Virus record (IMG/VR): IMGVR_UViG_3300046001_006965
Span: 18,970 to 82,969 of that record
Length of the DNA stretch: 64,000 nt
Source: a virus
Reading direction: 5' to 3' (one strand)
Part shown: one piece after another, positions 1-64,000 of the stretch
Numbering within the stretch: position 1 is the first letter of the stretch
Layout of the letters: each line of letters opens with the position of its first letter
Notes under the pieces: generated by a model
Told to the model about the DNA's origin: nothing
The model's input: the letters and a program-made list of their open reading frames with translations, nothing else
Database searches by the model: none
Program-made: the position numbers and the translations under genes

Positions 1-743
1 ATTGGAGATTTCACGGTGTACCATAGCGGTTCGTCTTGACTATCATAAACAATTGGAATACGGTCGAATCCGTGAGGCAAATTGGTAAACAAAACGGAAC
101 CCTTGAAGTGAAGCATATTAGTTTCATTCCAAATTTGCACATTAGCCACTTCTTTTTCTCCTTCCTTGGCTTTATATTCCCACATAAAAAGCAACATATT
201 GCCTGTAGCATCAAAATAGGGCGTCATTGTTCCTTTGGTATTGTCCAGGACCAAAGCTTTAATTTCCTTGACTTGTGTTTTTAGTTTCAAAAATGACAAC
301 ACTTTGTTTAAAAGTGAGGTCTCACCGGCATCAACAATGTAGAATTGCATGGCCACTTGGGTTTGCGAAAACTTGATGATGGTGGCATCCAACAGTTTTG
401 AATCAATGCGATTTACTCTCCATATTTGTTTGACCAATTTTGACAAGTTGTTTTCCTCTGAAGGAATTAACGTGATGGGTTTTCCAATGACAAAAGCGGC
501 CAAAGTTTCGACAATATTCTGGGCGTGATTAATGTAGATTTTAACCATTTTAGAAACTTTACCGGCTTCCAGAGTTTTATCTACCTGGATCTTTTCGAGC
601 TGTCCTTCTCGTTGATCTCTGGCAAATTCTTTGTACTCTTTGACATAGTTTTCGATGTCGGTTGGTTTCTTGGTGCTTTGCGCCTTGATGGTTTCAATCG
701 CTTTTTGCGGGTCTGATTGCAATAATTCCAGTATTTCTTCCAT
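1..743 (-). CDS. Phage portal protein, SPP1 gp6-like (3' end runs off the window)
   Basis: Translated by hand from ATG 743: MEEILELLQSDPQK...IVETLAAFVIGKPITL...PHGFDRIPIVY, open to base 1; immediately downstream of TerL; not in the ORF track. Confidence 0.85.
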   Translation of the reverse strand, partial: MEEILELLQSDPQKAIETIKAQSTKKPTDIENYVKEYKEFARDQREGQLEKIQVDKTLEAGKVSKMVKIYINHAQNIVETLAAFVIGKPITLIPSEENNLSKLVKQIWRVNRIDSKLLDATIIKFSQTQVAMQFYIVDAGETSLLNKVLSFLKLKTQVKEIKALVLDNTKGTMTPYFDATGNMLLFMWEYKAKEGEKEVANVQIWNETNMLHFKGSVLFTNLPHGFDRIPIVYDSQDEPLWYTVKSP

Positions 744-755
744 GATGAATATTTA

Positions 756-2225
756 TTAATAGTTTAGTTTTCTGCTTTGTTCCTCTGTCATTTTAAAGAC
801 CGTTTCTCTTGGGCTATTGTGTGCGATGTGGCCATATCTAGCTGCATCCCAAATGTGATTCCATTTATCGATAGGCTGGTTGATCTGAAGACCTCCTATC
901 TCTTTCATCTTGTAATTCTGTTGCTCTTTGAGAGCTTCTTTATACAGATGATTTTTGATAATGTGAACCTTCTTTTTTTTCATCGATGTAAGCCAAAACA
1001 TCACCGATTTAGTTTTGCTGATTTTGTAAGCATTAACAAAACCCTCATCATTAAGGCCTCGGACCATCTCCACCGTTCCTTTGTTTTCTCCGGTGTATTT
1101 ATCGGCAGAATCACAAGGAATAATATCTATGGCTTTATCAATTCCAAGGCTGTTCAATAATTCGGATAGTGCAGATGGCGTTTCTATCGGCTCATACGAC
1201 AAAGGCTCTATCCAAATATTATATTCATCTTCGGCATATCGCACCAGCGTATTTGGATCTGTTGTAAATCCAAAGTCATTTGGATAAATAGGTGCTTTTT
1301 CTTCAGGAAATTTATCAAGCCAAAATACATTTGGAAATATTAATCCTTTCATTGCGCCTCGAAGTCCTAAACCGTATATTTTCCAGTAATCTTCGTCGGC
1401 CGTACCGTTAGTGATATTCGTTGGATGCGGTGGCGGTTGGTTCGTTTTGCTGATGGGTTCAACCTTTCCGGTTGCTTTGTTATAGCATTGTATCAAACTA
1501 TCTTTGACAATGTATGAACCAGGCTTCCAAGGCTCGGTAATTATAATCTCATTCTTTTCTTGTGGTGAAATGAATTTATTATCATTGAATGTTGTTCGAA
1601 GGAAAGCAACGTCTGGACGGGTCAAAGCATTATCAAAAAACCAGTGATCTGTGAATGACGGGTTATAATCAGCCCACCAAAACTTTCTACAACGCATTAC
1701 CACCTGACTGAAAACTGACTTTTTTATAAACATTACTTCATTGAAGAAAGCATAGTCGCAACCTCCACCGTGTTTTCCATCGCCAATGAAATGTATTTTT
1801 GATTTTCCTATCTTGAAAGCTTTTACTTCTTCGGCATCGTGGAATTTATTAGGAAGTCCGTAATCATCCAATCGCCTTTTGAAATCATCGTACAAAGTAG
1901 TCTTGAATTCGTTGTACGTTTCACGGTAAATATTGATCGTGCATCCGTTTGGTTCGAAGTAAAGGCAAAGCCAAATAATAATGTCCACACCGGACCAAGT
2001 TTTTCCGGAACGTGAGGAACCTTCTAAGCCAGCGCCACGATAACCAGAAACGAGCTCCATTTTTCCGTTTACCTCTTTGTATTCCTGACTTGAAATGGCA
2101 TTATGAAGAAGCGTGTAGTTTGGATTTGTTTCTTCATTTAAAACACAAAGCCGTTTACGTGAAAAGTCGATGTCTCTTTCTTTCAAAAGAGTTTCGAGTT
2201 CTAACATTTCGGCATCGTTTAGCAA
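756..2225 (-). CDS. terL: Terminase large subunit, PBSX-like
   Basis: Walker A GSSRSGKT, YAFFNE Walker B-like, DYNPS, DFGF and C-terminal HIWDAARY nuclease motifs. Confidence 0.92.
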   Translation of the reverse strand: MLNDAEMLELETLLKERDIDFSRKRLCVLNEETNPNYTLLHNAISSQEYKEVNGKMELVSGYRGAGLEGSSRSGKTWSGVDIIIWLCLYFEPNGCTINIYRETYNEFKTTLYDDFKRRLDDYGLPNKFHDAEEVKAFKIGKSKIHFIGDGKHGGGCDYAFFNEVMFIKKSVFSQVVMRCRKFWWADYNPSFTDHWFFDNALTRPDVAFLRTTFNDNKFISPQEKNEIIITEPWKPGSYIVKDSLIQCYNKATGKVEPISKTNQPPPHPTNITNGTADEDYWKIYGLGLRGAMKGLIFPNVFWLDKFPEEKAPIYPNDFGFTTDPNTLVRYAEDEYNIWIEPLSYEPIETPSALSELLNSLGIDKAIDIIPCDSADKYTGENKGTVEMVRGLNDEGFVNAYKISKTKSVMFWLTSMKKKKVHIIKNHLYKEALKEQQNYKMKEIGGLQINQPIDKWNHIWDAARYGHIAHNSPRETVFKMTEEQSRKLNY

Positions 2226-2251
2226 TTGTTGTTTTTTATTTAGTACTGATA

Positions 2252-2611
2252 TTATCTCTTTCTAAAATTATTTCTTGGCTTTGAAATGAATTTGCTTTGT
2301 ACTTTTTCGTAAACAATAGTTTTTAAATCTTCTTGAAAAGACCTCAATTTTAAGGCTTCATCCCTGAAACAATCATCCATTGAAACAATTTTATCTGGAG
2401 TAATTTTTTTCAATTCATTTATAGAATCAATTGCATATTTAACTGATATTGCAGCATCATCAAAAGACATATTTAAACTAGCCATAGCCGAACCAATATC
2501 AGCAAAATCAACTCCAACTAACACAAGCCTTTCTTTTAAAGATTTTTGCATCAATGCGCGCTTTCCTTGTCTACAATGGCCAATTATAATAATCCCTCTT
2601 TCGCTTTCCAT
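2252..2611 (-). CDS. Hypothetical phage protein
   Basis: 119-aa ORF tightly coupled within the operon. Confidence 0.6.
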   Translation of the reverse strand: MESERGIIIIGHCRQGKRALMQKSLKERLVLVGVDFADIGSAMASLNMSFDDAAISVKYAIDSINELKKITPDKIVSMDDCFRDEALKLRSFQEDLKTIVYEKVQSKFISKPRNNFRKR

Positions 2612-2868
2612 TACTCTACAACTTTGATTAATTTAAAATAGATCATGAAATTGATTTTGTCCTTGATGCTTTCTTGGGCTTTACGTCCAAATGCTCGTTT
2701 GTTTTGTTGCATCAATACAAACTGGTCAATGACTTTTTGTCGCTCGATTGGATCGTTGAGCTTGTGTTTTTCGATGATTCTTTTAACCTGTTCCTTTTGG
2801 GCACGTTTCCTGATCAGGTATTGAAACCGGATGGACAGATTCCGTTTGATGGCTTTTAGAATACTCAT
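2611..2868 (-). CDS. Hypothetical basic protein
   Basis: Stop/start overlaps with both neighbours. Confidence 0.6.
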   Translation of the reverse strand: MSILKAIKRNLSIRFQYLIRKRAQKEQVKRIIEKHKLNDPIERQKVIDQFVLMQQNKRAFGRKAQESIKDKINFMIYFKLIKVVE

Positions 2869-3191
2869 TTTACTTTGTTTAATTCGTAATCTATTTGAGC
2901 AGCAATCAAGGCGCCGGCTTTTGTAAGTTCCTTGATTCTGTCCTTTGGAGTCGGTTTCCAGAATTTTTCATCCCACGGCCACATAGCAGTAATAAAACTA
3001 CTATATTCAGGATCTTCTATTGGTTCTGATTTTTTACCACGATAACCTTCATTTAAAGCATAACAAACGCCTGCTAAAGCTAATTGTTCACCTTTATACA
3101 AAAAATCATTGGTGTAATCATACCCTAATTCTTCTATTTGTCTTTTTCGCTCGATGGCGATTAATTCTACACCTTTGCTCATTTTATGCAC
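2865..3191 (-). CDS. Conserved phage hypothetical protein
   Basis: IAIERKRQI...WPWD..WKP...L.KAGALIAA.ID pattern, recalled as a recurrent phage family. Confidence 0.7.
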   Translation of the reverse strand: MHKMSKGVELIAIERKRQIEELGYDYTNDFLYKGEQLALAGVCYALNEGYRGKKSEPIEDPEYSSFITAMWPWDEKFWKPTPKDRIKELTKAGALIAAQIDYELNKVK

Positions 3192-3414
3192 GTTTTAAAA
3201 TTTGTAATGGTTTATTCAATCCTAATGAAATAATCTTCATATCTCTGGCTTTGGCCGCTTCTCTATCATCATCAAAGCAACCACATAAATAAGTGATGCC
3301 TTTGTCTAATACTGTTGAAATCCATTTTGAAGCATCCCTATTCCAGCGAACGCCAACGTATTTCGAAACCCGATTGTTTGAAGTTCTGCCTTCTTTGATA
3401 AATTTTGTAGCCAT
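3184..3414 (-). CDS. Stand-alone AP2-domain DNA-binding protein
   Basis: SKYVGVRWN..KW...YLCGCFDDDREAAKARD matches the AP2 consensus. Confidence 0.8.
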   Translation of the reverse strand: MATKFIKEGRTSNNRVSKYVGVRWNRDASKWISTVLDKGITYLCGCFDDDREAAKARDMKIISLGLNKPLQILKRA

Positions 3415-3620
3415 TATAGTTCCGTGATTAATGATTGGACAAATACGTCCTGGTCTTTGAGCACAATCTTCATCCCGTCGTTTTCTTGGGATTCTGCAAA
3501 ATCAAGTAAGGCGTAGCCAATAAGTGTTGGATCCACTGTTTCTTTGCCTTCAACAAATACACGTCCGTTTACGATTTCTATCATGGTTATTTTGGGGTTT
3601 TGGTTTAAAAATAAAAGCAA
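3414..3620 (-). CDS. Hypothetical protein (start probably at internal MIEIVNG)
   Basis: ORF abutting the AP2 gene. Confidence 0.55.
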   Translation of the reverse strand: MLLFLNQNPKITMIEIVNGRVFVEGKETVDPTLIGYALLDFAESQENDGMKIVLKDQDVFVQSLITEL

Positions 3621-3825
3621 TTCACATCTGGTTTTTTAAAAGGGGGTATTAATGAAAATTAAAAAACATTGCCACCTCCTAACGACATACGATCCAGATT
3701 CCCTACATCCCTATTTTTACCCAGTAATCGATGCAGCATTGAATGATTTAACGAGCCTTTCCAACCCGACTGGTTCAATGTCCCGACTAATCTCGGGATG
3801 AATTGCTTTTGTTTCAAATAACATT

Positions 3826-3899
3826 TTGTTGCGGATGTCGGACTCGAACCGATCTAATAGGTTATGAGCCTACTGTGCTAGCCATTACACTACACCGCG
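3826..3899 (-). tRNA. tRNA-Met(CAU)-like gene, imperfect stems (possibly initiator-like or pseudo)
   Basis: Reverse strand CGCGGTG-TA-GTGTAATGGCTAGCAC-A-GTAGG-CTCATAA-CCTAT-TAGA-TCGG-TTCGAGT-CCGA-CATCCGCA-ACAA. Confidence 0.75.
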
Positions 3900-4002
3900 C
3901 TATTTCTATGGATAACCTATATCATTGTACTTTTGATAAAATCTACTTTTGCTATTCGCGAAATACCAATCATAAACCTTTCAGTTATCCTTCTCTCTGG
4001 TT

Positions 4003-4075
4003 TTGTGGAGAAGAACGGACTCGAACCGATATACCGAAGCACCAACAACTGCTCTACCATTTGAGCTACTTCCCC
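4003..4075 (-). ncRNA. tRNA-Ala-like RNA without a canonical anticodon arm
   Basis: Acceptor GGGGAAG/CTTCTCC with G3:U70 and A73; D-arm GCTC/GAGC; T-loop TTCGAGT; centre does not form an anticodon stem. Confidence 0.65.
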
Positions 4076-4080
4076 ATTTA

Positions 4081-4110
4081 AAAAAGCCGTTCATTTACTG
4101 AAAGGCTTTT
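4081..4110. terminator. Intrinsic terminator-like hairpin
   Basis: AAAAGCCgTTCA-tttac-TGAAaGGCTTTT with flanking A/T runs. Confidence 0.55.
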
Positions 4111-4129
4111 ATACATTGAATTGACCTTT

Positions 4130-4510
4130 TTAACAGTCGTTCCTGATCTTGTTACAGGAACTTGTTTTACTGGTCTTAAAATTTAAATTGTAATTTGTAA
4201 TCAATTTTTCTTTGTATGGAATATGCACAAAAGATAAATTTTCACTTCGCCATCCTACATCTGTGATGATTGCTAAGGATGGGTTTAAAGTTTTTTGATT
4301 GCTTTCAATGAAAATACATTGAGAAAAAGCCGCTTCAATCGGAACGGAAACAACTTGAAAAGTGTAATCTACATTTACAGCCTCAATGCTGACAGATTGA
4401 TCTGCCGTGAGTACTGTTTTCTGTTTTTGGTCCGGTTTGCTTGTAGTTGCAAATGCCGTCAAACTAATCATCCCGATTAGCAAAATAAAGACCGAACGAA
4501 TGTTCTTCAT
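4130..4510 (-). CDS. Secreted hypothetical protein
   Basis: Signal peptide MKNIRSVFILLIGMISLTAFA; own upstream promoter. Confidence 0.7.
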   Translation of the reverse strand: MKNIRSVFILLIGMISLTAFATTSKPDQKQKTVLTADQSVSIEAVNVDYTFQVVSVPIEAAFSQCIFIESNQKTLNPSLAIITDVGWRSENLSFVHIPYKEKLITNYNLNFKTSKTSSCNKIRNDC

Positions 4511-4517
4511 AACGATA

Positions 4518-4559
4518 TCAAAAGTAACATATTTTACAATATAATTGCAAAATATGTTA
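4518..4559 (-). promoter_or_regulatory. Bacteroidota sigma-A promoter overlapped by 35-bp operator (copy 1)
   Basis: Minus-strand -7 box TACTTTTG; TAACATATT-N17-AATATGTTA at 4525-4559. Confidence 0.65.
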
Positions 4560-4577
4560 TTAATTAGTTAAAAAAAG

Positions 4578-5045
4578 TTAGATTAATTTTTGCGCTTTAG
4601 CTATAAGTGCCGCTATGCGTGCTTCACGCTCTTCGGAATTGGTTATTACCAAAGGATTTTCTTTGTCGCCCTGGATCATAATTTTAGTTACAGGATAGAT
4701 TGCCTCTAACTTATTTATTTCCTTTTTGTAGTTCAAGAGAACAGCCATTCCTTGAGGAGTGTTTTTAAACTTGGCATCCATCGAACGAACATCTTGCTTT
4801 AGTTCTGCAATTTTTAATGATCGCTTTTGCTCGACGGTAGCTTCCTGTTCTTCATGCCAAATCTTGTAAGCTTTTTGAAGTAAAACTTTTGATTGCCTTC
4901 TCTTGATGTACTCGCCATCTTTATTTACAAACTGCTGCTCGATATTCTTTAAAATCAAATAATCGGGCACGCCATTGATTATCCACCCTTGAATGGTGAA
5001 TACTCGTTTTTCGGTTTCTAATTTACTTGATCTAGAACCTGGCAT
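4578..5045 (-). CDS. Putative terminase small subunit
   Basis: Helical protein with C-terminal IQGDKENPLVI typical of TerS; lies after the methylase and upstream of TerL. Confidence 0.5.
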   Translation of the reverse strand: MPGSRSSKLETEKRVFTIQGWIINGVPDYLILKNIEQQFVNKDGEYIKRRQSKVLLQKAYKIWHEEQEATVEQKRSLKIAELKQDVRSMDAKFKNTPQGMAVLLNYKKEINKLEAIYPVTKIMIQGDKENPLVITNSEEREARIAALIAKAQKLI

Positions 5046-5050
5046 ATCGT

Positions 5051-5287
5051 TTATTGATTTGGGTACATTCGTTTAATAACCGCAATATGTCGGCTTAATT
5101 CTGTAATCCTATCCCGGAGTTTGATAGCTTCTTTTTCTCTCAAAATACGTATTTCGGCATCTTGCTCAGCAATTGGTTTTGGCTCATAAGCCAACAATGC
5201 TTTTTCGTTTATCGTTTTTTCTTCTTCTAGGTAGTCTAAAATGGAATCTCTCATTTCGATTAATATTTGGTAGTTTGTTTTTGCCAT
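5051..5287 (-). CDS. Hypothetical coiled-coil protein
   Basis: 78-aa ORF in the operon. Confidence 0.6.
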   Translation of the reverse strand: MAKTNYQILIEMRDSILDYLEEEKTINEKALLAYEPKPIAEQDAEIRILREKEAIKLRDRITELSRHIAVIKRMYPNQ

Positions 5288-5558
5288 TTCTTCACTTAGT
5301 TTTGTTACGATGGCATAAATGTAAGCAAAACTGATATTAAACCCGTACAGTGACCGAAGCCACTATTTAAATTTCATAATTTATTATTGTTCTAAAAAGC
5401 GTAAATAGTATGTCCGTCCAATAACAATACTCTATTTCCGTGAATAGCAAAAACTTTGGTTTTGATTTCTATTTCTTCTCCTCTGTCTTCGACTGCATAA
5501 GTGATGTTATCTCCTTTTTTTAATTTTTCTAATAAATACATGGCTTGCTTGTTTTTAA

Positions 5559-7046
5559 TTACAGAGCAATATTGGGTTGAATTTCGTACTGTTCCAAGTC
5601 ATCACCCAAGTTTAATTCAGGATAGTTTTCTTTTATTTTCTTTGGATCACCTTTGTAGAACACCAATACATTCTGGTGCATTTTGCCTACTTTTCGGCCA
5701 CCGTTGAACTGGCGACGAACACGAATGGCCAGAGAACCCACCACGTTTACCAATATAATTTCATTGTAGTACTTTGCTCCGGCTTCTTCAAAAGCCCGTA
5801 CTGTATCGCCCACAAAGTTGTAATAAAATCCTTTTTTATCTCTAACATCACCCACAACAAAACAGGCGAAGCGATCATCTTTGAGTCGTGCAATTGATTT
5901 TTTGATGATACTGAAATAAGCATCTTTGAAGTCTGCATAATCCATATTGGACAAATCCTTTGGATCATCACTATATTTCTCTAAATCGGCATAAGGCGGA
6001 CAGCTATACACAAAATCATAAGTACGTTTTTCGTCCATATCTTTTTCCAAGACATCATTACTATCGCCAGCGTGCCACATCACATTTTCTATATTCAAAA
6101 CCTTGGCTTGTTTTCTGTTAGCATCACATTGATCTTCTCTCAAATCAATTCCCAAGTATTCATAACCAAGAACTCCGGCAACTATACCACGAACAGAACC
6201 ACCGGCAAAAGGATCTAAAATAAAACCACCTTCAGGACAAAACCAACGATAGGAAAGCTCACAAAGAACTGGATCAAAAATACTGGCGCCTTCGTAAACG
6301 TGCATTCCTTTTTTCTTTGCATAGTCAAGGATTTCATCCCACTCGGGGTCACGTCCTAAGTTTTCACGCATTTTATTTCTAAGTTCATAGATTGCTGTTG
6401 ATTGGCCACTTTTTGCGATTAGCTCAACATCTTCTCGGGTTTCTTGTGAGTTGAAACCAAGTGACAACCATTTGCGTTTTCTTTCTTGCCACACTCCAGA
6501 GCGTGTATCTAAAATTGAAAAAGGAGGAAATATAAAACTATCTTTTAACGAAGATGGAATGATCGGATTATTTTCGGAATCATTTTTATTCATCAAACCC
6601 TGGAAAGCAATTTCGTCAAAGTCTGCAATATTCAACATTGCTTGCATATCCGGAAAGTCTAAATCAAAATTATTAACGAAGTCGAACAATCCTTGCTGGG
6701 TAATTTTTGCGTAGTTACTAGAGTACACTAAAACCAATTCGGCTGCTTCTTTCATATTGGCACAATCAACAAAAGTGGCCGGCAGCAATTCCGGAACGGA
6801 ACTACCGGACAATGATACTTTTTCTAAATCTAAAAACCTATGGCGACCATCAAGGCAATAGTTCACTCCATCGTTGTGCCATACCATAAACGGAGCAATG
6901 AATTGATATTTTAAAATGGATTCAACCAGCTTTTCAGCACCGTTATTAACCCATTCCTTGAAGTTTTCCTGTTGGATGAATTGAAGCTCACGCCAGTTGA
7001 TTGGCTCTGTTTTTAGGATTCTGGAAGCTATAGTTTGTGACGTCAT
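5559..7046 (-). CDS. ParB/Srx-like domain fused to an amino-DNA methyltransferase
   Basis: N-terminal CLDGRHR (ParB-like); ILDPFAGG SAM motif I; SCPPY motif IV; likely start MTSQ at 7046. Confidence 0.88.
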   Translation of the reverse strand: MTSQTIASRILKTEPINWRELQFIQQENFKEWVNNGAEKLVESILKYQFIAPFMVWHNDGVNYCLDGRHRFLDLEKVSLSGSSVPELLPATFVDCANMKEAAELVLVYSSNYAKITQQGLFDFVNNFDLDFPDMQAMLNIADFDEIAFQGLMNKNDSENNPIIPSSLKDSFIFPPFSILDTRSGVWQERKRKWLSLGFNSQETREDVELIAKSGQSTAIYELRNKMRENLGRDPEWDEILDYAKKKGMHVYEGASIFDPVLCELSYRWFCPEGGFILDPFAGGSVRGIVAGVLGYEYLGIDLREDQCDANRKQAKVLNIENVMWHAGDSNDVLEKDMDEKRTYDFVYSCPPYADLEKYSDDPKDLSNMDYADFKDAYFSIIKKSIARLKDDRFACFVVGDVRDKKGFYYNFVGDTVRAFEEAGAKYYNEIILVNVVGSLAIRVRRQFNGGRKVGKMHQNVLVFYKGDPKKIKENYPELNLGDDLEQYEIQPNIAL

Positions 7047-7082
7047 TTTTTTGAAATATTTTTCTTTGGTTACATTATACCA

Positions 7083-7123
7083 CAAATGTAACAAAATATG
7101 TTATTACATTGCAAAATATGTTA
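7083..7123 (-). promoter_or_regulatory. Promoter plus 35-bp operator (copy 2)
   Basis: -7 box TACATTTG; TAACAAAAT-N17-AATATGTTA at 7089-7123. Confidence 0.65.
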
Positions 7124-7130
7124 TAATAGA

Positions 7131-7155
7131 AAAGCCACTTGCAGTAAGTGGCTTT
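7131..7155. terminator. Intrinsic terminator
   Basis: AAAGCCACTTG-cag-TAAGTGGCTTT hairpin. Confidence 0.65.
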
Positions 7156-7276
7156 ATCATAAATAACTGAATGTTAATGTATTAAATTTTTGGTCGAAGA
7201 AATATAATTACATCATTCCCTATTTGTATTGGGGTGGGGCTTTCACATCAAAACCAACTTTATGGCCTGTTTTAGA

Positions 7277-7918
7277 TTATGACCATAATTTTTTAGCAGT
7301 TTCAAGGTTCTTTTCTGCTTCATTTACTGCTTTTTTAGCATAAGTAAGCGAATAAGAGTGTCGTCTTTCGTACTTTCCGGACTTCAATCCTTCGTGCTGT
7401 TCTTTGGCTGCTTCGACTTTGTATTCAAAATACTCCAGGCTTTCCGGCATTGAAAGATTTATGACGTTTGCTTTTCTTTCCCAGTATTCGGCTTTGCTTT
7501 CGTGTTGTTCTGCGATTTTGGTATTCTCTACAGATTTGGCCATTCTATTCCAATTACGGTCTATTAACGCTCTATGACGTTTTTCTGAATGATGGCCAAT
7601 CTTAATTGGTTCTGCCAATGCTAGAAAATCTCTTCCTTCTTGAGACGCTTCAAAGTATTCAGTTGATTTGCTTTCTCGGGAATTTGCCCAGTTATGATAA
7701 CGTTCTGCTTTGGCTTTTGCAAACTCCTGAACATTAAAACCGTCAGCTCTTACAATGGAATAGTAATAATGATCGTCCTTTCTTAACACAAGGTTAAAAA
7801 CAATACATTCGTGTTCTTTTCCATATTTTGTTTCCAAGGTAATGGTTTCTCCTTTTTCGTGTCTTTCTGGACATTTTGCCACAAAAACATTAGCAGTAAA
7901 TTTTGAGTAAGTGTTCAT
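7277..7918 (-). CDS. DUF3560-domain protein
   Basis: EPIKIGHHSEKRHR signature. Confidence 0.85.
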   Translation of the reverse strand: MNTYSKFTANVFVAKCPERHEKGETITLETKYGKEHECIVFNLVLRKDDHYYYSIVRADGFNVQEFAKAKAERYHNWANSRESKSTEYFEASQEGRDFLALAEPIKIGHHSEKRHRALIDRNWNRMAKSVENTKIAEQHESKAEYWERKANVINLSMPESLEYFEYKVEAAKEQHEGLKSGKYERRHSYSLTYAKKAVNEAEKNLETAKKLWS

Positions 7919-8004
7919 ATTGATTATTTTTTACAGATTGTACATTTATAATTTTTGAATATTGTCATTGTGAAGCAATGTTTGCAGTATTTAAACATGG
8001 TTTT

Positions 8005-8247
8005 TTAGTTTTGAAGTTCATAATATCCGTTAATGTCGTAGGTAATCGACATTGATAAATCTTCTTCGAGTTGGTCGATGTTTTCCTCTTCTTCTTCAAA
8101 TTCGTATGATCCGGTCCATGCGTTCCATTCGGCATGATAGGAAGAATTGTCTAATCTAAATTGAAGTAAGTTTGCATCAATCGTTGTGCGTGGAGTAAAT
8201 AATAATAGTGCCATAGTATTGCTTTTTTTGTGTTTATCGTTAAGCAA
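8005..8247 (-). CDS. Small acidic hypothetical protein (likely start MALLLF)
   Basis: Very acidic stretch EFEEEEENIDQLEED; possible DNA mimic. Confidence 0.55.
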   Translation of the reverse strand: MLNDKHKKSNTMALLLFTPRTTIDANLLQFRLDNSSYHAEWNAWTGSYEFEEEEENIDQLEEDLSMSITYDINGYYELQN

Positions 8248-8298
8248 TATTAGGTTGAGATATTTTCACTGTCAAGGGAATCGGCCTTATTCTTCGAG

Positions 8299-8514
8299 TT
8301 AAAAAAGAGAAAGTTGGTCATAAATCTCTTTCTCTTTTTTGATTATTATTTCAAACAAATCAGGAAACATTACCATAAACCGGTTCATATAATTGATAAC
8401 AGTTTCAGATAGTTTTTCAATGTCAATGAAATTTTGTTTTAATTGGATCTTTGGAATGCCATTTTCATAAATGACATTCGATTTCCGGCTGTAGGTGTTA
8501 CTGAGATTAAGCAT
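8299..8514 (-). CDS. Hypothetical protein
   Basis: ORF ending QLSLF, a beta-clamp-binding-like motif. Confidence 0.55.
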   Translation of the reverse strand: MLNLSNTYSRKSNVIYENGIPKIQLKQNFIDIEKLSETVINYMNRFMVMFPDLFEIIIKKEKEIYDQLSLF

Positions 8515-8719
8515 TGCTTTTGAGTTTTACAACATAGGAATTAAATCCACTGGCTATGTATGTTTTATTTGATATTGAAAGACAGTTTAATTTATACTCA
8601 TCATCTATAAAATATTTATCTTGTAAAGTTTCAGATTCAACGTCTGATAATATTTCTAAATCCAGTCCGTTACCGATTATCCTACTGATGAAAACCAGGT
8701 CTTTTGCTTTTCTTTTCAT
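8507..8719 (-). CDS. Hypothetical protein
   Basis: Coupled ORF. Confidence 0.55.
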   Translation of the reverse strand: MKRKAKDLVFISRIIGNGLDLEILSDVESETLQDKYFIDDEYKLNCLSISNKTYIASGFNSYVVKLKSNA

Positions 8720-8723
8720 AGTT

Positions 8724-9326
8724 TTACTTTTCTGATTCTCTAATTTCTTCAGCCTCTTGTGCCATAATCGGAGAAAGTTCCCTCCAACATTCTATACAAA
8801 ATTTTTCACCTTCATCATCTTGTTCCATCGTTTCTGAGTCAAATTTGTTGCCACAACCGATGCATTCCACAATGTCGGTATCCGGAAACCAAAAAGATAG
8901 TTTCCCTTTTACGTTCAGGATTGGTTTTTCGTAAAGAACCGGATTGGCGAGTACCCAGTTGTAGATTGGTTTTTGACCGATAATTATATTAGTTCTGCCA
9001 ACTTTTGTAACTCCTTCTGATTGTTCTGCCCAAATACTCGGATTATTGATAACACAATCAATGATGTCAACTTCGCCAATGATTGCAGATTTTAAAAAGA
9101 ATTTGTTATGTTCTTCTTTTATAGAAACATCAACTTTTTTGTTAATTGCTTCCCATTGATTTACAGGAAAAGCCAAATTATTTCCTTTGAAAAATGGATA
9201 AATCTGACCTGAAGAGTGAATATATATTCTACCTCTGAAATGAGTTTTCCAAGTTCTGTTCTCGATGTCTTTAATTCCGTGAGCGATTAATGATGCCCAA
9301 GGCTGTTTGATTGATAGTGTTTTCAT
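8724..9326 (-). CDS. ASCH-domain protein with C-terminal zinc ribbon
   Basis: LSIKQPWASLIAHGIKDIENRTW; CIGC...CIEC. Confidence 0.88.
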   Translation of the reverse strand: MKTLSIKQPWASLIAHGIKDIENRTWKTHFRGRIYIHSSGQIYPFFKGNNLAFPVNQWEAINKKVDVSIKEEHNKFFLKSAIIGEVDIIDCVINNPSIWAEQSEGVTKVGRTNIIIGQKPIYNWVLANPVLYEKPILNVKGKLSFWFPDTDIVECIGCGNKFDSETMEQDDEGEKFCIECWRELSPIMAQEAEEIRESEK

Positions 9327-9337
9327 AATGTGTTTTA

Positions 9338-9784
9338 TTAATTAAATTCAAGTCTCGTTTGATATTTTCCTGCGTAACCTTTGTCTTGGCACATTTTTAT
9401 AAAAACTGGAGGCGTAACGGCTTTTAATTTTTGATCATCAATAATTAATCTTTCGATATCTCGATAATAGAAAACCAAAAATCTTTTGAATGCTGGCCTG
9501 AAATAGTAATTTATGTATTCTTCTATCTCTAAATCTGTCATTTCACGACTTTGAATATATTCCCAATTGTTTTCAACTCCGGTTCTTCTGGTCATAAATG
9601 GATCAGTATTTATAATTAATGCAATTTGCTTTTTTTGGCTGCTTTCTTTATTATAAAAACCATAGGTTACAGTGAATTTTTTATTTTTGATTTGCTTTTT
9701 TAGGAAGCTAAATTCCTCTGGATCAAAATCTATGTTTATGTCTTTTTCCCATAAATCATAGTATCGCTTTGTGTTTTCAGTCAT
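9338..9784 (-). CDS. Hypothetical protein
   Basis: 148-aa ORF. Confidence 0.6.
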   Translation of the reverse strand: MTENTKRYYDLWEKDINIDFDPEEFSFLKKQIKNKKFTVTYGFYNKESSQKKQIALIINTDPFMTRRTGVENNWEYIQSREMTDLEIEEYINYYFRPAFKRFLVFYYRDIERLIIDDQKLKAVTPPVFIKMCQDKGYAGKYQTRLEFN

Positions 9785-9991
9785 TTAAAAATTATTTATA
9801 CTCGAATGAAAATATAAAAAGTTGCCACGGTCAAACTGTATCTTTTTATCGTAAAAATCTTGAATGATTCTTGAAACAGTTTGATCTGACGTTCCTACTA
9901 TTTGACCAATAACTTTCAATCTTCTATCGTCTGAACAAAAAAATAATTCCAAGACTCTCTGCTCTTGATTTCGTGATATTTCATTTAACAT
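9785..9991 (-). CDS. Small HTH protein
   Basis: LKVIGQIVGTSDQTVSRII HTH-like. Confidence 0.6.
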   Translation of the reverse strand: MLNEISRNQEQRVLELFFCSDDRRLKVIGQIVGTSDQTVSRIIQDFYDKKIQFDRGNFLYFHSSINNF

Positions 9992-10011
9992 GGCAACTTC
10001 TTATTTTTGGT

Positions 10012-11124
10012 TTATATTTTTACCGGCATGGCCAGCATTAGAATTTCTTCGCCTTCTTCCAGACCGTCAATTGGTTTTAAGATTCCGGCACGCACTGGTG
10101 TTGACAGTTCCAGTTGAATCATTGTTGATTGTAAAGTGCCCAGCATTTCAGAAAGAAAACGGGAGTTAAACCCGATCTTGATGTCTTCTCCTTCGTAATT
10201 ACACGTAAGGCGTTCATCCGCTTTGTTGGAGTAATCAATATCTTCAGCAAAAATGTTTAGTTCGGTTCCGGCAACTTTCAAAATAATTTGATGCGTAGTT
10301 TTATTGGAGAAAGTCGCCACGCGCTTTACCGATTGCAATAACAAACTTCTGTCAATGATCAACATACTGGGATTGTTTTTTGGAATAACCGCTTCGTAAT
10401 TTGGATATTTGGCATCTATCAAACGGCAGGAAATAATATAGTTTTCAAAAGAAAAAACGGCATTCGAATTGTTGAATTCAATTGTCACGGCTTCGTCCAA
10501 GGTGCTCAATATTGCTTTTAAAACTCCTAACGGTTTCTTTGGCATAATGAAATTGGCATTTTCTGAAGCTTTCACATCTGATCGGGAATACTTGACCAAT
10601 TTGTGAGCATCTGTGGCTGTAAAAATCAAACCTTCAGTTGAAAGTTGAAAATATACACCAGTCATCATTGGCCTCAAATCATCGGTTCCGGTGGCAAAAA
10701 GTGTTTTGCTGATGGCATTTGCTAATACTTTGGAAGGAATTACTGTTGATGATGGATTTTCCAATACAATGGCTTTTGGATATTCTTCTCCAAGGAAATA
10801 AGCAATTTCATATTGTCCAGAATTCGAACTGATTTCGATGGTGTTGTTCTCTTTGGTTGTAAAAACCAAAGGCTGCTCCGAGAATGTTTTCAAAACTTCA
10901 ATCAAAAGTTTGGCTGGTATGGCCACGGATGCTTTGCCCTCAAAATCTACATCCATTGTGGTTGACATCGTGGTTTCCAGATCGGATGCCGTGATTTTCA
11001 ATTGGCCGTTTTCGATTTCAAAAAGGAAGTTGTCCAGGATTGGCATTGTGTTACTATTGGAGATTACTCCACCTAAAAAATTGAGTTTCTTTAATAACTC
11101 CGTGCTGCTTAAAGTGATTTTCAT
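10012..11124 (-). CDS. dnaN: DNA polymerase III beta sliding clamp (phage copy)
   Basis: ASDLET, RPMMTGV, ATDAHKL, YPNYEAVIP, IGFNSRFL, LAMPV; 370 aa. Confidence 0.95.
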   Translation of the reverse strand: MKITLSSTELLKKLNFLGGVISNSNTMPILDNFLFEIENGQLKITASDLETTMSTTMDVDFEGKASVAIPAKLLIEVLKTFSEQPLVFTTKENNTIEISSNSGQYEIAYFLGEEYPKAIVLENPSSTVIPSKVLANAISKTLFATGTDDLRPMMTGVYFQLSTEGLIFTATDAHKLVKYSRSDVKASENANFIMPKKPLGVLKAILSTLDEAVTIEFNNSNAVFSFENYIISCRLIDAKYPNYEAVIPKNNPSMLIIDRSLLLQSVKRVATFSNKTTHQIILKVAGTELNIFAEDIDYSNKADERLTCNYEGEDIKIGFNSRFLSEMLGTLQSTMIQLELSTPVRAGILKPIDGLEEGEEILMLAMPVKI

Positions 11125-11141
11125 AATTTTGTTTTTAATTG

Positions 11142-12479
11142 TTATGCCACTGCTTTTTCTTTGCTTTTTGGCCTTGTTTTGATTACTATTTTTCTAATTT
11201 TTTCCATATTTCGTTGGACTAAATCAATGATCTCATTGTGGTGTTCAGTTGACTCATTTTTCAAACCACGCGATTGTTCAATTTTTAGTTCCGGCAGCCT
11301 CAACTCAATTGTTTCGGCTCGTTTGCCATCTACTTTTGCTGAAAGGATCAATGATTTTTCCTTGAGATAATATTCGTTGGTGTAAACACAATGCTTGAGC
11401 TCGTCGCCTTCTTCCTTGAATTCTTCAATACTTTTGAGAACTGAAATGGATATATTTCCTTTCTTGAATTCCAAGTCGAAGAAATTTTTCCATCTTTCGA
11501 CATAATCAGATATCGCTTTTTCTAGTTTTTGCTGGCGTCTGATTACTCTCAATTTTTCATTTTCTATTTCTTGAATCCTTAAAATCTCACGCTTTTTCTT
11601 CATCAATTTGTCGTGTTCTGCTTTCAGGTTCTTTGGGCAAACATAAACGGCATTACGCAAATCTTTTTTGAAATACCTCAGCAAGTCCAAATAGTCATAC
11701 CAAATTCCGGCATCTTTGATTTTATACTTATTTCTGATTACAATTTTCACAGAATCCCAATAACTTTGGTGGCGACTGTCTTTGTAAACTCCAAAAAACA
11801 AAAGCTCTTTTTGATTGGCTTTTAATAGTGTTTCTATTTTTGGCGAATGTTCCAGTTTGTAAATTAGCAATCTATAATCGCAATGATGATTGAATTTTGT
11901 CAATCCATACTTTTCAAAACGAGGTAAGAACTCCGCTCCTGGACAATTGTAATCTGATGCAAATTTGTCATAATCCGTTTGTTGGTGATAGGGTCTGGAA
12001 TTCTGCCTAACCTCATAATCTGACGAAGAAAAACCATCACCGGTCCAAGTGGTATTTCGTCCTACAATTACGCTTTTGTTTTTATCGTAATCTTTCCACT
12101 CTTCAAACAAGCTTCTGAAATTATACCTTGGTGGTTTATTTTTTGACATTAATTTCCAACAGGAGAAATATCTAAAAACTTGAAATCTATCAACTACTTG
12201 AACCACTGAATAAGAAATTACCTTTTCAAACAATCCGTTATTGATATTGATTTTCTTTAGTTTTTTGGCACACGAAGGGCAAGTAACTCCGATAACTTGC
12301 TCTTGCCAAACTTGCGCTGGCTTCCAGCTGTGATTACATTCCATACAAACTAAATTTTTGTAATGGGTTGTATAATAAAAATCGTGATTAGAAATCACAT
12401 AATCCTCTTGCTCTCTTGGTTCAGAAAGTTCTTTATGAAGATTCCAAACTTCTACTTGTAATCTGGTTCTCGGCTTCAT
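11142..12479 (-). CDS. PcfJ-domain protein
   Basis: CxxC pairs; PKNLKAEHD; EEGDELKHCV; QSRGLKN. Confidence 0.85.
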   Translation of the reverse strand: MKPRTRLQVEVWNLHKELSEPREQEDYVISNHDFYYTTHYKNLVCMECNHSWKPAQVWQEQVIGVTCPSCAKKLKKININNGLFEKVISYSVVQVVDRFQVFRYFSCWKLMSKNKPPRYNFRSLFEEWKDYDKNKSVIVGRNTTWTGDGFSSSDYEVRQNSRPYHQQTDYDKFASDYNCPGAEFLPRFEKYGLTKFNHHCDYRLLIYKLEHSPKIETLLKANQKELLFFGVYKDSRHQSYWDSVKIVIRNKYKIKDAGIWYDYLDLLRYFKKDLRNAVYVCPKNLKAEHDKLMKKKREILRIQEIENEKLRVIRRQQKLEKAISDYVERWKNFFDLEFKKGNISISVLKSIEEFKEEGDELKHCVYTNEYYLKEKSLILSAKVDGKRAETIELRLPELKIEQSRGLKNESTEHHNEIIDLVQRNMEKIRKIVIKTRPKSKEKAVA

Positions 12480-12988
12480 TAGGCAAATAGATCTATTTGT
12501 TCCGCTTCGGTTGCCGGTTTCTTTTTGGCTGCCTTTGCAACTAATTTTTCTTTTTGCTCCGATACTACTTTTTCGATTGCTTGATTTTTAGCATCCTGTA
12601 AATCTTCTTCCGATAGTTTAATCTTTTTAGAAAGGGTTTTCTTCGCTTCTACTTTTGCTTCCTCGATCAACAAATCCATTGCTTTTTCTTTGGCTAATGC
12701 TTTATCTTCTTCGGTCAATTCAACGCTATGATTGACGATTGCTTTTCCGGAGACTGGTTTGATGTTTTTGATGTCGTCTTCATCGTAGTAATGAACTGCC
12801 CAGCCAAATACCTCATCATCGGAATAACCGCCACAATCACCGTCCTTTGCGCACTTCATTACATAGCTGCAGCATTCGTCCAGATTTTTGTTTTCTTTTT
12901 GGTAGGTAACAGCGAAGAGTTCATCTTCAGATGCTCTTTTGTCAAGGTAAGCCTTGATGGTTTCTTTAAATGCGTTTGATGTTTTCAT
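12479..12988 (-). CDS. PcfK-like / AcrIIA9-family protein
   Basis: FKETIKAYLDKRASEDELFA...DDEVFGWAVHYYDED; C-terminal QIDLF. Confidence 0.8.
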   Translation of the reverse strand: MKTSNAFKETIKAYLDKRASEDELFAVTYQKENKNLDECCSYVMKCAKDGDCGGYSDDEVFGWAVHYYDEDDIKNIKPVSGKAIVNHSVELTEEDKALAKEKAMDLLIEEAKVEAKKTLSKKIKLSEEDLQDAKNQAIEKVVSEQKEKLVAKAAKKKPATEAEQIDLFA

Positions 12989-13029
12989 TTTACTCGTTTT
13001 TAAAATTTGATTGTTAATTAAAACGCAAA

Positions 13030-13113
13030 TGAGCTATAAATTCCCAACGTCTCACTTTTGGTTCATTACAGCTCAATGCTATGCTTTAAGTTTCGTAATG
13101 TGAGACGGAAACT
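13030..13113 (-). ncRNA. Structured leader A (two hairpins with complementary loops)
   Basis: Loops CGUCUCAC and GUGAGACG; see finding. Confidence 0.55.
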
Positions 13114-13136
13114 GTTTTGTAAATATATAAAATCAA

Positions 13137-13171
13137 TAACATATTTTGCAAGTTTATAACCTAATATGTTA
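13137..13171 (-). promoter_or_regulatory. 35-bp operator (copy 3)
   Basis: TAACATATT-N17-AATATGTTA. Confidence 0.65.
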
Positions 13172-13193
13172 TTGTTCTAAATAAGATATGGAG

Positions 13194-13631
13194 CTATAAT
13201 CCCCAAATTAGCATCATTGCATCACGCTGCTCTTGATTGGTTCTTTCTTTTATTTTGGTAATCTGCTCAAAAAATTTTGAATCTGTTTTAGATTTCGTTG
13301 GTTTTACTTGTGTAAATGGTAGTTTCAAGAACTCGCACATTTCGCAAATTTTCTTAGCTATCTCGTGATTTGCTCCAACCCGCTCACTTATTTTTCCATT
13401 AAAAGCTGTGGAAGCTGCTGCTTTGAAATGCCTGTTTCCTCCGTTCAGAAATCCACATTCTACATACACCATCACCTCGTAATCTAAATATTCTGGTGTG
13501 TTTTTTATAAAATAAAGCATTTGCAAAAGCTCGAAAAACTTTAAATTTTTAAGCTGTATTTTTTTGCCTGATTTCAAGGCAAACCCAGATTTATCGGTGT
13601 CAGGATCTATGCCTATAAGTATTTTTCCCAT
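13194..13631 (-). CDS. RuvC-like (RNase H fold) resolvase/nuclease
   Basis: LIGIDPD, VYVE, EQRDAMMLI. Confidence 0.6.
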   Translation of the reverse strand: MGKILIGIDPDTDKSGFALKSGKKIQLKNLKFFELLQMLYFIKNTPEYLDYEVMVYVECGFLNGGNRHFKAAASTAFNGKISERVGANHEIAKKICEMCEFLKLPFTQVKPTKSKTDSKFFEQITKIKERTNQEQRDAMMLIWGL

Positions 13632-13633
13632 AA

Positions 13634-13999
13634 TTAAAAAATTGATTTTTCTTCAAAAGATTCGCATTTGTTTGGCATAGGTTCTTGTTCTTGAAAGGTT
13701 TCATATTTTTTATGAAGTCCTCTTTTTTCAATAGAAAAAGGAAACATTAATTTATCTAATTTTGAACATTTAAAAACTTTTACCATTTTATCTGTGTAAT
13801 CAACTTCTCCATATCCGCAATACGTTTCAAAAGAAACTTCTTTTTGTATTTTTTCTAAATGTTCGCAAAAGTGACAGGCTTTTTTATTGGCTGGATTTTG
13901 ATCGCATTTCAATTCGTGGTTGATCATTGCGTGTTTTCGCTTCAATTCTTTTTTACAAAAATCACATTTGTAAATGGTTACGTTTTCGATTGTTTTCAT
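13634..13999 (-). CDS. Cys-rich zinc-binding hypothetical protein
   Basis: CDFC...HELKC, CHFC. Confidence 0.65.
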   Translation of the reverse strand: MKTIENVTIYKCDFCKKELKRKHAMINHELKCDQNPANKKACHFCEHLEKIQKEVSFETYCGYGEVDYTDKMVKVFKCSKLDKLMFPFSIEKRGLHKKYETFQEQEPMPNKCESFEEKSIF

Positions 14000-14011
14000 T
14001 TTGTAATAGAA

Positions 14012-14752
14012 TTAAAATTTATAATCTCCTTTTATTACTAATCTTTTTTGTCTCAAGTAATTCAGAAAAGGTTGCATTTCGGTTTTCTTTTCCCAATCGA
14101 TAATGGTATCTTCCAGCATTTGTCGGTCCATATTTTGAACCATTTCATCTATTTCCTGATGCATCTGTGCCTCTTTTTCCTTTCGTAATTTTTCAGCTTT
14201 TCTTTTTTCGTAGAACTGATGAACGGCATTGCTTCGAATATCATTTTCAGTTTGGGTGCTGCTGGTTTCTCTCTCTTTGATTCGCTCAAATTCAATGTAT
14301 TTTTTTTCGAGATATTCCGGCATCCATTTTACAAGCACGTTTTGTCCATCAAGTTTGTAATCTTTACCGTCTCCCAGAATGCCTTGACGAACTTGTTTGA
14401 GCATCAACACAACGTCTTCGATAGTTTCATAAGGATATTTTTCGGCGATATCCGCTGCCAGCAAAGCTGACTGTGTTGCAGAAAGTGATTTTCCAACATT
14501 GAAATTTGCATTAAATCTGTTGAGCAAATAACAAATGGCGGTTATGGTGCCAATTTCTCCAACTGTTTTTTCTAGTTTTTTAAGTGTGGTACCGTCAATG
14601 GCTTTTATCAAACTTAGATTTTTCTCAAAAACAATTAATCCAACTTCGTTATTAGCCGCCAAACATTGCATTAACTGCATTGACTGCTGATTGCTTATGG
14701 TTAGCATCTGCTCTTTGTGAATTGAGACTTCGTACATTTTCTCTGTTTCCAT
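14012..14752 (-). CDS. Hypothetical replication-associated protein
   Basis: Directly downstream of the initiator, in the loader position. Confidence 0.6.
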   Translation of the reverse strand: METEKMYEVSIHKEQMLTISNQQSMQLMQCLAANNEVGLIVFEKNLSLIKAIDGTTLKKLEKTVGEIGTITAICYLLNRFNANFNVGKSLSATQSALLAADIAEKYPYETIEDVVLMLKQVRQGILGDGKDYKLDGQNVLVKWMPEYLEKKYIEFERIKERETSSTQTENDIRSNAVHQFYEKRKAEKLRKEKEAQMHQEIDEMVQNMDRQMLEDTIIDWEKKTEMQPFLNYLRQKRLVIKGDYKF

Positions 14753-15578
14753 AATTATCTTCTAAAATTTTTAAAAAATTGGCTGGTTTGAAAATCCAAT
14801 CAAAACTAGCCGTCCAGTTATCTTTGTTGTCGCCCTGCAGAAATGGGGAATCTCTCGTTTTTTGAATTACGTTCTGAATTGATTCTTTGCCGTATTGTTT
14901 TTCCAACAGCTGAATTCTTTTTTTCCTGACATCTGACATTTTTTTTACTTCAGGTAAAAGCCCCCGGTTTGAATTAAAAAAAGAAAGAAGTTTATCAAAA
15001 TCAATCTTGTGGGTTGGAAGTTGATTTGGAAAATCAACAACTCCGTTAGGAGTATATTTTTCTTTTGTTTTCTCTTCTATAATTTCCTCTTCTATACTAT
15101 ACTCTTCTTTTCTTTGCGGATAACTTCCGGCAATCTCCCGCGGATTGACCTCTTTTTTGGGGCAATCTCCCGCGGATTGACCTCTTTTTTGCCTTATTTT
15201 GTCCAATATGTCGGAGTATTGAAACATTTCTGTTTTTCTTTTTCGATAAGCATCTTGAATACTGTCGGCAAATTTTTGACTGTAAATCACTTTGTAATCA
15301 TCAAAAAGAGCTTTGTCAATTGCTCCTAATTTTGCCAAATCATTTAAAATCGAAAGTGTTTTTTCTTCGTCAATTTTAAAAATAGAATTCAGAAACATTA
15401 AGGTCATTTCATCTGAAGCATCTATGTAATGATTATTGGCCTTTCCCAGCTGTTCTAATAGCTTAAACCAGGTTGCATACCCATCATTACCGTATTTTGT
15501 TTCTATGATGTGCATTTTGCGTCCGTGAGTACAATCGTGTGGAAAATAATCAACATCTTTTCTTTGTTCTCTAGCCAT
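14652..15578 (-). CDS. Phage replication initiator (DUF4373/Lin1244-like N-terminus)
   Basis: DYFPHD...YGNDGYA; C-terminal SPFLQGDN..W.ASFDWIFKPANFLKILE; internal direct repeats. Confidence 0.8.
   Translation of the reverse strand: MAREQRKDVDYFPHDCTHGRKMHIIETKYGNDGYATWFKLLEQLGKANNHYIDASDEMTLMFLNSIFKIDEEKTLSILNDLAKLGAIDKALFDDYKVIYSQKFADSIQDAYRKRKTEMFQYSDILDKIRQKRGQSAGDCPKKEVNPREIAGSYPQRKEEYSIEEEIIEEKTKEKYTPNGVVDFPNQLPTHKIDFDKLLSFFNSNRGLLPEVKKMSDVRKKRIQLLEKQYGKESIQNVIQKTRDSPFLQGDNKDNWTASFDWIFKPANFLKILEDNYGNRENVRSLNSQRADANHKQSAVNAVNAMFGG
15129..15191. repeat. Two 31-bp direct repeats (iterons, putative origin)
   Basis: GGCAATCTCCCGCGGATTGACCTCTTTTTTG at 15129 and 15161. Confidence 0.85.
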
Positions 15579-15586
15579 AATAATTT

Positions 15587-16735
15587 CTACTTTTTAAAAG
15601 GTACGTTTGTGAGTTGTCTTCCGTTGTTCCAGATGGCAAAACGACCTTCAGTATCAACTTCAATTTTCATTGTTTCAATCTTGCCAAATTGGTTGAGATT
15701 GCCTCCTAAATCTACCACCCACGCATTTTGTTTGTTGGGATGAATTCGCATGGCACGGCCTACAATTTGATAGAACAAAGACAACGACATCGTGGATCTG
15801 GCCATCAATACTGCTTCGAGTTCCGGATAATCAAACCCGGTGGTTAAAACACCCACATTTACCACGCATTTTATAATTCCTTTTTTGAATCTTGAAAGGA
15901 TGCGTTCGCGTTCTTCTTTCTTGGTATCCGATGTCAATAGAACGGCTCCCGGAATGCGTTTTACCACTTCTTTGGCTTCGGTGATCAAAGCGCAAAAAAT
16001 TAGAAGATTTGGCTTTTTTGACAGCACGTAAAAAGCATATTTTACAATCCGGCTGGGCATATCGATTGACTTGTAATACCGACTTAGTGAAGCGGTTGTA
16101 AAATCGGTTCCTGAACTGTTTAATTCTAGTTTTGAGCGATCAATTACATCAAAGGAGTAATACTCTAGCTTTGCCAAAAATCCAGCGTCAAACAGCGTAT
16201 TATTTTGAACGTAATACAGAATTTTATTAAAAATTCGTGGAGTGCTTCGGGTCAGGAATGTTAGCTGTGGTCCTTCGCTTGTTTGCGACAAACGATATGG
16301 TGTGGCGGTTAATCCCAACACATTGGCATCCGGAAAATGATTGATGAATTCCTGATACATTCCACCGTCTGAATTAACCAAATGACATTCGTCGATTAGT
16401 ATGTTTTTCAGTCCGGCAAACAAATGTTTTTTGTTGATGATGCTGCCAATGGTGCAAAAAGTGACGCGACCAATTATCTTTTCGCCAGCTGATGCGCTGT
16501 AGATGGATGCTTTGCCATATTTGGAATACTTCTCATAGTTCTGTTCCAGGATCTCTTTCGAGGGCTGGAGGATGATTGTTTTACCCTCCAGCGGTGCTAC
16601 TAAGTTGGCAATAACAATAGATTTTCCAGCGCCTGTTGGCAGGACAATTACAGCATTGTCATTTGACTTTCCCTGTAAATATTCCACTCCTAAACGTGTT
16701 GAATCTGCTTGATAAGGCCTTAATTGAAATCCCAT
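15587..16735 (-). CDS. SF2 DExH helicase (RadD/YejH-like)
   Basis: LRPYQ, PTGAGKS, DECH, LTATP, LTTGFD, QIVGRAMR. Confidence 0.92.
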   Translation of the reverse strand: MGFQLRPYQADSTRLGVEYLQGKSNDNAVIVLPTGAGKSIVIANLVAPLEGKTIILQPSKEILEQNYEKYSKYGKASIYSASAGEKIIGRVTFCTIGSIINKKHLFAGLKNILIDECHLVNSDGGMYQEFINHFPDANVLGLTATPYRLSQTSEGPQLTFLTRSTPRIFNKILYYVQNNTLFDAGFLAKLEYYSFDVIDRSKLELNSSGTDFTTASLSRYYKSIDMPSRIVKYAFYVLSKKPNLLIFCALITEAKEVVKRIPGAVLLTSDTKKEERERILSRFKKGIIKCVVNVGVLTTGFDYPELEAVLMARSTMSLSLFYQIVGRAMRIHPNKQNAWVVDLGGNLNQFGKIETMKIEVDTEGRFAIWNNGRQLTNVPFKK

Positions 16736-16737
16736 CC

Positions 16738-17340
16738 TTAAACGGCTTGTGATTCATCATCGAATTTTGCATTATCAAAAGAGGCATCTTCTGAAGCAAA
16801 ATCCATGTGCAATTGTTCTGGTTGTGGAGCTGATTTTCCGTTCATGTAAAACTCAACCTCTTTGATGGCATTATCTAAAATAGCAGTCAATTGAGTCAAA
16901 TAAAGATAGGCTCCGTTTAGTTTTACTTTTGGAGCACTAAACTTAATTACTCCATTTGTCACTTCTTTGTAACCTGATAAAATCAAAGCTCTGTTTTCCT
17001 CTACTCCAGATATTGAAAAAGCATTCACGAAATATTTTTCTGTTTCAACTTCTTCTTCAAGAAATGATAATTCGGTTGCATTATCATTACCCGTGTAGGC
17101 ATCATCCAAGTGTGCCAGGAACACATCAAACTTATCGAATGCTATTTCTAAATCTTCGTGAACGATGTGTTTTCCGTTTCTTGAAAGTCCATCGCCTTTA
17201 GTCTTTCCGGTTAATAATTCGTAGGAATAATTGCAAAGAGCATCTTTGAGCGAAGCGCTTTTTATTTCTACATCTTTTTGAACTTGATCTGCTAATCCTA
17301 ATTTTTCTGTAAGGATTGTGAAAACTTTTTCTTTTGACAT
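16738..17340 (-). CDS. Hypothetical protein
   Basis: 200-aa acidic ORF. Confidence 0.65.
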   Translation of the reverse strand: MSKEKVFTILTEKLGLADQVQKDVEIKSASLKDALCNYSYELLTGKTKGDGLSRNGKHIVHEDLEIAFDKFDVFLAHLDDAYTGNDNATELSFLEEEVETEKYFVNAFSISGVEENRALILSGYKEVTNGVIKFSAPKVKLNGAYLYLTQLTAILDNAIKEVEFYMNGKSAPQPEQLHMDFASEDASFDNAKFDDESQAV

Positions 17341-17349
17341 GGTGGTTAT

Positions 17350-17769
17350 TTAATTAAAAATTGATATTTGGTTTCTGTTTTGTTGCGATGCATTGGCCTG
17401 TTGTATCAGGCTGTATTCTTTGCTTATCCAAACTCGCAACGGTCTTTGGTGGGCTTCTTTATTGGTGCTTTTTTGGGTTCTTTCGGTATCGAAAATCAAA
17501 TGTCTTTTTGATAATTTTCTGAAAGGAACTCCAAAAACACTTGGTTGTGATGGAGGTGCATTTCCTGAATTAAAAAATGCCTTTTTCAGATCATCTGCAG
17601 TGAATGGTTTCATCTGTGTTTTTACCCAATTTTCGGCAAAAGCGCAAAGTTTATCGCAATAGACTTTGTTGTTTACTTCTACATCTTCGACGGCTTGGTT
17701 GGTTACTTGGAATGGTGTCATAATTTTTTTTTGTTTTAAAAAGATTCCTTTTCTTTGAATAAAGAGCAA
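17350..17769 (-). CDS. Hypothetical protein (winged-helix-like; start probably MTPFQ)
   Basis: Coupled ORF, ends QISIFN. Confidence 0.55.
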   Translation of the reverse strand: MLFIQRKGIFLKQKKIMTPFQVTNQAVEDVEVNNKVYCDKLCAFAENWVKTQMKPFTADDLKKAFFNSGNAPPSQPSVFGVPFRKLSKRHLIFDTERTQKSTNKEAHQRPLRVWISKEYSLIQQANASQQNRNQISIFN

Positions 17770-17942
17770 GCAGCATCTTTACATTTAATTTTTAATAGTC
17801 CATTATTGGTTCTGTTTGATTTCCTGATACCACAATACTGAAACACCTTTGAATTACATTCCCATCGTTGGCGGTGTTCACAATCTCTACAAGTATTTGT
17901 TGGTTTTGAAACCTGCTCTTCAAATTCAAATAGATTAACCAT
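17736..17942 (-). CDS. Small Cys-rich protein
   Basis: CRDCEH...YC...C..AC. Confidence 0.6.
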   Translation of the reverse strand: MVNLFEFEEQVSKPTNTCRDCEHRQRWECNSKVFQYCGIRKSNRTNNGLLKIKCKDAACSLFKEKESF

Positions 17943-18324
17943 TAAAAGATTGCATTTCAGCTTTCGCTTTTGATATTAAAGTTCTGCACCAGTCTAGTTG
18001 GTGTGTACATGATGCATTTAATCTTGTTGCCCAAGTCAATAAGTAATTTTCATTTTCAACTAATGTATCTGTAAATTTTACTGCAACACTGGGTGGAAGG
18101 GCAACTATCTTTTTAATTTCTGAAACTATATCACTCCTTAATTTACGGTCCTTATGAATTTTAGAATCAGCTAGAAGTTTTCCGGTTCTTGCCATATAAA
18201 CTGATAATGTATTTCCTCTATAGACAGCCTCGTTAGCATCTTCACTCATTTCTATTTCAAGAAATTCCTGTATAGTTATTAGTTCTTTTTTAATTTCAGA
18301 TAGGCTTGTTACTAAGTCATTCAT
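17935..18324 (-). CDS. Hypothetical helical protein
   Basis: Coupled ORF. Confidence 0.65.
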   Translation of the reverse strand: MNDLVTSLSEIKKELITIQEFLEIEMSEDANEAVYRGNTLSVYMARTGKLLADSKIHKDRKLRSDIVSEIKKIVALPPSVAVKFTDTLVENENYLLTWATRLNASCTHQLDWCRTLISKAKAEMQSFNG

Positions 18325-18330
18325 CTTTTT

Positions 18331-18597
18331 TTAATTTTTGTAACCGTTAAAAGCCATTACTTGATCTTCTGGAATAAGGAATTTCACTACTGCCGTCAAT
18401 CCCCTAAAAAATCTTCTTTTCTGGGTAAGCGACTGAATAATTCCTTGATGCTTTTTAATCCTGGCATCATATTTTTTAGCATAATGTTTACTGAGCTCTA
18501 TTTCAAAAAGCAAGTAATTAATGCCGTTCAGCGTGTGTACAATTTTTTCACTCATAATTCGGTGGCTTTTTTGATTGCTGATTTTGCTTTGTCCCAA
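18331..18597 (-). CDS. Hypothetical protein (start probably MSEKI)
   Basis: Coupled ORF. Confidence 0.5.
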   Translation of the reverse strand: MGQSKISNQKSHRIMSEKIVHTLNGINYLLFEIELSKHYAKKYDARIKKHQGIIQSLTQKRRFFRGLTAVVKFLIPEDQVMAFNGYKN

Positions 18598-18842
18598 GCA
18601 ATGTGATTCCTATCTGAGATTTTAACTACTTCTATTAATGCTTCCAGTAATTCCGGGGCTGCTGCGATTAGCTTGGCGTTTGATTTTGAAACGCTTTCAC
18701 AAATAAGGTTTCCACCATAATACTCAATGGCATCTTCGCCAACCGAACCTCTTATAGAAAGTGATTCATCATTTTTAGAAATAACACAACTATTATATTT
18801 GCCTATTTCCCACGGTCCTTTTGTTCCTTTAAATTCTGCCAT
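18552..18842 (-). CDS. Conserved phage hypothetical protein
   Basis: TKGPW...NAKLIAAAPELLEAL family motif. Confidence 0.75.
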   Translation of the reverse strand: MAEFKGTKGPWEIGKYNSCVISKNDESLSIRGSVGEDAIEYYGGNLICESVSKSNAKLIAAAPELLEALIEVVKISDRNHIAWDKAKSAIKKATEL

Positions 18843-18844
18843 AA

Positions 18845-19585
18845 CTAAAAAGGTGTTTTATTAAAATTAATTTTCATACCGTTACTCGCCACGGTGACGT
18901 TTTTTCCTGTGAGTTCTGCCACTTCTTTTTGAAATTGTTTTTCATCTGAATTGCTGTCTGAAAGATGTATCAAAACGATGTTGTTGACTTTCGTTAGATC
19001 ATTGGCAGCCAACATATCCTTGCAGTTGGCCAGCGAGAAATGAGATCTTAAAATCCGGTTTCTCAAAAATTCCTTTCCAGAATCAGCTCCAAACTTTCTG
19101 TCGATGATTTCCTTTGAGAAATTGGCTTCGATAATGATATTATTCAATCCCTTGAAAGTATATTCACAATAGTAGGTATCGGTCAGGAAAAGCACCTTTC
19201 CACAATCAGGATGCTCGATCAAGAACCCCAAAGGTTCCGCTGCATCGTGTTTCACATCGAAAGCCATTACCTTGAAGTTTCCAATTTGTACCGTTTGTCT
19301 GGGTTTGATTGCCGTGGCTCTTGGAAGTGAAAAAACAAAGCGTTTTTCCAATGTTCCGGCAGAAGCATACATATCAATTCCCAACTTTATCACATCATAA
19401 ATGGCTTTGGAGTGGTCAAAGTGTTCGTGTGTACAAAGACAACCAACCACTTTTGACAAATCAAAATTCAAGGCCTGTTTTATGTCCTTGATGTTTACAC
19501 CACACTCGATAAGCAAAGCCTCATTCTCGTTTCCAAGAATGTAGGCATTACCCTTTGAGCCAGTTCCTATTATGTTAAGATTCAT
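18845..19585 (-). CDS. Metallo-beta-lactamase-fold nuclease
   Basis: GSKGN, THEHFDH, HDAAEP, TDT, IEAN, HLS. Confidence 0.9.
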   Translation of the reverse strand: MNLNIIGTGSKGNAYILGNENEALLIECGVNIKDIKQALNFDLSKVVGCLCTHEHFDHSKAIYDVIKLGIDMYASAGTLEKRFVFSLPRATAIKPRQTVQIGNFKVMAFDVKHDAAEPLGFLIEHPDCGKVLFLTDTYYCEYTFKGLNNIIIEANFSKEIIDRKFGADSGKEFLRNRILRSHFSLANCKDMLAANDLTKVNNIVLIHLSDSNSDEKQFQKEVAELTGKNVTVASNGMKINFNKTPF

Positions 19586-19687
19586 CTGATTTAGATTTAA
19601 TAATTGAAAGACATATAACTATAAATACTGCAACAGCAAAGGCGGTATCTTTATGCCTTTCAATTGTTATGAAAAAAATTTCCATAA

Positions 19688-20560
19688 TTAGAAGTTTGGA
19701 CCTGCAGGAGTTTCTTCAAATTCCAATTTTTCGGAAACCACTGTTTCAGGATCTACCACCACCGCATCTTCGATGTTGTTTTCGAAATCCAAACTTTGCT
19801 TGTTGGCTTTGGTTTTGATTTCGTGTTGAACGTCTAATGCTGGTTTGTCTGAAAGTAATCCTTTGTCACTTGAAGAAGATGTTTCAATTTTAAGAGATCT
19901 TGCAATTACTGTTTTTTCACACATCTGGTCAGGAAATTTATTATGTGCCGGTGAATTCCCTTTTGCTCCACCCATTGACCAGGATGTTTTTATTTGGTCA
20001 ATTGTCATTATTTCAGAATCTGAACTTCCATCATTGTATGTAACAATTGCATAGGCGCCTACAATTTTATCATTGGCAATGTTTGCCAATTTTTGATTGT
20101 GTTTTGTGACATTTTTTCTTCCTGTAGAAAAATCAACTGAATATTCAAATTCGTCATCTTTATAAACAGTCACAGCATTCACTTCTTTAACATTTGCAAC
20201 CCTTTTGGCTATTGCAATATCTCCAATATATGATTGGTCAAACTGGAGCTTATTCCCATAAACAACAAAGTATCCTTGCTTTTTTGAAACACTTAAACCG
20301 CTTGTTACCATATCAAGAAAAGCATTTGCAATGCTTTCTTTGGTACAAACTTCAAGTGCTGGATTTCCTCCTCTATCCACTACTCCTTGTAATACCAACC
20401 AAGCGGCTCTAACTGCGTTTTCAGGAACATAATCAGATGGTAAAACGATCTCTCCTGTGGCTTGTATTTCGGCTATTCTGGACAATACACTATTTACAGT
20501 TGCTTCGGTAAATTTGTTTGTCTTTTTTTCTACTACTTGTACATTTTCTGTTGTGCTCAT
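19688..20560 (-). CDS. recT: RecT-family single-strand annealing recombinase
   Basis: CTKESIANA, QGYFVVYG, IVGAYA, DQMCEKTVI. Confidence 0.88.
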   Translation of the reverse strand: MSTTENVQVVEKKTNKFTEATVNSVLSRIAEIQATGEIVLPSDYVPENAVRAAWLVLQGVVDRGGNPALEVCTKESIANAFLDMVTSGLSVSKKQGYFVVYGNKLQFDQSYIGDIAIAKRVANVKEVNAVTVYKDDEFEYSVDFSTGRKNVTKHNQKLANIANDKIVGAYAIVTYNDGSSDSEIMTIDQIKTSWSMGGAKGNSPAHNKFPDQMCEKTVIARSLKIETSSSSDKGLLSDKPALDVQHEIKTKANKQSLDFENNIEDAVVVDPETVVSEKLEFEETPAGPNF

Positions 20561-20579
20561 TTTTTTAAAATTTGATTGT

Positions 20580-20795
20580 TTATAATTCTATTACTAATTG
20601 ATTACTGTTTATGATGGCTTCACACCTCACGAATTCAAGGTCAAAGGCTTGGGATTCGATTTCTTTTTTGGTATTTTGATTGTGTTTGCAGTTGGCGGTG
20701 CAATCAAAACTTCCAATTGTAATTCCTTTGTTTACCTTGCAATTTGCCAATAGATGACCGTCTTTGTTGCGTGGTATTTTGGTTTTATTTTCCAT
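20580..20795 (-). CDS. Hypothetical protein (start MENKTK)
   Basis: ORF following structured leader B. Confidence 0.55.
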   Translation of the reverse strand: MENKTKIPRNKDGHLLANCKVNKGITIGSFDCTANCKHNQNTKKEIESQAFDLEFVRCEAIINSNQLVIEL

Positions 20796-20809
20796 TTTAA
20801 AATAAAAAT

Positions 20810-20891
20810 GCCTTCGAAAAATCAATTACCGTCCGACGGGCAATCTCTTTTAAGAAGGCTAAAAGTTTAAAGTTCTACTGTCGGACGAACT
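20810..20891 (-). ncRNA. Structured leader B (two hairpins with complementary loops)
   Basis: Loops GUCCGAC and GUCGGAC; same architecture as leader A. Confidence 0.55.
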
Positions 20892-20915
20892 ACTTTGTAA
20901 ATATACAAATTAAAA

Positions 20916-20950
20916 TAACATATTTTGCAATTAAATAACTAAATATGTTA
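20916..20950 (-). promoter_or_regulatory. 35-bp operator (copy 4)
   Basis: TAACATATT-N17-AATATGTTA. Confidence 0.65.
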
Positions 20951-20967
20951 TTATTTTTTAGCATCCA

Positions 20968-23043
20968 TTAGGCAGCTTGAAGTATTAATGGTAATCCTGT
21001 TTTTGCATCAATTAAAATTCCGTTTACTTTTGGATTTCCAACATTTAAAACAGAACCCTTCCATACATTAAGATTTACTAACTGGCTTTCAATATCAATA
21101 ACCTCGATAATGCTTTCCCTGTTGTCGATAAAGATGGGAGCCGTAACTTGGTAGAATTCGCAAAGCGTGTTGATGATGTCCAGTCCGGCATTAATTCTGG
21201 ATGCAGTATTAGCATCACTGAACGGCACGCCATCGATTAAAGCATCACAGCATTCAGATTCTCCACCATTGATTTGCGTTTCGAACATTCTGAATTTTAC
21301 GAACTTGAATTTCTCGTTGATCTTGGATTCAAGCGTATCTATTTTCAGTTTGTTGAAACGTTCTATAACGAATTGCGTTTTCTCGACATTGGCGATTTGT
21401 TGTGCCAAATCCTTTTCCTCTTGCTCCAGGGCTGCAATACGATTGTCAACGGCTTTGATTTGGTCCTCGTTACGTAATTGTGATTTGATTTCGTCAATGG
21501 CGGTTACCAAGGCTGAACGGGTGCTTTGCAATTCTGAAATATCAACCACCGGAACATCTTCTATGGTTGCCAGAATTGTTTTGAGCTCAATTTTCTTATC
21601 AAGGTAATTGTGATTTGTTGAAAGTGAGTGCTCATAAATAGCTGTTTCGTCAACCGCTGCCGTTGGTGTAACTTTTGAAGTTTCGGTTTCTATTTCTAGT
21701 TTTAAAGATTCGATTTCTTTGCCTAAATCAGCAACCATTTTTTCTCCTTTTTCGATTCGTTCCGCAAATAACCAAACCTCAGCTTGCACAACTCCTTTTT
21801 CGTCTCCCAATGCTTTTCCTTGTCTTTGAATTTCTGCAAGGCTACTGGCTTTTGCTGTTTTGAAATTGGATAACATTTCGGTTTTTTTGCCTTTAACATC
21901 ACCTGCTTCAAAATCACGCTTGCATGTTGGACAATGAAAATCGTTATCATTGAAAGTCAATTCCTTTGCGTTTTCAATTCCCCAAGCTTCACGTTTTGCA
22001 AGAATCTGTTTTTCGAGATTGTTTAAATCTTCAGTTCGCATTGTCTTTTTGGAATGCAATAACTGAACTCCATTTTTGGCGCTTTGCAAGTCGGCCACTT
22101 TTGCTTCGTGGGTTCTTTTCAATCCATCCAGAACCGATGTGTCAGGAATTGATTTGCGTTGTGATTCTCTTTTTGCGTTGGCTTCAATCGTTTCGATGTC
22201 CGATTTGATGCTGTTGGCTTTAGCTTTCTTTTGGTTCACTTCGGCAAGTGCTCCATCAAAAGCAGCCGATTTATTTTGGATGGCTTGATCTACTTTTTTA
22301 AGGTCCGTTTCTTTCAATCCTAGACCTACTTTTAAATTATTGAAATCAACTGCCTCTGGACGTGATTTGTAAACCTCATCAATTCGAACTGGGATTCCTT
22401 TCAAATCTTCTTTTGCTTTTTTGATGGAAGCAAGAATTTGTTTTTGATATTCAACCAATGTTTTCCCGTTGGTTAATTGTGCCACCAAATTTTCATATTC
22501 TGCGTTTCCTGCTGCCAAATCACCGTCCGAAATTGCACCGGCAATAGCTACTAAAACATTTCTTCTGTCTTGCCATTTCAAGGAATTAAACGCCAATGGA
22601 TTTGTGATCATTTTGAAAACTGTTTCCTCCAGAATGGCGCTCACTTTTTCTTGAAATGTTTTTTGTTGCATTGGCACGCCATCCCAATAATACTCTGTTA
22701 CGTTGCCTGAAAACTCGGTAACTTCCGAACCTCTTTTTTTAACCCAGTTTTCTTTTAGGATTTTTGAAATTTCAATCTTCACATCATCGACCAGGATAAC
22801 CGATGCCACTTCATGTTCTATTTTTGGGATTGCCACATTAAATTTATCTAATGTTTTTATCTCAAAATCTTTTCTGTCTGTAGAATCTTTCCCAAACAAC
22901 ATCCAGAGAAAAGCATCCATGATGGTTGTTTTTCCGGTTCCGTTTGCTCCAAAAATATCAGTGTTCTTATTGAACGTGATTTTTTCATTTCTCAGTCCTT
23001 TGAAGTTAGTAAGGCTGATTTCTAAAATTTGAATTGTTTTCAT
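20968..23043 (-). CDS. SbcC/Rad50-like ABC ATPase
   Basis: NFKG, GANGTGKTT, coiled coil with CPTC zinc hook, PIFIDNRES. Confidence 0.9.
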   Translation of the reverse strand: MKTIQILEISLTNFKGLRNEKITFNKNTDIFGANGTGKTTIMDAFLWMLFGKDSTDRKDFEIKTLDKFNVAIPKIEHEVASVILVDDVKIEISKILKENWVKKRGSEVTEFSGNVTEYYWDGVPMQQKTFQEKVSAILEETVFKMITNPLAFNSLKWQDRRNVLVAIAGAISDGDLAAGNAEYENLVAQLTNGKTLVEYQKQILASIKKAKEDLKGIPVRIDEVYKSRPEAVDFNNLKVGLGLKETDLKKVDQAIQNKSAAFDGALAEVNQKKAKANSIKSDIETIEANAKRESQRKSIPDTSVLDGLKRTHEAKVADLQSAKNGVQLLHSKKTMRTEDLNNLEKQILAKREAWGIENAKELTFNDNDFHCPTCKRDFEAGDVKGKKTEMLSNFKTAKASSLAEIQRQGKALGDEKGVVQAEVWLFAERIEKGEKMVADLGKEIESLKLEIETETSKVTPTAAVDETAIYEHSLSTNHNYLDKKIELKTILATIEDVPVVDISELQSTRSALVTAIDEIKSQLRNEDQIKAVDNRIAALEQEEKDLAQQIANVEKTQFVIERFNKLKIDTLESKINEKFKFVKFRMFETQINGGESECCDALIDGVPFSDANTASRINAGLDIINTLCEFYQVTAPIFIDNRESIIEVIDIESQLVNLNVWKGSVLNVGNPKVNGILIDAKTGLPLILQAA

Positions 23044-23066
23044 TTTACTCGTTTTAAATTTGATTG

Positions 23067-23342
23067 TTATAATTTCTCTACTAATATTTCCAGTGCTTTT
23101 GACTCAAAAGACACGTTTGTTTCGATGGAATAAAGCGCATTGGCTATTGTGGTGTATGCTGCTTTTCGCACGTTGTTTTTGGTAATTTCAGCTTCATTCA
23201 TACATCCGTGAATGAATGCGGTGAAGTCTTGGTATGTTTCCACTTTGAGATAAGCGCTTTCGATGTAGGCATATACGAAAGGGAACATTGGAAACTTAAT
23301 GTCCGGTTTGGTGAATTCTGAATTAATTTGTAGTTTTGACAT
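23067..23342 (-). CDS. Hypothetical protein
   Basis: 91-aa ORF. Confidence 0.55.
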   Translation of the reverse strand: MSKLQINSEFTKPDIKFPMFPFVYAYIESAYLKVETYQDFTAFIHGCMNEAEITKNNVRKAAYTTIANALYSIETNVSFESKALEILVEKL

Positions 23343-23416
23343 CTCTAAAAGTTTTTAATTATTACTCGTGATTGAAAATTTGATTGTAAAAACCACTTTT
23401 CGCGAAGTGGTTTTTT

Positions 23417-23644
23417 TTATTTTGTTAAACTTGCTATTGCTTCCAGTTTCTTTTCGGGAGACAGTTCGTATTTACCCTTTCGGGCGGAACTGGAAGCTCC
23501 CAAACTATCCAGTTCCAACTCTAAGTATCTCTTACGGCTTGTAATCGAACTTAATCCTTGCATAAAGAGCTGCTCCTGGGTTTCTAATTCCCTTGTTTCT
23601 CTTTTTATGAATGCTATTTTTTCTAGTCTATTCATCAGTGCCAT
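23417..23644 (-). CDS. Hypothetical protein
   Basis: Followed by hairpin AAAACCACTT-ttcgcg-AAGTGGTTTT at ~23388-23414. Confidence 0.55.
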   Translation of the reverse strand: MALMNRLEKIAFIKRETRELETQEQLFMQGLSSITSRKRYLELELDSLGASSSARKGKYELSPEKKLEAIASLTK

Positions 23645-23742
23645 CTATTTAGTTTATCATAAACCCACTTGCCCAAATTCAGCAATCCCAAAATTGCTAT
23701 CAGGATTATGCAGACAATAATTCCAAGATCGTATCTATCCAT
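23635..23742 (-). CDS. 35-aa transmembrane peptide
   Basis: Hand translation MDRYDLGIIVCIILIAILGLLNLGKWVYDKLNRWH. Confidence 0.45.
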   Translation of the reverse strand: MDRYDLGIIVCIILIAILGLLNLGKWVYDKLNRWH

Positions 23743-23869
23743 TTTGGCTTGAGTGTTAAAAGGGTTAAACCAATTAAGGCATCTGATCCAAACCCAACTG
23801 AACAGATCAGTAAAAATGTTTGGTAAATTCTGTGAGTTCTTTCGTCGTCGTAGTTCATGGCATAAATTT

Positions 23870-24094
23870 TTACAATGATTTCATTTTTCTAAATGATGCA
23901 ATTGTTTCTTCGGAATACACCAGTTTGACCCGGTGCGTTACGTGTCCAGAGCTGTTTCTTTTTTCGGGAACCGGAACCCTGTTTGCGTTGTCACTCACTT
24001 CAATGAAATGATGCAATCCGCTGTCGGCCACAAAAACCACTTGCAGAAATTTGCCGGTTTTTGTTTTGTAGACTTGGTTGAGTTCTACTGCCAT
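23870..24094 (-). CDS. Hypothetical protein
   Basis: 74-aa ORF in the early operon. Confidence 0.55.
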   Translation of the reverse strand: MAVELNQVYKTKTGKFLQVVFVADSGLHHFIEVSDNANRVPVPEKRNSSGHVTHRVKLVYSEETIASFRKMKSL

Positions 24095-24195
24095 TATCCT
24101 TTCATATCGCCAAAGGCAACAACAAAAGAGATCATCGCTAAAGCGGAAAGCCAGAAAATGATTGTGGCTTTGTTGGTTTTGATTAACTGTTTCAT
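24094..24195 (-). CDS. 33-aa transmembrane peptide
   Basis: Hand translation MKQLIKTNKATIIFWLSALAMISFVVAFGDMKG; stop overlaps the next ATG. Confidence 0.5.
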   Translation of the reverse strand: MKQLIKTNKATIIFWLSALAMISFVVAFGDMKG

Positions 24196-24217
24196 GGTAG
24201 TTATTTTTTAGGGTTAA

Positions 24218-24430
24218 CTAATTGGTGATTGTTTCTGTTTCAAAAATTTCTTTTTCTTTTAATCCGGTAGATTTATAGTATTTAACAGCTTTGAATTTTG
24301 TCAAATTATCGCTATTGCGTTCTGCTAATTGTTCTACATTTCTTTCGGTAACTCCTAAAGCTAGAGCAGTATGCTGACGAAATACCCTGTCTGTTTTAAT
24401 TTTATTAAGTATTAATTGTGATACTTTCAT
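24218..24430 (-). CDS. Cro-like regulator
   Basis: TALALGVTERNV HTH; divergent from the repressor; start MKVSQ. Confidence 0.7.
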   Translation of the reverse strand: MKVSQLILNKIKTDRVFRQHTALALGVTERNVEQLAERNSDNLTKFKAVKYYKSTGLKEKEIFETETITN

Positions 24431-24546
24431 TATTTTTATGTATTTTTGTTCGTATATATATGCAAATATACACCGAATATTCATATAACAAAACAAATAA
24501 CACCTTTTTTTCGTGTTTATTTGAATTATTTTTTAAAAGTTTTAAA

Positions 24547-24921
24547 ATGAATGGTTTACAATTAAAAGAAAAGCGAAATAGACTAGGCCTAACCCAGACA
24601 GAACTGGCAGAACAGGTTGGAGTTGCTATGCGTACCGTTCAAAATTGGGAGAAAAATACAAATAAAATACCAAAAAGCACCGAGGTATTTATTGACGAGC
24701 TACTTAAAAACACCGAAATTTCATATTTGAATACATCTAATAAACCCGAAGAGTCTAATCCTACCTACACTATCAAGGAAAAAATGACCACAGAAAGCCC
24801 ACCTCAAAAAGAGAATGACCACGAATATGTTGTCGTTAGTAGGTTAACAAAGATGTTAGACGATGCTTATCAGGAAATAAAATTGCTTCGTCAAGAGTTG
24901 GAACGAAAGAAAAACAATTGA
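24547..24921 (+). CDS. XRE-family HTH repressor (CI-like, no S24 peptidase domain)
   Basis: LKEKRNRLGLTQTELAEQVGVAMRTVQNWEK. Confidence 0.85.
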   Translation: MNGLQLKEKRNRLGLTQTELAEQVGVAMRTVQNWEKNTNKIPKSTEVFIDELLKNTEISYLNTSNKPEESNPTYTIKEKMTTESPPQKENDHEYVVVSRLTKMLDDAYQEIKLLRQELERKKNN

Positions 24922-25123
24922 ATTTTTAGAATTAAAATTTCAGAATAGGCACAAATTAGTCTGCAAATCAATACAGCACATTGGATTTTTGGGGGCATTA
25001 CAAATTATTTAAGAATTAAAAATTGAAATTAAGTTTATAAAAATTATCGTTTTTACGGGAAACCTCATTTTTGAATTTCTTGTAATTTGCAGATTAATAT
25101 TCAACAAGTTAAAAACAACGATT

Positions 25124-25678
25124 ATGAAAAATATTATTTTAGTAATATTAGTATTATTTAATTTATCTATTTACGGCCAAGAAGCTGAATTCAAATTCAC
25201 TAAAGATGGCCTTACTGATTTTGTTATAACACCAGTAAATGGTAAAACCCAATCCGAGCTTTACAAAAAAACATTGGAGTGGGTTTCTTATTCTTTTAAA
25301 GAACCAGCAGAGGTTATAAAAGCGAATATCGAAAATGAGTATATTCGAATAGAAGGATTTAGCAAAGAATTAATTTGCTACAGTTATATGGGAAAAAGAT
25401 GTGGAGATACCAAGTATGAAATCGAAATTTCATTTAAAGATGGAAAATACAAATTTGATGTTTTGAGTATTTTAGAATACAACAATATGTCTAAATCTAT
25501 TTTGTGGACCAATTTCGAGATCAATAATACTGCAGCTTATTTTGATAAAAAAGGAGAGGTAAAGAGCTCGTACAAGTTTATCGTTAAAACGGTTCCGGAG
25601 TATTTCAATAAACTTAACATAAACTTAAGAGATTTTTTAATTAGTGATGGAGTTTCCAGCAAAAAAAACGATTGGTAA
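25124..25678 (+). CDS. Secreted DUF4468-like protein
   Basis: Signal peptide; GKTQSELY...W; ISFKDGKYKF. Confidence 0.7.
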   Translation: MKNIILVILVLFNLSIYGQEAEFKFTKDGLTDFVITPVNGKTQSELYKKTLEWVSYSFKEPAEVIKANIENEYIRIEGFSKELICYSYMGKRCGDTKYEIEISFKDGKYKFDVLSILEYNNMSKSILWTNFEINNTAAYFDKKGEVKSSYKFIVKTVPEYFNKLNINLRDFLISDGVSSKKNDW

Positions 25679-25941
25679 TGTACACTTCAGATGAAAGAAT
25701 AATCCACCTTATTGATCTTTTGAAATATCAAAAGACAATTATCTATGATAAAGATTTTTGTCAAGATGTAGGAATGTTGGAGCAAACCGTTTCAAAAATA
25801 AAAAAAGGCAAAAATCATTTTACGGTATTGCAAATTGAAGCGATCTGCAAAAAATACAATGTGAATGCCAACTGGATTTTTGGAGTTCAAAAAAACATCT
25901 TTAATATTCCTCAGCCCAAACAAATAAAGGAGTTAAGCTAA
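25672..25941 (+). CDS. HTH DNA-binding protein
   Basis: FCQDVGMLEQTVSKIKKG...YNVNANWIFG. Confidence 0.75.
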   Translation: MVMYTSDERIIHLIDLLKYQKTIIYDKDFCQDVGMLEQTVSKIKKGKNHFTVLQIEAICKKYNVNANWIFGVQKNIFNIPQPKQIKELS

Positions 25942-25942
25942 A

Positions 25943-26212
25943 AGGGTTACCGGCAACCCTGCAAAACACTAAAATCATAAAAAAGAAGCAAAAATGATAA
26001 AAAACAAATAACTAAACGCCTGATTTTACAGTAATTACAATAGGATACAAATGCGAGTTTGGTTTTCATAACCCTGAGGTCCCGAGTTCAAATCTCGGTC
26101 TCGCTACAAATTAAAACAACACTTAAACCCACTCCCAACAAGGGTTTAAGTGTTTTAATAAAAAATCTTACGGCTTGTAATTACTTAAATCGGCAACCCT
26201 ACCGACAACCCT
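25943..26212 (+). other. attP-like site: tRNA-Met 3' half as core (26066-26109) with arm-type repeats on both sides
   Basis: Core TCATAACCCTGAGGTCCCGAGTTCAAATCTCGGTCTCGCTACAA with no 5' tRNA half; CG(G/A)CAACCCT at 25951, 26191 and 26203; terminator-like hairpin at 26118-26156. Confidence 0.8.
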
Positions 26213-26226
26213 AAAGTAATTACATC

Positions 26227-27432
26227 ATGGCAAAAAATTTATTATTCGATTGTGCGTACTCTGACCTATGGGTACACCCCGAAAACTGGAAAACACTGAC
26301 TTCCCAGAAATCATTACAACTTGACTGGCGCGTGGAATGCAAATTCTATGACCCTAAATTTAAGGAAAAGTACCCAAAAGGCTTTTTATTCAGAAAAAAA
26401 CTTAACCGGTTCCGATCATTGGAGGAACGTAAAGCTGTTGTCGAAACGTGGTTAAAGGAAATCCCAAAACTTTTTGAAGACAAAGGATATAATCCAATTA
26501 CCAAAAAATACATGGTTCAGGAACTCAAACCAGTTCCAGGATCATTGCACCCGAAATTAAACTTTGTTGAAGCTCTCAAAATCGCTTATCCCTTGTTGTC
26601 GGTTTCCGAAGGCGTAACGAAAGAGATCAGGAGAATTGTCGCCAAGGTGGAGAAATCAGCAATTGCATTGAAAATGGAATTTCCTATATGTGAAATTCAC
26701 AGCGGCCATGTCCGTGATTTGTTGGATCCTTTGGACTTGACACCAAACGAATATAATAAATACCTCACTCATTTATCAATTGTGCTCTCTGACTTGGTGG
26801 AAAAAAGAATGGTTTTTCACAATCCTATTAAGGACATCAAAAAGAAAAAAACAGTCAAGAAAATTCGTGAAACCCTTGAAGTTGACGAACTGAACAAAAT
26901 ATTCAAGATTCTAAAAACAGAAAATTATACTTTTTTCAGATATGGCATGATATTCTTTCATTCCGGAGCCAGAACCGCTGAATTGTTTCGAGTTCAGAAA
27001 AAGGATGTAAATCTAGCCAAGCAGGAATATAAAATAACTATCCTGAAAGGCAGTGTCAGCAAGGAAGTAATCAAGGTTATATTGCCAAACGCATTGCCTT
27101 TCTGGACCGAAATTATCAATGAATGTACCGATGATGAAGATTATCTGTTTACAAGAGGCTTGAAGCCGTCATTGATTCCAATACAAGCATTTCAAATCAG
27201 CATTAGATGGAGGCGTTGGGTAAAAAAGAAATTAGATGTAACTGCTGATTTTTATGCATTGAAACATTTGTTCCTGGACGAACTAGACAAAGCTTCAGAT
27301 GGTGAAAGTAATTTATCAAAAGGAATGGCCTCACACGAAACGAATGTTACAGAAACGGTATACTTAGTAGGTAGAAATAATCGAAAAAATGAAGCATTGA
27401 AAAAGATAAACATTCAATTCTTAAATATATAA
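26227..27432 (+). CDS. int: Tyrosine recombinase/integrase
   Basis: SGARTAEL (R), K, FYALKH (HxxR variant), MASH, terminal VY; adjacent to att. Confidence 0.92.
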   Translation: MAKNLLFDCAYSDLWVHPENWKTLTSQKSLQLDWRVECKFYDPKFKEKYPKGFLFRKKLNRFRSLEERKAVVETWLKEIPKLFEDKGYNPITKKYMVQELKPVPGSLHPKLNFVEALKIAYPLLSVSEGVTKEIRRIVAKVEKSAIALKMEFPICEIHSGHVRDLLDPLDLTPNEYNKYLTHLSIVLSDLVEKRMVFHNPIKDIKKKKTVKKIRETLEVDELNKIFKILKTENYTFFRYGMIFFHSGARTAELFRVQKKDVNLAKQEYKITILKGSVSKEVIKVILPNALPFWTEIINECTDDEDYLFTRGLKPSLIPIQAFQISIRWRRWVKKKLDVTADFYALKHLFLDELDKASDGESNLSKGMASHETNVTETVYLVGRNNRKNEALKKINIQFLNI

Positions 27433-27442
27433 ATTTGCATAT

Positions 27443-27529
27443 ATGATAATACTAGACATCATAATTTCGGCAGTGGTTTTTATTTTTGTTGGGAGATTAC
27501 TTTGGTACAAATTCAAGCAACCCGGGTGA
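27443..27529 (+). CDS. 28-aa hydrophobic peptide (type I toxin-like)
   Basis: MIILDIIISAVVFIFVGRLLWYKFKQPG; TAAATTTG -7 box at 27430-27437. Confidence 0.45.
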   Translation: MIILDIIISAVVFIFVGRLLWYKFKQPG

Positions 27530-27620
27530 TAAGTATCACAATGATAGCTGGAAGAGTAGGAACAAATAATACATATTTCTTCAAAAATTATATACAATAA
27601 ATCATCAAAATTATATAATC

Positions 27621-27650
27621 AAAAAAGCGCACCAGTAATGATGCGCTTTT
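27621..27650. terminator. Bidirectional terminator
   Basis: AAAAGCGCA-ccagtaatga-TGCGCTTTT between convergent units. Confidence 0.6.
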
Positions 27651-27677
27651 ACGACTAACCAAAATAATAAAAAGGCG

Positions 27678-28334
27678 TTACCTCTTTATATCAAATATCG
27701 AAAAATTATAACCGATCCATATAGTTTGATTGGTATCAAAAGAACCGGACAATATATTTCCTTTTCGGTTTTGAAGCATCAAGTTTGCTTTTGCAGCGAA
27801 GCCATCCAGTTTCGTGTTGTTGCCAACCTCTAACCCACCTAAGAGTCGAAAAACGGTTTCCTTGACTTTCACCGGAACTTCCATTTTCTTTTCCTTGATT
27901 TTGTAATTTGGAGTGACCTCTTTGACTTTCCCCTGGACAATTCCGTTGATGTTTAGAACGATATTTTCATCTTCAAACGTGGACGAAAATTTGTTTAGTT
28001 GAATAGCTTTATTATATGCAATTATTCTTTTCAGGCTGTCTTTTTCCCTGGCAAAGTTTTGCTTTAAACTTTCATTTTCTGCAATCAGTTTCGGGTCAAT
28101 AGGATTGTCTTTGTAAACGGTTTCGCCTTTGGATACTTTTTGTCCAATTGGCACATTAACCGGTTTTTGAGCCTTGAATTTTCCTTTTACTTCCGGAACT
28201 GTAACTTTCACGATTTGTGGCGAAGGTGTACTTCCTGAACATCCACGGAACCATAAAACAAGGAACAAAAGAATCCAACCAAGATACTTGAAGAATTCCT
28301 TCAACAAAGGCGAATGTATATTTATCTGTTTCAT
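27678..28334 (-). CDS. Membrane-anchored lysis-associated protein (spanin-like)
   Basis: N-terminal TM segment, C-terminal beta-strand pattern; follows the endolysin. Confidence 0.55.
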   Translation of the reverse strand: MKQINIHSPLLKEFFKYLGWILLFLVLWFRGCSGSTPSPQIVKVTVPEVKGKFKAQKPVNVPIGQKVSKGETVYKDNPIDPKLIAENESLKQNFAREKDSLKRIIAYNKAIQLNKFSSTFEDENIVLNINGIVQGKVKEVTPNYKIKEKKMEVPVKVKETVFRLLGGLEVGNNTKLDGFAAKANLMLQNRKGNILSGSFDTNQTIWIGYNFSIFDIKR

Positions 28335-28345
28335 ATTTCAGAGCT

Positions 28346-28903
28346 TTAATTTAAGTGATGATATTTTTTATCCGCATTTTCTAATTTCAAATCATATTTA
28401 TGAATGTAATATTTTTCACCGTTGTAAAACTTGGCGGCAACTTTCCATTCGCCATTTACAAAAGCATTGTACATTTTTAGATTGCTTTTTATGAATAACA
28501 ACCCCAACCTCATTTGGTTATATTCAGAAACTTTGGCATAATCCCACATTGAACCAACGGTTTTGAAACCTAATAATTTGTAGTGAAATCCCATAACTTG
28601 CATAATCCCAATAGAAGTAGATTCCATCGCTGTATTAGGATTTTTATAAAAAGCATCGTTAAACGCAATCCATTCATTCACCTGAACATCGACCTTGTTC
28701 AATGACCACTTGCCGGATGGGGTATAAGGCGATTTTCGTTTGAACCACGAAGGCTCAAACTGGATGATAATTTTACCCGTGTCTTTTGCAAAACCAATCC
28801 CGCTACTTTCCACTTCCATAATAGCGTATATTCTTGAAATTGGCATTTTGAATTCTTCAGATAATTTTTTAATGTCCGTTTGTGTGATTTTTTGTACTGC
28901 CAT
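28346..28903 (-). CDS. Endolysin, N-acetylmuramidase (DUF3380)
   Basis: AIMEVESSG.GF, IQFEP.WF, AMESTSIGIMQVMGFHY, FYNG. Confidence 0.9.
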   Translation of the reverse strand: MAVQKITQTDIKKLSEEFKMPISRIYAIMEVESSGIGFAKDTGKIIIQFEPSWFKRKSPYTPSGKWSLNKVDVQVNEWIAFNDAFYKNPNTAMESTSIGIMQVMGFHYKLLGFKTVGSMWDYAKVSEYNQMRLGLLFIKSNLKMYNAFVNGEWKVAAKFYNGEKYYIHKYDLKLENADKKYHHLN

Positions 28904-28906
28904 TTA

Positions 28907-29326
28907 TTATTTTGATTTTGAGACCATTGCTTTTGCTTTTGTCAACAGGTCCAATTGCGCTTCGAGATATTCAATTTTCAAAGCCAGTTCCGTATTTTTG
29001 TTCTCCAGTTCAAAACTTTTTTTCTGTTCTTTTGCGTACAACAACAAAATATCAGTTTGTTTGCCTGATATAGACATATTGCTCGTCCTCAATTCTTTCA
29101 CTTCATCACGCAAAACTCCCATCTGCAAATTATGATCTTCGACAAATTCACGATATGCCTTTGCAATCGCACTATTGGCATCGGCATCCGTTTGTTTTGC
29201 AGCTGCATTTTCCTTTTTTAAGGCGACTCTTTGAGCCATTTTCCCACCGAAGAAGTAAGCCATTGGCGGTCCGAAAACGCCTAAAATTGCCAAGACAGGC
29301 GCATATAATTCTAAAAATTCTTTCAT
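28907..29326 (-). CDS. Putative holin (TM plus coiled coil)
   Basis: Single N-terminal TM segment, upstream of the endolysin. Confidence 0.55.
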   Translation of the reverse strand: MKEFLELYAPVLAILGVFGPPMAYFFGGKMAQRVALKKENAAAKQTDADANSAIAKAYREFVEDHNLQMGVLRDEVKELRTSNMSISGKQTDILLLYAKEQKKSFELENKNTELALKIEYLEAQLDLLTKAKAMVSKSK

Positions 29327-29335
29327 AATTTTATT

Positions 29336-29750
29336 TTAATATTTTGCAAAGATTATGCAGTTGTACGATTTATATGTATAGCTTCCTATGTGGGTAAAAT
29401 TCCCTAAAATCACGTTTTTATGGGTCTTGCTCCTTAAATAAGCCTTTAGCAAACTTTCGTCGCTTTTGTATCCATAAGCCACTATCTGACCTTTTTTTTT
29501 CCGTGTAAAGTTCTAAATCTGTAAATCCATTGTGACTGACCTTTTTTTCACTCTCCATCTGGACAGCTTTTTGTCTGCTCAACTCGATTAACAAACTTTC
29601 AGGTTTCAGTTCGTTCAGCCTATTGCCGTGTCGTTCATCGTTTATCAGTTTTGTCAATTCGTCCGTTGCGTTTGCTTCTTTTGGCACGTATTTTATTTCG
29701 TCTGCCGATGTACAGGAAATGAATATCAGGAAAAGAAGTATCGTTTTCAT
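29336..29750 (-). pseudogene. CAP/SCP-domain lipoprotein frameshifted at an A9 run
   Basis: Lipobox FISC; LINDER, VSHNGF; alternative frame continues GQIVAYGY...YLRSKTHKNVILGNFTHIG to a stop at 29336. Confidence 0.8.
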
Positions 29751-30184
29751 ATTTCTATTTTTATCAATATTTTGTAATCTTTTTCAATTTCTTCTTTGTT
29801 GGCTTTTTTCCAATTGAAAGGCACAATAAACAATCCAACAATTGTCAATCCAACAAATCTTCCGAACGAGCTGTATTGACTTTTCCCTTTGCGTTCCATT
29901 CCTTTCGCAAACATCCAATCCGCTTTCCATTTGGTTGCAAAATTGGAATTTGCGTTGCAGTTTGAATAATGGTAATCGTGCAACATAGCGTCTAAATCCA
30001 AACCTTTTATGTCGCACAAATCTTTTGAATAACTTGCTCCGTCAAACTCGTTTGGATTCAAGGCAAAAAATAAAAATGCTTTTTTGTACACTTTTATTTC
30101 TTCCCTTTCGTAACCTTTCGCATTCAAAAGTTTACGGCATCTTTGCCAATTGGAATGATTGAATATGTTAGTTGTTGTTTCCAT
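29747..30184 (-). CDS. Hypothetical protein, DUF1353-like
   Basis: FDGAS...AMLHDYHY...KADWMF. Confidence 0.55.
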   Translation of the reverse strand: METTTNIFNHSNWQRCRKLLNAKGYEREEIKVYKKAFLFFALNPNEFDGASYSKDLCDIKGLDLDAMLHDYHYSNCNANSNFATKWKADWMFAKGMERKGKSQYSSFGRFVGLTIVGLFIVPFNWKKANKEEIEKDYKILIKIEI

Positions 30185-31819
30185 TTATAAAATCCCTCCA
30201 TCCGTTATTGTCCAGTTATTAGGCGCGCCAGTTAATATTGCACGTGCAGCGCTTGATGCCGAAGTATATTTTGCACTTCCAAAACTTATCGTAATATTTG
30301 GCTTAACCGGTCTTGAACTCCATCCGTTGTATATTGCGTCTAAATTTGCCGATGAAAGTGTTGCTGGTGTTTTATTTGGCATAAACAATGCGAAATTGGT
30401 ACAATTAGAAACATTCCACATTCCAATGTTTTGATTGAAGCTTGCACTTTGAAACATTTGTTCAAGTCTTAAAGCGGAACCCATATTCCAATTGCTCAAA
30501 GAATCGTTAAAAGCAGAGCCTAAAAAGACAACCCAAAAATTCGTGACAGCAGAAACATTCCATTCGTTTATTCTTGCGATTGTAGCTTTTGAATAACCGT
30601 TGAACATCCAACTTAAATTCGTAGTTCCCGTCAAGTCAAGAATGTCGATTACATTAACAAGGCTCAACCTCGAACAACCGCTAAAATAAGAACCAACGTT
30701 CCCCAATCTTATTCCTCCCCATTGCGTTATGCTGATTAATTTTCCTGCATCAGCACCAAAAGACCAACCGTAAAGCGTTCCAGTAATCACAATGCTGTAT
30801 TCCCCCACTTCACTATAATTGTGCGTGACTGCTGTTTGGTTGTATGCTGTTATAACATTGGATGTTCCATCGCCCCAATACACCGTGAAATTATATGTTC
30901 CACTTGCAATCAAAGGCAATTTAACTGATTTATTACTTGAAACACCTCCATACATAGTATTCCATTTTGAAATGAAAGCCGTTGTCGCATTGGTGGAACA
31001 GGTTATTTGGTTGCTGAATCCATTGGTATTTCCCGAAACATCAAAACCCTCTATTTTTATAATGTATGAAGTGGACGAAGCCAATCCGTCAGCATAAACC
31101 TCGGCTTTATTGCAAATATTGTTTAGTACTCCATTAACATAAACTTTGTAATATAGTATTTCATTTCCTACGGGAGTTGTGAACCCCAATTTTATTATTT
31201 GGTTGTATGCTGAAACAAAAGACAAGTCACTTATAATTGACGGAGCCGTGTCGTTTAGCCAAACTTTTGCGTTTCCACCGTTGTTTATATATTCAGTTAA
31301 ATCAGCGTCTGGATTTCCTGCGTTTGAAGTAAAACAAGAACTATCCAAAACCAACAATGACGGATAAAATGTCCTGTTTCTGAAAACATATTCATAACCC
31401 GAGCCTCCAATGGTGGTGCATTTTGGGATGTAAATGTTTTCCAAAACTCCAATTTTTCCATCAAGGTCAAAAGATTGATATCCTAATTTGGTCAGATTTT
31501 TAGCCTTGAACGACTTTAATTTAGTAGTTCCGTAAAAACTTGCCCCACCTGTTTCAGTCATAGCTCCACCCAAATCGTGAAAGTAGGTTATGAGTGCATT
31601 ATTATAAAAAGCCTGTACAGGAAGAATGTAGTTTCCAGTTACATTGCATTTTATATCTGTTCCAACAATTTCAAAATTAGAAATTCTCGTAACGCTGACT
31701 CCTAATGTTGTTGCCAATATTTGAGCCGTTGAAATTACAGATGAAACTCCGCCAATCTCGGTACTGGAGACGATTAACCCGCTTTTAAGACTGAATATTT
31801 CACGTGCAATTAAATTCAT
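30185..31819 (-). CDS. Tail fibre/receptor-binding protein (LRR-like, FN3, PKD-like and DUF285/BspA repeats)
   Basis: YKVYVNG FN3; VYWGDGT PKD; WNVSAVTNF, FNQNIGMWNVS repeats. Confidence 0.75.
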   Translation of the reverse strand: MNLIAREIFSLKSGLIVSSTEIGGVSSVISTAQILATTLGVSVTRISNFEIVGTDIKCNVTGNYILPVQAFYNNALITYFHDLGGAMTETGGASFYGTTKLKSFKAKNLTKLGYQSFDLDGKIGVLENIYIPKCTTIGGSGYEYVFRNRTFYPSLLVLDSSCFTSNAGNPDADLTEYINNGGNAKVWLNDTAPSIISDLSFVSAYNQIIKLGFTTPVGNEILYYKVYVNGVLNNICNKAEVYADGLASSTSYIIKIEGFDVSGNTNGFSNQITCSTNATTAFISKWNTMYGGVSSNKSVKLPLIASGTYNFTVYWGDGTSNVITAYNQTAVTHNYSEVGEYSIVITGTLYGWSFGADAGKLISITQWGGIRLGNVGSYFSGCSRLSLVNVIDILDLTGTTNLSWMFNGYSKATIARINEWNVSAVTNFWVVFLGSAFNDSLSNWNMGSALRLEQMFQSASFNQNIGMWNVSNCTNFALFMPNKTPATLSSANLDAIYNGWSSRPVKPNITISFGSAKYTSASSAARAILTGAPNNWTITDGGIL

Positions 31820-31828
31820 AATCTATTT

Positions 31829-32215
31829 TTATCTTGGTTCCCAAATACCGTCATAAACGTTGTCACTAACTAAATTATAAAGCAAACCTTTAAGCAACAA
31901 AAAATCATCCAATTCACTTCCAATCAATGTTGTTTCTTCGCCATAAATAGAAAGCAAAACTTCTTTTTGCTCGTCATATTCCTGATAGGTTTTTTGATAG
32001 GTTTTGACTTGAATATCCCCGTGTCGGTTGCGTAAAATTGCCACGCTTTCCGTTTCCAATCCCTTGTCATAAACAATACTGTCAACCGCTTGCAAAGTGT
32101 ATGTTTTGTTCACGTCATCTTTGTTGGTAACTTGTAAATCAATTTGCACGTGCTCGATAACTTTGCCCTCACGATCTTGACATAAAAAGACTTTTTCCGT
32201 TGTAATTGCTCTCAT
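31829..32215 (-). CDS. Hypothetical protein (fibre chaperone position)
   Basis: Located between fibre genes. Confidence 0.55.
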   Translation of the reverse strand: MRAITTEKVFLCQDREGKVIEHVQIDLQVTNKDDVNKTYTLQAVDSIVYDKGLETESVAILRNRHGDIQVKTYQKTYQEYDEQKEVLLSIYGEETTLIGSELDDFLLLKGLLYNLVSDNVYDGIWEPR

Positions 32216-32225
32216 AATAATTTTT

Positions 32226-33518
32226 TTAAAGATTACCCACGCATAAATATTCGTTCGCTACACCCGTGTTCGCTATTGTGTGAGATAGCTTTTCAGCCAT
32301 TGTCGTTCCCGTGTTGTCCAATAGCACAATTGAACCCCCTAAAGCATAAGTAAGCGTAACCCCTGCTCTTGTTTTGACGCTATAATTAAACCCCAAAGCA
32401 AGACCGTTTGGCAATGTAAGAGTACAACTCGCAGTCAATAAAATAACTTTGCCGTTGTATGTGTTGTCTAAAGTGGTGTTTGTGCCGATTTTTAATATTG
32501 TGATATCCAAATTTTGAGCCGCTGCCGGATGCGTATGTGTCGTGATTTCTCCAGTAAGTTTCGCTTCAATTTCGGCTTTTGTGATATTGCTGTTTTTCTG
32601 GGCATCGTTTGGAGCCGTGGATGGTGTGTAACCTAAAGCGGCTACTATATTTGCAAGAGTTAAATTCGTCAAGAATCTAGCAACGGTAAAATACAAATTA
32701 GTACTTCCTTCCGGCAAAGTATCAGTATTAACCGCCCCACTGCCACCAGAACCATTGTTTACCCAGATATTTTCCTCTGCATCCCAAGAGTAATTTACAA
32801 CATCAGTTGAACCCACAATATTCACCTGTGCAGAATCCCCGGCAGATGCAGTTGGGTGCGCCGCGTTTAAAGCAGCCTCGGTCAAGTAAACACCTTTAGA
32901 GTGGTTGTTGTAATCTGCGGCATCTAGCTTTAAAGCCAAAGCATCAAAAACAACATTTTCACTAGGTGCATATCCCGTTTCGCCATTTCTTAATTGTTGA
33001 GAAACTGCCCATCTAGGTTTAGGTATCACCGGTGTACCCACAACCGTACTCTCAACATCAATAGAGGCCAATTCAATTGTTCCCGTTGGTGCTGATGGCT
33101 TCAAGGCCACACCAACTCCTTCATCTCCTGGTACCCGATAAATTGTACCAAGGTTTGTCCCTACAAAAATATCAGTACGAATATAGCCGGAAGTGGCGAA
33201 AGGAAGCACTGTATTATAAGCGGCCGCATTGGTATATTGAACTTGCAGCAATCTCCAAATAAAGTCCTCCGCAAGTATGTCAACGGTCGTTCCGGTTACG
33301 ATAACCTCACCCTCTTTGATAACATCATCAGGAAGGGCAATGGCGTTAATTTTAACGTCTTGAGCCAACAAAACAGCATCAAGTCCCTCAATACTTTCAT
33401 AAGGAACACTTTCGCTTTTATGCCTAAAGCTATCCCACACATCCCAAAACTGTGCTTGGGTTGGTTTTAAACCAGTTTTAAACCAGTTTTTTATCGTAGT
33501 TAAAGAAACTATTGCCAT
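32226..33518 (-). CDS. Tail fibre protein
   Basis: IKNWFKTGLKPTQAQFW N-terminus; LPEGSTNLYFT; ALGYTP. Confidence 0.75.
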   Translation of the reverse strand: MAIVSLTTIKNWFKTGLKPTQAQFWDVWDSFRHKSESVPYESIEGLDAVLLAQDVKINAIALPDDVIKEGEVIVTGTTVDILAEDFIWRLLQVQYTNAAAYNTVLPFATSGYIRTDIFVGTNLGTIYRVPGDEGVGVALKPSAPTGTIELASIDVESTVVGTPVIPKPRWAVSQQLRNGETGYAPSENVVFDALALKLDAADYNNHSKGVYLTEAALNAAHPTASAGDSAQVNIVGSTDVVNYSWDAEENIWVNNGSGGSGAVNTDTLPEGSTNLYFTVARFLTNLTLANIVAALGYTPSTAPNDAQKNSNITKAEIEAKLTGEITTHTHPAAAQNLDITILKIGTNTTLDNTYNGKVILLTASCTLTLPNGLALGFNYSVKTRAGVTLTYALGGSIVLLDNTGTTMAEKLSHTIANTGVANEYLCVGNL

Positions 33519-33520
33519 TG

Positions 33521-34336
33521 TTAGGTTTTTTGAATATACAGAACTACTCGGTATGGGTTCATAATGTCGTAAGCAACTCCTGATCCGGCAGATTTAGTAC
33601 TAAAAACGGTTGCCGTAGTTGAATTTTTTACATAGTCATTGCCACCGTCTGAGTTAGCTCCGCCAGTTGATAATCCTAAATCGTGTACGTGAGGAACCAT
33701 CTCTGCTAATGTATTTGTATGTGTTTTAGATCCAGAGGCATAAGTCAAGGTATCAAACCCCGGAATAGCGGAGTCGTAACCAACGGCCATTCTACCTCGC
33801 AAAGGCGTATATTCTGTCCAACCAACTGGAATTAAACTAGCCGCTTGACCCCAAATAGCAATCAGGCCACTTGGCACATTAACCGTGGTTATTGCTTCCA
33901 ATGCCGCAACTCTTTCCAATAATGCGGCAACAGTGGTTTTGTCTTCTTTAAATTCCAATGCGGCAGGGATTTCCTTAGTTTCAAAACCTCGTTTAAAATC
34001 TGCCCACGGCCATTGAGTGGTGCCGGTTCCAAAGGTGGCCCATCTCGTATAAATAACATCATTCGAATTCCCGTCCTCAAATTCCCGCAATTGGGCCGAT
34101 TGAACGATAATAACATTCGTTTGAACTACACCTCCTCGAAACTCCAATACTTCGCCGTTAATATAAACAACTCCGTTGGTGGCCGTTGTTTCCGTAACTA
34201 CGCACCCACTTATGATGGTAAAGTTGCCCACAATTGCACCTAAAGCATTGAAAATACTATAGGCTTTTTGCATTTCGTCAAGGATTTCCGTTTCTAAAGG
34301 GAACCCGACACTTTGATTGAAATTTAATGAATTCAT
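33521..34336 (-). CDS. Tail fibre/collar-domain baseplate protein
   Basis: GVVYINGE; IAIWG..IPVGW; LRGRMAVG; MNPYRVVLYIQK. Confidence 0.75.
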   Translation of the reverse strand: MNSLNFNQSVGFPLETEILDEMQKAYSIFNALGAIVGNFTIISGCVVTETTATNGVVYINGEVLEFRGGVVQTNVIIVQSAQLREFEDGNSNDVIYTRWATFGTGTTQWPWADFKRGFETKEIPAALEFKEDKTTVAALLERVAALEAITTVNVPSGLIAIWGQAASLIPVGWTEYTPLRGRMAVGYDSAIPGFDTLTYASGSKTHTNTLAEMVPHVHDLGLSTGGANSDGGNDYVKNSTTATVFSTKSAGSGVAYDIMNPYRVVLYIQKT

Positions 34337-34800
34337 ACTATTGGTCGTATTTGGTAGCGTTTCGACGCTAGTTTGTAAAAGGTAATAAGAGCATTCAACT
34401 CATTTATTTTGGTGTCAATCAATTCCTGAGGCGCAAACACAATGAAGTCGGCTCCCGTGTTTAAATATTCCGAATTGCGGTAAATGAACATTGTCCCAAT
34501 ATATACCGGCTTATTTTCGACACCCGTATAAATGTATTTTCTAGGGAACGCATTACCGTTCGTGATATAGATGCGACGGTCAATTGGGTCAATAGCATCG
34601 TTCAATACTTTTCGCATCAGGCAAACTTGGCCCGTGTGCTCAATCTTATACCAATCTGTCAATCGCTTTTGTGTCCAGGCATAATGCAAGTTGATTATTT
34701 GAGTGACAATAGCATTCAAGAAAGCCAACCAAATTGGTTTTCTTAAAAAAGCGGGGACCCGCTCTTGGCTCAGTTTATCAAAATCTATATTATACCACAT
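34333..34800 (-). CDS. Baseplate wedge protein
   Basis: HTGQV..M..VLND; follows the J-like gene. Confidence 0.7.
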   Translation of the reverse strand: MWYNIDFDKLSQERVPAFLRKPIWLAFLNAIVTQIINLHYAWTQKRLTDWYKIEHTGQVCLMRKVLNDAIDPIDRRIYITNGNAFPRKYIYTGVENKPVYIGTMFIYRNSEYLNTGADFIVFAPQELIDTKINELNALITFYKLASKRYQIRPIV

Positions 34801-35659
34801 AGGTCACGGTGTCAAAATTGGGTACTTCAAAATATCCGGCAACAGGAATAGTCTTCACGTTAATTGGTGCGTAATCTCTATAATCTAGCGTAACCGTGTC
34901 ATATATGCTCGATGTCGCCACAATTATATGAGCATTGTCAACACCGTCAACGGCTCTTAATTTTTCAATCAAATCATTCAAAACCAACTCACCGTCAAAA
35001 GGCAAATTCTTAATATAAGCATTGACTGCTGTCTCCACCGGCTTACCACCGTTTAGAATGCTATTTCCATTTTCATCAATCACCAGGACATCCCGATAAA
35101 TTGCCATATTCAATAACAATTGATCTGCAGGATTATTCACAATTTGCAACTTCACACCCGCATATTTTATTTCTTCCATATAACCGTCAAAACTATCGAG
35201 CTGCAATGTGGTCAACGGAATCAATTCGCCTGCACTTTCACCCGCCACTTTCACAACTAATCTATTGCTCTCGCCTGATTCCTTCACGCTGCGGTATTTT
35301 ATAATTTTTGAAGCGTCAATCTGGTCAACGGTGAAACCCGTGTTGTCAAATTTGTCACTATCAGCTAAAAGGTCAAAGCCATATTGAAAAGCCAAAGCCA
35401 TATTTCCATACCACCTCGGAGTACCACTCTTTTGCTCATACAATGCCGTGTCAACTTCCTTTTTGTGTTGATCAAAGATTTGTTCTAAAATCAATGTGCA
35501 ATACGCAAACACGTCAAAAAATATACTTTCAAAAGAAGCCTTCGAAAATTCGTCATCAAACAGGGCACCTTCCACAAATCCGTATGAGGTTTGTATTATC
35601 GCTTTCGACATAAATGCTGCCGTCAATTCCTTTTTTATTTCTAATAATGTGCGTGCCAT
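34790..35659 (-). CDS. Baseplate J-like protein
   Basis: GTPRWY...FQYG; YIKNLPFDG; LRAVDGV. Confidence 0.78.
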   Translation of the reverse strand: MARTLLEIKKELTAAFMSKAIIQTSYGFVEGALFDDEFSKASFESIFFDVFAYCTLILEQIFDQHKKEVDTALYEQKSGTPRWYGNMALAFQYGFDLLADSDKFDNTGFTVDQIDASKIIKYRSVKESGESNRLVVKVAGESAGELIPLTTLQLDSFDGYMEEIKYAGVKLQIVNNPADQLLLNMAIYRDVLVIDENGNSILNGGKPVETAVNAYIKNLPFDGELVLNDLIEKLRAVDGVDNAHIIVATSSIYDTVTLDYRDYAPINVKTIPVAGYFEVPNFDTVTYVV

Positions 35660-35661
35660 AA

Positions 35662-35958
35662 TTATTGTATTATAAAAGTTGTTCCTATTTCCATAAATCC
35701 AATTCCTTCATTCCCTGGTGTAGTGCCCGGCTTCTTTTCAATCGCACTTGCGGGCCTATTTCTATCATCAAATAATTTTACCATTCCCTTTCGTGTCACT
35801 CTACTCGATTGAAGTTCCTGACCTATCGCCACACTGTCCGTCAAGGACATTCCATTCAATAATGCCATTTCAAAAGCGTTCTCGGAGCTTCCAGTGGTTT
35901 CCAAAACCTTGTCAATAAAGTTTTGCCCTTGATAGACTTTATCCTTCATAGTCGGCAA
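35662..35958 (-). CDS. LysM-like baseplate protein
   Basis: VYQGQNFID...G...AFEMALLNG. Confidence 0.7.
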   Translation of the reverse strand: MPTMKDKVYQGQNFIDKVLETTGSSENAFEMALLNGMSLTDSVAIGQELQSSRVTRKGMVKLFDDRNRPASAIEKKPGTTPGNEGIGFMEIGTTFIIQ

Positions 35959-36280
35959 TGATTTTTATTGGTTTGTTTTCGTACAAATCAACCGTTTCCA
36001 CAACCAAACCATCTTTGGCAAAGTGCTCTCTAATTCTATGACGAAACTCCAAATAATCGGAACCCAACAACAAATCACCCAGTCCAACACCCAAATCGGG
36101 ATTTGCTTTCAACTCACCTTGATGGGCAATGAGAATGATTCCTTTGTTTTGTTCCAATATATTGCCAACAACAAGCCCAGAAACAATCAGTCCGGCACTG
36201 TCCCGAATCACATTGATTTTTAAATCAAGTACGTCTCCCGTGTCATTATTGTCAACCAATTGGATTCCTATATATTTCAT
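35939..36280 (-). CDS. gp25/gp46-like baseplate (sheath initiator)
   Basis: GELKANPDLGVG. Confidence 0.7.
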   Translation of the reverse strand: MKYIGIQLVDNNDTGDVLDLKINVIRDSAGLIVSGLVVGNILEQNKGIILIAHQGELKANPDLGVGLGDLLLGSDYLEFRHRIREHFAKDGLVVETVDLYENKPIKIIADYEG

Positions 36281-36286
36281 TTAAAC

Positions 36287-36796
36287 TTACTTTAAAAGGG
36301 AATTAACCTTTGTTGAAAAATTAGTAACTAATGTCACCACGTCAGGTGTAATAGTTCCGCTTGGTGCTCCAACGGAAACAACATTAACTTTCAAACTATT
36401 AATTATCGTGGCCAAGTCTGAAAATAAATCCTTCAAATTAACCGTTCCGTTTTCAATCTTTATTTTTTTATCAAAACTGTCAAACTCAACTTTCATTCCC
36501 TCTTGCGAAAATTGAAACTTAGCAACTTCATTCACTTTTATGATATAAAGGTTCGAAAGGGTTCCGTCACCGCTCAACATCAAAACCTCCGAGTTGAATG
36601 CAGGAACTAGCAATAAAAAATCTTCACCATCAGTCACACTAGCATTGATTTTCACGTCCGAAAGAACTAACCCACTTGCCAATTGTACCGTGCACGTTTC
36701 ACCTTCAACAGACTGCACCGTTCCCACAATTGGATAGTTAGGATTTGCCCCAACAACTTCTTGCAATCTTTTCTTAATTTCGGCTTTCTTATCCAT
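36287..36796 (-). CDS. Baseplate spike (gpV-like)
   Basis: OB-fold N-terminus GTVQSV..TCTV; gene order. Confidence 0.7.
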   Translation of the reverse strand: MDKKAEIKKRLQEVVGANPNYPIVGTVQSVEGETCTVQLASGLVLSDVKINASVTDGEDFLLLVPAFNSEVLMLSGDGTLSNLYIIKVNEVAKFQFSQEGMKVEFDSFDKKIKIENGTVNLKDLFSDLATIINSLKVNVVSVGAPSGTITPDVVTLVTNFSTKVNSLLK

Positions 36797-37761
36797 TATA
36801 GCTTTATTCCTGGTGTAATAGTTCGAACGGCTCCGCTCTCGCTAAATATTGTTTTAACTCCAATTATATAATAATTTCCATCTTTGTATGGATAGTCACT
36901 GTCTTCTATTTTTGCCGAGTAGGTAGGTTTCACAAATGGAATCAACCACCCGTCGAACGTTCCCGCATATCCGTCAAAACTGTTTTTCTTTAAAGCTGCA
37001 CTCGCCACTTTTCGCATATCGGCCTCACTCATTGGGCCCACTTTCAAATTAATCTTTTCGCCTCCGGTAGATCCTGCAGTGATGCTCGTCACCTTACCTT
37101 TAGTATCGGTACTTTCAACTGTTACCTCGATTTTTTTATCAATCGCTTTTTTATATTCCAGCGAACTTTTTTCAATATTCCTTTGCATCGAATAACGCAC
37201 GGCTCCTGCCTTTTCTAAATAGGGAGGGTGTATGTGCAAAACCTTGTTAGTCGTGTCAAAATATACGTTGGCTTTAGTTTCCTCCTGCAGCTTTTTCAAA
37301 ACATCGTATGCTGTTGCTTGATGAATTACAAACTTTTCATAACTTATGTCATAATCACAATTCAATGTAAATGACGGATCTATTTTGTCAATCAAATATT
37401 GTCCAATCTTTTTCAAAGAACTCGGTTTCAATTCCACGTCCGGGATGCCAACACGGAACAAAAACAAAGCATCTTCACATAATATCTTGAGCGTGCTGTC
37501 ATTCGTGGTAATCTCTTGAATATAGCCTTCGAATTCCGTCACCAACTTATTGTCATACCCTAATTGTATCAATACTTTTGTGCCTCGGCTTATCTTTTCC
37601 TCAATATTCATAACCTGGTTCATCACCGCCTCCGGGAGCACTATTGTGGCAACATCGGCAAGATTATCGACCGAGCACTCAATTTCGCATTCGGCAAGGA
37701 TGCCCAACTTGAATTGTTTGCCTTTATTGTCGAATACGATATTCCAGTTCATTCTATACAT
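36796..37761 (-). CDS. Baseplate hub (gpD/gp44-like)
   Basis: LADVATIVLP, IQLGY, EFEGYI, CED. Confidence 0.78.
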   Translation of the reverse strand: MYRMNWNIVFDNKGKQFKLGILAECEIECSVDNLADVATIVLPEAVMNQVMNIEEKISRGTKVLIQLGYDNKLVTEFEGYIQEITTNDSTLKILCEDALFLFRVGIPDVELKPSSLKKIGQYLIDKIDPSFTLNCDYDISYEKFVIHQATAYDVLKKLQEETKANVYFDTTNKVLHIHPPYLEKAGAVRYSMQRNIEKSSLEYKKAIDKKIEVTVESTDTKGKVTSITAGSTGGEKINLKVGPMSEADMRKVASAALKKNSFDGYAGTFDGWLIPFVKPTYSAKIEDSDYPYKDGNYYIIGVKTIFSESGAVRTITPGIKL

Positions 37762-38426
37762 TATATTTGCATTAATAGATTATAGGTAGAGTCAGAACAG
37801 CATTTAATCTCATAGGCCTGCACATTTTCGCCTTTTGTAAATGGCAAACTAAAATCATCAATTACTATGTTATGAATATCCAATAGTTCGAATGGTGGAC
37901 ACTTAACTTTTATTTGCTTGGCATTCGTCAAAATCTTTTTTAATTTTAAAAAATCCTCCTTTGGAAAACAGTCCTGAACGGTTCCCCTTAAAAGTGAGCC
38001 TATCAAAACGCCTGTTATTGTTATTTCATAATCATCTTGTGACCATCTTTCTTTTATCGTTCCAGTCACTTGCTGTGTAATATCAGAGCTCCATTTTGCG
38101 ACTCTTCGCTTGGCGATGACGTTCTTTCCTGATATACTAATAATTGGCTCGTATGGCAAACGAAACCAACTCTTGCCCTCGTCAATTGACATCGACAATG
38201 GAAAAAACTGTTGAGCCTCGTCTAAAGGGAAGTCGGCTTGCCAAGTGGTACTTTCTAAGGCGCTGACTTTTGGCTTTTCGACACCGCTTTGATTTTGAAA
38301 TGGTAAAAAAGGAATCGGAGGCAAAACGTGCTTGCCCAATTCATTATTTATCAAATCGAGAGCCGGAACCATCTGAATGATTTTTGACCCAAAAAGTGAC
38401 GCGATTAATATCTCTTGATTTCCCAT
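37761..38426 (-). CDS. DUF6046-like tail tube initiator
   Basis: GTIKERWSQDDYEITITG; follows the tape measure gene. Confidence 0.7.
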   Translation of the reverse strand: MGNQEILIASLFGSKIIQMVPALDLINNELGKHVLPPIPFLPFQNQSGVEKPKVSALESTTWQADFPLDEAQQFFPLSMSIDEGKSWFRLPYEPIISISGKNVIAKRRVAKWSSDITQQVTGTIKERWSQDDYEITITGVLIGSLLRGTVQDCFPKEDFLKLKKILTNAKQIKVKCPPFELLDIHNIVIDDFSLPFTKGENVQAYEIKCCSDSTYNLLMQI

Positions 38427-40403
38427 TTAGTTTCCTGCTGTTGTGGCCATAGCCAATAATCGCAATAATGCGTCTTGGCTTTGCTCGGCCATTTGTTGTG
38501 AACTGTCTTTAAAGTCTTTTCCTGCGATGTTTAAAACGCCAATCAAATCCTTTAAATTAATATTGATAACTGTATTCTTTGTGCCTCCTGTGGCAATTGC
38601 CTCATTGGCTTTTGTCTTGCTGCCTTTACCTCCTCCGGTTCCTGTTCCACCACCATTTGTATTGGCGGCCGTTCCGGGAATGACTGGAGCTGTAATACCA
38701 TCGGCTTTTTTCATTGCCTTTTTTTGTTGCTCTCCTGGTGTAATCAAATCCATTTTGGCGCGCATCGCTTTAATCGAAGCGGCACCAGAACCGGCAAGTC
38801 CACCAAGTCCGGGAATCTTTGCAATCAGTTCCAAAAGTTGTTGGATAGGTTTCAATAACACGTCGAGCATTACGATGCCAATTCGTTTGAATCCCGCAAT
38901 AATACCACCACTACTAAAAGCAGTTGTAATAGAGTCCCAATGATCCTTTAATGTCATAAATGCCGAGACCACAAACCCAATTGGGCCGAGTAATAAAGTC
39001 ATCGATGCTCCAAAACTATCAAAATGTGTAACTGCAGTAGCAATATATCCTATAAGCAAAGCAACACCGGCAATGATTAACCCAATTGGGTTAGCCGTCA
39101 TTGCAGCATTCCAAAGCCATTGCGCGCCTGTGACAACGCTAGTCCAAGCCGCTTGCATTTTTGTGGCACTGGTTAAAAATCCTAATACTTTTCCCGCTCC
39201 CGCAAACAAAGGAACCATATTGCTAAAGTCTCTCGTTGTGTCACCAATAACAGAAGCGTAAGCCATTAGGCCATTTGTACCGTTAAAAAGAGATATTTTA
39301 AAATCATCTACTTGAGCCTGTAATCTTTTATTTTTTTCTGCAGGCGATTCCATAATAATGGCCGCTTGCTCGTAAGCCGAGTTTGTTCCTGTAATTGCAG
39401 TTGTCAGCCTTTTTTGCTCTTCGATTCCTGAAATCATTGCAATCGCTGCCGCGCTGTTTTCTTTTCCAAATAATTTAGTAACCAAAGCCTGGTCGCCCAT
39501 TATCTTTTTAAGTGGCGAAAGGCGTTGCGCCAATGTCTTAGATCTATCACCCAATGCGTTAATATCAATTCCTGCACTTTGCAATTCTGCCTTAACATCC
39601 TTTGGTAAAAATCGCCCTTCAGAAAGTGTTGTCATTACGTTACGCAAAGCAACTCCACCCTCAGCGCCTTTTTTTCCTGCCTTGTCTAATACTTGGATTG
39701 CCGCATTGGTTTCTGCAAAGCTCACGTTTGCCGTTTTAGCTGCAAGACCGGACTGCTCAAGTGCTTGTTTTATTTGTGGAAGTTCTGCAGATCCTTCTTT
39801 CGCCGCCGCCGACATAATATTCATCATTACGGCCATATCTTTGGATGCCTGTATTGGGTCAACCGTAGAAACTTGGTATTGGTTCATTGCCGTTGTTAGA
39901 ACCTCGGTTGCTGCCACTGTATCGCCGCCCATTGTTTTGGACAAGGTATTGATACTATCACCCATACTTTTTAAAGCCGTTGGGGCTTTGGCAATTTCAG
40001 GATTCAATTGTGAAAGTACGAGTTTGTATGCCTCAACTCCTTGTGCCGCCGTACCTCCAAAAGTTTTAGCACTTTGACGAGCGTAACCTTCAATATCTTT
40101 TAATTTATCCCCTGTAACCCCTGTTATTGCGGATAAGTCAGCCATTGAAGATGTTAAATCAATGCCCGGTTTATTCAGGGTGTTTAATCCTGTGGCCACT
40201 CGGTCAACCTGATCTAATATTGAGGAAAGTTTTATGGTATTTATTGAACTCTGCATACTGGCAAAAGACTTCTTGAAAGTAGCATCCATACTCACCGTAT
40301 TGCCCTGTATTTTATCAACAGAGGCATTCAGTTTATTCATACCCGCGGTTACCTTTTCGGCATCGGATGTGATTTTGAATATGTAGTTAAAAACGTTGTT
40401 CAT
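38427..40403 (-). CDS. Tape measure protein
   Basis: MADLSAITG, GAEGGVALRN, AQWLWNAAMTANPIG. Confidence 0.9.
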   Translation of the reverse strand: MNNVFNYIFKITSDAEKVTAGMNKLNASVDKIQGNTVSMDATFKKSFASMQSSINTIKLSSILDQVDRVATGLNTLNKPGIDLTSSMADLSAITGVTGDKLKDIEGYARQSAKTFGGTAAQGVEAYKLVLSQLNPEIAKAPTALKSMGDSINTLSKTMGGDTVAATEVLTTAMNQYQVSTVDPIQASKDMAVMMNIMSAAAKEGSAELPQIKQALEQSGLAAKTANVSFAETNAAIQVLDKAGKKGAEGGVALRNVMTTLSEGRFLPKDVKAELQSAGIDINALGDRSKTLAQRLSPLKKIMGDQALVTKLFGKENSAAAIAMISGIEEQKRLTTAITGTNSAYEQAAIIMESPAEKNKRLQAQVDDFKISLFNGTNGLMAYASVIGDTTRDFSNMVPLFAGAGKVLGFLTSATKMQAAWTSVVTGAQWLWNAAMTANPIGLIIAGVALLIGYIATAVTHFDSFGASMTLLLGPIGFVVSAFMTLKDHWDSITTAFSSGGIIAGFKRIGIVMLDVLLKPIQQLLELIAKIPGLGGLAGSGAASIKAMRAKMDLITPGEQQKKAMKKADGITAPVIPGTAANTNGGGTGTGGGKGSKTKANEAIATGGTKNTVININLKDLIGVLNIAGKDFKDSSQQMAEQSQDALLRLLAMATTAGN

Positions 40404-40407
40404 TTTG

Positions 40408-40572
40408 CTATTGTTTACCGGCTTCTTTTTTTCTAATCCAACTTAGTTCTTGAAATCGTGCCGCCCACTCCTCATCGTCAAGGTCGTCAGGATCTATCTT
40501 GAAATAGTAGCGGAGTTGCGCATTGGTTATCCTAATATTATCATCAGGGTCAACCTCTGCGGCGGCTATAAC
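40408..40572 (-). CDS. Tail assembly chaperone frameshift extension (gpT-like), no in-frame ATG
   Basis: -1 frame reads VIAAAEVDPDDNIRITNAQLRYYFKIDPDDLDDEEWAARFQELSWIRKKEAGKQ. Confidence 0.7.
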   Translation of the reverse strand, partial: VIAAAEVDPDDNIRITNAQLRYYFKIDPDDLDDEEWAARFQELSWIRKKEAGKQ

Positions 40573-40880
40573 TTTGCGAGCTCCGCTTCTTTTATAACTA
40601 TCAGTTCAGATAGTTTGCCACTCACGGCCAAGAAGTAATCGTCGTTAGTTTTCAACTCCTCGTCACCGCCCAACCAACAGTTAGTCAAAATGATTTCATT
40701 GAATTTCATTGGGTCTTTGGTTCCAATGGAAGATGCAAAACTCAAGGTCTTTCTATCTACTTTTCGTAGGTAGCCTATTTTGTCCTCAACTTTAATGGCG
40801 TAAACATCGCCGTGTAATTGTTTCCACGCTTCGATTTGTTCTGGTGTAGCTTGTCCGCTTAATTCTGCTGTTTTGTTCAT
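40566..40880 (-). CDS. Tail assembly chaperone (gpG-like)
   Basis: QIEAWKQLHGDV, NCWLGGDEE; between tube and tape measure genes. Confidence 0.8.
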   Translation of the reverse strand: MNKTAELSGQATPEQIEAWKQLHGDVYAIKVEDKIGYLRKVDRKTLSFASSIGTKDPMKFNEIILTNCWLGGDEELKTNDDYFLAVSGKLSELIVIKEAELAKL

Positions 40881-40913
40881 TTTATTTTGTTTTTTGTGGT
40901 TTGTTTTAAAAAA

Positions 40914-40940
40914 AATCCCTCCCTATAAAGGAGGGATTTA
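40914..40940 (-). terminator. Terminator after the tail tube gene
   Basis: AATCCCTCC-ctataaa-GGAGGGATT with an adjacent A run. Confidence 0.6.
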
Positions 40941-40959
40941 AATACTAATTCAATATTCT

Positions 40960-41370
40960 TTAAACTTGGTTTTGAACTCTAAGAGCAACAAATGGAAGTG
41001 AAATTTCCATAAACTTGTCTCCTTGTTTGAACTCTTTTACATTTTCAGTGAAACGAATTCCAAGAACTCTATCCGTAATGATAGCGTCGGCATTCAGTGG
41101 GTTGCCATAGGCAAATAAACCATCAAGTGAGAGTGACATTATAGACCCGCCACCGGCTTTCACCATTGCTTCATATTCCGATTGCAAAACAGTGATTTCG
41201 CCCTCAACGGCCGAGTTACCTGTCTGAATGGAATGCGCGTCACGTCCTTTGGCATAAATCGCCTCACGCTCCATTTTCTCTCCGTATTTCGCGGCTCTAA
41301 TTCCGGTCACGTCTTTGCCTCCTAAAATAAGGGTGAGGTCTGCCCATTCGTATTGTCTACTATTAAACAT
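40960..41370 (-). CDS. Tail tube protein
   Basis: MFNSRQYEWAD; follows the sheath gene. Confidence 0.8.
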   Translation of the reverse strand: MFNSRQYEWADLTLILGGKDVTGIRAAKYGEKMEREAIYAKGRDAHSIQTGNSAVEGEITVLQSEYEAMVKAGGGSIMSLSLDGLFAYGNPLNADAIITDRVLGIRFTENVKEFKQGDKFMEISLPFVALRVQNQV

Positions 41371-41380
41371 ATCTTTTTGA

Positions 41381-42607
41381 TTAAGCGGTTACGGGTACGA
41401 ATCCAAGAGGGACGTCAATCCAACGGTTAGTGCCTTTAGTTTTTACCTGAAGCTTTGCAATTTTCAGTTTAGAAGTCGAAGTCACGTTATGCGTCAAATC
41501 AACTTGACAAATTACACCGCGGTCTTTGGCATCATTTGGGTCAAAGGATAATTCACCGTTAGCAGTCATTTGTTTGAAAATTAAACTTTCGACTTCATTC
41601 TCTACGCTTTTAGCATAGATTGGCGAAATAGTTCCGTTATTGTTTACCGTGTTGTCATCCAAAAGGAATTCCAACATTGCAGCATACGCCAAACGAAATG
41701 CTTTGTCAATTACACGTCTACGACCTGCGTAGTGGTAGTCGTCAGCAACTTCACAAGCTAATGGATCGTCTGTAAAGAAATATCCTGATTTGCCTGTGTG
41801 CTGTCTGAAAGTCACATATCCTTTGTCGTGCAAAGCTTCGACATCATAAGACTCAGCAGGTGTATCCAGGATAAAAGCGGTTAGGCTCGAAACGGCACCG
41901 TCTCTCACTTTCCCAATGTTCACGTGGACTTGGTTTTTTGCCAATCTTCCGGCAAGGATTCCAATCGCTGCACCTTTTGAGGCAGTTGCTCCGGTTCTTG
42001 TTTCAGAGTCACCCAAAACAATCATTGCTCGGTTGAAAGATGCTGTACTTAGATCTGTCAAGGCTACTTTGTCACCGTCAAAAGCATACCCTTCAATAAT
42101 GGTGAAAAAAGGAGCATATTTATTGGCAGTGTATGCCTCGGCCAAAATTTGGGCAAGGTTTACGGCAACCATTACGTCATCGTCTATTCCGTCAGTTACA
42201 ACAGGAACATAGGCTTCACTTGGTGAAAATGCTGTAAACAAAAATTTCAGTTTTCCGTTGGCTGCATCTAGCAACTTTTCGGCAGGTGCTTTCCCGGTTA
42301 CTACGTCAAGAGCAAACCAGTCGCTTACTTTTGTAGTTTTGGCAAAACCCATTAACCAAAGTTCAGTTCCTTCTCCAGACTCTGCATAAAACTCTTTTAA
42401 AGTTTTGTAAAGCTTGTAGTTGTTCACATCATTTATGATTCCTAAAGCAGCCACATCAATCATCGATTTGATTTGATAAGGCGTGTTTAAAAGAAACGTA
42501 GTCGATACAGCGGCAGCACTTGCGAGCAATCCGCTTACGCCGTCCGGTAGGTCAATAACCTGACCTAACTGACCGTTTTGAAATTGTATATCTATTCCTG
42601 GTAACAT
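41381..42607 (-). CDS. Tail sheath protein (DUF2586-like)
   Basis: LHDKGY.TFR, GYFFTDD, RRVIDKA. Confidence 0.85.
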   Translation of the reverse strand: MLPGIDIQFQNGQLGQVIDLPDGVSGLLASAAAVSTTFLLNTPYQIKSMIDVAALGIINDVNNYKLYKTLKEFYAESGEGTELWLMGFAKTTKVSDWFALDVVTGKAPAEKLLDAANGKLKFLFTAFSPSEAYVPVVTDGIDDDVMVAVNLAQILAEAYTANKYAPFFTIIEGYAFDGDKVALTDLSTASFNRAMIVLGDSETRTGATASKGAAIGILAGRLAKNQVHVNIGKVRDGAVSSLTAFILDTPAESYDVEALHDKGYVTFRQHTGKSGYFFTDDPLACEVADDYHYAGRRRVIDKAFRLAYAAMLEFLLDDNTVNNNGTISPIYAKSVENEVESLIFKQMTANGELSFDPNDAKDRGVICQVDLTHNVTSTSKLKIAKLQVKTKGTNRWIDVPLGFVPVTA

Positions 42608-42608
42608 A

Positions 42609-42887
42609 CTACTCTTCTGTTTTTGGAGTTAATTGAAGCTCAATGGCCTCAATGATTTTTGCATTTGTTGCTTTTGGGTCAACAGTCAATTCATTGTCTG
42701 CAGCAAAGGCAATAAGTTGCGCTTTTGTCATATCAGTCAATTTCACTTCTGACTCTTCGCCTATTGATTCCTCAACTTCAATAGCCGGAGGAGTCACCGT
42801 TTTATCCTCTAAGGATCTTGCGTGACTTTGTGCGTGATTTTCAGTGTAGAACTGTTCGCCGTCACTTGTTTTGAAATACTTGCTCAT
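42609..42887 (-). CDS. Small protein with HeH/Rho-N-like C-terminus
   Basis: MTKAQLIAFA...ATNAKIIEAI. Confidence 0.6.
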   Translation of the reverse strand: MSKYFKTSDGEQFYTENHAQSHARSLEDKTVTPPAIEVEESIGEESEVKLTDMTKAQLIAFAADNELTVDPKATNAKIIEAIELQLTPKTEE

Positions 42888-42892
42888 AATTT

Positions 42893-43369
42893 TTAAAGTT
42901 TAGATTTTACATAAACCCATACTGCCAAAAGCAGCGTAAGTCCTAGATATATTCGAAAGCCAATGATTTGTGTTTTTTGCCAATAGTTTAATTCATTCGT
43001 AATAATTGGCGGTAATTGTGTGACAGTATCTTGTGATATATAAGTGTCTTTCCACTGAGCAAATAGTTCCCGCGCTCTAGACTCACAATCAACTTTGATA
43101 ACGTTATCCGAGAGACGAACCTTAGGGCTTTTTAAAGTGCGCCCTGGTTCGCTCTGGATAATGTTCTTAATAACTACTTTACCGTTTTGGCATTCTAATA
43201 ATGCCTCCAGATAGCTGCTGTCTTTTTCAATTTTGAAAATGGTATCGTGTACCGTTTCCTTAATGATTTTTGTTGTTTCATTCTGCACCACAATAGGCTT
43301 TCCGCTTCCGCAGCCAACCAGTGTGGCGAGAACGAACAAACAACAAAATACGCTTAGTATATTTTTCAT
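42893..43369 (-). CDS. Lysis lipoprotein (spanin-like)
   Basis: Lipobox LVGC plus C-terminal TM segment (unimolecular-spanin-like topology). Confidence 0.65.
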   Translation of the reverse strand: MKNILSVFCCLFVLATLVGCGSGKPIVVQNETTKIIKETVHDTIFKIEKDSSYLEALLECQNGKVVIKNIIQSEPGRTLKSPKVRLSDNVIKVDCESRARELFAQWKDTYISQDTVTQLPPIITNELNYWQKTQIIGFRIYLGLTLLLAVWVYVKSKL

Positions 43370-43821
43370 AATCTTAAAAATCCTTTAATGGTTTTGATTT
43401 CTCTTGTGCGTCTGCAAACTTGGTATCCTTCACGGCTTGAAACATTGTTGGTATTTCCTTCAATGGTGTGGAGCGTAGTTCCCGATACCGATTCCACTAT
43501 GCCAGTGTGTCCGGTTCCGTGTCCAAACTCCATTATAAAAATGTCGCCTGATTGTGGCACTGTCACTCGTAGATCAACTTCTTTGTTGTACATATCGAGT
43601 ACGCCTGCTGTTTTATAAAGTGGGTTTAAATATTTCAAGTCTAGGGACGCTTCTTTGGCGCACCAGTATATGAATGCCATACACCAGGAATACCCCTTTC
43701 CAAGTCCAACGCTTTTGAGATACTTCTCAACTGCGGGGCCCGCATTCGAACCTCTTGGTATTTCTTCGACTCCCAATTGGGAAATCGCTTTTTGTAATGT
43801 TGTTGTTGCTAATGGGGTCAT
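43366..43821 (-). CDS. CHAP-domain endolysin
   Basis: SWCMAF, GHTGIV, TIEGNT. Confidence 0.9.
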   Translation of the reverse strand: MTPLATTTLQKAISQLGVEEIPRGSNAGPAVEKYLKSVGLGKGYSWCMAFIYWCAKEASLDLKYLNPLYKTAGVLDMYNKEVDLRVTVPQSGDIFIMEFGHGTGHTGIVESVSGTTLHTIEGNTNNVSSREGYQVCRRTREIKTIKGFLRL

Positions 43822-44213
43822 CCCTCTTTACCGTTAAGTTGTTTGTACTTTCTTAATTCACCTGTAAGGGTTTCCAATTCATCAATCAATAGATCAATCT
43901 TTTTATCTCGCTCATTAATCGTTAGGTCACGGTCTTTTATCGCTTGCAATGCTGTAGACAATTGACCCGTTAAGATGTCAATTTTTGCGTCCCTCAAGTT
44001 GATAGCTGCAATGGCAGAGTCTAGCTGTTTTTTGCCATCTTCAATCAAACCTTTGTAAAAATCGGCTGACTTGATTTCGTTGTCAATTTCTTTGGATACG
44101 GCATCGGCTTCGAGTGCTCTATCAGTTGCATTGTTTTTGCGTTTTTCTACTAGCTTCATTCCGAAGGCAGTAAATAAAGAAGCTAAAACAGGATATAAAA
44201 ACGTTAGTAACAT
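43818..44213 (-). CDS. Putative holin (TM plus coiled coil)
   Basis: N-terminal TM segment upstream of the endolysin. Confidence 0.55.
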   Translation of the reverse strand: MLLTFLYPVLASLFTAFGMKLVEKRKNNATDRALEADAVSKEIDNEIKSADFYKGLIEDGKKQLDSAIAAINLRDAKIDILTGQLSTALQAIKDRDLTINERDKKIDLLIDELETLTGELRKYKQLNGKEG

Positions 44214-44268
44214 TGGTGAGATTTTTTAAATAATAGCTCTCCGGTTACAGGAGAGCCATTGATTTATA

Positions 44269-45186
44269 CTAAAGGATTGCTCCTATCCATTTAGCTTGGA
44301 AAGGCACTGCAATGAAGTAGTGACGATACGCCAATTGGTTTGTTTGGGTCGTTGGGTTGTCAGCAGCCGCCGTGAAATACTGTTTTGTATTTCCTGTCTT
44401 TTTGGCGATGTTGTCTTTCACAAAAGCAATGGATGCTTTTTTGTCAGTTCCACCCGGAACAGATCCGTATGCTTTTTTCACGTTCAATGAAGTGAAGTAA
44501 GGCATATTCACATATTGGTAGATTTCGAAACCTGCAATCGTAGGAGCTACGTCGCCAGTTCTGTAATTCACCAATTGATCTCCAAAGTTTTTACGATCTC
44601 TCAACAAGTCGTTATAGTGCTCTGTGTTCAAAATCAAACGTCTACCATCAACAGGCGCACCTGCTAAATCGAAAGCTTCTTTCAAAGACACAACATCTTC
44701 ATAAACCAATCTCAATCTTCCGCCGGCAGTTGCTTCAGCAGTTGCACCACCTGTGGCAGTGATAACCGGAGTTGCTGTAGTTGTAGAAGTTGGAGCAATG
44801 GCGTGAACCGCTTTTCCAAATTTCTCGGCAGTTAATTTTTGAACTGTTTTACGAGTCGCATTATCGATACGGTCGTAAGATGCACCAAGAACTTGGTCAT
44901 CTGAAAGTGTTACCACTTTGGTTTGGTATTTATCCAACTGAATAATAACCGCGTCATCCGTGTACGCCTGTAAAGCGATTGGGTAAGTACTGTTGTTAAT
45001 CAAAATGTCAGGAGCAAACTCGCTCGTTGGCACGTGGATTACATTGCTTTCAGTGATGGTTCCTTCTCCCATTTGGGAAACGTCAACATCCATTTCGGCA
45101 ATTCCGTCTAAGAACGGAGCTTGATCTGCGGTGGTCAGGTTATTAATAACTCTGTCCAACCATACGTCTGCAAAATTTGCTGGCAT
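44269..45186 (-). CDS. Major capsid protein
   Basis: 305 aa, follows protease/scaffold; GRRLIL, IAGFEIY. Confidence 0.8.
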   Translation of the reverse strand: MPANFADVWLDRVINNLTTADQAPFLDGIAEMDVDVSQMGEGTITESNVIHVPTSEFAPDILINNSTYPIALQAYTDDAVIIQLDKYQTKVVTLSDDQVLGASYDRIDNATRKTVQKLTAEKFGKAVHAIAPTSTTTATPVITATGGATAEATAGGRLRLVYEDVVSLKEAFDLAGAPVDGRRLILNTEHYNDLLRDRKNFGDQLVNYRTGDVAPTIAGFEIYQYVNMPYFTSLNVKKAYGSVPGGTDKKASIAFVKDNIAKKTGNTKQYFTAAADNPTTQTNQLAYRHYFIAVPFQAKWIGAIL

Positions 45187-45194
45187 CTAGTGTA

Positions 45195-46160
45195 TTATTT
45201 TACGTTAAACAATTTTTTGTACTCGTCTGGACTTGTAGCTTTAAAAGCCAATTGAGCGTCAAGACTCAATTTTTGAAAGTCCTCTTTTGTGGCAACCGCA
45301 CCAGGAACATTTGGAATGGTTTTGTCAGCTAAAGTGGCTTTCACTGGAAGTGATGCCAAAGTGCTTTTTGCCAATTCAAAATTCAATTTTGCCAAGTTGA
45401 CAAAATCGTCTTTTTTAGTTGCAGCAATTCTGCCCTCAGTTACGGCAAGCGTTACCATTTCGGTAATTGCAGTTTCTTGTGCAGTTTCTTTTTCGCTTTC
45501 AATGGCAAGCAATGCTGCTTTCATTGTAGCATTTTCATTTGATAATTTCAGGATACCCGCTTCTACGGCCTCAACATCCACTTCGGGAGTTGCCTTATCA
45601 AAACTGAGAGCCATTAAAGTGGCTACTGTTAAAATGATTTTTTTCATATCGTTACTAGGGTTTAATTCAAGTTGAGCCGGTAATGGATCTACCGGTAGTT
45701 CTGGCTGTAGTGCCAGGCAAAGTTTTTGGACAACGTCCTCTTTTAATAGTTCGCCGTTTTCTGCGTAAAGTCTAATAGAATTAGCATTGGATGGAACGGC
45801 AACGATGGAGCACTCATAAAGTTCGCAGGCTTCCATTACTAGCTCAGTTCCAAGAATCTTGATATTTTCGGGTTTAAAAATGAAACCCATTGAGCACGAT
45901 TTTATAAAACCTTGCTCTACTTTGCGAGATATTTTCAAGGCGTCATCGTCTTCCAAGTCGAAAACAGGCTCACCCAAAAGCAAGTCCTTTTCCACACGGA
46001 TGTTTTCCCATTTTCCAAGCACTCCTTTAGTAGAGTTATAATGTTGATCTAACATTACCGGATTATCGTTAAAACGCTTCAAATCGATACCCGCAGTCAG
46101 GATGCGAAATCCATAACTATTGATTCGGTTCTGGTCGTTGAAAACAAATGGTTTTGACAT
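45195..46160 (-). CDS. HK97-type prohead protease plus scaffold
   Basis: NSYGFR, NPVMLDQH, SCSMGF, ECSIVAVPSNANS. Confidence 0.88.
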   Translation of the reverse strand: MSKPFVFNDQNRINSYGFRILTAGIDLKRFNDNPVMLDQHYNSTKGVLGKWENIRVEKDLLLGEPVFDLEDDDALKISRKVEQGFIKSCSMGFIFKPENIKILGTELVMEACELYECSIVAVPSNANSIRLYAENGELLKEDVVQKLCLALQPELPVDPLPAQLELNPSNDMKKIILTVATLMALSFDKATPEVDVEAVEAGILKLSNENATMKAALLAIESEKETAQETAITEMVTLAVTEGRIAATKKDDFVNLAKLNFELAKSTLASLPVKATLADKTIPNVPGAVATKEDFQKLSLDAQLAFKATSPDEYKKLFNVK

Positions 46161-46344
46161 TGGCTACAATTAAGGGTTAATTTCTAATTTCAGAGACAAA
46201 GATGGGTCGAATCTGCCTCTTAAAAAAAAATGTGTAAACCTGCTTAACACTTATGTTCATTGACTTTATATAGTTGTTTAGTATTCAAACACTATTTTTA
46301 AATCTTGCCTTTATTACGTCAACTTTGCTTATAAAAGCACGATT

Positions 46345-46782
46345 ATGGCACTGAAAAAACTACAAGAAAAGGAGTTTGCAAAATCACTATTTATTGGTGG
46401 TGGGATTACCCAGAAGGAAATTGCTTCTCGTGTTTCTGTGACCGAAAAAACGCTTACAAATTGGATTAAAATAGGCAAATGGGATAGTCTTAAAAAATCA
46501 TTGCTTACTACAAAGCAGGCCCAGTTATCATTTTTATATGACCAACTAGACTTTTTAAACACTGATATTTCAATTCGAGATTATAAAGTGGCTGTTGGTA
46601 AAGAGGCCGATACCATTATTAAATTAACGGCCGCCATAAACCGATTGGAAACCGAAACCTCCATTGGTGACACCGTGGAAGTCGCTCGACACTTTATCGA
46701 GTTTGTACGTCCGCAAGATTTAGAACTTGCCAAAACTATCACGAATCTATTTGATGTCTTCATAACTGCAAAAATGAAATAA
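46345..46782 (+). CDS. Terminase small subunit-like (DUF1804-like HTH)
   Basis: TQKEIASRVSVTEKTLTNWI; coupled to TerL. Confidence 0.75.
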   Translation: MALKKLQEKEFAKSLFIGGGITQKEIASRVSVTEKTLTNWIKIGKWDSLKKSLLTTKQAQLSFLYDQLDFLNTDISIRDYKVAVGKEADTIIKLTAAINRLETETSIGDTVEVARHFIEFVRPQDLELAKTITNLFDVFITAKMK

Positions 46783-48314
46783 TGGCAAGTAGCAAAGCGG
46801 AGGATAAGAAATACTACGAATTATGGCAACAGTTTCGGGACAACACCCGGAAAGCCACACCTATTGATTTAAAGGAAAGTACCGTTGACAAACAAAACCG
46901 TATTGCCAAACTCGAAAAGTCACCGGAGGCGTGGTTTAAATACTATTTCCCTAACTTTTATACATCGGAACCGGCACCATTTCACATTAAGGCAACCAAA
47001 CGAGTTTTGGCAAATCCTGAATGGTATGAGGTGCGCTCCTGGTCTCGTGAGTTTTCAAAGTCCGGGCGTACAATGATGGAGGTGCTTTTGTTGGCAATGA
47101 CTGGCAAAAAGAAAAATATATTAATGGTATCGTCAACCTATGACAATGCCGAGCGTTTACTCTTACCATACAAAGTAATCTTGGAGTGCAACAATAGAAT
47201 TATAAACGACTACGGAGCACAGGAAAGCCTTGGCAGTTGGGAAGCGGGCGAGTTCGTAACCAAAAAAGGAGTTTCATTCCGCGCGCTTGGTTCTGGACAG
47301 TCTCCCCGTGGAACCCGTAAAGACGAGGTACGTCCTGATTGCATATTAATCGATGATATTGATACCGATGAAGAGTGCCGAAATGCACAACGCATCAAGG
47401 ACAAAATCAAATGGATTGAGGAAGCATTATACGGAACGCGCTCCCTTTCAAATCCTTTGTTGTGGATAGCTTGTGGAAACATCATTGCCAAATATTGCTG
47501 TATTACTGAAATGGCCAAGAAAGCCGATATCCACGAAATTATAAATATTCGTGACAAAAACGGAGTTTCAAACTGGCCCGCTAAAAATACTGAAGCTTTA
47601 ATTGACCGAGCCCTTTCCAAGATTTCTTGGAGCGCACAACAAAAGGAATATTACAACAATCCGGTGAGTGATGGTGACGTATTCGAAAAGATAAAATACG
47701 ACAAATGTCCACCGTTAAAATCTTGCGACAATGTGTTGGTTTATGCTGACCCTTCGACCTCGAATAAAGACCGTGGCGTTAATAAACAAGCCTCTTATAA
47801 ATCGGTGGGCGTTATTGGTAAAAAGGGATTGAAATACTATTTATATAAAGTTTGGATTAAGCAAACCAATAACTCAAAATTTGTGAGTTACTTGTATGAG
47901 GCCTACAACTATATGGTACTGCACGAGGTCGATGTGAAGCGTATTTATATCGAGAACAACTCATTGCAGGCTCCACACTATGAGCAAGTAATTCAACCCG
48001 AAATTAAAAAGCAAGGCGGTGGACTTATTCACTTGCCTATTACCGAAGACCAACGTAAAAAGTCGGACAAATTTGAACGTATCGAAGGAACCTTGGAACC
48101 AAAGAACCGATTGGGAAATCTAATTTTCAACATTGCCGAAAAGAATGACCCTGATATGAAAGTTATGGAGGATCAAATGACGGCCGTTTCAAAAAATGCA
48201 AAAATGATGGACGGCCCCGATATGTTGGAAGGTGGCGTTTGGATTTTAGAAAACAAGACCGTACAAATGGAAGGCGGGTACTCTTATGGCTCAGTTAATA
48301 ATAGGAAGTTTTAA
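46782..48314 (+). CDS. terL: Terminase large subunit (Mu-like)
   Basis: SREFSKS, QSPRG, ILIDD, YADPS, DGPD. Confidence 0.88.
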   Translation: MASSKAEDKKYYELWQQFRDNTRKATPIDLKESTVDKQNRIAKLEKSPEAWFKYYFPNFYTSEPAPFHIKATKRVLANPEWYEVRSWSREFSKSGRTMMEVLLLAMTGKKKNILMVSSTYDNAERLLLPYKVILECNNRIINDYGAQESLGSWEAGEFVTKKGVSFRALGSGQSPRGTRKDEVRPDCILIDDIDTDEECRNAQRIKDKIKWIEEALYGTRSLSNPLLWIACGNIIAKYCCITEMAKKADIHEIINIRDKNGVSNWPAKNTEALIDRALSKISWSAQQKEYYNNPVSDGDVFEKIKYDKCPPLKSCDNVLVYADPSTSNKDRGVNKQASYKSVGVIGKKGLKYYLYKVWIKQTNNSKFVSYLYEAYNYMVLHEVDVKRIYIENNSLQAPHYEQVIQPEIKKQGGGLIHLPITEDQRKKSDKFERIEGTLEPKNRLGNLIFNIAEKNDPDMKVMEDQMTAVSKNAKMMDGPDMLEGGVWILENKTVQMEGGYSYGSVNNRKF

Positions 48315-48318
48315 TGTT

Positions 48319-48504
48319 ATGTCAAAAAACAGGAAAGAAAGACAGGCATACGCCTATTTACAAGGGAGCATTAATAAAGTAGATATTTCAGTTTTAAAAA
48401 AATGGAATAGAAAAAATTTTGATGTAGGTGAATTTAGGGCATTACGAAAGCAGAAAACGGAGCAAATTATGAACAAAGAAACAACAATAAATATAAATAT
48501 ATGA
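48319..48504 (+). CDS. Hypothetical protein
   Basis: AT-rich small ORF, start MSKNR. Confidence 0.4.
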   Translation: MSKNRKERQAYAYLQGSINKVDISVLKKWNRKNFDVGEFRALRKQKTEQIMNKETTININI

Positions 48505-48665
48505 AAGTAGTAACTTATCAAGTAGGCGTGGATGTTTTAGGATTTCCAATTTATATGCAACATAAAATTTACAAGATTTCAACAGACCCAAACAGCAAGT
48601 TTCACAAAGGGGTTTCTATTCCTTTGGGACAGGTTGTTGACCAAGAAATCATAAAACAACACTAG
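48501..48665 (+). CDS. 54-aa hypothetical protein
   Basis: Hand translation MKVVTYQVGVDVLGFPIY...; ATGA overlap. Confidence 0.45.
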   Translation: MKVVTYQVGVDVLGFPIYMQHKIYKISTDPNSKFHKGVSIPLGQVVDQEIIKQH

Positions 48666-48666
48666 T

Positions 48667-49095
48667 ATGTTTTTATCAAAATCAGATTTAGGAAGCGCCA
48701 TTTATGGCTATCAAGTTGACCAAATAACCGAGGGCAAGGATGATTTAGTATTGCAGGCCATTGGAGCAGCTATTGAGGAAGTGGGTGGCTATTTAAAAGG
48801 CGCGAGCTTGTATGATGTCACCGCTATTTTTGCCGCGGCAGGAGCAAACAGAAATGCGTTAATTGTAACGCATACCGTTACCGTTGCCAAATGGTATCTC
48901 GTAGAGTTATGCAATGCCGACATCATTTATGAGCAGGCTAAAGAACGATATGACCGCGCTGTAGCTTGGCTCACTAAACTATCCAAAGGAACGGTTGTCG
49001 TTGGCTCTTTGCCAGTGGTTCCCATTGCAACTGGACAAACTGAAACTGACACTTTTGGCTATGGCTCAAGACCTAAATTTAATCACGATATATAA
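48667..49095 (+). CDS. Mu gp36-like head-tail adaptor (DUF1320)
   Basis: AIEEVGGYL, ERYDRAVAWL. Confidence 0.8.
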   Translation: MFLSKSDLGSAIYGYQVDQITEGKDDLVLQAIGAAIEEVGGYLKGASLYDVTAIFAAAGANRNALIVTHTVTVAKWYLVELCNADIIYEQAKERYDRAVAWLTKLSKGTVVVGSLPVVPIATGQTETDTFGYGSRPKFNHDI

Positions 49096-50309
49096 TGGCA
49101 GCAGCAGCAAAAAAAGCCGCTCCGGTAAAGAAAACCGCAGCACTCGACAATAAGTTAGTCAATCAAATTTTAGCCAAATCAATGAGCCGGGTTCGTCAGG
49201 ATGTGGCGAGTTGGAACACGGCTTTGACTATGGCCAGAAAAGCCGAGAAACCAAAGCGGTTTTTGTTGTATAATTTATACGATGAAATTTCCATTGATGG
49301 CCTTTTAAAATCTCAATTAGGCAATCGAAACCTTAAATCATTGTCAACCAGTTTTATCATATCTGACAAAAGTGGGAATACAAATGAAGATGCCACGGCT
49401 TTGCTTCAGGATAAAATATGGGTTAATGAAATTAACAAAGCGATCCTTGGATCTATCACGCACGGACATTCTGCAATAGAGTTATCCTGGATAGGAGCCG
49501 GAGAAACTCAAGACTTGAATTGTGATTTATTAGACAGACAAAATATTGAGCCTCGTGACGGCTTGTTTTATCCTGATTATAATGCTGACAAAGCAACCGC
49601 GTACCGTTTGATGCCTGAGTTTGGCACTTGGATTTTAGAGTTTGGAGACCCTAAAAATTTAGGACTTTTAAACAGTGCAGTGCCTCACGTTTTATTCAAA
49701 CGATTTGCACAAAGTTGTTGGTCTGAACTTTGCGAAATCGCGGGAATCCCTCCAAGGGTTATGAAAACAGATACCCAAAACGCGGCAATGTTACGACGTG
49801 CAGAGCGTATGATGAAAGATATGGGTGCAGCCGCTTGGTTCATTATTGACGAAAGTGAAAAATTTGAGTGGGCGCAAGCCTCGAATGCTAACGGTGATGT
49901 GTACCAAAAGTTAATGACTTTTTGCAATAACGAAATATCGATGCTAGTTTCGGGTGCTGTAATGGGTCAGGATACTGTGAACGGATCTAACTCGAAAGAG
50001 AAAACAATGCAGGATACTTTGCAAACATTGGTAGACTCTGATTTATCATTGATTGAGCAATATTGGAACTCTAAAGTTATCCCGGCTTTAATCAATATCG
50101 GGGTTTTGAGTGGCGAATGCGTTTTCTCTTATCCCGAAACGGAGGACATTGCTCAATTGTGGACAATGACAAAAGATACTTTTCAATACTTTGAAGTAGA
50201 CACAGAGTGGATAAAAACCACTTTTGGAGTTCAGGTTACTGGGCCAAAAATACAACCTGTGGCAGCACCACCGGCAAAGCTTTCACTTGATGCGGGTTTT
50301 TTCGACTAA
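49095..50309 (+). CDS. Portal protein (DUF935, Mu gp29-like)
   Basis: WSELCEIAGIP, CNNEISMLVSG; gene order. Confidence 0.85.
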   Translation: MAAAAKKAAPVKKTAALDNKLVNQILAKSMSRVRQDVASWNTALTMARKAEKPKRFLLYNLYDEISIDGLLKSQLGNRNLKSLSTSFIISDKSGNTNEDATALLQDKIWVNEINKAILGSITHGHSAIELSWIGAGETQDLNCDLLDRQNIEPRDGLFYPDYNADKATAYRLMPEFGTWILEFGDPKNLGLLNSAVPHVLFKRFAQSCWSELCEIAGIPPRVMKTDTQNAAMLRRAERMMKDMGAAAWFIIDESEKFEWAQASNANGDVYQKLMTFCNNEISMLVSGAVMGQDTVNGSNSKEKTMQDTLQTLVDSDLSLIEQYWNSKVIPALINIGVLSGECVFSYPETEDIAQLWTMTKDTFQYFEVDTEWIKTTFGVQVTGPKIQPVAAPPAKLSLDAGFFD

Positions 50310-50342
50310 GCCCCAATTATTTTAAGGAATATTTTGGGGCTT
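50294..50342 (+). promoter_or_regulatory. Predicted -1 programmed ribosomal frameshift signal
   Basis: G_GGT_TTT_TTC followed by hairpin AAGCCCCAA...TTGGGGCTT. Confidence 0.65.
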
Positions 50343-51193
50343 TGAATAGCCAACTTTCGTTTTTGTACGATTGTGATTGTGACGATTGCAAAACAAAGGC
50401 GCACACATTGGCCATTGGCAAAAGCAAAATTAAACCGCTTTTAACTGCCGTTGAAAAGGCATTTAAACAATTGCACACCAAAGGCAGTTACAAGCCACAA
50501 GATTTGGCAAAAACAGCCGAGTACAAAAATTTGATTACAGGAACGAGCACAATTTTAAACGGTGCAATTGCCGACAATGATATTCCTGAAGCAATGTTCA
50601 ACTCATTGAAAGAGGACGTGTTTGTATTTTCGGGATTGAAAACTCACGCACAATTGGCTGAAGCTTCGAAATTATTATTGACTCCTGAAGGAAAAATAAA
50701 ATCCTTTTCGATATTCTCAAATGACGTGCAAAGCATCAAAGAGAACTATAATCAAAAGTATCTGGATGCCGAGTATCAATTTGCAGTATCCAGTGCGCAA
50801 TCGGCAGGAAATTGGGCGGGTTTAACGACTGATTATGATTTGCAGTATAGAACGGCGGGCGATGACCGCGTTCGCGACTCACACGACAAATTAAGAGATA
50901 CGACACTTCCACAGGATGACGCGTTTTGGATTTCGTATTACCCACCAAACGGTTGGCGTTGTCGCTGTACCGCTGTCCAAGTCCGAAAAGGCAAGTATGA
51001 TGTAAGCGATAGCAAAAAGGCAATTACTGAAGGCGAAAAAGCAACTACTCAAATTGATAAAAATGGGCAAAACAAACTGGCGATTTTTCGTTTTAATCCT
51101 GGCATTCAAAAAGTGGTATTTCCGCCGTCGCATCCGTATACTAAGATTGCGGGCGCGAAGGAAGTCAGAAAGATATTGAAAGATGGAAATTAA
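50342..51193 (+). CDS. MuF / SPP1 gp7-like head morphogenesis protein
   Basis: LQYRTAGDDRVRDSH, YPPNGWRCRC, FRFNPG; only a TTG start before the conserved region. Confidence 0.9.
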   Translation: MNSQLSFLYDCDCDDCKTKAHTLAIGKSKIKPLLTAVEKAFKQLHTKGSYKPQDLAKTAEYKNLITGTSTILNGAIADNDIPEAMFNSLKEDVFVFSGLKTHAQLAEASKLLLTPEGKIKSFSIFSNDVQSIKENYNQKYLDAEYQFAVSSAQSAGNWAGLTTDYDLQYRTAGDDRVRDSHDKLRDTTLPQDDAFWISYYPPNGWRCRCTAVQVRKGKYDVSDSKKAITEGEKATTQIDKNGQNKLAIFRFNPGIQKVVFPPSHPYTKIAGAKEVRKILKDGN

Positions 51194-51731
51194 CGAACTC
51201 GAAAAAAAGATTACTGCAGACTTAGCGGTTGAGCTTGCTGACGAGTTTGACCGAAACTTTGAGCGTAAAGCCTTTTTTACTGAGAAATGGCCGTCAACTA
51301 AAATCAATAATGCTCGTGGTTCTGTGTTGAACCGCTCCGGGAACCTGCGACGCTCGATTAAATATTCCGTGAGGGAAAATATGATTTCGTTTAGCAGTTC
51401 GCTGCCGTATGCTTCAATTCATAATGAAGGTGGCGAGATAACAGTCACGGCTCAAATGAAAAAATACTTTTGGGCAATGTACTACAGAGCAATGGGTGGC
51501 GTCACGACCAAAAAAGACGGTGGCGAAAGTTCCAGTAAGAAAAATGTAAAGCTAACCGGAGAGGCGGCCAAGTGGAGAGGAATGGCTTTAATGAAAATAG
51601 GCCAAAAAATAAAAGTCGAAAAGAGGCAAATGGTGGGAGACCATCCACAGGTTGCAAAACTAGTAAAAGGCGTTATTGACGACAATATGGAAATCTTTAA
51701 CCAAGAGTTAATTAAAAAATTCAAAAGATGA
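51183..51731 (+). CDS. Virion morphogenesis protein (Mu gpG-like)
   Basis: SGNLRRSI, YASIHNEGG, KRQMVG. Confidence 0.82.
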   Translation: MEINELEKKITADLAVELADEFDRNFERKAFFTEKWPSTKINNARGSVLNRSGNLRRSIKYSVRENMISFSSSLPYASIHNEGGEITVTAQMKKYFWAMYYRAMGGVTTKKDGGESSSKKNVKLTGEAAKWRGMALMKIGQKIKVEKRQMVGDHPQVAKLVKGVIDDNMEIFNQELIKKFKR

Positions 51732-52180
51732 AAACATTACTTTTAGGCATACAAGACCAATTGGCCACAGCCACAGGATTGAAACACATTGACGAAGATT
51801 GGGGACAACTTGACGATTACGGCCCACACGTGCCCGTTAAGTGGCCGTGTTGCCTGATTGACTTTACCGCCGCCAATTATACCGACATTGGAATTGATAG
51901 AGCCTCAACGCCGCAGAACCGCCAACAGGCGACTGGAAGCATCACGCTGAACTTTGCCAATTTGAAATTAACTAATACGAGCAAGCTTGCACCCATTGGC
52001 CAAAAGAATGATGCCTATCTATTAATGGAATTAATAGAAACGGTACACGCAAAAATACAAGGTTTTAGACCTGAAGAAAAAAGCGGAGCTATGATGCGTT
52101 CGAGTTTTAAAAGAGTAAAAAGAGACGACGGAATTCAACAATACCAAGTCGTTTATACTATTGGTTTAAATAACGTTTAA
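51728..52180 (+). CDS. Tail terminator (Mu gp37-like)
   Basis: IDEDWGQL, WPCCLIDF; gene order. Confidence 0.7.
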   Translation: MKTLLLGIQDQLATATGLKHIDEDWGQLDDYGPHVPVKWPCCLIDFTAANYTDIGIDRASTPQNRQQATGSITLNFANLKLTNTSKLAPIGQKNDAYLLMELIETVHAKIQGFRPEEKSGAMMRSSFKRVKRDDGIQQYQVVYTIGLNNV

Positions 52181-52422
52181 ATCGCAAAACGGAGTTGTTG
52201 ATTTTTTACTACTTCGAGAGCTGCAATCTCTTTGTTAACCGGAGTGGTCAAAATAGTATAGAGCGTAGTTCGTGAAATTGGGTAAACGGGACAAATGTAT
52301 TTTCGTAGAATAACAGCGTCGGGAATGTCCTCCGTCTTGTGCTTGTGGTACAAGTCTAAAATAAGCTTATATCGTTTAAGCTTATTGTTTTGGATTCCGA
52401 TAGCTTGGTTGGTGAGGGACAT
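52177..52422 (-). CDS. Small HTH regulator (late-activator position)
   Basis: YICPVYPISRTTLYTIL. Confidence 0.6.
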   Translation of the reverse strand: MSLTNQAIGIQNNKLKRYKLILDLYHKHKTEDIPDAVILRKYICPVYPISRTTLYTILTTPVNKEIAALEVVKNQQLRFAI

Positions 52423-52474
52423 AGCACAAATATATATTATTTTATAATACGATGCAATGCAAGTTTTTAGACAT

Positions 52475-52507
52475 AAAAAAACCCACCGATTAGAGTGGGT
52501 TTTTTTT
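52475..52507. terminator. Intrinsic terminator
   Basis: AAAAAAACCCAC-cgattaga-GTGGGTTTTTTT. Confidence 0.7.
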
Positions 52508-52508
52508 G

Positions 52509-53156
52509 TTAATTAGACCAGTTGCTCAGCTCCCAAAGGTTGTCCTGTTTATTTTGAATTTTAAAGATAATTCCTTGTGGACGGTGCCTTAGTTCTTGGC
52601 TTGAAAAATCGTCAATCGTTTTTTCTAGTTCTACGTCGGGCCTAAACACTTTTTTCCAAATAGGAAACAAATCAAGATATTTACCAGATACATTATTAAA
52701 TTTAAATTTCTTTGTGCCTGCTATTTCAAGGGATGGATTTTCGCCTTCATAATAAACCGTAAATGATACGTCAAGATGATTTTGTCCGCTATAGTCATCT
52801 GATTTTCTTGCAATAGCTTTCATTTCTTCCGTGGCGGACGCATCTATAAAAACAATAATATACAATCGCTGTTTTGTACTTTCTAATATTTTCAGAAACT
52901 CCCATTTTGTTTTTCCATTAGCGGCAACATTTTCGGCAAATTCACGCGCACCTGGTTCATCTAGTTTTGAAAGCGATAGGATATAATCTTTATTTGGGTG
53001 GTTAAAAACTGCGGCTTTATCATCTTTTTGCTTTTGTAAAGCAGCACGTTCAGCATCCCTTTGTTTAACTCCGGCCATAATAATATCGGCGGAGCTTTGT
53101 TGTGCGCTTGCAAATAAACCTATTAGAAATGTGGCGAGAAATAGTATTTTTTTCAT
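52509..53156 (-). CDS. Secreted hypothetical protein
   Basis: Signal peptide MKKILFLATFLIGLFASA. Confidence 0.7.
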   Translation of the reverse strand: MKKILFLATFLIGLFASAQQSSADIIMAGVKQRDAERAALQKQKDDKAAVFNHPNKDYILSLSKLDEPGAREFAENVAANGKTKWEFLKILESTKQRLYIIVFIDASATEEMKAIARKSDDYSGQNHLDVSFTVYYEGENPSLEIAGTKKFKFNNVSGKYLDLFPIWKKVFRPDVELEKTIDDFSSQELRHRPQGIIFKIQNKQDNLWELSNWSN

Positions 53157-53162
53157 AATTTA

Positions 53163-53396
53163 TTACATTAATGAGGGGTCACTCATATTGAAATTAGAAC
53201 TTTTTTTAAATTCATCGCTGTACGGAACAAACACAGAGCTAAGTCTTACTTGAATAGCTGATTCCTCTGAGCTATCTTCAAACTCTGTAAAAATCCATCC
53301 TCCGGGAACTCTTCTAACTGATAAACTTCTTGGATTGTAGGGCTCACGCTCTGCAAATGTTTCTTCTAATAAATCTAAGGCATAAATGTTTTTCAT
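53163..53396 (-). CDS. Hypothetical protein
   Basis: RVPGGWI...VFVPY recurrent phage motif. Confidence 0.6.
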   Translation of the reverse strand: MKNIYALDLLEETFAEREPYNPRSLSVRRVPGGWIFTEFEDSSEESAIQVRLSSVFVPYSDEFKKSSNFNMSDPSLM

Positions 53397-53452
53397 TTGG
53401 TTGTTGTTTTTAAGTTGCTCAAATGTATGTAATTATTGTCACTGCAAAATTT

Positions 53453-53908
53453 TTAATTATCAAAAACCGTTTTCATCCAAAAATTTTTTATCTGGTTAGC
53501 ATCATAATCAAACTCTTGAAGTTTATTGGAGAGTCGTTTGACCTGACCGCGAATTTCTTCGAGTGTATATTCCTCCTGATTTATGGGCTTACCCATTTCG
53601 ATTAAAAATTTATTATAATGCTCTCGATAGTCTCGGTCATATTTCATCCAGTCCGGGTGTTTTTTTATGGCATAGTATACAGAGGAGTGGTCTTTATTAA
53701 AGAAGCTTCCAATGGCCTCGTATGTTTCGCCTTCAGCTATTAGTTGCAGGCTTATGGCACTGCGAGCATAAACCATTGTGCGGGTTCTGGCTGTGTCGAG
53801 TGGATCTACTCCATAAACCTTCTCGGCTATTTCTGCTAAATAGCAGGCTTGACTTTTATTTCTTAAATTGTATCTCATAATCTTATGCTTTAGACCACTC
53901 ATCTTCAA
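53453..53908 (-). CDS. Protein with a DnaA C-terminal-like HTH
   Basis: RTRTMVYAR...IGSFFNKDHSSVYYAIKK. Confidence 0.72.
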   Translation of the reverse strand: MKMSGLKHKIMRYNLRNKSQACYLAEIAEKVYGVDPLDTARTRTMVYARSAISLQLIAEGETYEAIGSFFNKDHSSVYYAIKKHPDWMKYDRDYREHYNKFLIEMGKPINQEEYTLEEIRGQVKRLSNKLQEFDYDANQIKNFWMKTVFDN

Positions 53909-54341
53909 AGTAGCGTTTGTTTATAAATGTGGAAAGGTGCGCTTTGGCAACTCCTGTTTTTGCTAGATATTTATCGTAGCCTTTTATCGAAAGGAAACAC
54001 TTTATTTTATCGGCATCCTTTAGTTTGTTGTATTGCTTTTCGGAATCTGACTTGCTGACTTTGTTGTTGTAGATGTTCCAAAAGTTTTCGAAGTCAAGAA
54101 CGGGAGCGGCTTTTATGATTTCGAATTTATCTGTGAATATTTTTATTTTTTGCCAGATTGTTTTCATTTGATTTTCATTAGCCGGGAAGTGTGCAAAGAG
54201 CCAATTTTGTTGTGCTATTGTCAATTCACCTTCTAGTATTTCAAAGGCTTTTAAATGTGCGTTTAAATCGTATTTAAACAGGAATAATAATGCCTTTTCT
54301 TTACTCCTGACGGTGTAGGTGGTTAGTTGTTCCATTGGCAT
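53883..54341 (-). CDS. Hypothetical protein
   Basis: FENFWNIY..KV motif resembling replisome-organiser C-termini. Confidence 0.65.
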   Translation of the reverse strand: MPMEQLTTYTVRSKEKALLFLFKYDLNAHLKAFEILEGELTIAQQNWLFAHFPANENQMKTIWQKIKIFTDKFEIIKAAPVLDFENFWNIYNNKVSKSDSEKQYNKLKDADKIKCFLSIKGYDKYLAKTGVAKAHLSTFINKRYFEDEWSKA

Positions 54342-54649
54342 GTATTTAAATGATCTATGATATAATAGAAAGGGATATTCAAGTCAAAAGCTAGAGCTAA
54401 TTCAATCTTTGCCCCTTTACTGTGTATATGGCAGGGAAGTAAATAAACTGCGTCACAGTCTACTAAAGCTTTAATACATTTTTTCATTGCAACTGGCCAA
54501 GGAGTATTCCAGTCTCCGACAACTTTTAATGGGTTTATAACTTCGAAGCCTAAAGCTTCAATTTCTTTTTGAACGATAGCAAATTTCTCTGTCGCTTCAT
54601 CTGGGAGCAATCCGGTAACTTTCCCGGCTATGTATATTTTCTTTTTCAT
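54323..54649 (-). CDS. DUF4406 (nucleoside deoxyribosyltransferase-like)
   Basis: KIYIAGKVTG, VINP, CDAVYLL, SKGAKIE. Confidence 0.85.
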   Translation of the reverse strand: MKKKIYIAGKVTGLLPDEATEKFAIVQKEIEALGFEVINPLKVVGDWNTPWPVAMKKCIKALVDCDAVYLLPCHIHSKGAKIELALAFDLNIPFYYIIDHLNTCQWNN

Positions 54650-54846
54650 TGTTTAGCGTTTTTTAATTGATTTTTATTGAAGTCTAGCATCTTTTTTACA
54701 AGCCTTTCATCTCTTTTGCAGGTTGGTTTGAATGATTTTTCTAAAAAATTAATTTGTTCGTGATTCATATTTCTAAATCTTCCAAAAACATAAAAGGCAA
54801 TAACAGTTCTGAGATAGGAAATGAATAGTATTATTTTTTTTCTCAT
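54646..54846 (-). CDS. Hypothetical protein
   Basis: Coupled ORF. Confidence 0.5.
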   Translation of the reverse strand: MRKKIILFISYLRTVIAFYVFGRFRNMNHEQINFLEKSFKPTCKRDERLVKKMLDFNKNQLKNAKQ

Positions 54847-55178
54847 TATACTAACTGTTGGTTTAAAGTGGATTGAATGAAACGAATGACATTACGGTCA
54901 TAATCATTTAGCGGGTGTTGATCTGTGAGTATTGTGAACTGTTCTAGGAAGTGAGCCTCATAATACTCTAGTGTGAAATTATGCTTTTTACATTTGGTAA
55001 ACAGCGTCACGCCCATTTGTACTTCGAGTTGTTTCTTTTTGAATTTCAAAATAACTTTGTCGAGAACTGACCGAGCTACTTTCACGCTTCGGTCTTTGTT
55101 GGGAGTATGGTCAAGAAAGCCAAAGGTGTACACTAAGGAGTTTAAGTGTTTTTCGGAGATTTTAAGTTTTACTTTCAT
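54846..55178 (-). CDS. Hypothetical protein
   Basis: Coupled ORF. Confidence 0.6.
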   Translation of the reverse strand: MKVKLKISEKHLNSLVYTFGFLDHTPNKDRSVKVARSVLDKVILKFKKKQLEVQMGVTLFTKCKKHNFTLEYYEAHFLEQFTILTDQHPLNDYDRNVIRFIQSTLNQQLV

Positions 55179-55179
55179 A

Positions 55180-55323
55180 TCAACAATCTGTTTTAGGTTT
55201 GGTTAATTGTTCGCCACACTCGATGCAAAATTGGGCGGTGGTTTCACATCCGCACTCGGCGGTTAAGGTTCTGGTTTCGGATATGTCGTGTGGACAAACC
55301 TCTTTGATGCTATACTTTTCCAT
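55180..55323 (-). CDS. 47-aa zinc-ribbon protein
   Basis: Hand translation MEKYSIKEVCPH...ECGC...FCIECGEQL. Confidence 0.55.
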   Translation of the reverse strand: MEKYSIKEVCPHDISETRTLTAECGCETTAQFCIECGEQLTKPKTDC

Positions 55324-55420
55324 TCCAAGTGGTTTCTGAAGGGCAACAACTTTTGCCGCCGTATAGTTTGAAGGAAATTTTATTGAAAAGTGATGCGAAG
55401 TAATTTTTTACTTTTTTCAT

Positions 55421-55657
55421 TTATATTTTAGTTCCGTGGTATAACCCACAATTAGAGCAAAAGAATTCGCCGTTTTTTTCTTTGACTGGCATATCAATTT
55501 CACATTCAAAACAGTGAAGGCGTCGGCTATCTTCCTCTTCGGGTTCAACTCCAATCATATCACAGGCGTTGGTAGCTCCCATAAAATAACCTATCCAAAA
55601 CGATGCGCCAATAAGCATCAAGGCAAACACTGCTATTCCTATTTTTACTACTATCAT
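55421..55657 (-). CDS. Membrane-anchored zinc-ribbon protein
   Basis: TM segment plus CFEC...CSNC. Confidence 0.6.
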   Translation of the reverse strand: MIVVKIGIAVFALMLIGASFWIGYFMGATNACDMIGVEPEEEDSRRLHCFECEIDMPVKEKNGEFFCSNCGLYHGTKI

Positions 55658-55658
55658 T

Positions 55659-56132
55659 TTATTTATATATTGATTTAACGATTCCTTTAAATGCTTCGAT
55701 AATTTTTGAAACTTCCCACGGCTCCATTTTTTTGAGGGGTTTGTTTATGGGTGACTTATCACTTTTTAGAAAATCACTCAACCTATTGAGGTCAGGAACT
55801 TCGCCATACTTCTCATTAGGTATTACCCATTGAGCGGTGCGCATTTGCGCTAGTATGGTAAGGTGTTGTTTATTTTCCTTATCGAATGATGCCCAGTTTT
55901 CAACCTCAATTGTGGGGGTTGTTCCCGTTTGTTGGTGCATTATCTTAATCGCCTGGTCGTGGGTGATGGAGCGTAAGCTTGTGCGGGAATTATCATTAGT
56001 AACCCATTGCACCCATTCGTCTTTCATTTCAACATTATAATTGCAATTGCGCATTATTTCGTTGATTTGAAACTTGGTGATGCCTCCGGTTGTTTTGGGT
56101 TGGGTTTTAGTTTGTTTCATAATAGGCGTCAT
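55659..56132 (-). CDS. Hypothetical protein (GemA/DUF1018-like position)
   Basis: RTSLRSIT, RLSDFL..KPLKKM; Mu early region. Confidence 0.55.
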   Translation of the reverse strand: MTPIMKQTKTQPKTTGGITKFQINEIMRNCNYNVEMKDEWVQWVTNDNSRTSLRSITHDQAIKIMHQQTGTTPTIEVENWASFDKENKQHLTILAQMRTAQWVIPNEKYGEVPDLNRLSDFLKSDKSPINKPLKKMEPWEVSKIIEAFKGIVKSIYK

Positions 56133-56403
56133 TTATAGAAAATGCAACTCCATAAAAGCCTGAAATAATCAACTTTTTTCCCCCTGACGGATTCCAAAAG
56201 GAAATATTTAAGGGTGTGCAACGTGGATATTTTTCGTTGAGCTCTGTTTGCTTTGACATAATTCGTTTTTTTAGCTCTGGAAGTTTGGCGGCGTCAATAA
56301 GCTTTCCTCTTAACGATTGTAGAAAAGTAGAAAACTCGGCTTGGAGTTTGTTTTTAGTTTGAAGCGAGTTATTGGCTTCGAGATAGTAGTGGGTTGGTTT
56401 CAT
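56107..56403 (-). CDS. Hypothetical protein
   Basis: ELNEKYPRCTPL. Confidence 0.6.
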   Translation of the reverse strand: MKPTHYYLEANNSLQTKNKLQAEFSTFLQSLRGKLIDAAKLPELKKRIMSKQTELNEKYPRCTPLNISFWNPSGGKKLIISGFYGVAFSINDAYYETN

Positions 56404-56422
56404 TTTGTTGTTGTTTTAAAAT

Positions 56423-56469
56423 TTGCTCCTGAGGCGGGAATCGAACCCGCAAAGCCTTCTTGCTCAGGA
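56423..56469 (-). ncRNA. Armless mini-tRNA-like element
   Basis: TCCTGAG-12nt-GCGGG-TTCGATT-CCCGC-CTCAGGA-G-CAA. Confidence 0.65.
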
Positions 56470-56486
56470 AACCGAATTAACTAACC

Positions 56487-56732
56487 TTATTTTTTGCCTT
56501 CGTCAACCATAAGAAAAAAGTCATTTCTTAGTTTAACGACTGACTGCAGTTTAACTTCAACCTCAAACTCTTCTTTTGAAACTGATTGTTTAATTTGCTC
56601 TGTTGCTTCTTTAACCGCTTTCTCTTGGCTTTTTGCCATTACAATTCCAGAAATAAAACCACCTTTTAGTGATGCTTTTTTTGGGGTTAATTTGTATTTA
56701 ATTTGATACGCATTGTCTTTTAAATCTGCCAT
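56487..56732 (-). CDS. Hypothetical protein
   Basis: 81-aa ORF. Confidence 0.55.
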   Translation of the reverse strand: MADLKDNAYQIKYKLTPKKASLKGGFISGIVMAKSQEKAVKEATEQIKQSVSKEEFEVEVKLQSVVKLRNDFFLMVDEGKK

Positions 56733-56736
56733 TTTT

Positions 56737-56943
56737 CTATACTTTGTAAGTTGCTTTTGTGTGTGTTTTGAATGCCGGGTTTTCTATAACCTGACTTTTA
56801 TACCTTCTGAAGGCTCGGAGCTCATTGTCTGACATATCAGTTCTTGAAATCCAATTATCGTTGGAGTCTTTATAAACTGTGTGGCCATTGACATTATATT
56901 GTTGATGATCTTCCAGTGGGATTATGATTATTATTACGCTCAT
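56737..56943 (-). CDS. Hypothetical protein
   Basis: YNVNG..VYKDSNDNW. Confidence 0.6.
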   Translation of the reverse strand: MSVIIIIIPLEDHQQYNVNGHTVYKDSNDNWISRTDMSDNELRAFRRYKSQVIENPAFKTHTKATYKV

Positions 56944-57062
56944 TTTCGAGTTGTTTAAAAAAGGTTCTTATTTTGAATCGTAGCCAAAGGAGATATTCAA
57001 CAATGGCTTTTCCGTTAAGTACTGCTATCAAAATCATTAATAGCAGTACTGTACTGTGGTCG

Positions 57063-57836
57063 TTACTCGGTTGCAACTTCTGCAGGGATTTTTTCAGTGA
57101 AAAAATCAAACTTATAACCGCTCAAAAAATCTACTGAAGACATTGACAATGGCACGTTTGTTTTGTTGCCTTCCTCGTCAATTAAATTAGCCTCAATGAA
57201 CCAAGATGAGCGCACTGGCTTATAGGCTGCAGCAATGATTTTAACTCCGTCCGTAAACTCTTCATTATTGAAGTCTTTGGTTAGCTGCTGTAGCTCTAGC
57301 ACTCGATTGCCTTTGAGGTTTCCTTTGGCATCTTTTTTCAAGAGGTTAAAAACAACTTTTACAAGCGCGGCGGTTTCCTCATTTGTTGCCAAGGATGAAA
57401 TGTAGTTGTGTACTTTTTCGATTCCTGCAGTTACGGTATCGTCCCAACCGTCGTTTATTCTGTATCCAATTTGTATCTCTTCGCGATCTGTTGAAAAGGT
57501 GTGAGATTGTTGTTTTTCCTTTAGGCCATAAACTTGGTTTTTCAAGTCTAAAATATCTTCAAAGAATTTGAAAGTTTCTGTTTTGGCTTCGCTAATGATT
57601 TCCGAAGCTTTGCACAATTTGAACATTGCTTTTGGCACGGTTTCGGCAACTAGTGCCTTGTAGGTTTCGCGGTCTATCTCTTTTTTTACTTCTAGGCTTG
57701 CTAGTGCTGCTTTTAACTCTTCGGCTGAGAATGAGGCTAATTTTGCTACAGATGCCATTTGGTTCATTACTTCTTTTGTGTTCATAATTATCGGGTCTAT
57801 TACTGTTATTTGATTAATACTCTCCATTTTGTTCAT
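57063..57836 (-). CDS. DUF3164-family protein
   Basis: QQSHTF, LLKKDAKGNL, FTDGVKII. Confidence 0.8.
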   Translation of the reverse strand: MNKMESINQITVIDPIIMNTKEVMNQMASVAKLASFSAEELKAALASLEVKKEIDRETYKALVAETVPKAMFKLCKASEIISEAKTETFKFFEDILDLKNQVYGLKEKQQSHTFSTDREEIQIGYRINDGWDDTVTAGIEKVHNYISSLATNEETAALVKVVFNLLKKDAKGNLKGNRVLELQQLTKDFNNEEFTDGVKIIAAAYKPVRSSWFIEANLIDEEGNKTNVPLSMSSVDFLSGYKFDFFTEKIPAEVATE

Positions 57837-58089
57837 TTACTTCTTTTTGGGTTAGTGGCTTCCAGTTCAGGAGTTCGATGCGCCGTTGTATTTCAGTTAG
57901 TTTATTCTCTACCGTCTCCGGTATGGGTCTTGGTTCTATAAGAGGGAGGTCAAGTTCCCTTAATAATTGGCCTCGCTCCTGGTTAATTAACATCCTGTCC
58001 AGTATTGTGAGTGTTTGTTGCTTTTGGCTTGAGTATTGCAAACACAAGTGAAGGAATGCGAGGCGGGAGTGTATCTCTTCAGTTCTCAT
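57814..58089 (-). CDS. Hypothetical protein
   Basis: Coupled ORF. Confidence 0.55.
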   Translation of the reverse strand: MRTEEIHSRLAFLHLCLQYSSQKQQTLTILDRMLINQERGQLLRELDLPLIEPRPIPETVENKLTEIQRRIELLNWKPLTQKEVNEQNGEY

Positions 58090-58264
58090 TGTTACACTGG
58101 TTTAAGAGTTCTTGTAATTGGCGTTTTTTTGAAAGTAAGCTGACATAAAAAGAGATACTTTTTTCTTTTTTTAGATCTATATCTAGCTTGATAATTTGGC
58201 TTTCAATTTCTAGCCTTACGGCGTGTTTTACATTGTTTTCTGGAAGGTCTAATGTTAGGGGCAT
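58079..58264 (-). CDS. Hypothetical protein
   Basis: Coupled ORF. Confidence 0.45.
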   Translation of the reverse strand: MPLTLDLPENNVKHAVRLEIESQIIKLDIDLKKEKSISFYVSLLSKKRQLQELLNQCNNEN

Positions 58265-58265
58265 A

Positions 58266-58649
58266 TTAATTTTGATTAAAGGTTAGGCTGTGGATTTTTA
58301 CACCGGAGACTTTTAAACCGTTCCCGGATGTTGTTTTCTTGATTTCGTTTAGCAAGACCATTGGGCGGATGTTAAACATTCGATACGTGCATTCTGCGTA
58401 GCATCGTTTATAGTCCTCGGCAATAATGGTGTCGTTATCCTGGTAACGGCTAGTTAGTTGCTCGAAGTCTTTTTCACACTTACCATATTCAGTCATAAAC
58501 CATTTGTTTATGGACGAATTAGCAAGTACTTTTTGAAACTCGTGAGTGTTAATGGTTACGCTTTCGCACCATCTTGCATAGGCCCCGAAGATTAATAGCT
58601 CATACTCTTCAGGAGTCATTTTTAATTTTTGATTGATTGTTGTGGTCAT
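58266..58649 (-). CDS. Hypothetical protein
   Basis: 127-aa ORF. Confidence 0.6.
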   Translation of the reverse strand: MTTTINQKLKMTPEEYELLIFGAYARWCESVTINTHEFQKVLANSSINKWFMTEYGKCEKDFEQLTSRYQDNDTIIAEDYKRCYAECTYRMFNIRPMVLLNEIKKTTSGNGLKVSGVKIHSLTFNQN

Positions 58650-58659
58650 AGCTTTTTTT

Positions 58660-59295
58660 TTAATCTTGTTGTTGTCCTCTTAACTTTTCAAATCCTTCTT
58701 TCCAAATGGTATAAAAGCCTCCATTTGGCCCGATTGTCCTTCCTTTGCAGGCTGCCAAGTATCCTGTTACAAATACTTTTTGTTTGGCATCAAACATTAT
58801 AGATTTTTCAAGTTCCGAGCGTGGGTTGTTCCCTTGGGCGTGACCTGAAATCACTATTATTTTTCGTCTGTACTTCCTTTTGAATTCGAGGTATTGCTCG
58901 AATGATTTAAAGAAGTAAATTCCGCTGTCAATAAACACAACATCGGGAGAGCCACGTTTGTCGAGATACGCGCACATTTGCTCGTAGTCGTAGCTTGATG
59001 CCAAAAAGTTATCTTTGACGTCTGATGTGCCTACGATTTCGTTTCTTTCAATGAAATCTGAGTCATCCGTTTCCTCTTCCAGTAAGTTGTAGAACGTATT
59101 CTGTGTTTTTGAGAACTCCTTTGCCAATTGCAAAAGAAAGGTTGACTTACCGGAGGCACTTGCTCCCCAAACAAACCAAACACCTTTATTTTGCGGTTGT
59201 TTAAAGGCTTCGAACATTTCGCCTTCAAATGGTATCCTTTCAATTTTTTGATTTAGAATATTGGCAACGTTTAGGGCTTTTTTAAGTTTTACCAT
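58660..59295 (-). CDS. RecA/Sms-like P-loop ATPase
   Basis: GASASGKST, VFIDS, ISGH. Confidence 0.8.
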   Translation of the reverse strand: MVKLKKALNVANILNQKIERIPFEGEMFEAFKQPQNKGVWFVWGASASGKSTFLLQLAKEFSKTQNTFYNLLEEETDDSDFIERNEIVGTSDVKDNFLASSYDYEQMCAYLDKRGSPDVVFIDSGIYFFKSFEQYLEFKRKYRRKIIVISGHAQGNNPRSELEKSIMFDAKQKVFVTGYLAACKGRTIGPNGGFYTIWKEGFEKLRGQQQD

Positions 59296-60248
59296 AAAAG
59301 GTTACCCTCTGGAAGGTTCAACACTCTACGAACTAGTCCCATACTTAGTGCCTCGCCTAATCTTTCGGCCTCACGGGTTGCAGGAACAATGATGTCGTGC
59401 AGTTCGCCGTAGTTATCGCAATTTGTAAGTAGAAACTTTTTGAGCTCACGGTCTTCAATATCATCGACAAACAGTTTATAGCTACGGTCGATGTTTGGAA
59501 GCAAACGCAAGCCAAACTTGATGCGGCGGTGGAACTGTGGAATCCCCGATTTATTGCGGCGTTTCAATTTTTCTACATTTTCAACTAATTGGTTGGTTCC
59601 AATGAATACTAGTGAGCAATATTCGTGAAGGTTGTCGTAGAGTTCCTTCATTGCGCAAAGAGCTGCTTGTTTCAAGTACTCTGACTCGTCAATGATTAGC
59701 ATTGGTTTGTGACCGTAGTTTTTAAGCATTGCCATTTTAGAAGCTATCTGACGAATTTTAGTCGATTTAGATCTACCGGTAGCGTGTATTTTCAACTCGT
59801 CGACAATCTTGTCAATAAGGTCAGAAAGCGTGTCACTAGATCCTGCGGTTACAATAAATGTGTCCAATGGATTTTTAGCTGCGAACAAATTAGCAGTGTA
59901 TGATTTGCCGCATCCAGTTTCGCCAATAAGCGTAACGGTTAAGTGGTGGGCTTTTGCGTCTTGTAGGTTTGCAAAGATGGAATTAGCTTGAGCCGTTGGT
60001 TGGGTTTGCCAGTATACTTTCTCGGTTGCGAAACCACAAAGAGTTGCTAAAGCGTTGAAATGTTTTGCGGGGATGAAACCTTGAACGTCGCCAGAACTGT
60101 ACATAAAGTTGCTTTCAGGCTTAAGAATGATTGACACGTATTCTTTTCGAACGCCTGATCTATTAGAGACGTCGGCCTGTGTCATTTTGTGTTCCTGCAT
60201 ATAGGCAGTTAAGGCGTTTAAGATTTCAATTTTGGTAATGTGTTCCAT
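59289..60248 (-). CDS. MuB-like AAA transposition ATPase with N-terminal HTH
   Basis: GETGCGKS, LIIDE; adjacent to the transposase. Confidence 0.85.
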   Translation of the reverse strand: MEHITKIEILNALTAYMQEHKMTQADVSNRSGVRKEYVSIILKPESNFMYSSGDVQGFIPAKHFNALATLCGFATEKVYWQTQPTAQANSIFANLQDAKAHHLTVTLIGETGCGKSYTANLFAAKNPLDTFIVTAGSSDTLSDLIDKIVDELKIHATGRSKSTKIRQIASKMAMLKNYGHKPMLIIDESEYLKQAALCAMKELYDNLHEYCSLVFIGTNQLVENVEKLKRRNKSGIPQFHRRIKFGLRLLPNIDRSYKLFVDDIEDRELKKFLLTNCDNYGELHDIIVPATREAERLGEALSMGLVRRVLNLPEGNLLW

Positions 60249-60253
60249 AAGGT

Positions 60254-62356
60254 TTAGATGTAGTTTGAATAGTCTATTTTTGATTTGTTGAATTCGTCTT
60301 GCTCGCTGCTCCAGTTAGCGTTGAGTTCTTTTTTATCTGAAGTAGCTTGGACTTCGATAAGTTGTTGTGTTTTTGCCTGTAGTCTGTTTTCTGATTTACG
60401 GTCTTTGTGTTGGCCACGGCTATCGGTTAATAAATGTTTAGCAAGCGTGTCATTCAATAGTGGGTTAAGCATTAAATTCTCTACGTGTTGGATGTTACTT
60501 TGGCGTTCGTCCGTGATATATTGCATTACGTTAGAGTTGTAATTTTTTACCTCTGAAAGTTTCAGCGCATCGCCCTCAGTACGTTCTGCGAGTGCCATTG
60601 GTTGGATGTGTTTTTGTTCCAATAGAAATTCGTAGGTTCCTACGATGTCGACTAGCTTTCCGCTTCTTGAATTGGCATTGGTAACCAAGACTTTTGACAA
60701 ATCTTGTGGGTCATATTGAACCGCCCAATCCAAGTGCGCCAATTTTCTGAAATTCAAATCAAATGAGTCATAGGTTAATGTTTGACCGTTGATTGTTGGT
60801 GTTAAACCTTGACCTTGCAGGCGATTTGTGTAGTTTGTTGTTTCGCCTAAATATCTCAAGTACATTGGCAATGATAATTCCGATTTAAACTCTGTAGAAA
60901 CTTCGCTCCATTGGCCTACGTAGGCTTCTTGTTTTTTAGCTCTGTCCATTTCAATAGCTGCTATCAATTGTTGGCGACAACCTTGCTCATCCGGGAATTG
61001 ATTTTTGATTTTGTTCATATACTCGCTGTTTGGTTGCGAGTTGCTTCCAGAGTTCACATTATGACCTGACCAGTTGTCCATCATTTGGCAATACTCTTTA
61101 TTGAATCGGTTAAAAAATGGTTCAATGATTTTTGATTTGGCATTCTTAACCTTTGCGGGTGTGTAATGCACAGAACAGGCCTCATAAAGAGGTTTCAACG
61201 TTGCTTTAGCATAGTTATCAGATTGCAATTGGTAAGGGCGGTAATAGGCCCCGAATAACTCTTGTGAGTGTTGGAAAGCATTACGCATTGCCGATTTAAT
61301 CAAAGCCGGGGTTTCGTGAGTTCCAATAGCATAACCAATGATGTACTTGTTGTATGGATCTACCACCATAACAGCAGTCAAGCGGTTGTGATAAGTTGTA
61401 GTTGAATAACCTTTGGCGTTTGTTTCTGTTTTTTGGTAAAGGAGCTCTGAATCCCAACCGTCAAGTGTCCAGTAAAGCATTGGTTTGCTCGGCGCGGTTC
61501 TTTTGTTTTGCATTAGGACGTTGTTTGAAAGTGCGTTGGCACCTTTACGACCTGCATAGATCACAATGTTGCTATCTTGTTTGCGGTTGGCCACAGTTTG
61601 TGGAGTTATTGTTTTCCAATAAAGGCGTTCCGCTACAGAGTTGTAAATGTTGGCGACTTGTGTGTAATCAAGATTGGTGTGTTTTGCCAATAACTCATCG
61701 ATAAGAGCCATTTGGTCATCGTCTTTAACTTTCGATGCGTTTGAATTTTGTAAACGTCCGGATATAAAAGAAACGTAACCATGCTTCAAGTATTCATTGT
61801 ATCTAATTCGTAAACCTCTGGAAGTTGTTGGCAAATTATGAGTCACCTCACGAAAACAATTCACATCTTTAGACAAACTATCCCACATATCAACTTGAAC
61901 ACCTCCTAGTGCTTTGATGTAAGCTTTGCGATTCGTTTTGCAATTGATTACTGCATTCATCACCGATGCGTTGTAGATATATGTTTCAATAAGTTTTAAA
62001 TCAAGTTTACGATTATCGTCTCCGTAGGTATAGGCGTTATAAAAATCCCAAGCCTTACGGTCTGGCTCATAATGACTGGCAAAAAACGAGCGTTTGATTT
62101 CCGTTTTAGGATTTCCGAATTTTATGGTAAGAGAGTCTTTCCAATCTTGTGAAAGTGAGGAGTGCAACACCAGGGCATCGTAATTTAATGATGCACGGCG
62201 CAGTTGAGACTCGGTGCAGGTTTGAGAAATGACTCTTTTATTCAAAGCATTATAACTGATAACGCCTATTGAATCAGGGTGTGCATTGCGGTCAAAAATC
62301 AGAAACCCGATTTTAACTCCTAGCTTGTTACCGTAATATTCGTATGGATTTTCCAT
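60254..62356 (-). CDS. MuA-like DDE transposase
   Basis: WTLDG (D), QSDN (D), SKIIEPFF (E); 700 aa; first large gene of the early operon. Confidence 0.88.
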   Translation of the reverse strand: MENPYEYYGNKLGVKIGFLIFDRNAHPDSIGVISYNALNKRVISQTCTESQLRRASLNYDALVLHSSLSQDWKDSLTIKFGNPKTEIKRSFFASHYEPDRKAWDFYNAYTYGDDNRKLDLKLIETYIYNASVMNAVINCKTNRKAYIKALGGVQVDMWDSLSKDVNCFREVTHNLPTTSRGLRIRYNEYLKHGYVSFISGRLQNSNASKVKDDDQMALIDELLAKHTNLDYTQVANIYNSVAERLYWKTITPQTVANRKQDSNIVIYAGRKGANALSNNVLMQNKRTAPSKPMLYWTLDGWDSELLYQKTETNAKGYSTTTYHNRLTAVMVVDPYNKYIIGYAIGTHETPALIKSAMRNAFQHSQELFGAYYRPYQLQSDNYAKATLKPLYEACSVHYTPAKVKNAKSKIIEPFFNRFNKEYCQMMDNWSGHNVNSGSNSQPNSEYMNKIKNQFPDEQGCRQQLIAAIEMDRAKKQEAYVGQWSEVSTEFKSELSLPMYLRYLGETTNYTNRLQGQGLTPTINGQTLTYDSFDLNFRKLAHLDWAVQYDPQDLSKVLVTNANSRSGKLVDIVGTYEFLLEQKHIQPMALAERTEGDALKLSEVKNYNSNVMQYITDERQSNIQHVENLMLNPLLNDTLAKHLLTDSRGQHKDRKSENRLQAKTQQLIEVQATSDKKELNANWSSEQDEFNKSKIDYSNYI

Positions 62357-62397
62357 TTGATTTTTTGTTTATTGCCTAACTTAAAACTTGGTTGGTT

Positions 62398-62613
62398 CTA
62401 GCTTAATGACTCCTTGAATTCCTCAATAAGTTTCTGACGATTGTCGTCGATTAGCTTTTCCCTGGTTTCAATTATTTTAGACATTGCCTCGGTAGTTTTT
62501 TCGTCACCTCTTAAAAATCTCATTTTTGAAGTTGTGGAAGGAATGTTGAACATTTTTCCAAGTGTGATGTAATCACCGTATTGCATCTTTTTTTTAATTT
62601 GTTCTAATGTCAT
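62398..62613 (-). CDS. Ner/Cro-like regulator
   Basis: Small ORF divergent from the repressor. Confidence 0.6.
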   Translation of the reverse strand: MTLEQIKKKMQYGDYITLGKMFNIPSTTSKMRFLRGDEKTTEAMSKIIETREKLIDDNRQKLIEEFKESLS

Positions 62614-62729
62614 AGTAATTGAATATTTATATATCTTTGTTTCATTATTGGTACAAATATATAAACTTTGTTTCGATTTAAAATTATAAAATATAAACTA
62701 TTTTTATATTTTATGAAAATAAATTTTAA

Positions 62730-63206
62730 ATGACTAAAATTGAAAGGATTAGAAAACTTTGCAAATGGCTAATATATATTGGCTATGCTGACAATGATGC
62801 TGAGCTGGCATCCAAGTTGGGCTATACAAAGTCTTCCTTTTCGCAAATAATGAATGAAAAGGTACCCTTATCAGATAAATTCATTGATAAGATTTGTGCC
62901 GCCGATAAGAATATAAACAAAGTTTGGATTAATACTGGAAGTGGGGACATACATAATGACGGCATTAATGGATCTATGAACTTAAACGAGCCAACTCCCG
63001 GATATAATACGACCACTACCGAGGTAGTTCACCTGAAAGAAAAATTAAAAATTCAGGAGGAACAGATCCATTGGTTCAAAAATCACATTGAATTTCTTAC
63101 GGAACAATTATCCATAAAAAATGTGCTGGATAAACAAAGGATCCAGGATGTATTTGAAAGAATGAATGAAATTGAGAAGGCCGCTGAAAAAAAATCAGTT
63201 AGATGA
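62730..63206 (+). CDS. HTH repressor
   Basis: ELASKLGYTKSSFSQIMNEK; INKVWINTGSG. Confidence 0.8.
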   Translation: MTKIERIRKLCKWLIYIGYADNDAELASKLGYTKSSFSQIMNEKVPLSDKFIDKICAADKNINKVWINTGSGDIHNDGINGSMNLNEPTPGYNTTTTEVVHLKEKLKIQEEQIHWFKNHIEFLTEQLSIKNVLDKQRIQDVFERMNEIEKAAEKKSVR

Positions 63207-63595
63207 CGGCTCTTCGAGTATTAGCAGCTCTTCTAGGATTTTAATAGATATTTTGCCTTCAATAAATAATTTTTTTAAAAGGCGGATGTACTGGGTTTTT
63301 TTTTGTAGGGTAGGCATTTTTTCTTGGGGGTAAAATATTCTTAGGGTGAGACGATTTTTAGTGGCGCAAATTTATGCCTATTGTTATCAAAGTTTTTACG
63401 GGAAACCTCAAAGAATAGAGGGTTTTTATGAACAATCCGGGAGTTAATTATTTAAATAGCTCATTATTAATTATTTAAATAATTTTATGTATTTTTTATT
63501 TGTATTATGGGGTATTCTAACCCCTTTTTTTTTGCCTTTTTTATAATAATTATGTATTTAGGGGGTGTTTTTTAGCTGTTTTTTATGTATCGTTG

Positions 63596-63630
63596 AGGCT
63601 ACCCATTAGGCTACCCATTAGGCTACCCAA
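63596..63630. repeat. 12-bp tandem repeat, three copies
   Basis: AGGCTACCCATT-AGGCTACCCATT-AGGCTACCCAA. Confidence 0.85.
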
Positions 63631-63816
63631 TACTAAAATAAGTTGTTTTTATCATTTCCTAAATTGTACCGGATAAACATAAAAAAAGCCTCCATAAATG
63701 AGGCTAATTGTGCTTTAAATATCGTTTAAATCCCTTTTAAATGGTAGTTTCACGGGTGTTTCTACCTCTCAATGGTAGATCGTTGCTAATACTGGCTATT
63801 TATTGGCTCTCCGGTA

Positions 63817-63963
63817 GTATATAAATAGAAGTTAATGGTACATAAATGGAAGTTTCGTTTCTGTGCGGTTTTAGACCTTTTTTATTGTGAAGTATTGATT
63901 CTATTGGGTTTTTCGACCTTTTTTATATTGTATTTATTTGGTATGTTTGTTTTGGGGCCTATA
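63817..63963. repeat. Probable Mu-type end with degenerate transposase-binding repeats
   Basis: GTATATAAATAGAAGTT, GTACATAAATGGAAGTTTCGTTTC and GTATTTATTTGGTATGTTTGTTTT. Confidence 0.45.
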
Positions 63964-64000
63964 AATTCTCAATTTTGTAGTAACTCATAACTATTTTCCT

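Follow-up and report, generated by a model that had tools for sequence, protein, structure and literature searches.

A promoter-proximal leader RNA with a covarying loop-loop helix in Flavobacterium phages

Described systems with comparable parts

In attenuators and in the lambda pR'-6S RNA-tR' unit, the genes are reached from the promoter through a short structured leader and a G+C-based hairpin with a U-run. The leader of Flavobacterium phages characterized here has the same order of parts. In contrast to these systems, its second hairpin (H2) is long and built in two parts, and the apical loop of H2 pairs with a preceding 5'-terminal hairpin (H1). It also differs in having neither a competing antiterminator helix nor a known antitermination factor, and in the presence of several copies in a genome, which precede unrelated genes. 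The put RNA of HK022 forms two stem-loops just downstream of repressor-controlled early promoters and acts on RNA polymerase. Two stem-loops directly after early, repressor-controlled promoters are likewise found in the phage leader, whereas put has no loop-loop pairing and no terminator. Watson-Crick pairing between loops, typically over 6-9 nt and mostly intermolecular, is known from ColE1 RNAI/RNAII, HIV-1 DIS and phi29 pRNA. The leader resembles such kissing-loop and H-type pseudoknot folds in its 6-9-nt loop-loop helix and in the stem that directly adjoins the paired segment on either side, but its helix is most simply intramolecular and is located in a 5' leader.

Transcript parts that are complementary to each other, in pairs that vary between elements, are shared by the leader with P1 c4 and, going by an excerpt of PMC4825925, with P4 CI and IsrK. 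In the same excerpt, P4 CI RNA pairs with seqA and seqC, which leads to premature termination, and the short IsrK RNA of Gifsy-1 acts upon the read-through RNA that arises from its own promoter. As far as these descriptions extend, a processed or terminated small RNA acts there in trans near a ribosome-binding site or terminator. The segments of the Flavobacterium phage leader, in contrast, are the apical loops of adjacent hairpins within one fold, as judged from sequence, and loop 2 is placed atop the terminator-like H2, away from the start codon. Of the likeness to P1 C4 and P4 CI that had been proposed for this locus, complementarity within one transcript stands, while the parallel is conceptual only.

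According to the excerpted text of PMC4122927, the PeSLs of T4-type phages are terminator/promoter composites in which a simple stem-loop is combined with a T4 early promoter, and they have been implicated in indels. The leader is similarly a small composite of promoter and stem-loop that is repeated in the genome and located at indel or synteny breakpoints between close relatives. Unlike in PeSLs, the promoter comes first, is of the Bacteroidetes type (TAnnTTTG-like) and is followed by two hairpins with a covarying loop-loop helix. The T4-type early promoter and the T4-like host phage of PeSLs are not matched, as the box is TAnnTTTG-like and the carriers include Flavobacterium siphoviruses.

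Two leaders in one phage genome

The window is a 64,000-nt stretch of viral DNA (positions 18,970 to 82,969 of IMG/VR record IMGVR_UViG_3300046001_006965), and all leader features given below are located on its minus strand. The original prediction had described two leaders with complementary hairpin loops, and both were found. In leader A, H1 (13089..13113) reads AGTTTC[CGTCTCACATTAC]GAAACT, with a 6-bp stem and a 13-nt loop that are evident from both sequence and fold. H2 (13030..13075) comprises a 10-bp outer stem (TGAGCTGTAA/TTATAGCTCA), a 4x4 internal loop, a 4-bp inner stem (CCAA/TTGG) and a 10-nt loop (AAGTGAGACG). The two loops are reverse complements over 8 nt, with the kissing segments CGTCTCAC (loop 1) at 13107-13100 and GTGAGACG (loop 2) at 13055-13048. 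The tail after H2 is TTTGCGTTTT; the U-rich tail TTTGCGTTTTAATT and an A/U-rich stretch (12989..13029) reach to the start codon of PcfK at 12988.

Leader B is built in the same way. Its H1 (20871..20891) reads AGTTC[GTCCGACAGTA]GAACT, again supported by sequence and fold, with a 5-bp stem and an 11-nt loop, and its H2 (20810..20859) combines the stems GCCTTC/GAAGGC, AAAA/TTTT and ATTGCC/GGTAAT with the 8-nt loop CGTCGGAC. Here the reverse complementarity extends over 7 nt (GTCCGAC at 20886-20880, GTCGGAC at 20837-20831). The tail after H2 is ATTTTTATTTT, and the U-run ATTTTTATTTTAAA (20796..20809) adjoins H2 and is followed by the ATG of a 71-aa open reading frame at 20795.

As predicted, the operator word TTGCAAAATATGTTATT and a shared box TATATTTACAAA are found immediately upstream of both leaders. 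The box is the -7 element of promoter A (13116..13127), where it is TAnnTTTG-like and ends 2 nt before H1, and of promoter B (20894..20905). Each is preceded by an operator-like palindrome. The palindrome of leader A (13135..13173; AATAACATAT..ATATGTTATT) includes a -33-like TTG, and that of leader B (20914..20952) consists of an exact TTGCAAAATATGTTATT at 20914-20930 and an opposite half at 20936-20952. Across the window, the operator word has nine matches with at most 3 mismatches, compared to 1.5 expected, and is exact at 4545 on the plus strand and at 13135 and 20914 on the minus strand. Pfam supports the expected downstream genes, namely PcfK, PcfJ and three beta-clamp domains after leader A, and the 71-aa open reading frame, RecT and a metallo-beta-lactamase-fold protein after leader B. 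Of the names in the original prediction, AcrIIA9 stays putative, the family match obtained being to PcfK.

Minimum-free-energy folds contain H1 and H2 in both leaders, with z-scores of about -2.6; 2-3 of 200 shuffled sequences fold equally well. In 100,000 shuffles of loop 2, the observed complementary run was reached 51 times for leader A and 188 times for leader B. In a comparison of four distinct leaders, the complementary run is 7-8 nt long for matching loops and 2-3 nt long for non-matching ones. A chance origin of the loop complementarity is excluded.

A structured RNA family

A pattern scan that specified only the H2 base and the U-run yielded 39 viral loci, and in 32 of them the loop of an upstream hairpin is complementary to the H2 loop. 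A covariance model (R3) detects 35 leaders, one of them in the cultured Flavobacterium phage hattifnatt9-1; BLAST places the leader in phage snusmum, too. The model recovers leader A at 13025-13115 (35.9 bits, E=1.5e-4) and leader B at 20804-20893 (71.9 bits, E=6e-13). Two complete phage records were searched and gave 1-2 matches each, compared to two copies in the window; hattifnatt9-1 has one match and a second, divergent copy identified by eye. The carriers include Flavobacterium siphoviruses. Family breadth and consensus are biased since the members derive from one pattern plus seeds, and TAGCCT..AGGCATTTTTATTT, present in 32 members, cannot be counted as conservation because the search pattern required it.

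Across the family, an A-rich spacer of about 8-13 nt separates H1 from H2. H2 is made up of a 9-11-bp outer stem with a G+C-rich base, a near-symmetric internal loop, a 4-6-bp inner stem and an 8-10-nt loop. In the kissing helix, 7-9 nt in the 5' part of loop 1 pair with the 3' part of loop 2; placed in this way, the helix could stack end to end with the H1 stem on one side and the H2 inner stem on the other.

In an unfitted MAFFT alignment of the 35 sequences (A8), 86.4% of cells pair, compared to 64.8 +/- 1.0% after shuffling (0 of 500 shuffles reach 86.4%) and 34-48% with slid partners. Both sides have changed in 24 of 30 pairs. For the kissing helix, the respective values are 90.6% of cells and 7 of 8 pairs. 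In a second alignment fitted to H1 and H2 with the kissing helix left out of the fit (A10), pairing reaches 90.9% overall and 93.9% in the kissing helix. RNAalifold applied to the unfitted alignment independently recovers the H2 outer stem and the beginning of the inner stem. At least 18 distinct kissing sequences occur, each with its complementarity kept. The covariation claimed for the loop-loop pairing of the two leaders thus holds across 35 sequences, and it extends, on a single strand, to four nested helices and to a fifth, pseudoknot-type helix that crosses them. A structured RNA family with a loop-loop helix is almost certainly real.

No Rfam family was found to match. Rfam 15 at the gathering threshold reported two tRNAs only in the entire window, five member loci gave no match at the leaders at E<=1, and a search at E<=10 with leader A and both leaders of a further locus (L161) returned only far-sub-threshold chance matches. 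Since an Rfam match is absent, the designation as an unnamed motif family is upheld.

The RNA is best explained as the promoter-proximal 5' leader, about 95 nt long, of phage early transcripts. A TAnnTT(T/C/A)(G/A) box is located within 22 nt upstream in 32 of 35 copies, 19 of which have the strict TAnnTTTG that we take to be the Bacteroidetes-type -7 consensus. H1 begins 2-8 nt past this box in 32 of 35 copies; as the box ends only a few nt before H1, the hairpin would occupy the extreme 5' end of the RNA. The start codon follows the modelled leader at a median distance of 12 nt (8-16 nt in 25 of 35 copies), and the annotated start of the hattifnatt helicase falls within the leader RNA structure.

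The genes after the leader encode SNF2/DEAD helicases, HNH and GIY-YIG homing endonucleases, PcfK, the RecT operon, an AAA_24 protein, a pentapeptide-repeat protein, DUF6378 and proteins of unknown families. Homing endonuclease genes are frequent in this position. The proposed specific control of anti-defence and recombination operons does not survive, as the same leader also heads helicase, homing endonuclease and other genes. Of the conserved RNA switch, the conserved covarying structure, the loop-loop helix and the promoter-proximal position stand, while switching itself is unproven because no conserved alternative pairing was found.

Candidate functions and their meaning for the phages

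We infer that attenuation is the first choice among the possible functions and 5' stabilization its main rival. H2 and the U-run quite possibly form an intrinsic terminator inside the leader, with the kissing helix aiding its closure, a reading to which we hold tentatively. The promoter would then yield mostly short RNA, with read-through into the gene limited to a set fraction of transcripts. By keeping the weak, large-looped top of H2 shut, the kissing helix would let the long hairpin form fast enough to terminate, and read-through would rise if loop 1 were occupied by anything. Promoter, leader and start region would move as one module, and in the temperate phage studied here two leader copies would have been brought under the repressor's operator.

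The base of the H2 stem is G+C-rich in every subtype (GCC/GGC, GCCC/GGGGC, GAGCT/AGCTC), in leaders that have 29-43% G+C overall. The U-run starts 0-1 nt after H2 and all 35 copies have 8-11 T in the 14-nt tail window; a T-rich tail is also present in copies found without the U-run criterion, namely A, B, two L161 copies, L343b, L336b and the second hattifnatt copy. H2 does not have the form of a compact short-loop terminator, however, with its 46-50 nt, internal loop and 8-10-nt apical loop, and a scan for a simple terminator consensus (loop 3-8) did not call it. A strong terminator ahead of a helicase gene or a clamp operon would moreover require read-through or an antiterminator. The loop-loop helix is compatible with H1 and H2 simultaneously; because it competes with neither stem, the usual terminator/antiterminator logic is absent.

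A translation-start module would account equally well for the tight, near-constant spacing to the start codon and for the A/U-rich tail. 5'-terminal stem-loops stabilize bacterial mRNAs, and the leader might accordingly be a portable expression leader that stabilizes the 5' UTR and insulates the start region with no termination, an explanation we regard as somewhat doubtful. The compact pseudoknotted 5' fold would block 5'-end-dependent decay and leave the A/U-rich start region single-stranded whatever the gene. The predicted 5'-terminal position of H1, the narrow range of start-codon distances and the unrelated genes downstream of the module all agree with this. A plain hairpin would be enough for 5' protection, though, and neither the loop-loop helix nor the G+C clamp at the H2 base, followed by U5-9, is explained.

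An extension of the attenuator reading is unlikely. According to it, the loop-loop helix would be a functional element of a novel type of terminator, in which docking of the transcript's own 5'-terminal hairpin on the apical loop alone decides whether H2 terminates or is bypassed, each module would have a private read-through code, and the self-contained module would spread among Flavobacterium phages with free-standing homing endonuclease genes.

Slightly less credible still is a small RNA gene, whose terminated RNA of about 95 nt would pair in trans, via loop 1 or loop 2, with nascent copies of the same leader or with other RNAs. Small RNA genes have this same layout, with a terminator-like hairpin after the promoter, and IsrK and P4 CI serve as precedents in the excerpt of PMC4825925. 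The kissing sequences differ between copies in all five two-copy genomes (the window, L161, L343, L336 and hattifnatt), which is not significant because two random codes would differ in roughly nine of ten cases by a rough estimate. What speaks against action in trans is that the complementary loops share one molecule at a distance of only about 45 nt, at which intramolecular pairing should prevail. Constant spacer, stem and loop lengths suggest a single folded unit, and no convincing second target of the 7-8-mers was found in the 83-kb record, where extra occurrences are at chance level, one of them in a tRNA T-arm.

The leaders are located at indels or homology breaks between closely related phages, and close relatives have the same PcfK and RecT operons without the leader. 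Cassette A is absent from a PcfK locus with 82% identity (L010) and from the contigs of runs X3 and X4, in which 35 nt stand in for window positions 12989-13194; a 9-bp direct repeat, TTATAGCTC, is found on both sides of cassette A and likewise of its L137 copy. Cassette B is absent from RecT relatives with 71-84% identity and present together with its open reading frame in L334. The homology of hattifnatt to the mumin and mymlan phages stops about 38 nt short of the leader, at query base 969. Together with the homing endonuclease genes often found downstream and the PeSL precedent implicated in indels (excerpt of PMC4122927), these patterns would suit a DNA-level element, in which a mobile promoter cassette uses the inverted repeats for protein binding or recombination and RNA structure is incidental; this is very improbable, as protein sites cannot account for compensatory changes in four nested helices and one crossing helix, free repeat sequence with complementarity kept is the signature of a single-stranded fold, and mobility can coexist with RNA function.

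The leader adds a well-supported structured RNA family for phages of Bacteroidota, where gene regulation is little studied, with an unusual fold in which a 5'-terminal hairpin is docked onto the tip of a terminator-like hairpin. Two of the carriers, hattifnatt9-1 and snusmum, are cultured, sequenced phages whose hosts are known (Flavobacterium sp. LMO6 and LMO9), which makes loop-swap and compensatory mutants directly testable. For annotation, the module can serve to recognize early promoters and recombination breakpoints, and it often precedes homing endonuclease genes; the leader may explain how such genes are kept within tolerable limits. Should termination indeed be controlled by the loop-loop contact, this would be regulation by a new principle, and the leader would provide a compact, programmable part.

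Two leader RNAs and the search for their relatives

Two minus-strand leader RNAs in the window (bases 18970-82969 of the 82,969-base IMG/VR virus record) were re-inspected, and their sequences agree with the original prediction. Leader A consists of a 5' hairpin, H1 (13113-13089, minus strand), and a long two-part hairpin, H2 (13075-13030, minus strand), as assigned from sequence and RNA folding. The same approach places H1 and H2 of leader B at 20891-20871 and 20859-20810 (minus strand). Folded alone, either leader gives exactly these two hairpins, with z-scores of about -2.6, and 2-3 of 200 shuffled sequences fold equally well. The proposed complementarity between loop 1 and loop 2, which would form a kissing helix, is found over 8 nt in leader A (CGTCTCAC/GTGAGACG) and over 7 nt in leader B (GTCCGAC/GTCGGAC). 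Both leaders are also preceded, as had been described, by a copy of TATATTTACAAA and a palindromic operator-like site containing TTGCAAAATATGTTATT. This operator word has nine matches with up to three mismatches, compared to 1.5 expected. The predicted operons are likewise in place: PcfK, PcfJ and a beta clamp are encoded 3' of leader A, and a 71-aa ORF followed by RecT and a metallo-beta-lactamase-fold protein 3' of leader B (named products by Pfam).

Two more operator copies, each doubled, are located at window 4523-4561 and 7089-7125 (plus strand) with no kissing-loop leader downstream; a plain terminator-like hairpin is found instead of such a leader at 7131-7155 (minus strand). The loop heptamer GTCCGAC of leader B recurs at 3837-3843, in the T-arm of a phage tRNA gene (3830-3898), probably by chance. 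The phage is without a close cultured relative: megablast returned no match, and RecT is less than 60% identical everywhere by tblastn.

The first relatives were L137, a locus with a near-identical copy of leader A, and L161, which carries a third leader (loops GATCCTAC/GTAGGATC) and, 400 nt upstream on the same contig, a fourth (GGTCGGAA/TTCCGACC). Among these four distinct leaders, complementary runs span 7-8 nt for matching loop pairs versus 2-3 nt for non-matching ones. For leaders A, B and D, 40 to 188 of 100,000 shuffles of loop 2 give a run at least as long as the observed one; the value for L161a, about 269 of 100,000, is inexact, loop 2 having been parsed too long.

Scans with promoter, operator or hairpin patterns added few members. 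A promoter-tied scan (TATATTTACAAANNAGTT) held two true members in about 80 loci among the matches listed. With TTTACAAANNAGTTN{5,11}ACAKTAN{0,4}RAACT, true members made up two of three viral, one of 18 metagenome and none of four genome contigs, and all 16 loci matched by TATATTTACAAANNAGTTN{10,22}AACT were known before. The operator word by itself matched 66 loci and no new leader type, the only leader being that of L137; about ten of the other loci belong to related phages and show the operator region but no leader. A loose hairpin-pair descriptor was non-specific, with many matches in A/T-rich DNA; once restricted by geometry rules, a minimum outer stem of 10 bp and the requirement of a T-run, it recovered known members only in about 2 Mb.

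The early covariance models were too narrow. R1, based solely on leader A, failed to detect leader B even when run unfiltered, and R2 scored leader B at 20.8 bits, which is noise level. R2 matched just two of 35 records of PcfK or operator relatives, both known before, and none of 22 RecT loci. MAFFT did not align H2 consistently across four to five divergent leaders.

The key scan specified the two ends of H2 and the U-run, leaving H1 and the loops unspecified. The pattern TAGCCT N36-50 AGGCATTTTTATTT occurred in 39 viral loci, and 32 of them have a hairpin no more than 60 nt upstream with a loop that complements the central part of H2 over 6-9 nt. The remaining seven (L330, L331, L338, L339, L341, L352, L360) are unrelated sequence. 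Because members were gathered by means of a single pattern and seeds, the invariant TAGCCT..AGGCATTTTTATTT of the family is a search artefact. A third covariance model, R3, derived from 35 leaders aligned with MAFFT, finds 35 leaders at E values up to 0.01 in the 31 sources searched, a count that excludes duplicates (L333, L345, L349, L357, L279) and the seven non-member loci. The R3 score is 71.9 bits for leader B and 35.9 bits for leader A. Two matches at E 0.04-0.09 (L324:356-426 and L355:2430-2519(+)) have neither a kissing pair nor H1 and are false. No member was found with R3 in 151 Flavobacteriaceae genomes (28 candidates scored per genome).

Covariation and shared anatomy

The original prediction interpreted the kept pairing of two differing leaders as covariation, a claim that holds across the 35 sequences, where loop pairing is maintained by both-sided changes in two alignments. 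In the first, A8, made by MAFFT and fitted to no structure, 86.4% of 1007 cells contain standard pairs, compared to 64.8 +/- 1.0% in shuffles (0 of 500 reach the observed value) and 34-48% when the 3' partners are slid. Both-sided changes occur in 24 of 30 pairs. The kissing helix pairs in 90.6% of cells, with seven of its eight pairs changed on both sides. H1 is only 72% paired on A8 because MAFFT set its 3' arm in two registers. The second alignment, A10, was fitted by the model to H1 and H2; the kissing helix stayed unfitted, since a covariance model cannot hold it. Overall pairing is 90.9% (H1, 81.6%; H2 outer stem, 94.7-96.4%; inner stem, 88.5% of cells), and for the kissing helix the figure is 93.9%, seven of eight pairs once more being changed on both sides. 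RNAalifold independently predicts the H2 outer stem and the first three inner pairs from A8. At least 18 different kissing sequences occur in the family. We regard the leader structure, including the loop-loop helix, as established to the extent that sequence comparison allows.

The lengths of the elements are nearly constant although their sequences change. Of the 35 copies, 32 have a TAnnTT(T/C/A)(G/A) box no more than 22 nt ahead of the model start, 19 of them with the strict form TAnnTTTG, which we take to be the Bacteroidetes -7 element; the three copies without a box are divergent members with a misplaced model start. With the promoter box just upstream, H1 would therefore start within a few nucleotides of the transcript 5' end. 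The paired part of loop 1 begins 0-1 nt after the H1 5' arm and is followed by 4-9 mostly A/U residues. A spacer of about 8-13 nt leads to H2, with an outer stem of 9-11 bp, an internal loop of 3-5 nt per side, an inner stem of 4-6 bp and a loop 2 of 8-10 nt. In loop 2, 1-2 residues come before the paired part, which ends 0-1 nt before the inner-stem 3' arm. Judged by its geometry, this placement may permit end-to-end stacking of H1, the kissing helix and the H2 inner stem. The first ATG follows 5-36 nt past the modelled leader end (median 12); four of the five ATGs at 5 nt open very short ORFs and are probably not real starts. One subtype (L327, L332, L358, L359) has a G+C-rich H1, a 6-8-nt loop lying almost wholly in the kissing helix (TGGTGG, CTGGAAG, CTGGAAC, CGTCCAG) and GGGG/CCC-rich inner parts of H2.

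Genomic context of the leaders

The family is also present in cultured phages: L345 matches Flavobacterium phage vB_FspS_hattifnatt9-1 with 100% identity, and this leader is shared by the snusmum phages (98.6% identity). In hattifnatt9-1 (L362, NC_048832.1), the gap that precedes the helicase gene gp34 contains the leader, at 9370-9464. The gp34 start as annotated, 9441, falls within H2, and the ATG at 9477 (MTDYEKF...), which fits the family spacing, is the likelier start. A second, more divergent copy, at about 13314-13395, precedes the NUMOD4 endonuclease gene gp41 (kissing pair GTCGTCG/CGACGAC). The two complete phage records searched with R3 contain one and two copies. When hattifnatt9-1 (L345:5800-8000) is compared to mumin and mymlan, homology stops at query base 969, about 38 nt 5' of the leader, which places the module at a synteny breakpoint.

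The genes 3' of the leader differ. Among 20 downstream products analyzed with Pfam, seven are homing-endonuclease-like (L326, L343, L324, L346, L340, L353, L325): HNH_3 with NUMOD4 and/or AP2 in four, HNH in one and GIY-YIG in two. An SNF2/DEAD helicase, a helicase-methylase fusion, AAA_24, a pentapeptide-repeat protein, DUF6378 and, as a sub-threshold match, DUF5125 are found once each, and seven products belong to no family. By annotation, hattifnatt gp41 (L362 13398-13877) is a further homing endonuclease after the leader, and more helicase genes start 3' of it in L362, L336 and L359.

Comparison with related contigs indicates that both window copies are insertions. The gene upstream of PcfK in L010 (PcfK 82% identical) continues directly into the PcfK start region without a leader, and in contigs from two other sequencing runs, X3 and X4, window 12988 is connected to 13195 by 35 other letters; L137 has cassette A at the same site. 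Cassette B is absent from RecT relatives of 71-84% identity and present in L334 and one X4 contig. Cassette A is bordered by a 9-bp direct repeat, TTATAGCTC, at window 13189-13205 and 13032-13040 (both minus strand). The first repeat copy lies within a small hairpin (TGGGG..CTCCA, then a T-rich tail) where the resolvase-like gene upstream has its stop codon, the second forms the 3' arm of leader A H2, and L137 shows the same arrangement. This suggests that cassette A was inserted by recombination at short homology. Contigs of related phages from X3, X4 and X6 skip or replace other early-operon stretches, e.g. 13631 to 14010 and 17723 to 18332, and the region covering window 13631-14277 and 17295-18839 is mosaic. 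Elsewhere in the family the operator palindrome does not belong to the module, and the hattifnatt promoter is without one. It seems that this temperate phage has brought a general module, in two copies, under the control of its own repressor.

Possible function and known systems

We tentatively favor, at somewhat short of an even chance, a leader terminator, because the H2 base is G+C-rich and a U-run follows directly. The base is G+C-rich in every subtype, with leaders of 29-43% G+C overall, and U5-9 stands directly 3' of H2 in 35 of 35 copies, including those found without a U-run in the search. The promoter would then yield mainly a short RNA, with a set fraction reading through, and the kissing helix would prevent the top of H2, which is weak and has a large loop, from opening, allowing timely formation of the long hairpin. 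We infer both the step from terminator-like to terminating and this role of the kissing helix. Against termination, H2 is long and interrupted and is not called by a consensus terminator scan, there is no competing helix, and an antiterminator would be required if a strong terminator stood ahead of a helicase or clamp operon. A candidate alternative antiterminator pairing in leader A (loop 1 CAUUAC with GUAAUG in the H2 arm) is not conserved, being absent from leader B and L161 on inspection.

The main rival, somewhat less likely in our estimate, is a 5' stabilizer that also insulates the start region; the 5'-terminal H1 and the narrow spacing to the start codon fit it, and the U-run directly after the G+C-rich H2 base favors a leader terminator. 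Still less probable is a small RNA acting in trans in the manner described for IsrK and P4 CI (PMC4825925); the loop 7-8-mers recur in the 83-kb record at chance level, and no trans targets were found. A purely DNA-level cassette is scarcely credible.

The suggestion of an unnamed motif family stands, as the leaders match no family in Rfam 15. No description of the motif was found in the literature searched, and the main text of PMC7077304, on the hattifnatt and snusmum phages, does not mention it and contains none of the words promoter, terminator, stem-loop or intergenic. Leader terminators are among the nearest concepts and have features in common with the Flavobacterium-phage leader, which is however not a member. 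P4 CI and P1 c4 likewise have complementarity within one transcript, but the leader belongs to neither. Features are also shared, without membership, with the PeSL promoter/stem-loop cassettes of T4-type phages (PMC4122927). The kissing-loop leader is accordingly filed as a new RNA family inside the known class of structured phage leaders.

Follow-up and report, generated by a model that had tools for sequence, protein, structure and literature searches.

The window (the whole 64,000-nucleotide stretch of viral DNA that was analysed), which is from a Mu-like prophage, probably of a Flavobacterium-like Bacteroidota host, contains on its plus strand a portal gene and, offset by one base into the -1 frame, a MuF reading frame. 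The features at and around the junction are as follows.

49095-50309, + strand: Mu gp29-like portal gene of 404 aa, read in the zero frame, from the ORF list, the translation, PF06074 and phrog_113 (portal)
50288-50290, + strand: TGA in the -1 frame, from the -1 frame translation
50294-50300, + strand: overlapping G_GGT_TTT heptamer, probably incidental, from the sequence; its GGT codon is not conserved
50297-50303, + strand: slippery heptamer T_TTT_TTC (U_UUU_UUC) in the portal frame, from the sequence and from an in-frame heptamer in 83/84 related junctions
50303-51193, + strand: portion of the predicted trans-frame protein that is read in the -1 frame (296 codons and the stop codon), comprising the linker and MuF, from the translation, PF04233 and phrog_23416/19194/220
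50304-50309, + strand: last portal codon GAC and stop TAA, which separate the heptamer from the G+C stem core as a spacer, from the sequence
50308-50342, + strand: predicted stimulatory hairpin, beginning 4-6 nt 3' of the heptamer, from the fold and a covariance-model match
50342-50344, + strand: TTG in the hairpin 3' arm, sole canonical start candidate for free MuF, as the first ATG/GTG/TTG of the -1 frame

Anatomy of the portal-MuF junction

The portal is a full-domain match to Portal_Mu (PF06074/DUF935; E 2.3e-70, 238 bits against a cut-off of 23.9), with portal residues 59-379 covering profile positions 1-336 of 336. The downstream protein belongs to Phage_Mu_F (PF04233; the SPP1 gp7 family; 42.1 bits against a cut-off of 29.6), the match falling at residues 154-228 of the 300-aa -1 frame translation, and it also matches phrog_220/324 (minor head or head morphogenesis protein). 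The two domains are not in one uninterrupted frame: the portal ORF ends GCG GGT TTT TTC GAC TAA, with TAA at 50307-50309, and this stop and a -1 offset separate portal from MuF. The -1 frame is open from 50291 to its stop at 51191-51193 and reads ..FFRLSPNYFKEYFGALNSQ..; because the same frame has TGA at 50288-50290, any shift into the MuF frame must fall within 50291-50309. The earlier note, which proposed a programmed -1 ribosomal frameshift fusing portal to MuF, had described the -1 frame as running open into MuF with the TTG at the 3' edge of the hairpin as the only upstream start, and simple read-through of the portal TAA as meeting a TGA after 11 codons; both descriptions are correct.

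The hairpin, too, lies where it had been placed, 4-6 nt downstream of the slip site, with stem arms AAGCCCCAA (50308-50316) and TTGGGGCTT (50334-50342), an inner TATT/AATA extension and a G+C core, GCCCCAA/TTGGGGC, spanning 50310-50340. RNAfold gives -22.4 kcal/mol for 50289-50360 (z = -3.37; 0/200 shuffles fold as well), and a covariance model matches the window at 50297-50344. A search of Rfam with the surrounding region (49800-50800, E up to 1) returned no match. We also considered the hairpin as an intrinsic terminator and rejected this, since the stem at 50308-50342 lacks a T tail, being followed by GAATAGCC; a terminator scan did not report this stem, only a weaker alternative pairing at 50294-50313. 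The whole stretch is present in two lake-water metagenome runs, from which it may originate, with 6-11% of its words in five other runs, and no RNA data sets are listed that cover 49095-51193.

Offset, heptamer, hairpin and start codons in related junctions

The earlier note had set beforehand an alignment of portal-MuF junctions, looking for a conserved slip site, a covarying hairpin and the -1 offset. We assembled 110 sources (the window, L001-L039 and L054-L123), which, after removal of 23 duplicate junctions, of L033 (locus ends before MuF) and of L066 (portal frame runs off the locus), gave 85 distinct junctions, 84 of them split. Portal identity in the split set is 46-100%, and single linkage groups the portals into 27 clusters at 70% identity and into 10 at 60%. 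The offset of MuF is -1 in 83/84 distinct split junctions, and an in-frame X_XXY_YYZ heptamer is present within the last 36 nt of the portal in 83/84 (U_UUU_UUC in 74, U_UUU_UUU in 6, A_AAU_UUU in 3), the one junction without a canonical heptamer being L075 (CTTTTTA). Two overlapping heptamers had been described for the window and both are there, but only U_UUU_UUC is conserved; the codon preceding the slip is GGT in just 20/83 relatives, the others having GAT, AGT, AAT etc., and we reject G_GGU_UUU as a second functional heptamer.

The base before the first codon of the heptamer is T in 80/80 T-run cases (codons GAT, GGT, AGT, AAT, CCT, TAT, CGT and TTT) and A in 3/3 A_AAU_UUU cases (GCA and GGA), where the encoded peptide is NF, not FF. 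The results indicate that what is obeyed is the X_XXY_YYZ rule and not the amino acid. All three heptamer types fall in the H_HH.U_UU.Y class, which is among the most efficient in E. coli according to the available part of Sharma et al. 2014 (PMC4066793), with the caveat that such rules come from measurements in E. coli, not in Bacteroidia. The heptamer is followed by G in 71/83 relatives, and the stop lies 3 nt past the heptamer in most. Positional conservation is 89-100% in the heptamer and 86-95% in the stop and first stem bases, against 34-76% in the 15 bases upstream; these figures are a simple count, with no formal synonymous-rate test. Near the slip, overlapping constraints account for part of the sequence conservation: a conserved R-L-S-P of the -1 frame is encoded by the stop codon together with the stem arm, and peptide conservation there is therefore not independent evidence.

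The stem is held at nearly fixed spacing while its sequence changes. The first paired base follows the heptamer by 6 nt in 46 junctions, 5 in 21, 4 in 14 and 3 in 2 (n=83), and the stems are diverse (for example GCCCCAAA/UUUGGGGC, GGGCUGAAAA/UUUUCAGCCC, GCCACGC/GCGUGGC and GCUCUAAAG/CUUUGGAGC), with 25 distinct 5'-arm 7-mers. Run against 92 sources, the covariance model (R1) gave 77 matches, of which 59 are distinct, and it missed 15/92. Across the 59 distinct rows of the R1 alignment, 97.8% of 405 cells are paired and covariation is observed directly, 5/8 pairs being altered on both sides; 0/500 shuffles reach the observed pairing and covariation values, and controls slid along the sequence pair at 28-67%. 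The alignment is fitted to the model structure, which favours pairing. Folding-energy z-scores for the 60 nt past the heptamer have a median of -2.39, with 58/84 below -2 and 0/84 above 0. The length of the longest uninterrupted stem run is a weak statistic, the observed run being reached by 468/4150 shuffles (50 mononucleotide shuffles per junction) for the Flavobacterium-type set and by 705/2150 for a hankyphage-type set, so the case for the stem relies on the folding-energy z-scores, the covariation count and the fixed spacing.

The reading frame between slip and MuF is maintained and start codons are mostly missing from it. The linker has stops in 0/83 relatives and is always in frame although its length varies, the MuF N-terminal motif (YFGAL-like) lying 5, 6, 8, 9, 10, 11, 12, 14, 15 or 16 codons past the slip. 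Between the upstream -1-frame stop and this motif there is no ATG/GTG/TTG in 64/83 and no ATG in 73/83; L005, L019, L022 and L030 have none of the three in the first 50 codons past the slip. The outcomes named beforehand as refuting a frameshift, variable frame offsets or a conserved ATG for MuF, are thus not seen in this lineage. The comparative counts support the frameshift reading and show that the site in the window did not arise by mere chance.

The same data bear on the possibility that portal and MuF are two ordinary genes, in which only free MuF is made, by reinitiation or translational coupling at TTG 50342 or from non-canonical starts in relatives, with the hairpin an mRNA-stability or attenuating element and the T-run kept for a portal C-terminal Phe-Phe. 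The window TTG is 33 nt past the portal stop, and free MuF cannot be excluded in the window, because ribosomes terminating at that distance upstream could in principle reinitiate; some ATG/GTG/TTG precedes the MuF motif in 19/83 relatives, the hankyphage p00 has an ATG overlapping the portal stop, and distant isolates have MuF with its own ATG or GTG. But the TTG is not conserved, being TTA or another codon in relatives, most of which have no canonical start at all, and the -1 offset is kept in spite of at least 10 linker lengths. Moreover, the synonymous heptamer positions and the preceding third base obey X_XXY_YYZ even where A_AAU_UUU encodes Asn-Phe, the stem has neither a T tail nor a place in the terminator scan, and heptamer and stem persist within in-frame fusions (see below), where reinitiation is unneeded. 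We consider two ordinary genes very unlikely.

Wider lineages and natural portal-MuF fusions

The signal extends beyond the relatives of the window. In hankyphage-type Bacteroides phages, a lineage that includes p00 (BK010646), T_TTT_TTC followed by G, together with the -1 offset, is found in 43/43 distinct junctions, and a stem (mostly GCCCCG/CGGGGC) begins 6 nt downstream in 41/43; MuF lacks a start codon in 10/43, and two hankyphage records differ on the MuF start. Two gut scaffolds (L209 and L210) with only 26-28% portal identity to the window keep T_TTT_TTC GAC TGA and a hairpin, with FFRLSP in the -1 frame. In a Porphyromonas-phage lineage, portal and MuF are fused in frame, and there the in-frame heptamer is present in 54/58 distinct junctions (52 TTTTTTC and 2 CCCTTTT; one further AAATTTC, possibly by chance, makes 55/58 in all), with a GC-rich stem from +7 in 53/55 and a -1 frame that stops after 16-36 codons in 53/55. 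Judged from these reading frames, a slip in the Porphyromonas-type fusions would yield a short, MuF-less portal instead. The signal is thus present in both split and in-frame-fused lineages and is kept whichever product the shift makes.

Single-frame fusions of the two domains also occur elsewhere. A Belliella prophage (L039) encodes portal and MuF in one frame as a protein of 846 aa, collinear across the junction (..GFF-PQALPKDFGRADCGC..); both proteins of the window match phrog_35074, a profile of 890 positions; a Porphyromonas gingivalis phage 'portal' of 853 aa is a direct portal-MuF fusion, and the protein database contains proteins of 696-955 aa with both PF06074 and PF04233. Direct portal-MuF gene fusions are also described for Microbacterium phage subclusters EA3, EA5 and EA8 and cluster EB in the part of PMC7302621 that was available. 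The single-ORF fusions (Microbacterium, phrog_35074, P. gingivalis 853 aa) have the same two domains in the same order as the window, and their existence shows that a covalent portal-MuF is viable; unlike them, the window separates the domains by a stop codon and a -1 offset, and a fusion there needs recoding. Another database protein, P0018 (785 aa), appears to be artefactual, the result of a broken frame within the portal.

No isolated phage with a window-type junction was found closer than 29% portal identity. The isolated Winoviridae relatives lotta8-2, FPSV-S1 and fF4 have MuF with its own ATG or GTG and no heptamer or hairpin signal, which makes the arrangement specific to certain lineages rather than a requirement of this portal type.

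A frame change at the T6 run could also arise in transcription, if RNA polymerase added or dropped a U so that some mRNAs encoded an in-frame portal-MuF with no ribosomal shift. The homopolymer itself (six T in the window, 7-9 T in a few relatives) is of the kind this requires, as are the A10 and A7 runs at the same place in Winogradskyella phage Peternella_1, and one database protein, P0005 (934 aa), has, judged from the protein sequence alone, exactly the reading of a trans-frame product, as though a single T had been added in its contig. A run of six T, however, is short for slippage by the polymerase; the heptamer keeps its phase with respect to the portal frame in 83/84; A_AAU_UUU (3) and C_CCU_UUU (2, Porphyromonas-type) obey the heptamer rule yet have runs of only 3-4 bases; and stimulators of the ribosomal type are covarying stems like this one, set at a fixed distance of 3-6 nt. 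That the ribosome rather than the RNA polymerase slips is inferred from these points, and we regard transcriptional slippage as highly improbable.

Errors of assembly or sequencing in the T-run, or decay of the prophage, with a true gene that is a plain in-frame fusion or broken, are already effectively refuted by the comparative data: homopolymer runs are error-prone and the related metagenome contigs L016, L020 and L036 carry frame breaks elsewhere in MuF, but run length, stop and -1 offset recur in 83/84 distinct junctions that were assembled independently, some of them in the genomes of isolates from several Flavobacterium species, and the in-frame fusion L039 differs from the split junctions by a lost stop and a spacer one base shorter, not by T-run length.

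Predicted recoding at the portal-MuF boundary and its precedents

We conclude that the junction very probably directs programmed -1 ribosomal frameshifting, yielding the 404-aa portal plus a 699-aa portal-MuF (403 + 296 residues), a conclusion drawn from sequence comparison without protein evidence; in the sources consulted we found no mass-spectrometry, ribosome-profiling or reporter data on a trans-frame protein for the element or any relative. By default, most ribosomes would terminate at TAA after reading GGT TTT TTC GAC and so make the portal of 404 aa. A fraction would pause at the hairpin while tRNA-Phe occupies UUU in the P site and UUC in the A site; a backward slip by one base would place both on UUU UUU, and translation would go on with CGA CUA AGC CCC, so that the product would read ...FF-RLSPNYFKEYFGAL... 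and carry MuF at the C-terminus of the portal. Since MuF in related phages usually lacks a start codon of its own, the shift would be the main or only route to MuF, and its efficiency would set how many of the twelve portal subunits bear MuF. Shift efficiency and stoichiometry are both inferred. That the fusion is a minority product, that it enters virions and that recoding sets the MuF copy number are likewise inferences.

Among phage structural genes, tail chaperones and some capsid proteins are textbook cases of programmed frameshifting. Xu, Hendrix and Duda, as cited in PMC7911831 and PMC7302621, are said to have described in 2004 the -1 frameshift of the tail assembly chaperone pair G/GT in lambda and most long-tailed phages. 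As there, a conserved -1 shift at a heptamer near the end of an upstream structural ORF would add a downstream ORF without a start, and one locus would give a short major and a long minor product in a set ratio. The window differs in that the pair is portal and MuF and not two chaperone ORFs, and in that a covarying hairpin at fixed spacing is part of its signal; in the window's sister lineages the polarity is reversed, the fusion being the default product. The E. coli dnaX -1 frameshift, which makes tau and gamma, is mentioned by the PMC6771820 and PMC1851650 abstracts. The combination of heptamer and downstream stem-loop resembles that of dnaX. In the in-frame portal-MuF lineages (Porphyromonas-type, L039 and L041) a shift would terminate translation 16-36 codons later and leave a short form, as with gamma, whereas in the window it would produce the long form. 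An upstream Shine-Dalgarno-like stimulator is also part of the dnaX signal; none is evident at the window site. Ribosomes of Bacteroidia do not recognise Shine-Dalgarno-like sequences (PMC10798248, in the part available), and frameshifting at this junction, if true, would be a clean natural case of hairpin-only -1 stimulation in the phylum.

Frameshifts that extend virion proteins are described for T3/T7 gene 10, Lactobacillus phage A2 and Listeria phages (Atkins et al. 2016, PMC5009743, of which part was available). There, as predicted here, a minority of the copies of a virion structural protein acquire a C-terminal extension domain by recoding, but in those systems, as far as that part shows, major capsid or tail proteins are extended and not the portal; the word 'portal' occurs 0 times in the first 290,229 of the review's 429,602 characters. 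The earlier note knew of no description of a portal-MuF frameshift, and our literature searches agree, finding no report of a portal or portal-MuF frameshift and no portal case of recoding; the searches did not extend to the supplements of two relevant papers (PMC4066793 Supplementary Tables S4-S8, on five prophage clusters, and PMC12135933 S6 Table) or to the GeneTack clusters of Antonov et al. In the available part of PMC6316719, SPP1 gp7, a MuF-family protein encoded next to the portal gene for gp6, binds the portal, is directed in few copies to the inside of the procapsid and supports the start of infection. In SPP1, gp7 is made separately from its own gene and is linked to gp6 non-covalently, whereas the window link would be covalent; by analogy with gp7, we infer that the fusion would sit at the portal with MuF facing the capsid interior.

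If frameshifting is confirmed, MuF is wrongly annotated in many phages and prophages of Bacteroidota, where its starts are invented, and there is a concrete and testable answer to how the portal vertex receives a MuF/gp7 protein in a set, small number of copies, with mixed portal dodecamers as a prediction. A hankyphage virion mass-spectrometry data set that could test the idea exists (PMC12135933, of which a portion was available). We lean towards a broader reading, in which one ancient bidirectional recoding switch operates at the portal-MuF boundary across Bacteroidota Mu-like phages: in split genes the shift would give the fusion, with no free MuF, in fused genes it would give a MuF-less portal, and every phage would mix two isoforms in a twelve-subunit portal, with shift efficiency setting the number of MuF domains in the capsid. 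The same signal is carried by hankyphage, a gut phage, and by P. gingivalis phages, which are oral. The hosts that a switch would span include Flavobacterium, Chitinophagaceae, Bacteroides (including that of the very widespread gut hankyphage) and Porphyromonas gingivalis.

Portal-MuF junction in the window

The window carries a Mu-type head module on the + strand at 46.8-52.2 kb, with the following features:

46782-48314, +, 510-aa ORF at the place of the large terminase subunit (assigned by position only)
48667-49095, +, gp36-like adaptor (PF07030)
49095-50309, +, portal (PF06074, E 2.3e-70)
50297-50303, +, slippery heptamer T_TTT_TTC (sequence)
-1 frame, to 51193, +, MuF-family ORF 3' of the portal (PF04233, 42.1 bits vs. 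a cut-off of 29.6)
51183-51731, +, gpG-like virion morphogenesis protein (PF05069)

No Pfam family matches the 510-aa ORF at E up to 0.01. The last codons of the portal are GCG GGT TTT TTC GAC TAA, the TAA occupying 50307-50309. In the -1 frame a TGA (50288-50290) is followed by open sequence until 51193 (translation ..FFRLSPNYFKEYFGALNSQLSFLYDCDCDDCK..), in which the earliest canonical start is a TTG at 50342. Positions 50308-50316 pair with 50334-50342 to form a hairpin with an inner extension, and the fold (-22.4 kcal/mol, z = -3.37) is equalled by 0 of 200 shuffles. Read-through of the TAA meets a TGA 11 codons on; simultaneous slippage on T_TTT_TTC is predicted to give a product of 699 aa, comprising 403 portal residues and 296 -1-frame residues. 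The earlier note, which proposed a -1 ribosomal frameshift fusing portal to MuF, had described the portal end, the -1 frame open into MuF, the hairpin, the read-through TGA and the TTG as the only upstream MuF start, and all of these descriptions of the sequence are correct. A terminator scan also gives a weak alternative pairing, GGGTT...AGCCC, at 50294-50313; this pairing overlaps the slippery site and depends on the GGT codon, which is missing from most relatives.

Frame, heptamer, linker and hairpin in relatives

With the portal protein as query, 26 viral contigs were recovered together with 13 genome contigs (Flavobacterium species, one Chitinophagaceae MAG, and Belliella); a ten-portal alignment as query gave 306 relatives in the viral collection, the best 80 of which were kept. 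We pooled the window with relatives' loci L001-L039 and L054-L123 (110 portals), omitting L045-L053 as repeats of contigs already included, and dropped 23 duplicate junctions, one locus that ends before MuF (L033) and one in which the portal frame runs off the locus (L066). There remained 85 distinct junctions: 84 split junctions, that is, junctions with a portal stop and MuF in another frame, and one in-frame fusion. Single-linkage clustering places the 110 portals in 27 groups when the threshold is 70% identity and in 10 when it is 60%; they are 46-100% identical to the portal of the window.

Alignment of the junctions bears out the expectation of a conserved slippery run, a -1 offset and a covarying hairpin. 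MuF lies at a -1 offset in 83 of the 84 split junctions of this set, which includes the best 80 of 306 relatives. The exception, L016, an old metagenome contig, has a junction identical to that of L018 and differs from it by one base in a G-run 80 nt downstream. The frame break at this G-run (about 1375) accounts for the only +1 offset of the survey; frame breaks inside MuF are also present in L020 (about 4490) and L036 (about 4513-4565), all three loci being metagenome or MAG contigs, and the breaks are probably sequencing errors.

Of the 84 split junctions, 83 have an in-frame X_XXY_YYZ heptamer within 36 nt of the 3' end of the portal (TTTTTTC in 74, TTTTTTT in 6, AAATTTT in 3); only L075, which has CTTTTTA, lacks a canonical heptamer. 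All three types belong to the H_HH.U_UU.Y class, one of those that Sharma et al. 2014 (PMC4066793) list as most efficient for -1 shifting in E. coli. The codon preceding the first full codon of the heptamer may encode Asp, Gly, Ser, Asn, Pro, Tyr, Arg or Phe, and its third base is T in 80 of 80 cases in which the next codon is TTT and A in 3 of 3 in which it is AAT. Because these three AAT cases encode Asn-Phe, what is kept is the nucleotide rule, not a Phe-Phe motif. Positional conservation is 89-100% in the heptamer and 86-95% in the stop and first stem bases, vs. 34-76% in the 15 bases before the heptamer.

The N-terminal motif of MuF (YFGAL-like, then ..LYDCxCxDC) was matched in 67 junctions, 5, 6, 8, 9, 10, 11, 12, 14, 15 or 16 codons past the slip; one further match, an outlier, lies 69 codons past it. 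The -1-frame linker contains a stop in 0 of 83 junctions, and its length changes by whole codons in every case. No ATG, GTG or TTG occurs between the upstream -1-frame stop and the MuF motif in 64 of 83 junctions (for the 16 without a match to the motif pattern, the start of MuF homology was used), and four loci (L005, L019, L022 and L030) have none in the first 50 codons past the slip. Close relatives have TTA or some other codon where the window has its TTG. A conserved ATG for MuF, an outcome that would have refuted the frameshift, was looked for and not seen, 73 of 83 junctions having no ATG in that interval. Since starts are mostly absent and the linker is always open and changes by whole codons, a free-standing MuF gene is not conserved. 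We conclude, from these sequence comparisons, that the conserved feature is a frame continuous with the slip site of the portal.

The hairpin begins 6 nt past the heptamer in 46 of 83 junctions, 5 nt in 21, 4 nt in 14 and 3 nt in 2, with an uninterrupted stem of 6-12 bp and 25 different 5'-arm 7-mers. Different stems occupy the same place: GCCCCAAA/UUUGGGGC, GCCUCCC../..GGGGGGC, GGGCUGAAAA/UUUUCAGCCC, GAGCUGGCA/UGUCAGUUC, GCCACGC/GCGUGGC and GCUCUAAAG/CUUUGGAGC. A covariance model built from nine equal-length examples matched 77 of 92 sources once each, every time at the portal end. The resulting alignment (59 distinct rows) pairs in 97.8% of 405 cells, with both-side changes in 5 of 8 stem pairs, values reached by 0 of 500 shuffles; sliding the partner by 1-3 columns lowers pairing to 28-67%. 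An alignment fitted to the model favours pairing, and the model misses the most divergent stems. The folding z of the 60 nt past the heptamer has a median of -2.39, being below -2 in 58 of 84 junctions, below -1 in 77 and above 0 in none. A run-length test of the stem, cruder than the z-score, was not discriminating.

Distant split lineages and in-frame fusions

Two gut scaffolds with portals 26-28% identical to that of the window (L209, L210) have T_TTT_TTC GAC TGA followed by a stem, with the -1 frame reading FFRLSP... The hankyphage lineage (Bacteroides phage p00 (BK010646), jmh47_hp, BKO1-TP4 and 80 IMG/VR loci) yields 43 distinct junctions, all 43 with an in-frame T_TTT_TTC then G and with MuF at a -1 offset. 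Its stem, mostly GCCCCG/CGGGGC, begins 6 nt past the heptamer in 41 of 43, and the zero-frame stop lies 39 nt past the heptamer. The annotated MuF ATG is missing from relatives at 63-65% identity, and 10 of 43 junctions have no ATG, GTG or TTG ahead of the conserved LY motif. The GenBank records of jmh47_hp and p00 place the start of this same gene differently (3326 vs. 3302 in shared locus coordinates), so the MuF start is uncertain. In the Winoviridae isolates lotta8-2, FPSV-S1 and fF4 such a signal is absent, and MuF is a separate gene that starts at an ATG or GTG of its own. In the isolated Winogradskyella phage Peternella_1 (NC_062754; locus L208, 3640-3800) the portal end contains two A-runs, A10 and A7, with an in-frame A_AAA_AAA; MuF is at a -1 offset, its frame becomes open precisely at the A-run, and homology to MuF begins upstream of the annotated ATG. 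Peternella_1 may have the same recoding built on an A-run.

The one in-frame fusion of the main set, L039, comes from a Belliella prophage whose portal is 46% identical to that of the window; one ORF encodes all 846 aa, and the junction (..GFF-PQALPKDFGRADCGC..) is collinear. Both a T-run and, 6 nt downstream, a stem persist in it; compared with the split form, CAA replaces the stop and the spacer is one base shorter, so the fusion is a true conversion, not an error in the T-run. One 890-position profile, phrog_35074, spans both window proteins, and PF06074+PF04233 proteins of 696-955 aa are present in the protein collection. One such database protein, P0005 (934 aa, Logan assembly), has a junction (..DGFFRLRADTHQISPKYYFEAL..) exactly like the -1 trans-frame product, as if the contig had one more T. 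Another apparent fusion, P0018 (785 aa, JGI), has a portal half that becomes low-complexity and Arg-rich midway, probably reflecting a portal-internal frame break that lets the -1 frame run into MuF.

The Porphyromonas gingivalis phage lineage (L207, with an annotated 853-aa 'portal', and 78 IMG/VR loci) is fused in frame in all 58 distinct junctions. The heptamer is an in-frame T_TTT_TTC in 52, C_CCU_UUU in 2 and AAATTTC, possibly by chance, in 1; 3 have none. Among the 55 heptamer-bearing junctions, 53 have a GC-rich stem from +7 and in 53 the -1 frame closes after 16-36 codons; the stems covary. The shift product here would be a MuF-less portal, the same polarity as in dnaX. Because the signal is kept whichever product results, that is, in both polarities, the production of two portal forms appears, on our strongest argument, to be what selection acts on.

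Mechanism, precedent and function

The anatomy of the site, its conservation, the covariation of the stem, the maintenance of the frame and the lack of starts are observed, and the last four support the overall reading of the earlier note: it is very likely that -1 frameshifting by ribosomes yields a portal-MuF fusion in the window. Slippage by the polymerase during transcription is unlikely to do so instead: the heptamer stays in phase, and no long homopolymer occurs in the variants A_AAU_UUU and C_CCU_UUU. For ribosomal frameshifting, we infer that the ribosome slips by -1 with tRNA-Phe in both sites and that the stem would be the sole stimulator; the ribosomes of Bacteroidia work without Shine-Dalgarno pairing (PMC10798248).

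Programmed -1 frameshifting in a phage structural module is known; here it concerns a new gene pair, portal/MuF, and occurs in both polarities. In agreement with the claim that it had not been described, full-text literature searches gave no portal or portal-MuF frameshift, supplementary clusters (the prophage clusters of PMC4066793, GeneTack) being excluded. The word 'portal' is absent from the searched portion of a 2016 recoding review (PMC5009743), and the main text of the hankyphage paper (PMC12135933) has no 'portal', 'frameshift' or 'MuF', its supplementary mass-spectrometry table lying outside this scope. In the P. gingivalis phage paper the single use of 'frameshift' concerns spanin ORFs; 'portal' appears there only where genes that are easy to annotate are listed and in the title of a reference.

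SPP1 gp7, of the MuF family, binds portal; few copies of it enter the interior of the procapsid, and it assists the onset of infection (PMC6316719). Microbacterium phages have direct portal-MuF fusions (PMC7302621). By analogy, frameshifting would anchor MuF on some of the portal subunits and determine how many copies of it are present, with efficiency, incorporation into particles and any later cleavage undetermined. P0005 has an extension of ~230 aa past MuF that contains an HExxH-like motif, HEFGH. Directly past the linker, at the MuF N-terminus, the window (50360-50385) and relatives share a conserved Cys-rich motif, ..LYDCxCxDC.., which might bind metal.
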